The position numbers were made by a program, and so were the translations under genes. Shown in pieces: positions 1 to 20,852 of a DNA stretch of 20,852 nucleotides. The stretch lies in assembly GCA_031409655.1 (NCBI GenBank), contig JANNXQ010000056.1, positions 1 through 20,852 of the forward strand. Reading direction: 5' to 3'. Position 1 is the stretch's first letter. Each line of letters starts with the position of its first letter. The notes below the pieces were generated by a model. That model worked only from the letters and a program-made list of their open reading frames with translations. It had not been told where the DNA came from and searched no databases. This stretch comes from Chthoniobacteraceae bacterium (GTDB lineage: Bacteria > Verrucomicrobiota > Verrucomicrobiia > Chthoniobacterales > Chthoniobacteraceae).

Positions 1-1622
1 GCGATCTCGACGATGCGGACCAGGGCGATCCGCTGCGTCTCCGTGAGCACGGACCAATCCATCGACTCCAGCGCCGCAAGGATGCGCTGCTGCATGACCT
101 TATCCGCAGCAGGACTGCCTTCCGGCCGATGAAATGGGCAGACGCCGGTAGAGCGCACCAGCGCGAGGAGCGCCTCAAGCCGCGCGGTCGCATTCGTTTC
201 GCTGACGGCTTTCTCGGCCCATTGCGCCACTGGCTGATGCTCGATGGCAATGCGGGCAGCGGTGCGGAGAAAACGATCGTCGCTCGAGAGATGCGGCCAG
301 GCTTTCTCGATCGCGCCAGCATCTTCCCGCCCATGGAAGGCTTCGAGTTCATGCCGGAGCGCTCGCTCCCTGGCGCCCACCGCGTTCGCCGTCTTTGCAA
401 TCGGTGTGGTGGCATCGGGACCCTTGTAAGTCACCCGATAAAACGCGGACTGTACCTTCCGGCCCCCAGCGCAGAAATACATCGCGCCGTCCGCGGGATG
501 GATGATGGCATCGGCGACGGCCAGCGGTGCCCCGGTAAGGAACTCTTCCTTCGTTGCAGTGTAACTCGAACCACTCGGCGCCAAGTGAACGGCGTGGATC
601 TTACCGCGGCTCCAGTCCAGGATATACATCGCATCCTGATACTTCGCCGGGAACTTTGCGCCGTAACCGAAAGTAACTCCCGTGGGTGAGCCTGGGCCGA
701 TGGGGATCACCGGCGGCAGGTTATCCGGGTAAAACTCTGGGTACTTACCCGCGCCATTGCGCCAGCCCCACTCGCCACCGCTCGTCACGTGGCAGATCCG
801 CGTAGGGCGGTACCACGACGTATTAAAGTCGTACTCCATGTCGGCGTCGTAGGTGAAGAGCTCACCGTCGCGATTAAAGCCGCCGTCGAAAATATTCCGG
901 AAGCCAGTCGCCCACGCGTCGAACCTTTTCCCATCCAGCGAAACCCGATAGATGATCCCGCCGGGTCCCATGACGTCGCGCATAAAGCCGCGGCCATCGG
1001 GCATCCGCGGCAGGAGATGATCTTCGCCAAAGTGCTTCGGCGCGATCCAGGTGCTGATGTCGGTCGGCTTAGCCCCATTGCCCGTAATGTAGAAGATGGA
1101 CTTCCCATCGGGCGCCAAGTGCAGGGAATGCACGCCATGGTCGTTTTTCGAAGCGATGTCGCGCAGCAGTTCCACCTTATCCAGCTTGTCGTCCCCATCG
1201 GAATCAGTGAGGCGGTAGAGTCCATTGGTGATCTTGGCCTCGTAATCATTCACTGAGACAAAGAGGGCGTCGCCAAACCAGAGCATCCCATTCACGCCGC
1301 GGATCGGCGCGGGCACCGGCTCGACGCTGGCCGGATCGAGCGGCTGGCCCGGCGCGGGCGCAGCGAAGCGGAAGAGTCCACCATATTGATCGCTGGCGAG
1401 GATGCGGCCCTTGCCATCAAGCGCGAGATTCACCCACGAGCCGTGCGTCTCAAAGGGGACGGTGTAAAGCAGCTCTGCCTGAAAGCCGGGAAGGAGTCGC
1501 AGCGTGGAGGCGGGCCGCACGGAATCAGGAGCGCCCACGCCTGCGGAGGAGGACTTCTTCGCCGGAGCGGCGTGGAGGGTGGCGACGCCGAGCGTGGCGA
1601 GGAGGAAGATTCGGAGGTGCAT
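1..1622 (-). CDS. Secreted PVC-type putative membrane-bound dehydrogenase / glucose-sorbosone-dehydrogenase-like beta-propeller protein with HEAT-like region (3' end runs off the window)
   Basis: Missing from the ORF track because it has no stop in the window. Manual translation from ATG 1622 gives signal peptide MHLRIFLLATLGVATLHAAP, then LPGFQAELLY..GSWVNLALDGKGRILASDQYGGL..DSDGDDKLD..DHGVH..GFRNIFD..GELFTYDADMEYDFNTSWYRPTRI..GWRNG..GPGSPTG..LSSDDRFLRTAARIAIE. These motifs are typical of PVC heme-binding dehydrogenase-like proteins. No CxxCH motif is visible within the window. Confidence 0.82.
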   Translation of the reverse strand, partial: MHLRIFLLATLGVATLHAAPAKKSSSAGVGAPDSVRPASTLRLLPGFQAELLYTVPFETHGSWVNLALDGKGRILASDQYGGLFRFAAPAPGQPLDPASVEPVPAPIRGVNGMLWFGDALFVSVNDYEAKITNGLYRLTDSDGDDKLDKVELLRDIASKNDHGVHSLHLAPDGKSIFYITGNGAKPTDISTWIAPKHFGEDHLLPRMPDGRGFMRDVMGPGGIIYRVSLDGKRFDAWATGFRNIFDGGFNRDGELFTYDADMEYDFNTSWYRPTRICHVTSGGEWGWRNGAGKYPEFYPDNLPPVIPIGPGSPTGVTFGYGAKFPAKYQDAMYILDWSRGKIHAVHLAPSGSSYTATKEEFLTGAPLAVADAIIHPADGAMYFCAGGRKVQSAFYRVTYKGPDATTPIAKTANAVGARERALRHELEAFHGREDAGAIEKAWPHLSSDDRFLRTAARIAIEHQPVAQWAEKAVSETNATARLEALLALVRSTGVCPFHRPEGSPAADKVMQQRILAALESMDWSVLTETQRIALVRIVEI

Positions 1623-1638
1623 GAATGGAGTGCGACGA

Positions 1639-3009
1639 TTACCGCGCAGAAGGGAGAACCTTTGCAACCTTACTCTGCAATATCACCCACGCCGCGAGCG
1701 GCGGGAGGGCGACGAAGGCGCGGGTGAGAAGATTCGGCTGCCACGCGGTCCAGAGCGGCGTCGTCTCCCAGAGAAGCAAGGAGGAAAGCGCGCTGAGCGA
1801 AAGGATGGTCCAGGCGTGCTGTCCGCGCCAGACGGCGAAGGGGAGAATCCACGTGACATACCACGGATGGAGCACGGGACTGAGGAGCAGCGCGGCGCCG
1901 AGCACCCAGAGCGCGGCACGCGGCCAATCGTCGCGCAGCTTCCACGCGCAGATCGCGACGACGATCGAAAGGACCAGCGTGAAGGGCCAGTTGCGCCCGA
2001 AAGGATTCGGACGCGTGAGGCTTTCGAGGAAACCCCAGACGAGGTCGTTGAAACGCGAGACTTCGGCGAAGGCGAGGAGCGGACGGAAGACGATGGCGGG
2101 ACCGCCGAACGGGATGCTCAGGAGCAAGGGAATGGCGACGGCGAGCACGAGCACCGGCGCCCGGCGGCGCAGCGCAAAGGCCCAGACGGGAAGGAGGAAG
2201 ATGGGCACCAACTTCAGGGCGATGGCCATCCCGAGGCCCACGGCGCTGAGGATGGCGAGGCGCCACGGACTTAGTGTGGGAGGGACACGCTCCGTCGTGT
2301 CTCCCGCAGCCGGGGTAAGTTTGGAACACGACGGAGCGTGTCCCTCCAGCTTGACCAACGCCAGGACGCTCGCGGTCAGGGCGAGCAGCATCAGGCTGTC
2401 GAAATGGCCGGCTCCCGCGAAAGCGTAAATGACGGCGGGATTCCACGCATACCAGGCGACCGAATGCGCAGGCGGGCTGCCGCGACTTTGCACCAAGGCG
2501 AGTAACAGCGCGACGGTGAACAGATCCGCGAAGATGAAGGCCAGCTTGAAAAAATAGGCATTGGGAGAAAGGCGCGCCAGACCGGCGAGGATGATCTCGG
2601 CGAGCGGTGGATAGATCGCCGGGGAATCCTCGTGATTGATCTTCTCGCAATCCGCGTTGCGCAGCGGAGCGAGTTCCGGCGCGGAGGGCGCGAGCAGATA
2701 CGGATTTTGGCCCGCGAGCTGGACGCGGCCTTCCCAAAGGTAGCGCCAGAGATCGTCGCCAGGCGGCGTGGGCAGCGCCATCACGCGCAGCGCGATGCAG
2801 GGGATCCAGAGGAGCTTCGCGGGAGATGCCGAGGGAGTTCCGGGAAAGGTCACAACGGCCACGAGAAAGCAAACGCCGGCCAGGAGGAGCAGCGGCACGA
2901 AATGCAGCGCATTTCCCGCGACTGAAAGGTCTCCGAAGCGCACCGCCAGCCCGAGGCATGTGGCCTCGCCGACCAATGCCGCGACGAGCAGCGCGAGGCG
3001 CGGGTTCAC
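1639..3009 (-). CDS. Polytopic GT-C-fold glycosyltransferase (GT87/DUF2029-like, lipid-phosphate-sugar dependent)
   Basis: Start reassigned to GTG 3009, which overlaps the upstream TGA (GTGA). Motifs DDLWRYLWEGRVQLAGQNPY, IYPP, YAWNP, GHFD, K-x-x-P and HPWY, plus many hydrophobic helices. Confidence 0.85.
   Translation of the reverse strand: MNPRLALLVAALVGEATCLGLAVRFGDLSVAGNALHFVPLLLLAGVCFLVAVVTFPGTPSASPAKLLWIPCIALRVMALPTPPGDDLWRYLWEGRVQLAGQNPYLLAPSAPELAPLRNADCEKINHEDSPAIYPPLAEIILAGLARLSPNAYFFKLAFIFADLFTVALLLALVQSRGSPPAHSVAWYAWNPAVIYAFAGAGHFDSLMLLALTASVLALVKLEGHAPSCSKLTPAAGDTTERVPPTLSPWRLAILSAVGLGMAIALKLVPIFLLPVWAFALRRRAPVLVLAVAIPLLLSIPFGGPAIVFRPLLAFAEVSRFNDLVWGFLESLTRPNPFGRNWPFTLVLSIVVAICAWKLRDDWPRAALWVLGAALLLSPVLHPWYVTWILPFAVWRGQHAWTILSLSALSSLLLWETTPLWTAWQPNLLTRAFVALPPLAAWVILQSKVAKVLPSAR
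2279..2347. repeat. REP-doublet (REPIN)-like inverted repeat inside the GT-C CDS
   Basis: GGAGGGACACGCTCCGTCGTGT (2279-2300) and its exact reverse complement ACACGACGGAGCGTGTCCCTCC (2326-2347), 25-bp spacer. Each arm starts with GGAG and is itself a small hairpin (ACACG..CGTGT). Confidence 0.85.
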
Positions 3010-5618
3010 GCGGGGGGCGCCGGCTTGCTCGCGGAGCCGAAGACGCGCAGGAGTTCGCAATGCCCGGCAGCCGCGATCGCCAGATCCGCCACCCGGCGTT
3101 TCAGCCGCAGGGCGCGGGAGACCAGCCAGAAGGCCCAGACAAAGAAGAGCGCCCACGGGACGATGTCGGCATTGTGCGTAAAAATCTGCCGATAGAGTAA
3201 GGCGAGCAGCACCACGGCATTGATGAGCACAGTAGTCACGACGGGCCGGAGGCGCAGGCGCAGGCGCGTCAGACACTTCGGTCCTCCGTGATATTCCGTC
3301 ACCGTGCTGAGCTGGACGCTCCAAAACTGATGTCCGTAGATCTGCACGTCCCAATCCTTCCACCCCGTATCTGTGGAGTAACTCCAGCCTTCATTTTCGA
3401 GTAACGAAAAGACCTCGGTGATCAACTGCTCCCTCCCCTGCCCCGTCTCATTCCAGAAATCGAGCTTCGAGCTGCTGCCGCCCGCGCTCCGAGCGGGCAG
3501 ATCCTCTTCCGGCTTGGCGATCACTCCCCGCGGGGTGTGCTTGTATTTGAGCCAGGTAAAGTAACGCGCCCAGCCGCGGCCGATGGGCTGCATGAAGGCG
3601 AGGAAAGCGACGAGTAACCGCGCACGAACGGTATCGAACTTCGGCTCGATGCGCGCGCTGAGCATGTAACTCAGGGCGACGACAAACGTCCCGAGGAACA
3701 TGAGCAGCGGGACCATGCGCAGCTTTTCCAGCGGAATGCCGAGCACGGCCATGAAGGCCGTGAGCGCCACCCATTCAATACTGGAAAGATAAGCCGCCAC
3801 CTCGCTCTGCGCGACGGGATAGATGGATTGGAAAAGGCCGTGACCGAAGACGCCGTGATAGATGATGGGTTTGTTGAGCAGCCAGTTGAATCGCGGCGTG
3901 CCATAGATCTGGCCCTTCCACTTCGCCGTGCCAGTGGGGCCGAAGAAGATGAGATGTTTAAAGCGCAGCATCGACTCCGCTTCACCGTAACCCTCCTGTT
4001 GCTTGCGGAAGGCCTTCATGGTGAAGCGCCGGTAGTGCCAGACGATGGCGCTCGGGGAAAAGGCGATCACCCCGCCATTGGTCTGGAGCCGCCAGCAGAA
4101 ATCCACGTCGTCGCCCGCCTTGCGATACTCGGTGTCGAAGCCGCCCACGCTCTCAAAGGCCGCGCGATGGAAGGCCATATTGCAGCCGGGGATGTGCTCC
4201 GCGACGACATCCGTGAGCAGCACGTGGCTCGGCCCGCCGGGCGCGGCGGCGACGGCGGCCTGGATCCAACTGGCCGCAGGCGGCGCGATATTTGGCCCGC
4301 CCACCCCGACGTAGTCTCCGCTGATCAGCGTGCCGACGAGATAGTAGAGCCAGTCCGGATCAGCCATGCAGTCGCTGTCGGTGTAGGCAAAGACTTCACC
4401 CGTGGCCGCATGGGCACCGGCATTGCGCGCATAGCTCAGGCCCATGTTTGGCTGCACGATGCTGATGAAACCTGGCAGACCATCGCGCCCGCCGCGCGCA
4501 TTCTGCCAGGACTCCACGATCTCCTGCGTGTGATCCTTGGAGCCATCGTCCACGAGGACGATTTCAAAGTCGGGATAAGACACCTTATCGAGCGACTCCA
4601 GACATTCGCGCAAAGTGTGTCCGCCATTATACGAACAAACGATGACGCTGACTCTGGGGTAACGTGGCAACTTCACCCGCTGCGTGATGCACCCGGCGCA
4701 GCTCATGTATTCCTTGAGCGCTTGGAAGGCCTTCTTCGGCTGCCGGTCGCGCGTCACGAGGCCGAAGGCCCAGTCCGTGATGTCGTGCCCACCGGTGAAC
4801 CATTCGTCCGTCCAGGCAAAGAAGATCGTCCCCGCAGCGCCGCCGCGCACCACGCTTTCCAGATGCCAGGAGAGCACCTCCACCTGCTGCTCTTCGGTCT
4901 TGCGGATGGTATCGAGGCCAAATTCTCCGAAGATCAGCGGCCGGTCCTCGGCGAGATTTTGCAAGCGCGCGAGGTACTTCTCAAAGTCATTCTGCCGCTC
5001 CAGATAGACATTGAAGGAGCAGAAATCCACATTTGCCGGGAGTAAGTACTCCGTGGGCGGGTAACTCGCGTAACTAAACAGCGGTCGCGGATCCGTGGCC
5101 CGCGAGACCCGGATCAGCTTCTCCACAAACTCCACCACCCGCCGCGCCCCGAGCCAGCGGACCATCGTCGTCGGGATTTCATTGCCCACGAGATAGGCGA
5201 AGATCGCCGCGTGCCCGCGATTCTGCGCCACGCCGGCGCGGATCGTCTCGATGATCTGCCGCCGCATCGCGGGTTGATTGAGAAATTCGATGTGCTCGGC
5301 CCAGGGGATCGAGATCAGCACCCGCAGATGGAACTGCTGGGCGAGATCCAGGAACCAGCGCGGCGGGATGTGATAGATGCGCAGGAGATTGATCCCGAGT
5401 TCCTGCATGAGGGTAAAATCTTTCCGCGCCTTCTCCGGATCGCCCACAAAATCCCCCACCTCATCCGGCGCAAAAGGCCCGTAGGTCACGCCCTTGATGA
5501 ACCATTTCCTTTCCCCCTCGAAGAAGAATTTCGCCCGCACGCGGATGGGCTCCAACTCTGGAAGGGGCGCCGGCGGGGGCAGATCCGTCGGGGCGATGGG
5601 CGCTAAAGTCTCAGGCAT
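3006..5618 (-). CDS. Bifunctional protein: N-terminal clan GH-A (GH2/GH5-like) TIM-barrel glycoside hydrolase + GT2 glycosyltransferase + C-terminal membrane region
   Basis: GH part: KGVTYGPF, GINLLRIY, VGNE (acid/base), FGEFG (nucleophile), WTDEW. GT2 part: VSVIVCSYN, VDDGSKD, GLSYARNAG, YTDSD (DxD), GCNMAF, GGFD, GDDVD. Transmembrane helices follow. Confidence 0.9.
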   Translation of the reverse strand: MPETLAPIAPTDLPPPAPLPELEPIRVRAKFFFEGERKWFIKGVTYGPFAPDEVGDFVGDPEKARKDFTLMQELGINLLRIYHIPPRWFLDLAQQFHLRVLISIPWAEHIEFLNQPAMRRQIIETIRAGVAQNRGHAAIFAYLVGNEIPTTMVRWLGARRVVEFVEKLIRVSRATDPRPLFSYASYPPTEYLLPANVDFCSFNVYLERQNDFEKYLARLQNLAEDRPLIFGEFGLDTIRKTEEQQVEVLSWHLESVVRGGAAGTIFFAWTDEWFTGGHDITDWAFGLVTRDRQPKKAFQALKEYMSCAGCITQRVKLPRYPRVSVIVCSYNGGHTLRECLESLDKVSYPDFEIVLVDDGSKDHTQEIVESWQNARGGRDGLPGFISIVQPNMGLSYARNAGAHAATGEVFAYTDSDCMADPDWLYYLVGTLISGDYVGVGGPNIAPPAASWIQAAVAAAPGGPSHVLLTDVVAEHIPGCNMAFHRAAFESVGGFDTEYRKAGDDVDFCWRLQTNGGVIAFSPSAIVWHYRRFTMKAFRKQQEGYGEAESMLRFKHLIFFGPTGTAKWKGQIYGTPRFNWLLNKPIIYHGVFGHGLFQSIYPVAQSEVAAYLSSIEWVALTAFMAVLGIPLEKLRMVPLLMFLGTFVVALSYMLSARIEPKFDTVRARLLVAFLAFMQPIGRGWARYFTWLKYKHTPRGVIAKPEEDLPARSAGGSSSKLDFWNETGQGREQLITEVFSLLENEGWSYSTDTGWKDWDVQIYGHQFWSVQLSTVTEYHGGPKCLTRLRLRLRPVVTTVLINAVVLLALLYRQIFTHNADIVPWALFFVWAFWLVSRALRLKRRVADLAIAAAGHCELLRVFGSASKPAPPA

Positions 5619-5630
5619 GAAAAGGCGACT

Positions 5631-5659
5631 CTTCTACCGCCCCGCCCCGCGCTCGGCAA
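5631..5659 (-). promoter_or_regulatory. Putative sigma70-type promoter of the GH/GT2 operon
   Basis: Minus strand TTGCCG-N17-TAGAAG, ending 12 nt before ATG 5618. Confidence 0.5.
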
Positions 5660-5712
5660 GCGATGCGCGCGTGAATGGATTCCGCGGGCTCTGGGATTTC
5701 ACGGAGCGGAGT

Positions 5713-5809
5713 ACCACAGATGACCCGATCCCACCGACGCCAGGGATGGGACGAGGGAATGCGGACCGCCTTTTTCGAGTCGGGTGATCTGCGGTCGTCC
5801 CTCGGCGTC
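5713..5809. repeat. Degenerate intergenic inverted-repeat element
   Basis: ACCACAGATGACCCGA (5713-5728) matches the reverse complement of TCGGGTGATCTGCGGT (5780-5795) at 14 of 16 positions. A second pair is GACGCCAGGGA / TCCCTCGGCGTC. Confidence 0.5.
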
Positions 5810-5872
5810 ATCCGCGAGTTTCACGGGAGCTTGCTAAGATTTCGCCACTCCCGGAGTCTATCGCCCCGAGTG

Positions 5873-6136
5873 ATGTTTGAAGATGTCTGGTTCAATTATC
5901 GTTTCTGCGTGCAGACGGTTCGCGTCGGCGGGAAGCGGCGCTATCAGCTCCGGATCGGCCTGGCTGGCGATGCGGACGATGAGCTTGTCCCCGTGCATCG
6001 GAGCGCCTTTGCCAAGCATCTGCGGCTGAAAGCCACCCACCCGAGCGAGGAGACCGCGCAGGCGGAATTTACCGAACTCATCGCCTGGCTGAACAGCCGC
6101 AGCGAAGCCCGTATCATCGCCCAACTCGCGGCTTAG
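5873..6136 (+). CDS. Small hypothetical protein (about 87 aa)
   Basis: MFEDVWFNYRFCVQTVRVGGKRRYQLRIGL..EETAQAEFTELIAWLN.. has protein-like composition and GC-rich third positions. The upstream part of the 153-aa ORF overlaps a repeat and looks non-coding. Start uncertain (5870 or 5873). Confidence 0.6.
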   Translation: MFEDVWFNYRFCVQTVRVGGKRRYQLRIGLAGDADDELVPVHRSAFAKHLRLKATHPSEETAQAEFTELIAWLNSRSEARIIAQLAA

Positions 6137-6271
6137 CGGCACGGGTCGGTGGCGGAAGATCGTCTCGGCAAAATAATCCGCCACGCGCTTCGGAGCCTCC
6201 GTGGAGTCCGGCCCTGGGCTCGGAAGAAGCTCCAGAAGTCGGCCTAAGAAAATAATACGTGTAAGTATCAT

Positions 6272-6300
6272 TTGACATCCCCAAGCCCTTTTTCTATCAC
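6272..6300 (+). promoter_or_regulatory. Sigma70-type promoter of the PQQ-like propeller gene
   Basis: Perfect -35 TTGACA (6272-6277), N17, TATCAC (6295-6300), with an AT-rich tract upstream. Confidence 0.65.
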
Positions 6301-6336
6301 CGCCGCAATTCGGCTTCTCCCGCCTTTTTCCCGACT

Positions 6337-8826
6337 ATGAAACTCCGTCTCGCTCTCCCACTCACCCTCCTCTCCCTCACGCTTCCCAGCCTCGCTGCAC
6401 AGCCTGCCAAGGCCGCTGTGCCAAAGAACTCCGCAGCATCGACGCCTACCGTGCAGGGCTGGCTGGATTGGCGCGGGCCGGCCCAGAATGGCGTCTCCCA
6501 GGAGACGGGCCTGCCGGATAAGTTGGACGCCAAGTCGGCGCTCTGGACGGCAGACTTCGCCGGACAGTCCACACCGGTGATTGCCAATGGGCGGCTCTAC
6601 ATCATGGGTTATGAAGGGGATGGCGCGGAGTTGCAGGAAGGGATCGCGTGTTTCGATGCGGACTCGGGCAAGCTGCTTTGGAAAAAGCTCTTCAATGACT
6701 TTCTCAGCGACGTCATCTATCTCCGCTACACGACGTCGAATCCGGCGATCGATCCCGAGACGGGGAATATCTACACGCAGGGCAGCCAGGGGCTGCTCTC
6801 GTGCTTCACGCCGGAGGGTGAGCTGCTTTGGCAGCACTCGATGATGGAGAGATTTGGCCGTCTTACTTTTCCAAACTCGCGCACTGCCTCGCCGCTCATC
6901 GATCGCGAAATCGTGATCACCCGCGGCATCACCAGCTCCTGGGGCGCGCATGGTCCGGCGGGCGATCGCTTCTACGCCTTTGATAAGAAGTCTGGGGAGC
7001 TCGTGTGGTCCAGCGCCCCGGGGGATCGGCCCCAGGACAATACCTTCTGCCATCCGTGGTTGAGCTTTCATGAAGGGAAGCGGGTGCTGTATTCGGCGGG
7101 TGGCGACTCGACGGTTTTGGCGATCAATGCACGGACCGGTGAGCCGCTCTGGCGGACCCCGGTGGCCAAGGCCGGGGCGAAAGGCGGCATCAATGCGGCG
7201 GTCATCGAACACAAGGGCCGGATCATCGTGGTGCATGAGTCGGAGAATCTGGATAGCACCGAAGTGGGGCGGATGGCGGCGTTTAAGATTCCCACGGACG
7301 TCAAGCCACCGACCCCGCTGACGCCGCAGGTCTTTGAGACCAAGACGCTGGAAGTTTGGCGCAATGTGGTGGGTTCGCTCGCCAGTTCTCCCGTGCTCGT
7401 GGGTGACATCATTTATGAAATCAGCGGCACGGGTGACCTCTACGCGGTCAATGCGAATGACGGGAAAATCCTCTGGAAGAAAAAGCTCGGCATCGAGCAG
7501 CGCCAGAGCTCGCCGACCTTTGCCGATGGCAAGCTCTATGCCGCCATCTACATCGCGGATGCGGGCGATGGGTCGGCCAAGGTGGAAGGCGCGGAGAGCG
7601 GCGGAAATGGCGAGCTTTTCGTGATCAAGCCTGGCGCCAAGGACTGCACGATCATTAGTAAGACAATTCTGGACGGGAAGTGCTTTGGATCACCGATCCC
7701 CTATAACGGGAAGATCTATATCCAGACGGATAAGAAGCTCTATTGCTTTGGCAAGAAGGGCGCGAATAAAGGACTCACCCATGCGGCTCCACCCGAGAAA
7801 TGGCCAGCGGCGGGCGAGAAGGCGCAGCTCCAGGTGATCCCTTACGAAGTGTTACTCAAGCCCGGCTCCACGCAGGCTTTCCGGATTCGCGCGCTGGATG
7901 CGAATGGCTTTACCGTCGAGGAAAGCGTGGATCCGAGGAGCCTCCAGTGGGAGCCCTATATCCCGCCGACGGCGCTGGTGAAGGCCACGATGTCCGCGAC
8001 CTGGAATACGGACGGAAAGTTGGTCGCCGACGCCACGCCGAAACCAAGTGCGGGAGCCTTCAAAGCGTCGCTGGCCGTCGGTGACAAGCAACTCGTGGGC
8101 TTTGGCAAAGGGCGCATCTTCCCGACGCTGCCCTTCAAGCAGGACTTCGAGACCTTTGAGCTGACCGAGAAGACCGGCCCCGGAGTCGGCAAGGACGCCG
8201 TGGTGCTGCCGCCCGCCGAACCCGGCAAACTCGCGCCGCAACCCGGCCCGACGAACTGGAACGTCATCGAGGAGCCGACCGCCTTTGCCTACCCACCGCT
8301 CCCTTGGAATTCGTGCCGCTTCCGTTTTGAAGTGCGTCAGGCTCCTGGAGAAGGTTCGACCAAGGCGCTGTGCAAGACGATCGACAATAAGCTCTTTCAG
8401 CGCGGGCAGGTTTTCATCAACAGTCCGGACCAGAATAACTACACGATCGAAGCCGACGTGATGACCGAAGGGAATAAGCGGAAGATGTCCGAGATCGGCC
8501 TGATCAACCAGCGCTACATCATCGTGCTCAAGGGGAACTTCCAGCAGATCGAGGTAAACTCGAACCAGGAACGCCTCAAGGTTGCCGCCCCTTTCGCGAT
8601 CTCGCCAAATACCTGGTACCGGCTCAAGGCGCGCGTCGATGTCGCGGAAGATGGGTCCGGGGTGGTGCGGGGCAAGGCTTGGAAGAAAGGTGACCCGGAA
8701 CCCGCAGCGTGGACCATCGAAGTGCCGCACAAGATCGCGCACAAATATGGTTCGCCCGGCTTCTACGGCTTCACCCCACAAGAGCAGCGGGCTTGGATCG
8801 ATAACATCGAAGTGATGCCTAACTAA
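6337..8826 (+). CDS. Secreted PQQ-binding-like beta-propeller repeat protein with Ig-like and C-terminal ConA/lectin-like domains
   Basis: Signal peptide; WLDWRGPAQNGVSQE start; repeated C/A-F-D-x-x-S/T-G-x-L-x-W propeller blades; SSP motifs. C-terminal YTIEADV..WYRLKARV..GKAWKKGDPEPAAW..GFYG..IDNIEV is a beta-sandwich pattern. Confidence 0.88.
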   Translation: MKLRLALPLTLLSLTLPSLAAQPAKAAVPKNSAASTPTVQGWLDWRGPAQNGVSQETGLPDKLDAKSALWTADFAGQSTPVIANGRLYIMGYEGDGAELQEGIACFDADSGKLLWKKLFNDFLSDVIYLRYTTSNPAIDPETGNIYTQGSQGLLSCFTPEGELLWQHSMMERFGRLTFPNSRTASPLIDREIVITRGITSSWGAHGPAGDRFYAFDKKSGELVWSSAPGDRPQDNTFCHPWLSFHEGKRVLYSAGGDSTVLAINARTGEPLWRTPVAKAGAKGGINAAVIEHKGRIIVVHESENLDSTEVGRMAAFKIPTDVKPPTPLTPQVFETKTLEVWRNVVGSLASSPVLVGDIIYEISGTGDLYAVNANDGKILWKKKLGIEQRQSSPTFADGKLYAAIYIADAGDGSAKVEGAESGGNGELFVIKPGAKDCTIISKTILDGKCFGSPIPYNGKIYIQTDKKLYCFGKKGANKGLTHAAPPEKWPAAGEKAQLQVIPYEVLLKPGSTQAFRIRALDANGFTVEESVDPRSLQWEPYIPPTALVKATMSATWNTDGKLVADATPKPSAGAFKASLAVGDKQLVGFGKGRIFPTLPFKQDFETFELTEKTGPGVGKDAVVLPPAEPGKLAPQPGPTNWNVIEEPTAFAYPPLPWNSCRFRFEVRQAPGEGSTKALCKTIDNKLFQRGQVFINSPDQNNYTIEADVMTEGNKRKMSEIGLINQRYIIVLKGNFQQIEVNSNQERLKVAAPFAISPNTWYRLKARVDVAEDGSGVVRGKAWKKGDPEPAAWTIEVPHKIAHKYGSPGFYGFTPQEQRAWIDNIEVMPN

Positions 8827-8833
8827 CCGGGCG

Positions 8834-8857
8834 GAGCACGCACCCCATGCGGTGCTC
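8834..8857. terminator. Hairpin between convergent genes (possible terminator)
   Basis: GAGCAC-GCA-cccca-TGC-g-GTGCTC in the 37-bp gap between two stop codons. No clear U-tract. Confidence 0.4.
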
Positions 8858-8863
8858 TCGAAG

Positions 8864-9367
8864 TCAAAGACCGGCTGGGTGCCGGACTACCGCACCGCTG
8901 GCTGGGCGGCTGCGAGTCGTCCACCGGGGGCCGCGGGGGCCGCTGTGGTAGCCGGTATCGAAGCGCAGGCCAGCCACGGAGAGGAAGACGTGTCCATTGC
9001 GGGCGTAGATGGAGATCCATTCGCCTTCACCGGAACGACCGTAGCGACGGAAAGATTTTGACGGCATCGGGCTCCGCAGTTGACCGGCCCCGATGAGGAC
9101 ATAGGAAGTCGCCCCGGAGCAATCGTAAGCCGAAGCCACCACCGAACCATGTCCGCCGCCGCGTGCATACGGGAGGCCAGCGATGCGATTTCCAGCCGCA
9201 ATGGCAGCATAGACTTCCGTTGGCGCTCCGGGAGGGGCTACGGCGTAGCCATCGCGCAGGACCGCCGTGCGACCAGGCACGTAGCGGTAGGTATAGGAAG
9301 GAGACGAGCAACCCCCGAGCAGAACGGCGGTGACGAGGGCGAGGAGCGGAAGGAGAGAACGTGGCAT
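8864..9367 (-). CDS. NlpC/P60-like peptidoglycan endopeptidase lipoprotein
   Basis: Start at ATG 9367 (MPRSLLPLL..). Lipobox LLGGC; PY-x-x-GGGH; YDCSG (catalytic Cys); GHV (catalytic His); GLRFDT..RHPAGL C-terminus. Confidence 0.85.
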   Translation of the reverse strand: MPRSLLPLLALVTAVLLGGCSSPSYTYRYVPGRTAVLRDGYAVAPPGAPTEVYAAIAAGNRIAGLPYARGGGHGSVVASAYDCSGATSYVLIGAGQLRSPMPSKSFRRYGRSGEGEWISIYARNGHVFLSVAGLRFDTGYHSGPRGPRWTTRSRPASGAVVRHPAGL

Positions 9368-9375
9368 CGCGCAGA

Positions 9376-9405
9376 GATATAGTCGGGGCATCTGCACGGA
9401 CGCAA
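9376..9405 (-). promoter_or_regulatory. Putative promoter of the NlpC/P60 gene (leaderless or very short leader)
   Basis: Minus strand TTGCGT-N18-TATATC, then 8 nt to ATG 9367. Confidence 0.4.
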
Positions 9406-9414
9406 GGAACAGGC

Positions 9415-9443
9415 TTCTCACGGAGCAAAGGCGCCGTCATCAT
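9415..9443 (+). promoter_or_regulatory. Putative promoter of the NIPSNAP gene (leaderless)
   Basis: TTCTCA-N17-CATCAT, then 6 nt to ATG 9450. No Shine-Dalgarno. Confidence 0.35.
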
Positions 9444-9449
9444 CCCGGG

Positions 9450-10217
9450 ATGAAGTCCACGTTCCTCCTCGCCGCCCTCATGCTCGCCTCCACCCTGTCC
9501 ACTATCGCCGCCGAAGCCGACACCCGCGTCTTTGAACTGCGCACCTACTACGCCAACCCCGGCAAGCTCGACGACTTGAACGCGCGCTTCCGCAATCACA
9601 CGACGAAGCTTTTCGCCAAGCACGGCATCGTGAACATCGGCTACTGGGTGCCGATCGAAAACAAAGATAACAAGCTCGTCTATGTGGTCGCGCACCAGAG
9701 TAAGGAAGCCGGGATGGCGGCGTGGAAAGCGTTTGCGGGTGATCCGGACTGGAAAGCGGCGGCGAAGGCGAGCGAAGAGAACGGCAAACTGGTGGCGAAA
9801 ATCGAGCGCACCTGGATGAACGCGACCGACTTTTCGCCGGCTGTGCAACTCCTGAAAGCCGACCCCGAACGCGTCTTCGAGATGCGCACCTACACGACCA
9901 CGTCACCGGAAAGTCTCACCGCCCTGCACGCCCGCTTCCGCGAACACACCACTGGGCTTTTCGCCAAACACGGCATGACGAATCTCTGGTACTGGAAGTT
10001 TCAGCCCGACCAGAAGGGCGCCGAAAACACCCTCCTCTACTTCCTCGCCCATCAGAGTGTCGAAGCCGCCAAAGCTTCCTTCGAGGCCTTCCGCGCCAAC
10101 GCCGAATGGGTCGCGGTAAAGAAAGCCTCCGAAGACAAAGCTGGCGGCTCGCTGACCGTGCCGGACGGCGTGAAGTCGGAATTCCTAAAGCCAACGGACT
10201 ACTCCCCGATTCGCTGA
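9450..10217 (+). CDS. Secreted protein with two tandem NIPSNAP domains
   Basis: Signal peptide MKSTFLLAALMLASTLSTIAA. Two repeats: RVFELRTY..GKLDDLNARFRNHTTKLFAKHG..GYW..W and RVFEMRTY..LHARFREHTTGLFAKHG..W. Ends PTDYSPIR. Confidence 0.9.
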   Translation: MKSTFLLAALMLASTLSTIAAEADTRVFELRTYYANPGKLDDLNARFRNHTTKLFAKHGIVNIGYWVPIENKDNKLVYVVAHQSKEAGMAAWKAFAGDPDWKAAAKASEENGKLVAKIERTWMNATDFSPAVQLLKADPERVFEMRTYTTTSPESLTALHARFREHTTGLFAKHGMTNLWYWKFQPDQKGAENTLLYFLAHQSVEAAKASFEAFRANAEWVAVKKASEDKAGGSLTVPDGVKSEFLKPTDYSPIR

Positions 10218-10265
10218 GAGTGCGATCGGCGGCCCCATGGCCCCGGTGGAGATCAGGGGAAGAAT

Positions 10266-10295
10266 GGCGGGTCGAATTCAACTTCGACTGCCTTT
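10266..10295 (+). terminator. Weak terminator-like hairpin after the NIPSNAP gene
   Basis: GGCGG-GTCGAA-ttcaac-TTCGAC-TGCC followed by TTT, between convergent genes. Confidence 0.3.
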
Positions 10296-10320
10296 GCGAA
10301 GGAGTTGACGGCGCGCGGGC

Positions 10321-11460
10321 TCAGCGCCGGAGGGGCTCGTATTCGCCGTCTGGATCGCTGCGGTCGGCAAAGCGACGGGACTTGTGCTGCTGGGCGCGGC
10401 GGACGTGACGGGCGCCAGTCAGCTCGCGCTTTTTGCGGCTGGAGCGGAGTTTCTGGATTTCCACTTCGAGCTTCTGAAATCCCTCGAAGCGCGCGGCGTC
10501 CATGGTGCCGGCAGCCATGGCGGCGCGGATGGCGCACCCAGCGTCGGTGCCATGTTTACAGTCGTGGAATCGGCACTGCCCGGCCAGTTCCTCGATGTCG
10601 GCAAAACGCTCGCGCAGGGTCGTCTCATCCGTCCACATGTGGACCTCGCGGATGCCGGGGTTATCGATGAGGACGCCGCCGCCGGGCAGAACGATGAGTT
10701 CGCGCGCGGTGGTGCTGTGGCGCCCTTTGCCCGTGATCACATTGACCACGTCGGTCCACTGGAGTTCCTCGCCGAGGAGCGCGTTCATGACCGAGGATTT
10801 TCCGACGCCGCTGGAGCCGACCAGAGTCATGGAAACTCCCCGGCCAAGATACTGCCGCAACACTTTCAGGCTGGTGCCTTTCTCCGCACTGGTGATGTGG
10901 ACATCGGCCTGTGGGTTAAGCGCGCGGATGGCTTCGGCGGCCTGCTGATTCTGCGGATCAGGGAAGAGGTCGGACTTATTTACCAAGACCACGGCCTTGG
11001 CGCCGCTTTTACCGATTATCGCAAAGTAACGTTCCATGCGTCGAAGGCTCAAGTCCGGACCGGCGTCGGTCACGACGACGACGACGGCGACATTGGCGGC
11101 GATCACTTGTTCCTCGGTGCTTCGGCCGGACATCTTTCTCGACAGACAGGTCTGCCGGCTGAGGCGGGCGCGGATCATGGTCTCGCCATCGGGGCCGCCG
11201 AGCTCCAGCGCGACCCAGTCGCCGACGGCGGGGAGTTCCGCGTCGGTGGCGGCATCGTGGTACACTTTGCCACTCATGGTGACCTCGAGTTCCGCGCCAT
11301 GCTCGAGCAGGGCGCCGTAGGTGATCTTATTGTCGCGGATCAAACGGGCAGGATGCCATCCTTCCAGGAGGTGAGGAGCAAACTCCGCCTCGAGCGCCGC
11401 ATTCCAGCCAATGTCCTCCAAGGTGATCGCCGGGGCGGTCAATGCGATAACCGGAGTCAC
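10321..11460 (-). CDS. rsgA: Ribosome small subunit-dependent GTPase A
   Basis: OB fold PAVGDWV; QVIAANV; circularly permuted G motifs NKSD, GSSGVGKSS, GRHST, DNPG; Zn finger CRFHDCKHGTDAGC. Start is probably GTG 11460 or TTG 11442; the ORF-track extension overlaps yihA. Confidence 0.93.
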   Translation of the reverse strand: MTPVIALTAPAITLEDIGWNAALEAEFAPHLLEGWHPARLIRDNKITYGALLEHGAELEVTMSGKVYHDAATDAELPAVGDWVALELGGPDGETMIRARLSRQTCLSRKMSGRSTEEQVIAANVAVVVVVTDAGPDLSLRRMERYFAIIGKSGAKAVVLVNKSDLFPDPQNQQAAEAIRALNPQADVHITSAEKGTSLKVLRQYLGRGVSMTLVGSSGVGKSSVMNALLGEELQWTDVVNVITGKGRHSTTARELIVLPGGGVLIDNPGIREVHMWTDETTLRERFADIEELAGQCRFHDCKHGTDAGCAIRAAMAAGTMDAARFEGFQKLEVEIQKLRSSRKKRELTGARHVRRAQQHKSRRFADRSDPDGEYEPLRR

Positions 11461-11473
11461 GGAGGCAGGAGGC

Positions 11474-12070
11474 TTAGTTGCATCCGAGGGTCTTGCCGAT
11501 GAAATCGAGTAACTCGGGTCGCCCGGATTTTGTCTTGGAGGAAGTGGTGAAGACGAGGGGGAGGCCGAGGCCCATGGTGGTGAGACGGTCTTCAAAGAGG
11601 GCGATGTTATTCTTGAGGGCGCTGGCCTTGGTCAGGTCCGTCTTGGTGAAGACGAGCGCCAGGGGCGTCTGGCCAGCCAGAAGCCACTGGACGAAATCGA
11701 GGTCGATCTGCTGGGGCGGATGCCGGGAGTCGATGAGGACAAAGACGCAGGAGAGGTTTTCCCGCGAGCTGAGGTAATCGGCGATCATCTGCTGGAAGCG
11801 CTCGCGCTCCGATTTTCCGGTCTTCGCAAATCCATAGCCGGGCAGATCCACGAGACTCCAAGCATCGTCCATGGAGAAGAAATTGATCAACTGCGTGAAG
11901 CCAGGAATCGGCGAGACTCGGGCCAGCTCTTTCCGGCCGGCGAGCATGTTGAGGAGCGAGGACTTGCCGACATTTGACCGTCCAATGAAGGCGAACTCGG
12001 GCAGCACCGAGGCTGGACACGAGGCCAGGTCAGGGGCGCTGATTTGAAAGGTCGCGGAGCGGATGTGCAT
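11474..12070 (-). CDS. yihA: Ribosome biogenesis GTP-binding protein YihA/YsxC (EngB)
   Basis: PEFAFIGRSNVGKSSLLN, PGFTQLINFF, DLPGYG, LIDSRH, TKTD. Confidence 0.96.
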   Translation of the reverse strand: MHIRSATFQISAPDLASCPASVLPEFAFIGRSNVGKSSLLNMLAGRKELARVSPIPGFTQLINFFSMDDAWSLVDLPGYGFAKTGKSERERFQQMIADYLSSRENLSCVFVLIDSRHPPQQIDLDFVQWLLAGQTPLALVFTKTDLTKASALKNNIALFEDRLTTMGLGLPLVFTTSSKTKSGRPELLDFIGKTLGCN

Positions 12071-12084
12071 GCGGTGGAACTCGT

Positions 12085-12113
12085 AGCCTAGTGGAGTTCC
12101 TGGCGCTTGGGAA
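12085..12113 (-). promoter_or_regulatory. Putative promoter of yihA-rsgA, with the -10 box inside a palindrome
   Basis: Minus strand TTCCCA-N17-TAGGCT, 14 nt before ATG 12070. The -10 box is flanked by the inverted repeat GGAACTC/GAGTTCC (12076-12100). Confidence 0.45.
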
Positions 12114-12314
12114 CGCCCGGTTTCGACGAAAGCGCCAAGGGCACTTCCTCTCAGGCGCCGCAGCCGTGGCCGTTAATTTCCGATTCCGCGTGGATCGGGG
12201 CCGCGCAGACGGTTCCGGAATTCTTTTGGCGGGAACGTCCGCCAAGGGTCGATCGGAAGGAAAGCCAGTAGGGCAGCCGCGAAGCCGGCCCGCGAATCGC
12301 CTCCGTTTGGGCCC

Positions 12315-12611
12315 TTACTTTGCTCCGAGCACGGCGTCCTTCGCCGCTTTGGCGACGCGGAACTTCACCACGGTCTTCGCAGGAATCTTGATCGAGGCGC
12401 CAGTGGCGGGATTGCGGCCCATCCGGGCTTTGCGCTTTTGCTTCACGAGCTTGCCGATGCCGGGGAGCGTGAATTCGCCATTCTTTTTCACTTCGCGCAG
12501 GGCAACTTCGGCGATGACTTCGAGGAAGAATGCAGCGGTCTTTCGATCGGTCTCAGTTTCCTGGGCGATGATTAGGAGGAGGGCGGATTTGGTAAGTTTT
12601 TTGGCAGCCAT
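12315..12611 (-). CDS. hup: HU family histone-like DNA-binding protein
   Basis: 98 aa, basic. LPGIGKL..RKARMGRNPATGASIKIPAKTVVKFRVAKAAKDAV is the HU/IHF signature. Confidence 0.95.
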   Translation of the reverse strand: MAAKKLTKSALLLIIAQETETDRKTAAFFLEVIAEVALREVKKNGEFTLPGIGKLVKQKRKARMGRNPATGASIKIPAKTVVKFRVAKAAKDAVLGAK

Positions 12612-12621
12612 AGAGCAGAGG

Positions 12622-12649
12622 TTTTTAGCGGACTCGGGAATGACGGCAA
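12622..12649 (-). promoter_or_regulatory. Putative promoter of the HU gene
   Basis: Minus strand TTGCCG-N16-TAAAAA, then 10 nt to ATG 12611. Confidence 0.45.
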
Positions 12650-12737
12650 GCCAGATTTGCCGGGCTGCGATCTTACTTTCCCCTGGCCGAAATCAACCGC
12701 CGGAAAAGCCCCTCCTTCCCGCCGCGCAAGAGCCTGC

Positions 12738-14741
12738 TTAGTTCGGCAGCGGCAGGGAGACGCGCACGAGTCCGTTCTGGCCGGCCTGCGAGGGCTCGAT
12801 CTCGATGGTGCCGCGGTGGCTTTCGATGATCTTGCGCGAGACCGTGAGCCCGATGCCGAGCCCGACGGTGCGGGTGGAGAAAAAGGGTTCCGGCGCGCGG
12901 CAGGCGGCTTCATTGGTGAAGCCTTTGCCGGTGTCGCGCACCTCCACGTCCAGGCGGTGATTACCCGTATTATCCTCCCGCAGCTTCACCGAGACGTTTG
13001 GATCATCGGGGTTCGCTTGCAGGGCATTAAGGATGATCTCGGAGAAGGCGTGCCGGAGCGCCGCGTGGTCGCCAGAGACTTTCCAGGGTGCCAGGTCTTT
13101 GTTGAAGCTGAGTTGAGCGACCTTTTTCCCCGGATGAAAAGTGTGGGCGTCGTGGAAGGCCTCGACGATGAGGTCGGCGACGTTCACCGATTCGCGGAAG
13201 TCGGCCGCCCATTCGCGAGCGAGGAAGGCCATTTGATTCGCGAGCCGGGAAATGCGCCGCACTCCGCTGGCCATGGCGTGCGAGAGGGAGTCCTGAAATT
13301 CCGGATCACCAATGGATTCCTTGAGCAATTGCTGGTGGGTGGACAGCGGGACGAGGGAGTTGCCGATCTCATGGGCGAGATGTTCGGCCATCGATTTCAC
13401 GAGCCGCAGATTCGAGGTTTCGATCTCGAGCTTCTGCGCGCGTTCGTGCTCGGTGACGTCTTCGATGCGCACGAGGGCCGCATTCCCACCGGCCGCTTCC
13501 GAGGCGCGGAAGGGGCGCACTTCGATGGTGAAGGTCTGGTCCGGCGCGTGGGTAAATTGATAGCGCAACGGCGGGCAGCCGACGCCGGTCTTCAGGGCCG
13601 TGAAGATGACGCTGCCGAGTTGCTGCGGGAGATCGGCGAATTCGAGCTGGGTCTTGCCGGGACGATCCTTGAGGAAGATTGCGCGCGCGGCGGAGTTCGC
13701 GTGGAGGGTGCCGAGATTCGTGCCGATGACCACACACCCACTGCCGAGATGCCCGAGGATATCCGTGACCATGGCCTCGTTTGCGGCGAGTCGGTCGTGC
13801 GTCCACGAATTGCGAATCGCGAGGCCCACCTCCTCGAGCATGTGGAAGATAATGCCCAACTCGTCGTTCGAATACGGCACGCCGGTCAGGCGCTCATCGA
13901 AGACGGCAACGCCGATCAGCGATTCGCGATCGAGAATCGGAATGGCCACCTGGGCACCGAGAAGCTGGAGTTCCTTCGCGATCTCGCGGTTCGACTGCGC
14001 CTCGGGCCCATTTGCCCGGAGGATGCGTCCCTGGCGGTGCATGTAGGCGCCGATGCCCGTGCGCAAAGAGAGCGCAAAGCGCTGGAGGATCACTTGATCA
14101 ATGCCAATCGCACAAGCCGCGCGCAGCGAGCGATCCTCCTGCGAAAAGGCGCCGCCACCAGTGACGCTCCCGGGTTTGCGGAGGAAAACGATCGCGCGAT
14201 TCACGCCGATGATTTCGCGCAGCGGCAGAAGGAAGTGCTTGAGCAGCGCGTCCGACTCGAGGCCATGCGGGAGCATGCCCGAGAACCGCCGGAGGGCCTC
14301 GAGCGCCCGGATCGGCTCGGGCTCCTGACGCAGCGTGATCTCGCGGGTCGCGGGCTGATGAACTGGCTGGGGAACGGTGTCGCTCGCCTTGATCAGCCGG
14401 TCGAGCAGGCTGTGGAGCAATTTCACCCGGATGGGCTTGGTGAGCACATGCGCCACGCCATTCAGATACGCCTCCTCTTCCCACTCCCAATCCTTCGTCG
14501 CCACATAGACCAGCACCGGACAGGTCTCATCGTGGCTGCGGATTTCCTCGATCGCGCGAATCGCCCGCGCATCCGTCTGAACCGCATCGAGGATGGCCAC
14601 ATCGACCACGCCGCGGGCGAGCAGCGCCTCGGCCTCGGACACCTCGGCCTTGGTGATGATTTGGAACTCGGCTTCGTCCAGCACCGCCTGGATCGCGCTC
14701 GCCAAGGAGAGTTGTCGGGTAACGACGAGCAGCGTTCGCAT
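12738..14741 (-). CDS. Cytoplasmic hybrid histidine kinase: atypical receiver - GAF - PAS - HisKA - HATPase
   Basis: REC: LLVVTRQ..DVAILD..LTKPI. GAF: AQVAIPILDRESLIGV..YSNDEL. PAS: SGCVVIG..ANSAARAIF. H-box LAHEIGNSL, N-box ILNALQA, DTGKG, FFST, GLGIGL. Its ATG overlaps the upstream stop (TAATG). Confidence 0.92.
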   Translation of the reverse strand: MRTLLVVTRQLSLASAIQAVLDEAEFQIITKAEVSEAEALLARGVVDVAILDAVQTDARAIRAIEEIRSHDETCPVLVYVATKDWEWEEEAYLNGVAHVLTKPIRVKLLHSLLDRLIKASDTVPQPVHQPATREITLRQEPEPIRALEALRRFSGMLPHGLESDALLKHFLLPLREIIGVNRAIVFLRKPGSVTGGGAFSQEDRSLRAACAIGIDQVILQRFALSLRTGIGAYMHRQGRILRANGPEAQSNREIAKELQLLGAQVAIPILDRESLIGVAVFDERLTGVPYSNDELGIIFHMLEEVGLAIRNSWTHDRLAANEAMVTDILGHLGSGCVVIGTNLGTLHANSAARAIFLKDRPGKTQLEFADLPQQLGSVIFTALKTGVGCPPLRYQFTHAPDQTFTIEVRPFRASEAAGGNAALVRIEDVTEHERAQKLEIETSNLRLVKSMAEHLAHEIGNSLVPLSTHQQLLKESIGDPEFQDSLSHAMASGVRRISRLANQMAFLAREWAADFRESVNVADLIVEAFHDAHTFHPGKKVAQLSFNKDLAPWKVSGDHAALRHAFSEIILNALQANPDDPNVSVKLREDNTGNHRLDVEVRDTGKGFTNEAACRAPEPFFSTRTVGLGIGLTVSRKIIESHRGTIEIEPSQAGQNGLVRVSLPLPN

Positions 14742-16903
14742 TATGCTAGAGGAAGGATCGTTGGCATCGTTTGGGTGATCTGGCGGCTGGGGAGGTCAAC
14801 CTGCACAGTTGTTCCTTTTTTGAGCTGGCTGGCAATCGAAAGATTGCCGCCGTGCAGATTGACAATTTTGCGGCAGATCGCGAGTCCGAGTCCGAAGCCG
14901 CGATTCTCGTCGCCCTTATTTTTCGTCGTGAAATAGGGGGTCAGGACGCGCCCGAGATTTTCTTTGGAAATGCCCTCGCCTTGATCGATCACCCGGATGC
15001 GCAACCAGTCGCGCTGCACTTCCGTCTTGGCGAGTTGCTCAAGCCGCACCTGAATCGTGGATTGCGGCGGCGAGGCGTCGATGGCGTTGGCGATCAGATT
15101 CGCAAAGAGCCGCTGCAGGAGCACATCGTCCATCTCGATCGACACTTCATCGGGCGCGGCCACGACGATCTCGACCTGCTTGTCCCGGCTGGCAATGGCC
15201 AGATCGGCCGCGTGTTTTAGGAGGAGATCCAACCGATCGACCTGGATGTCCGGCCGGAGATGTTCGGAAAAGAAGAGTGCCTCTTTGATGTAGGCGCGCA
15301 TCGTCTTCACATTTCGCAGAGCCACCGGGAGCAGCTCTTCGTTTAAGGTGGAGTCGGGTCCGACCTCCGCGGAAAGTTGCAGCAAGGTGGAAACGGGCGT
15401 GAGCAGATTGTTCAGATCGTGCGCCATCCCACGCGACATCCGTCCGAGGAGATCGAGTTCCTGATTCTGCCGGAGCTGGTCCTTCAGCCGGAGCTGGTTC
15501 ACCATGAGGCTGAGATTCTTCACCAGCGCCACGAGCAGCGTGATATCCGTGCCCGAATAGGTGTCGCCGTCCTTCTTCGCGCCGACGAGGAAGAGGCCAA
15601 AGGGCTCATTTTGGAAAGTGAGGGGGAAACAGAACTCCGCGGCGAAGGCCACCAACTGCTTCCGGGCCAGCCGCTCCACGCTGCGCACTCCAGGCCGCAA
15701 ATACTTCGCATCAATCGCCAGGTACTCCGCCTTCTCCCACTCGAAATACTGAAACACCGGTGAGTTCACCTTCAAATCCTCCACCTGTCTCCCGGCCTCC
15801 CCGGGATGGGCGCGGTGGATGGTGAAAGCGTGCTGCGACTCATCGCGCAGGATGATCGAGTAACTGGTGATCGAAAGGGTGCGCACGAGGATGTCGTGCA
15901 GGTCGTCGAGCAGGGCTTCGAGGTCTTCGTACCAGATCATGCTCTCGATGAATCCGCGCACGCGGTCGCCGGATTCGAAGCGATCACCCCTCAATCCGGA
16001 GTCCAATCTTTCCCCGATTCCTCCGAGCAGTCGGGGGAAAAGGATGGTGCCGATCAGGGTGCTCAGCATCAAGACGGCGAGGGAGCTTGAGAACGAGAGA
16101 AAGGTGAACTCCATCGGGGCGCAGGCCGTAATCATGATCTGGAGAATGAGCCCGATCAGAAAAAGAAAGATGAACCGCACGAAATGCGCAGTCCGCCGGC
16201 CGAGGGCGATGTGGACATCGAGGAGCTGATGCTGGAGGACGCTGTAGCCGACGATGATGCCGTAGAAGACGGCGGCGATACTCCCGATGGGATAGATCGG
16301 CGTATTCAGGATCGGATACTTCTCGATCCCGAGGATCGGCAGGATGTCATTCGATCCCAAGACGACGATGAGCGTCTGCGCGATGATCAGGGCGTCGAGG
16401 CGCTTCCGGCGGATGGGCGGCAACCTGGAGCGACTTTTCAGGAGCATGAAAATCGCTGCGGTGCTTTGCAGATAGGCGCACGCGTAAATCCAGAAACCCA
16501 CTCCCGCTACCGAGTACCAAGCGTAGCCGACGTGGTGTACATCGGAGATGAAGAGACCCTGCGAGTGCATGATCGCGAGGCCAAAGTGGAGGACGTACAG
16601 TGCGGCGATGATCCGCCCGGCGCGCACCTGCGCGATGAGCACGGAAAGATGCAGCGAGGCGATCGGGAGGAAAATGACGCCATACTGCAGGATGGTCGCC
16701 CAGAAGAAGGCCTGAGGCTTATTCGCCGGGTCGCCATCCAGGAGAAAGAGGAAGAAGGTGCAAAGATTCCAAGTGGTGATGCACAGCCCCCAGAAGAAAT
16801 AGACCTGGCTCAGGCGCGACTTGCGGTCGCTGGTCAGGACGAAGATTGAGAGCGCAAAATTGCAGATTGCGCCGATCAACGGGGCGAGGCTGAGCGAGTT
16901 CAT
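14741..16903 (-). CDS. Membrane sensor histidine kinase: HisKA_7TM-like N-terminal region - GAF - HisKA - HATPase
   Basis: Start ATG 16903 overlaps the ketosynthase stop (ATGA). The first ~290 aa are polytopic. GAF: FCFPL..GLFLVGAKKDGDTYSGTDITLL. H-box MAHDLNNLL, NLIANAIDA, DQGEG, YFTTK, GFGLGL. Confidence 0.92.
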   Translation of the reverse strand: MNSLSLAPLIGAICNFALSIFVLTSDRKSRLSQVYFFWGLCITTWNLCTFFLFLLDGDPANKPQAFFWATILQYGVIFLPIASLHLSVLIAQVRAGRIIAALYVLHFGLAIMHSQGLFISDVHHVGYAWYSVAGVGFWIYACAYLQSTAAIFMLLKSRSRLPPIRRKRLDALIIAQTLIVVLGSNDILPILGIEKYPILNTPIYPIGSIAAVFYGIIVGYSVLQHQLLDVHIALGRRTAHFVRFIFLFLIGLILQIMITACAPMEFTFLSFSSSLAVLMLSTLIGTILFPRLLGGIGERLDSGLRGDRFESGDRVRGFIESMIWYEDLEALLDDLHDILVRTLSITSYSIILRDESQHAFTIHRAHPGEAGRQVEDLKVNSPVFQYFEWEKAEYLAIDAKYLRPGVRSVERLARKQLVAFAAEFCFPLTFQNEPFGLFLVGAKKDGDTYSGTDITLLVALVKNLSLMVNQLRLKDQLRQNQELDLLGRMSRGMAHDLNNLLTPVSTLLQLSAEVGPDSTLNEELLPVALRNVKTMRAYIKEALFFSEHLRPDIQVDRLDLLLKHAADLAIASRDKQVEIVVAAPDEVSIEMDDVLLQRLFANLIANAIDASPPQSTIQVRLEQLAKTEVQRDWLRIRVIDQGEGISKENLGRVLTPYFTTKNKGDENRGFGLGLAICRKIVNLHGGNLSIASQLKKGTTVQVDLPSRQITQTMPTILPLA

Positions 16904-18180
16904 GACTGCGCCTCGAACCGCCGGAGCAGCAAACAAGCGTTCTTTCCGCCAAATCCACTGCTCATGTTCAGGGCCACTCGGATCGGGTAAGTGCGCGCCG
17001 TGCCCCGGACGTAGTCCAAGTCACAACCGGGGGCCGCGGTTTGCAAATTGATCGTGGGCGGCATCATTTGGTGATGGATCGCAAGCGCGCAGACGGCGGA
17101 CTCTACGGCGCCAGCCGCCGCCATGAGATGTCCGGTCACTGGCTTGGTGGCACTCACTCCCACGCGCTGGGCATGCTCGCCGAAGAAGGTCTTGATGGCC
17201 TTGCTCTCGACCACATCATTCGCCTCCGTCGCGGTTCCGTGGGCATTGATGTAATCCACTTCGCTCCGGTCGATGCGCGCCCTCCGGAAGGCCTTGTCCA
17301 TCGCTCGGAGGATCCCGACGCCTTCCGGGTGCAGGGCCACGGGATGGTAGCTCTCGCAGGAATGCCCATGCGCCAGCACCTCGGCATAGATGCGGGCATT
17401 CCGCGCGAGCGCGTGGCTGAGCTCCTCCAGCACCAGAAATGCGGAACCTTCGCCGAGGATAAAGCCGTCCCGCTCGACATCGAAGGGACGCATCGCGTGC
17501 TTCGGGTCGCCAGGCCGCCGACTCACTACTTTTGCCTGGCAGAAGGTCGCCAGGACGGTCGGAGTGAGGGGCGCCTCCGCGCCGCCCGCGATCATCACGT
17601 CCACATCGTCATTCTGGATCATCCCGAGCGCATACCCCATCACATCATTCCCCGAAGCGCTGCCGGTGCTGAGGGTCACCGCGTGCCCGCGCACTCCCAG
17701 TCGCAGGGCGATCTCACCGCTGCCCGCTCCCGCATACCCATTGAGGAGCGCAGCCAGGGTCAGGGCGCGGTAGCCTCCGCCAGCGATGGCCTCCACGCCC
17801 CGGGTCACGGTTTCATTGGTGCTTACGGAAGTTCCCTCCACTACCCCCACCCGATCCGGGTCGAGCGCGGAGCAGACGATCCCAGCATCCGCGACGGCTT
17901 CGGCGGCCGCGGCGAGCGCATAGAGATTTGAACGGTCGAGCCGGCGTGCAGCCTTGGCCTCCATGTAGCGGGAGGGATCGAAATCTCGGATTTCACACGC
18001 GATCCGCACCGGGCAATCGCCGGGATGAAAGCGCGTGAGGGGCCCCGCCGCACTTTCGCCGAACCGGATCGACTTCCAAAAATCTTTCGGTCCGTTGCCG
18101 TTTGGCGCGATGACCCCGATTCCCGTGATGACCACGCGGCGAAAGTCCGCGGATTCGGGATGGTTCGTGGCGCTACTCAT
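16900..18180 (-). CDS. FabF-like beta-ketoacyl-ACP synthase homolog with catalytic Cys replaced by Ser
   Basis: Start ATG 18180 (ATGA overlap). Motifs RRVVITGIG, AGGAEAP, RPFDVERDGFILGEG, YINAHGTAT, KPVTGHLMAAAG, PPTIN, SGFGGKNA. The active-site loop reads STGSASG instead of TACAS/TG. Confidence 0.9.
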   Translation of the reverse strand: MSSATNHPESADFRRVVITGIGVIAPNGNGPKDFWKSIRFGESAAGPLTRFHPGDCPVRIACEIRDFDPSRYMEAKAARRLDRSNLYALAAAAEAVADAGIVCSALDPDRVGVVEGTSVSTNETVTRGVEAIAGGGYRALTLAALLNGYAGAGSGEIALRLGVRGHAVTLSTGSASGNDVMGYALGMIQNDDVDVMIAGGAEAPLTPTVLATFCQAKVVSRRPGDPKHAMRPFDVERDGFILGEGSAFLVLEELSHALARNARIYAEVLAHGHSCESYHPVALHPEGVGILRAMDKAFRRARIDRSEVDYINAHGTATEANDVVESKAIKTFFGEHAQRVGVSATKPVTGHLMAAAGAVESAVCALAIHHQMMPPTINLQTAAPGCDLDYVRGTARTYPIRVALNMSSGFGGKNACLLLRRFEAQS

Positions 18181-18746
18181 CGGACGCCCGGCCACCTGTA
18201 AGGAAGAAAGGCGGGCGTGGCGCTCATGTACTTGCGATAGGCACCGCCGAATTTCGCAATCAGGGCCGGCTCTTCCAGGCGCAGGCGGTAGGCCAGGGCC
18301 GGCAGGTAGAGGAGTGGCACGAGGAGCAGGACCAGCACCGCTTTCAAGATCAGCGCCACAGCGAGCAACTCGAGGAGCATGGAAAAGTAGGTGGGGTGCC
18401 GCATCCACCGGAAGGGGCCTTCCTGGACAAACTCGTGTTCGGCGCGGATCTCGACGTGGAGGCTCCAAAATTTCCCCAACGCCGCGATCGCCCGGCGGCG
18501 GATGATGAAGGACGCCACTCCGCACGCCACGCCTGCGCTAAACCAAGGCCATTCCAGCCTCTGACCACGCACGAAATATTCCACCACGGCTCCGATCCAG
18601 ATCGCCGTGCCGACGAGCCAGAAGAGCCGCAGCGACCACCGCTCGCGCACGGGGCCGGAAATCACCTGGCGCTTGGTTCCGAGTTCCACCATCCGCGCCG
18701 CGTAAAGGACGGCGACGGCGAGCAAAGGCAGGGCAAAGGCGAGCAT
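18177..18746 (-). CDS. Isoprenylcysteine carboxyl methyltransferase (ICMT/PEMT) family membrane methyltransferase
   Basis: ALGKFWS, EHEFVQEGPFRWMRHPTY (RHPxY), EEPALIAKFGGAYRKY, PAFLP; several TM helices. Confidence 0.9.
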   Translation of the reverse strand: MLAFALPLLAVAVLYAARMVELGTKRQVISGPVRERWSLRLFWLVGTAIWIGAVVEYFVRGQRLEWPWFSAGVACGVASFIIRRRAIAALGKFWSLHVEIRAEHEFVQEGPFRWMRHPTYFSMLLELLAVALILKAVLVLLLVPLLYLPALAYRLRLEEPALIAKFGGAYRKYMSATPAFLPYRWPGVR

Positions 18747-18903
18747 GGATTTTGAAGGGGGAGAAGTTGGTGCGTCGGTGCAACGCGAAGCGGATGTGGA
18801 CCAGAGGGGAGTGGAGAGTCAAATCGGATTTACCAATCTGCCAACCCGCGCGAGAGGGCTCGCTGCCGGAGTAAAACCGCGCGTGGGGCGATCCGTCATC
18901 AAT

Positions 18904-18950
18904 GCCATCTTTATGGCTTCACTCATCATTTATGAAGAATCAAAGATGGC
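18904..18950. promoter_or_regulatory. AT-rich inverted repeat / hairpin upstream of the ICMT-KS-kinase operon
   Basis: GCCATCTTT (18904-18912) / AAAGATGGC (18942-18950), with inner CTTCA/TGAAG. Confidence 0.5.
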
Positions 18951-18980
18951 GATCTGGAGGCAACGACGCAAGGATGCGCT

Positions 18981-19619
18981 TCAGCTCGGGAGATGGAGCG
19001 TGCAAGTGTAAAGGCCCGACGCAAACTGCTGCTCCCGCCGCACCGGCACTCCGAGCACCCGCTGGAACATCTCGCCCTCCAGCCGGGCGACGATCGGAAA
19101 GGTCTGGAGCAGATCGAGGATCGGCGAGTGATGCTCCACGATCCGCAGCCCGCCACCTGCGTCCGTCTCGAGTTCGCTCATGTAGCCATCGAGATCGCGG
19201 AGATGTACGAGCCGCTCCGCGCGTTCCGGCAGTGTGTCGCCTTTCATCTTTTCGAGATACCGCTCCGTGTACCGCTGGAAGACTACGAGCAGCAGCTTTT
19301 CAGGCGCGGTCTGGCCGTAAAGTTTCTGCGCCGCGGCCAGCAGCGCGATCGTCGCTTCATTGCTCGTCGTCGGGAAAAGTTCATGCGCGCGCGGGGTGAG
19401 CCGGTAGAGCAGGCGCGGCCGGCCTTTGGGCTGCGGCTCCCGCCAGGTGTCGAGCAGGCCGCGTTTTTCCAGATCCGTGCAGATATCCTTCACGCCCATG
19501 TAGCTCATCTTCACCCGCTCGGCGATCACCGGCACGGCGAGACCCTGGGTGCGCTTCAGTTCATTGAGCACTTTCAGCCGCGCACTGCGTCCGACGGTTT
19601 GGATGAGACGCTGCTTCAG
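18981..19619 (-). CDS. Winged-HTH transcriptional regulator, SufR-like/COG2345 type (start uncertain)
   Basis: RLKVLNELKRTQGLAVPVIAERVKMSYMGVKDICTDLEKRGLL..GRPRLLYRLT..ELFP, followed by a V4R-like C-terminus (GYMSE..IVEHHSPI..E..F..VLG). The globular part begins at LKQRL (CTG 19619); alternative GTG 19673. Confidence 0.85.
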   Translation of the reverse strand: MKQRLIQTVGRSARLKVLNELKRTQGLAVPVIAERVKMSYMGVKDICTDLEKRGLLDTWREPQPKGRPRLLYRLTPRAHELFPTTSNEATIALLAAAQKLYGQTAPEKLLLVVFQRYTERYLEKMKGDTLPERAERLVHLRDLDGYMSELETDAGGGLRIVEHHSPILDLLQTFPIVARLEGEMFQRVLGVPVRREQQFASGLYTCTLHLPS

Positions 19620-19631
19620 GGGGGCGAAGAG

Positions 19632-19737
19632 GTTGAGAGTTGAGAGTCGATGGTTGAGAGCCGCGCCGGTCACAGCCGCACGCCCGGCACTCGGTCGGCA
19701 GTTTGCGGCGCTCAACTCTCAACTATCAACTCTCAAC
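19632..19737. repeat. Inverted pair of heptamer tandem arrays (TCTCAAC-type)
   Basis: Left 19632-19664: GTTGAGA GTTGAGA GTCGATG GTTGAGA GCCGC. Right 19705-19737: GCGGC GCTCAAC TCTCAAC TATCAAC TCTCAAC. 28 of 33 positions are complementary. Confidence 0.85.
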
Positions 19738-20523
19738 TTACTTCGCGCCGAGCGCCCCGAAATGCTGCAGCGCCTCCACCACGCCCGCACTGCAATCACC
19801 CGTGGCCACATATCCGCCGGCCTCGCGCACCGCGCGCTTCACTGCCTCGCAAGCATTCGCCGGGCAGGCGACCCATTGCGCGAAGCGACCGTCGAGCATC
19901 GGGATGTCGTTGTAGTGATCGCCCGCCGCGAAGACCTCCCCGCGCTCGAGCCCGGTCAGCCGCGCGAGTTCACCGAGCGCCGTGCCTTTGCTGTAGGCCT
20001 CGTGGCAAAAGCGCAGGTAGATCGTGTTTCGCTGGAAATTAAATCCTGGCACCCGCGACTGCTCGCGTTCGAGAAAGACACACACGTCATCCATCTGCGC
20101 ATCCGTCTCCGTCACGATGCCCACCAGCCGCTCCCCATCCCGCTCAAAATGCGCCCACGGTTTGCCATCGAACTCAGCGTGGATGTCCTTCAGCAGATCG
20201 CTCGCTTCCGTAAAGAGCCAATCGTGATCCGCCGCGCAGCGCTTATTCCAATCGCCGAAGTCCTGCCACTTCCCATCCGATCCACGGTGAAAGACCTCCC
20301 GCTCCGCGGTCAGCACGTAGTCAGGCTCAAAATCGAAATCAAACTCCCGCAGCCCCGCCTCGATGTGCCAGAGCACCCGGCCCGTATTCACCGCCCATTG
20401 CACGCCCTTGGCCCGCAGCGCGCCGATGGCGGAGAAAAATTCCGGCGTCACCGGCGGGATGGCGCCGTGCTCGACGAGCGTGCCGTCGAAGTCCGTGCTG
20501 ATCAATTTGATGGAGGCATTCAT
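19738..20523 (-). CDS. HAD superfamily subfamily IIB (Cof/sucrose-phosphatase-like) hydrolase
   Basis: Start ATG 20523. Motif I DFDGT, motif II NTGR, motif III SKGTAL, motif IV GDHYND, and ANA. Confidence 0.92.
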   Translation of the reverse strand: MNASIKLISTDFDGTLVEHGAIPPVTPEFFSAIGALRAKGVQWAVNTGRVLWHIEAGLREFDFDFEPDYVLTAEREVFHRGSDGKWQDFGDWNKRCAADHDWLFTEASDLLKDIHAEFDGKPWAHFERDGERLVGIVTETDAQMDDVCVFLEREQSRVPGFNFQRNTIYLRFCHEAYSKGTALGELARLTGLERGEVFAAGDHYNDIPMLDGRFAQWVACPANACEAVKRAVREAGGYVATGDCSAGVVEALQHFGALGAK

Positions 20524-20611
20524 GGGAAAGTGGAGATGCTGGAAGTAATACGTAGCCAATTGCGTGCGACGCGTCAGAATTCCTGTCGAACCGCTCGGTG
20601 AAGGCGGCGAC

Positions 20612-20640
20612 ACTCGACTCTCGATCTCCAACTCTCAACT
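20612..20640. repeat. Third, degenerate heptamer array
   Basis: ACTCGAC TCTCGAT CTCCAAC TCTCAAC T, directly upstream of ATG 20644. Confidence 0.65.
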
Positions 20641-20643
20641 GAA

Positions 20644-20852
20644 ATGAAATCCGCCTACGAACTCGCCATGGAGCGGCTGGAAAAGCAGACGCCCACCGCC
20701 AAACTCAACGCCGAACAAAAGGCGCAAATCGCCGAAATCGACAATCTCGCCAAGGCCAAGCTCGCCGAGAAAGAAGTCTTCCTGAAAGGCGAGATCGCCA
20801 AGGCCGAGGCCGCGGGGAAATTTGACGAAGTGCTGGAACTCGACCAGCAACT
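20644..20852 (+). CDS. Conserved hypothetical helical protein (partial, runs off the window)
   Basis: Manual translation: MKSAYELAMERLEKQTPTAKLNAEQKAQIAEIDNLAKAKLAEKEVFLKGEIAKAEAAGKFDEVLELDQQ. Strong GC3 bias, no stop. Confidence 0.85.
   Translation, partial: MKSAYELAMERLEKQTPTAKLNAEQKAQIAEIDNLAKAKLAEKEVFLKGEIAKAEAAGKFDEVLELDQQ

Follow-up and report, generated by a model that had tools for sequence, protein, structure and literature searches.

In many Verrucomicrobia, an enzyme of the fatty-acid type varies as one block with the sensing portion of the adjoining membrane kinase, and their sequences indicate that one probably makes a signal for which the other is the matched receptor. This predicted system of cell-to-cell lipid signalling has apparently remained undescribed so far. 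The version analysed here is encoded in a 20,852-nucleotide stretch of DNA (contig JANNXQ010000056.1, hereafter the window) from a bacterium of the family Chthoniobacteraceae, where the gene of a ketosynthase (KS) directly precedes that of a membrane sensor kinase (HK1) with a 7TM domain.

Organization of the four-gene locus

The locus consists of four minus-strand ORFs located at positions 18746-18177, 18180-16900, 16903-14741 and 14741-12738, which code for proteins of 189, 426, 720 and 667 aa, respectively. As pointed out in an earlier reading made from the sequence only, these same-strand genes are joined by overlapping stop and start codons (ATGA at 18177-18180, ATGA at 16900-16903 and TAATG at 14739-14743), and from these overlaps we infer that the four genes are translationally coupled and co-transcribed. 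The 234-base gap upstream of the first gene (18747..18980, minus strand) is, simply as a gap, the presumed promoter region; no sigma-70 consensus was found in it.

Pfam searches assigned the four proteins to ICMT, ketoacyl-synt (N- and C-terminal domains), GAF-HisKA-HATPase_c and REC-GAF-HATPase_c, respectively. The first protein (18177..18746, minus strand) is an ICMT-family membrane methyltransferase (PF04140, E 5.7e-17, 62 bits versus a cut-off of 24), in which the residues RHPxY, E158/E159 and Y170/Y173 are kept in at least 90% of 64 sequences. It scores below the protein-isoprenylcysteine equivalog NF040696 (74 versus 160), and no Pfam match to a class I methyltransferase was obtained for it.

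Ketosynthase with a serine at the catalytic position

The second protein, KS (16900..18180, minus strand), is the predicted signal synthase. According to Pfam, alignment, model and tree, it is a ketosynthase of the FabF fold belonging to a separate clade. The likeness to FabF (KAS II) includes ∼43% sequence identity, the retained His-His-Lys residues and the thiolase KS fold of the structure model (pLDDT 89, TM 0.94 to 4ls5). The KS family differs, however, in forming a clade of its own (FastTree support 0.94, Cys forms basal), in YP motifs that set it apart from FabF, and in Glu115 and Asp179, which are invariant in the family, while the 11 housekeeping FabFs compared carry Ile/Val and His/Asn there. 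The position of the catalytic Cys is occupied by Ser174, as judged from the alignment; its AGC codon (17659..17661, minus strand) is covered by contigs of runs X1 and X2 without a listed difference. Among 95 non-redundant KS relatives, a set biased towards Ser because the best 80 of 303 were kept, 76 have Ser and 19 have Cys at this position, and His314, Lys346 and His351 are kept in all 95. The identification of KS as the housekeeping FabF was rejected on account of its own clade, Ser174, a TIGR03150 score below the curated cut-off (443 versus 494) and the presence of the real FabF of this genome elsewhere, on contig C259.

A Cys-to-Ser exchange usually cripples condensation by ketosynthases. 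Ordinary condensation therefore cannot be assumed in the case of KS. The triad Ser-His-His also departs from the Cys-His-Asn expected of signal ketosynthases of the PpyS/DarB type. Ser in place of Cys with both His retained is the signature of PksF-type enzymes, and KS has this residue pattern, but it reaches only 226 bits with the PksF-type model NF005490 versus a cut-off of 445. HMG-CoA synthase (PF01154) gave no match in this genome (95% complete), the controls being positive, and no HMG-CoA synthase, ACP or ECH gene recurs as a neighbour across the KS loci.

Homology to FabF places the presumed acyl pocket in regions 115-152 and 201-222 of KS. Their mean identity is 43% within the KS family versus ∼70% among the 11 FabFs, while the corresponding values for the whole protein are 58% and 68%. 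In these alignments, the variation of KS is thus concentrated in the presumed acyl pocket.

Linkage of the enzyme to the kinases

The genes are usually arranged as nrdR, the gene of a 186-aa protein with no Pfam family, HIT, ICMT (where present), KS, HK1, HK2, FadL (PF03349) and HK3, a REC-kinase. The cassette of this genome is in three pieces, with nrdR-DUF-HIT on contig C47, the four genes of the window, and FadL-HK3 on contig C101; a full cassette is found in Chthoniobacter flavus Ellin428 (L085), a named cultured species.

The neighbourhood search suggested by the sequence-only reading confirmed that linkage of the enzymes with the kinases is kept across Verrucomicrobiota. Of 60 related genomes, 30 gave a match to HK1 (27 of 36 within the family), and KS lies directly upstream in 30 of the 31 fetched loci that contain the HK1 N-terminus, the exception being G046, whose KS is on another contig. 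In the non-redundant KS loci whose flanks were long enough, HK1 follows KS in 91 of 92, the sole miss being a split HK1, and HK2 is present in 81 of 82. Metagenome loci selected by a kinase motif (54 of 80 examined, redundant loci included) gave KS directly upstream in 45 of 45 of those with the HK1 N-terminus, with one inverted and one partial. The remaining components are less constant: 63 of 87 loci have ICMT immediately before KS and 24 lack it, and FadL is present in 40 of 71 KS loci and absent beside 31. No DNA-binding regulator recurs in the neighbourhoods of the KS cassettes, and ACP genes are not a recurrent part of the cassette. A LuxR-type gene is likewise no recurring neighbour in the KS loci, the linked predicted receptor being the kinase.

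Domain composition of the kinases

HK1 (14741..16903, minus strand) comprises HisKA_7TM, two further helices, GAF, HisKA with His495, and HATPase_c. Its own Pfam matches are a weak GAF, a HisKA just below the cut-off and HATPase_c. The HisKA_7TM label, previously proposed from the letters of the sequence, suits the family, since PF16927 matches 25 of 28 HK1 family members (best E 9e-16) and the ESM-Atlas features of HK1 score 0.96 to HisKA_7TM clusters; the HK1 of the window is one of the three members without a match, even at E 0.01. The model of residues 1-300 (pLDDT 89) is made up of seven helices with a hairpin at 119-133, along with two further helices.

HK2 (12738..14741, minus strand) is a soluble kinase with an atypical receiver, GAF and a kinase core with His457, as assigned by Pfam and alignment. 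Of the REC-GAF-PAS architecture ascribed to it, REC and GAF were recovered along with HATPase_c; PAS had no Pfam match in the window protein, and PAS_4 was matched at E 0.009 in one distant homologue. The acidic pair of the receiver is absent in all 76 aligned sequences; Asp/Glu and Lys are each found in 75 of 76 (Asp52 and Lys102-Pro in HK2 itself), and Thr is variable. All four features (acidic pair, Asp, Thr/Ser and Lys) are present in 35 of 35 HK3 receivers, which are canonical, and the H-boxes are intact in HK1, HK2 and HK3. The REC-GAF kinase, to which the role of relay had been attributed, has an atypical receiver; judging from these residues, the canonical receiver of HK3, a kinase encoded outside the window, is the likelier phospho-acceptor. 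Neither the missing acidic pair of HK2 nor the Ser nucleophile of KS had been mentioned in the earlier reading.

Common history of KS and the 7TM domain

The part of HK1 that co-varies with KS is the 7TM sensing domain, residues 1-232 (16208..16903, minus strand), as delimited by distances, trees and the model. Pairwise distances across 72 loci, which are kin and whose distances are not independent of one another, correlate between KS and 7TM with r 0.86 (0.84 given HK2), while the correlation of 7TM with its own kinase core is 0.41 and that of the core with HK2 is 0.89. Other adjacent segments of the same loci correlate at 0.57-0.81, and the shared history of KS and 7TM is partly expected since the two are neighbours. 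The genes flanking the block on its two sides correlate at 0.80-0.84 with each other and at 0.42-0.43 with KS. The correlation with 7TM is no weaker at the far end of KS (0.76) than at the near end (0.69). In 26 disjoint close pairs, rho was 0.96 for KS and 7TM versus 0.15 for KS and HK2.

The trees gave the same picture. Out of 69 splits, KS and 7TM share 36, 7TM and the core 11, the core and HK2 38, and the two halves of KS 26; the changes between Cys and Ser number one on the KS tree, two on the 7TM tree and nine on the HK2 tree. A same-genus relative (L032) illustrates the pattern, its HK2 and ICMT being 85% and 77% identical, but its KS, which is of the Cys type, 48% and its 7TM 36%. In the 88 pairs whose HK2 identity is at least 75%, KS and 7TM are both low in 45, both high in 42 and borderline in one, with no clear case splitting KS from 7TM at thresholds that were picked after the data were seen. 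Sliding-window identities of 25 chosen pairs place the variable block, composed of KS and the membrane part of HK1, at 16004..18180 (minus strand), where the left edge coincides with the start of KS or precedes it and the right edge lies, depending on the pair, between about HK1 residues 200 and 480. By these comparisons, KS and the 7TM domain have one common history and the kinase core goes with the flanking genes.

The congruence of trees anticipated for the enzymes and sensors was accordingly found for KS, whose tree matches that of the sensor domain and not that of the kinase core. Since ICMT is dispensable and its co-variation with the sensor is loose (partial correlation 0.36-0.45), the core pair is KS and 7TM. 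FadL shows no co-variation with KS (partial r -0.01, 33 loci). Within KS, pocket columns track 7TM at 0.71 versus 0.85 for the rest of the protein, the pocket having fewer columns.

An unrelated enzyme in the position of KS

In a family whose members are named Opitutaceae, Didemnitutus and Lacunisphaera (f19), homologues of HK2, FadL and HK3 are found head to head with the gene of LuxD-MT, a fusion protein of 566 aa that joins a LuxD-type thioesterase (PF02273) to a class I methyltransferase. The LuxD part matches 1tht with E 3e-23 and the catalytic-Ser motif aligned. The stop codon of LuxD-MT overlaps or abuts the start of a HisKA_7TM-GAF kinase gene. The fusion is present in 32 of 201 genomes, and it lies directly upstream of such a kinase in all 28 loci with downstream sequence, out of 29 fetched; FadL is present in 17 of the 29 and absent in 12. 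Three f19 genomes carry the ICMT-KS version instead, and both enzyme types occur within genera g68 and g258. In 25 LuxD-MT loci, the partial r between LuxD and 7TM is 0.68 versus 0.13 between 7TM and its own core. Gene order and distances thus agree that LuxD-MT, which is unrelated to KS, fills the KS slot and tracks its 7TM domain.

A class-wide sample picked by the membrane domain yielded 25 matches in 24 of 401 genomes, directly upstream of which were KS (12), LuxD-MT (9) or neither (4). The 7TM domains of the KS and LuxD-MT types are only ∼20% identical. In one genome that is 97% complete (G597), an intact KS-type sensor and FadL were present and the cassette KS was not found. Related cassettes L239 and L204 represent a third form, whose KS has neither of the two histidines; this argues against a role that is purely catalytic.

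Proposed mechanism and alternatives

Two unrelated acyl-thioester enzymes, each with a methyltransferase, co-vary with the sensor, so the simplest common link would be a small acyl product bound by the 7TM domain. We consider it probable that KS makes a diffusible lipid signal and the adjacent 7TM domain receives it, in a Phc-like system with many specificity groups. KS would take an acyl chain from housekeeping acyl-ACP and load it onto Ser174 (Cys in basal forms), whereupon His314/His351 and the family-specific Glu115/Asp179 may support one extension, or release as a small acyl product, the chain length or shape being set by the variable pocket. Where present, ICMT would O-methylate the product to an ester or ether. 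FadL could ease passage through the outer membrane, and binding by the 7TM bundle would set HK1 activity, with phosphate passing to the canonical HK3 receiver and HK2 acting as an integrating kinase. Exchange of the KS and 7TM block would give rise to the specificity groups; the transcriptional output would be encoded outside the cassette. For the original proposal that KS and ICMT jointly make a signal, the linkage and co-variation of KS with 7TM, FadL and the second acyl-enzyme are favourable; the optional ICMT and the Ser for Cys in KS are not. Against the reading of KS and 7TM as synthase and receptor weigh also their position as neighbours, the pocket columns that track 7TM no better than other KS columns, the His-less KS, the patchy FadL without co-variation and the want of a recurring DNA-binding regulator.

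An unlikely alternative to the diffusible signal is a modified lipid that stays in the membrane, like the alkylpyrone ethers of BpsA-BpsB, and is monitored by the 7TM kinase in its own membrane, serving feedback or contact-range kin recognition and not density sensing. ICMT is a membrane enzyme, the substrates of BpsB-type methylases are long-chain phenolic lipids with a presumed membrane-modifying function (PMC9827899), the sensor is intramembrane in the model, and FadL is optional. Self-monitoring, however, gives no clear cause for the repeated divergence of the block among close relatives, and it poorly explains an enzyme-less sensor beside FadL as in G597.

We regard as quite improbable that KS is an intracellular accessory subunit which binds acyl-ACP or malonyl-ACP, docks on the cytoplasmic face of 7TM and reports the status of fatty-acid synthesis, so that the co-variation would reflect a protein interface. 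Such a role would suit a nucleophile position that accepts Ser or Cys, the His-less KS of related cassettes and the non-pocket columns, which track 7TM at least as well as the pocket ones, but it is opposed by the invariance of His314, Lys346 and His351, the excess variation in the acyl pocket and the persistence of intact sensors without KS. Moreover, the unrelated LuxD thioesterase and methyltransferase in the KS slot also track their 7TM, and an internal sensor needs no outer-membrane FadL.

That KS is a PksF-type malonyl-ACP decarboxylase or a spare FabF hitch-hiking with the kinase operon, its co-variation being linkage only, is highly improbable: the PksF-like residues and the position beside 7TM would fit, but the low NF005490 score, the lack of HMG-CoA synthase in the genome and as a recurring neighbour, the Cys of basal KS members, the housekeeping FabF elsewhere and the close pairs that never clearly split KS from 7TM all speak against it.

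Returning to the synthase and receptor, a wider reading can be put forward only tentatively, with slightly less than even confidence. HisKA_7TM-GAF kinases would generally be receptors for self-made acyl-derived signals, and Verrucomicrobiota would possess a lipid quorum sensing with dozens of dialects, in which a plug-in block of an acyl-ACP-diverting enzyme (Cys- or Ser-ketosynthase, or LuxD-thioesterase-methyltransferase) and its matched 7TM receptor is swapped among close relatives on a fixed kinase relay; the serine ketosynthase would have a new chemistry and enzyme-less receptors would eavesdrop. If the synthase and receptor act as proposed, they would provide the first ligand class for the HisKA_7TM domain, for which no ligand was found in the literature searched, the domain being mentioned there only as a listed sensor domain. 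They would also provide a candidate cell-cell signalling system for Chthoniobacterales, Limisphaerales and bacteria of the Opitutaceae type, for which none was found in the literature searched, and a natural serine ketosynthase. The matching tells which enzyme each receptor should respond to, so that heterologous expression offers a direct test of the claim.

Comparison with known systems

No description of the ICMT-KS-7TM cassette was found in the open-access main texts searched. In the specificity groups of agr and ComQXPA, the synthase and the N-terminal part of the sensor vary as one block between conserved flanks. The co-variation of KS and 7TM is of the same kind; however, those systems use peptides and belong to Firmicutes, whereas here a lipid is predicted in diderm Verrucomicrobiota.

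The phcBSRQ operon of Ralstonia encodes a methyltransferase making a fatty-acid methyl ester, a membrane kinase and a receiver-plus-kinase protein without a DNA-binding domain, and the signal-type groups follow the PhcB/PhcS sequence (PMC8578825). The predicted synthase, membrane kinase and receiver-kinase are likewise encoded together here, although this genome has HK3, which shows the PhcR domain set, on a different contig. An ester of a similar sort would be expected from the LuxD-MT version. The likeness concerns gene make-up. PhcB is a class I methyltransferase, whereas the window methylase is of the ICMT type and accompanies a FabF-fold KS, or else a LuxD-MT fusion takes their place. The HisKA_7TM-GAF sensor, the extra atypical REC-GAF kinase and FadL are further differences.

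PpyS of Photorhabdus is a stand-alone ketosynthase that makes a signal from acyl thioesters with the triad C129-H281-N310 and an extra glutamate as base (PMC4578411). Glu115 of KS is at most a candidate counterpart of PpyS Glu105. KS differs in its FabF fold with Ser/Cys-His-His in place of Cys-His-Asn, and it is paired with a membrane kinase where PpyS has a LuxR-type receptor. The earlier statement that no characterised system contains this enzyme pair has to be narrowed, since in BpsA-BpsB an ICMT-family enzyme methylates the lipid product of the adjacent condensing enzyme (PMC9827899). That enzyme is, however, a type III PKS and not of the FabF fold, no sensor is linked to it, and its O-methyltransferase is fixed, whereas ICMT is optional here. 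A FadL homologue aids the sensing and uptake of long-chain AHL in rhizobia (PMC5977203), but in an AHL/LuxR system, while here FadL is encoded within the kinase cassette.

Genomic surroundings of the cassette

A 186-aa protein without a Pfam family, encoded in the interval between nrdR and HIT (L065:6581-7141) and at the same place in most relatives, is conserved on the 5' side of the cassette in the majority of Chthoniobacterales loci. Upstream of the ICMT gene, and on the same strand, the window encodes a SufR-like winged-helix regulator (18981-19715), which was not found adjoining the cassette in relatives. Positions 19630-19745 and about 20610-20640 hold short inverted repeats belonging to the CTCTCAACT/AGTTGAGAG type; since contig depth is very high in metagenome runs, these elements appear to represent a dispersed repeat. 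The window also encodes a protein of 870 aa in which a GH2/GH72-like TIM barrel is fused to a GT2 glycosyltransferase and a membrane tail (3006-5618).

Elsewhere in the same genome, contig C175 carries a second atypical, Cys-type ketosynthase (L067:11917-13741; motifs NAHASGT and AHPLGA), which overlaps a gene for a polyketide-cyclase/START protein and lies near an LPG-synthase-like membrane gene. A second FadL-family gene is located on contig C43 (L066:7072-8253; 40-43% identity to the cassette FadL).

Copy number and arrangement

Two cassette copies were present in each of two genome bins, G003 (L032, L040) and G036 (L035, L063), reflecting either true paralogues or bin contamination. Locus L189 harbours two KS and two HK2 genes, with one KS inverted ahead of HK1, a layout attributable to rearrangement or misassembly. 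KS genes from records titled Klebsiella, Akkermansia or Proteobacteria (L108, L113-L116, L120, L134) cluster with Verrucomicrobiota-titled ones, and the first-named titles look unreliable.

Variant cassettes and the membrane sensor

In a related cassette (L239:2905-14080 of G173; L204) the KS is degenerate, having lost both His residues and kept the Cys. This cassette comprises two 7TM-type kinases, a REC-GAF protein in which no ATPase domain is recognisable, a pair of REC-kinase-like genes and, as a possible output, a REC-wHTH regulator. At L237:6939-12080, L238 and L311-L337, the HisKA_7TM kinase is preceded by a LuxD-thioesterase/methyltransferase fusion, and after it comes a conserved GAF-PAS-like protein (~446 aa). 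No enzyme lies upstream of the 7TM kinase at L306 (G597), L056 (G046), L355 and L356; the kinases of the last two loci are long hybrids adjoined by a NarL/LuxR-type response regulator.

With E values of ~0.01 and TM-scores of ~0.5, which are below significance, the top Foldseek rows for the modelled membrane part of HK1 (m266526a6500a; window 16004-16903) were all GPCR-type bundles.
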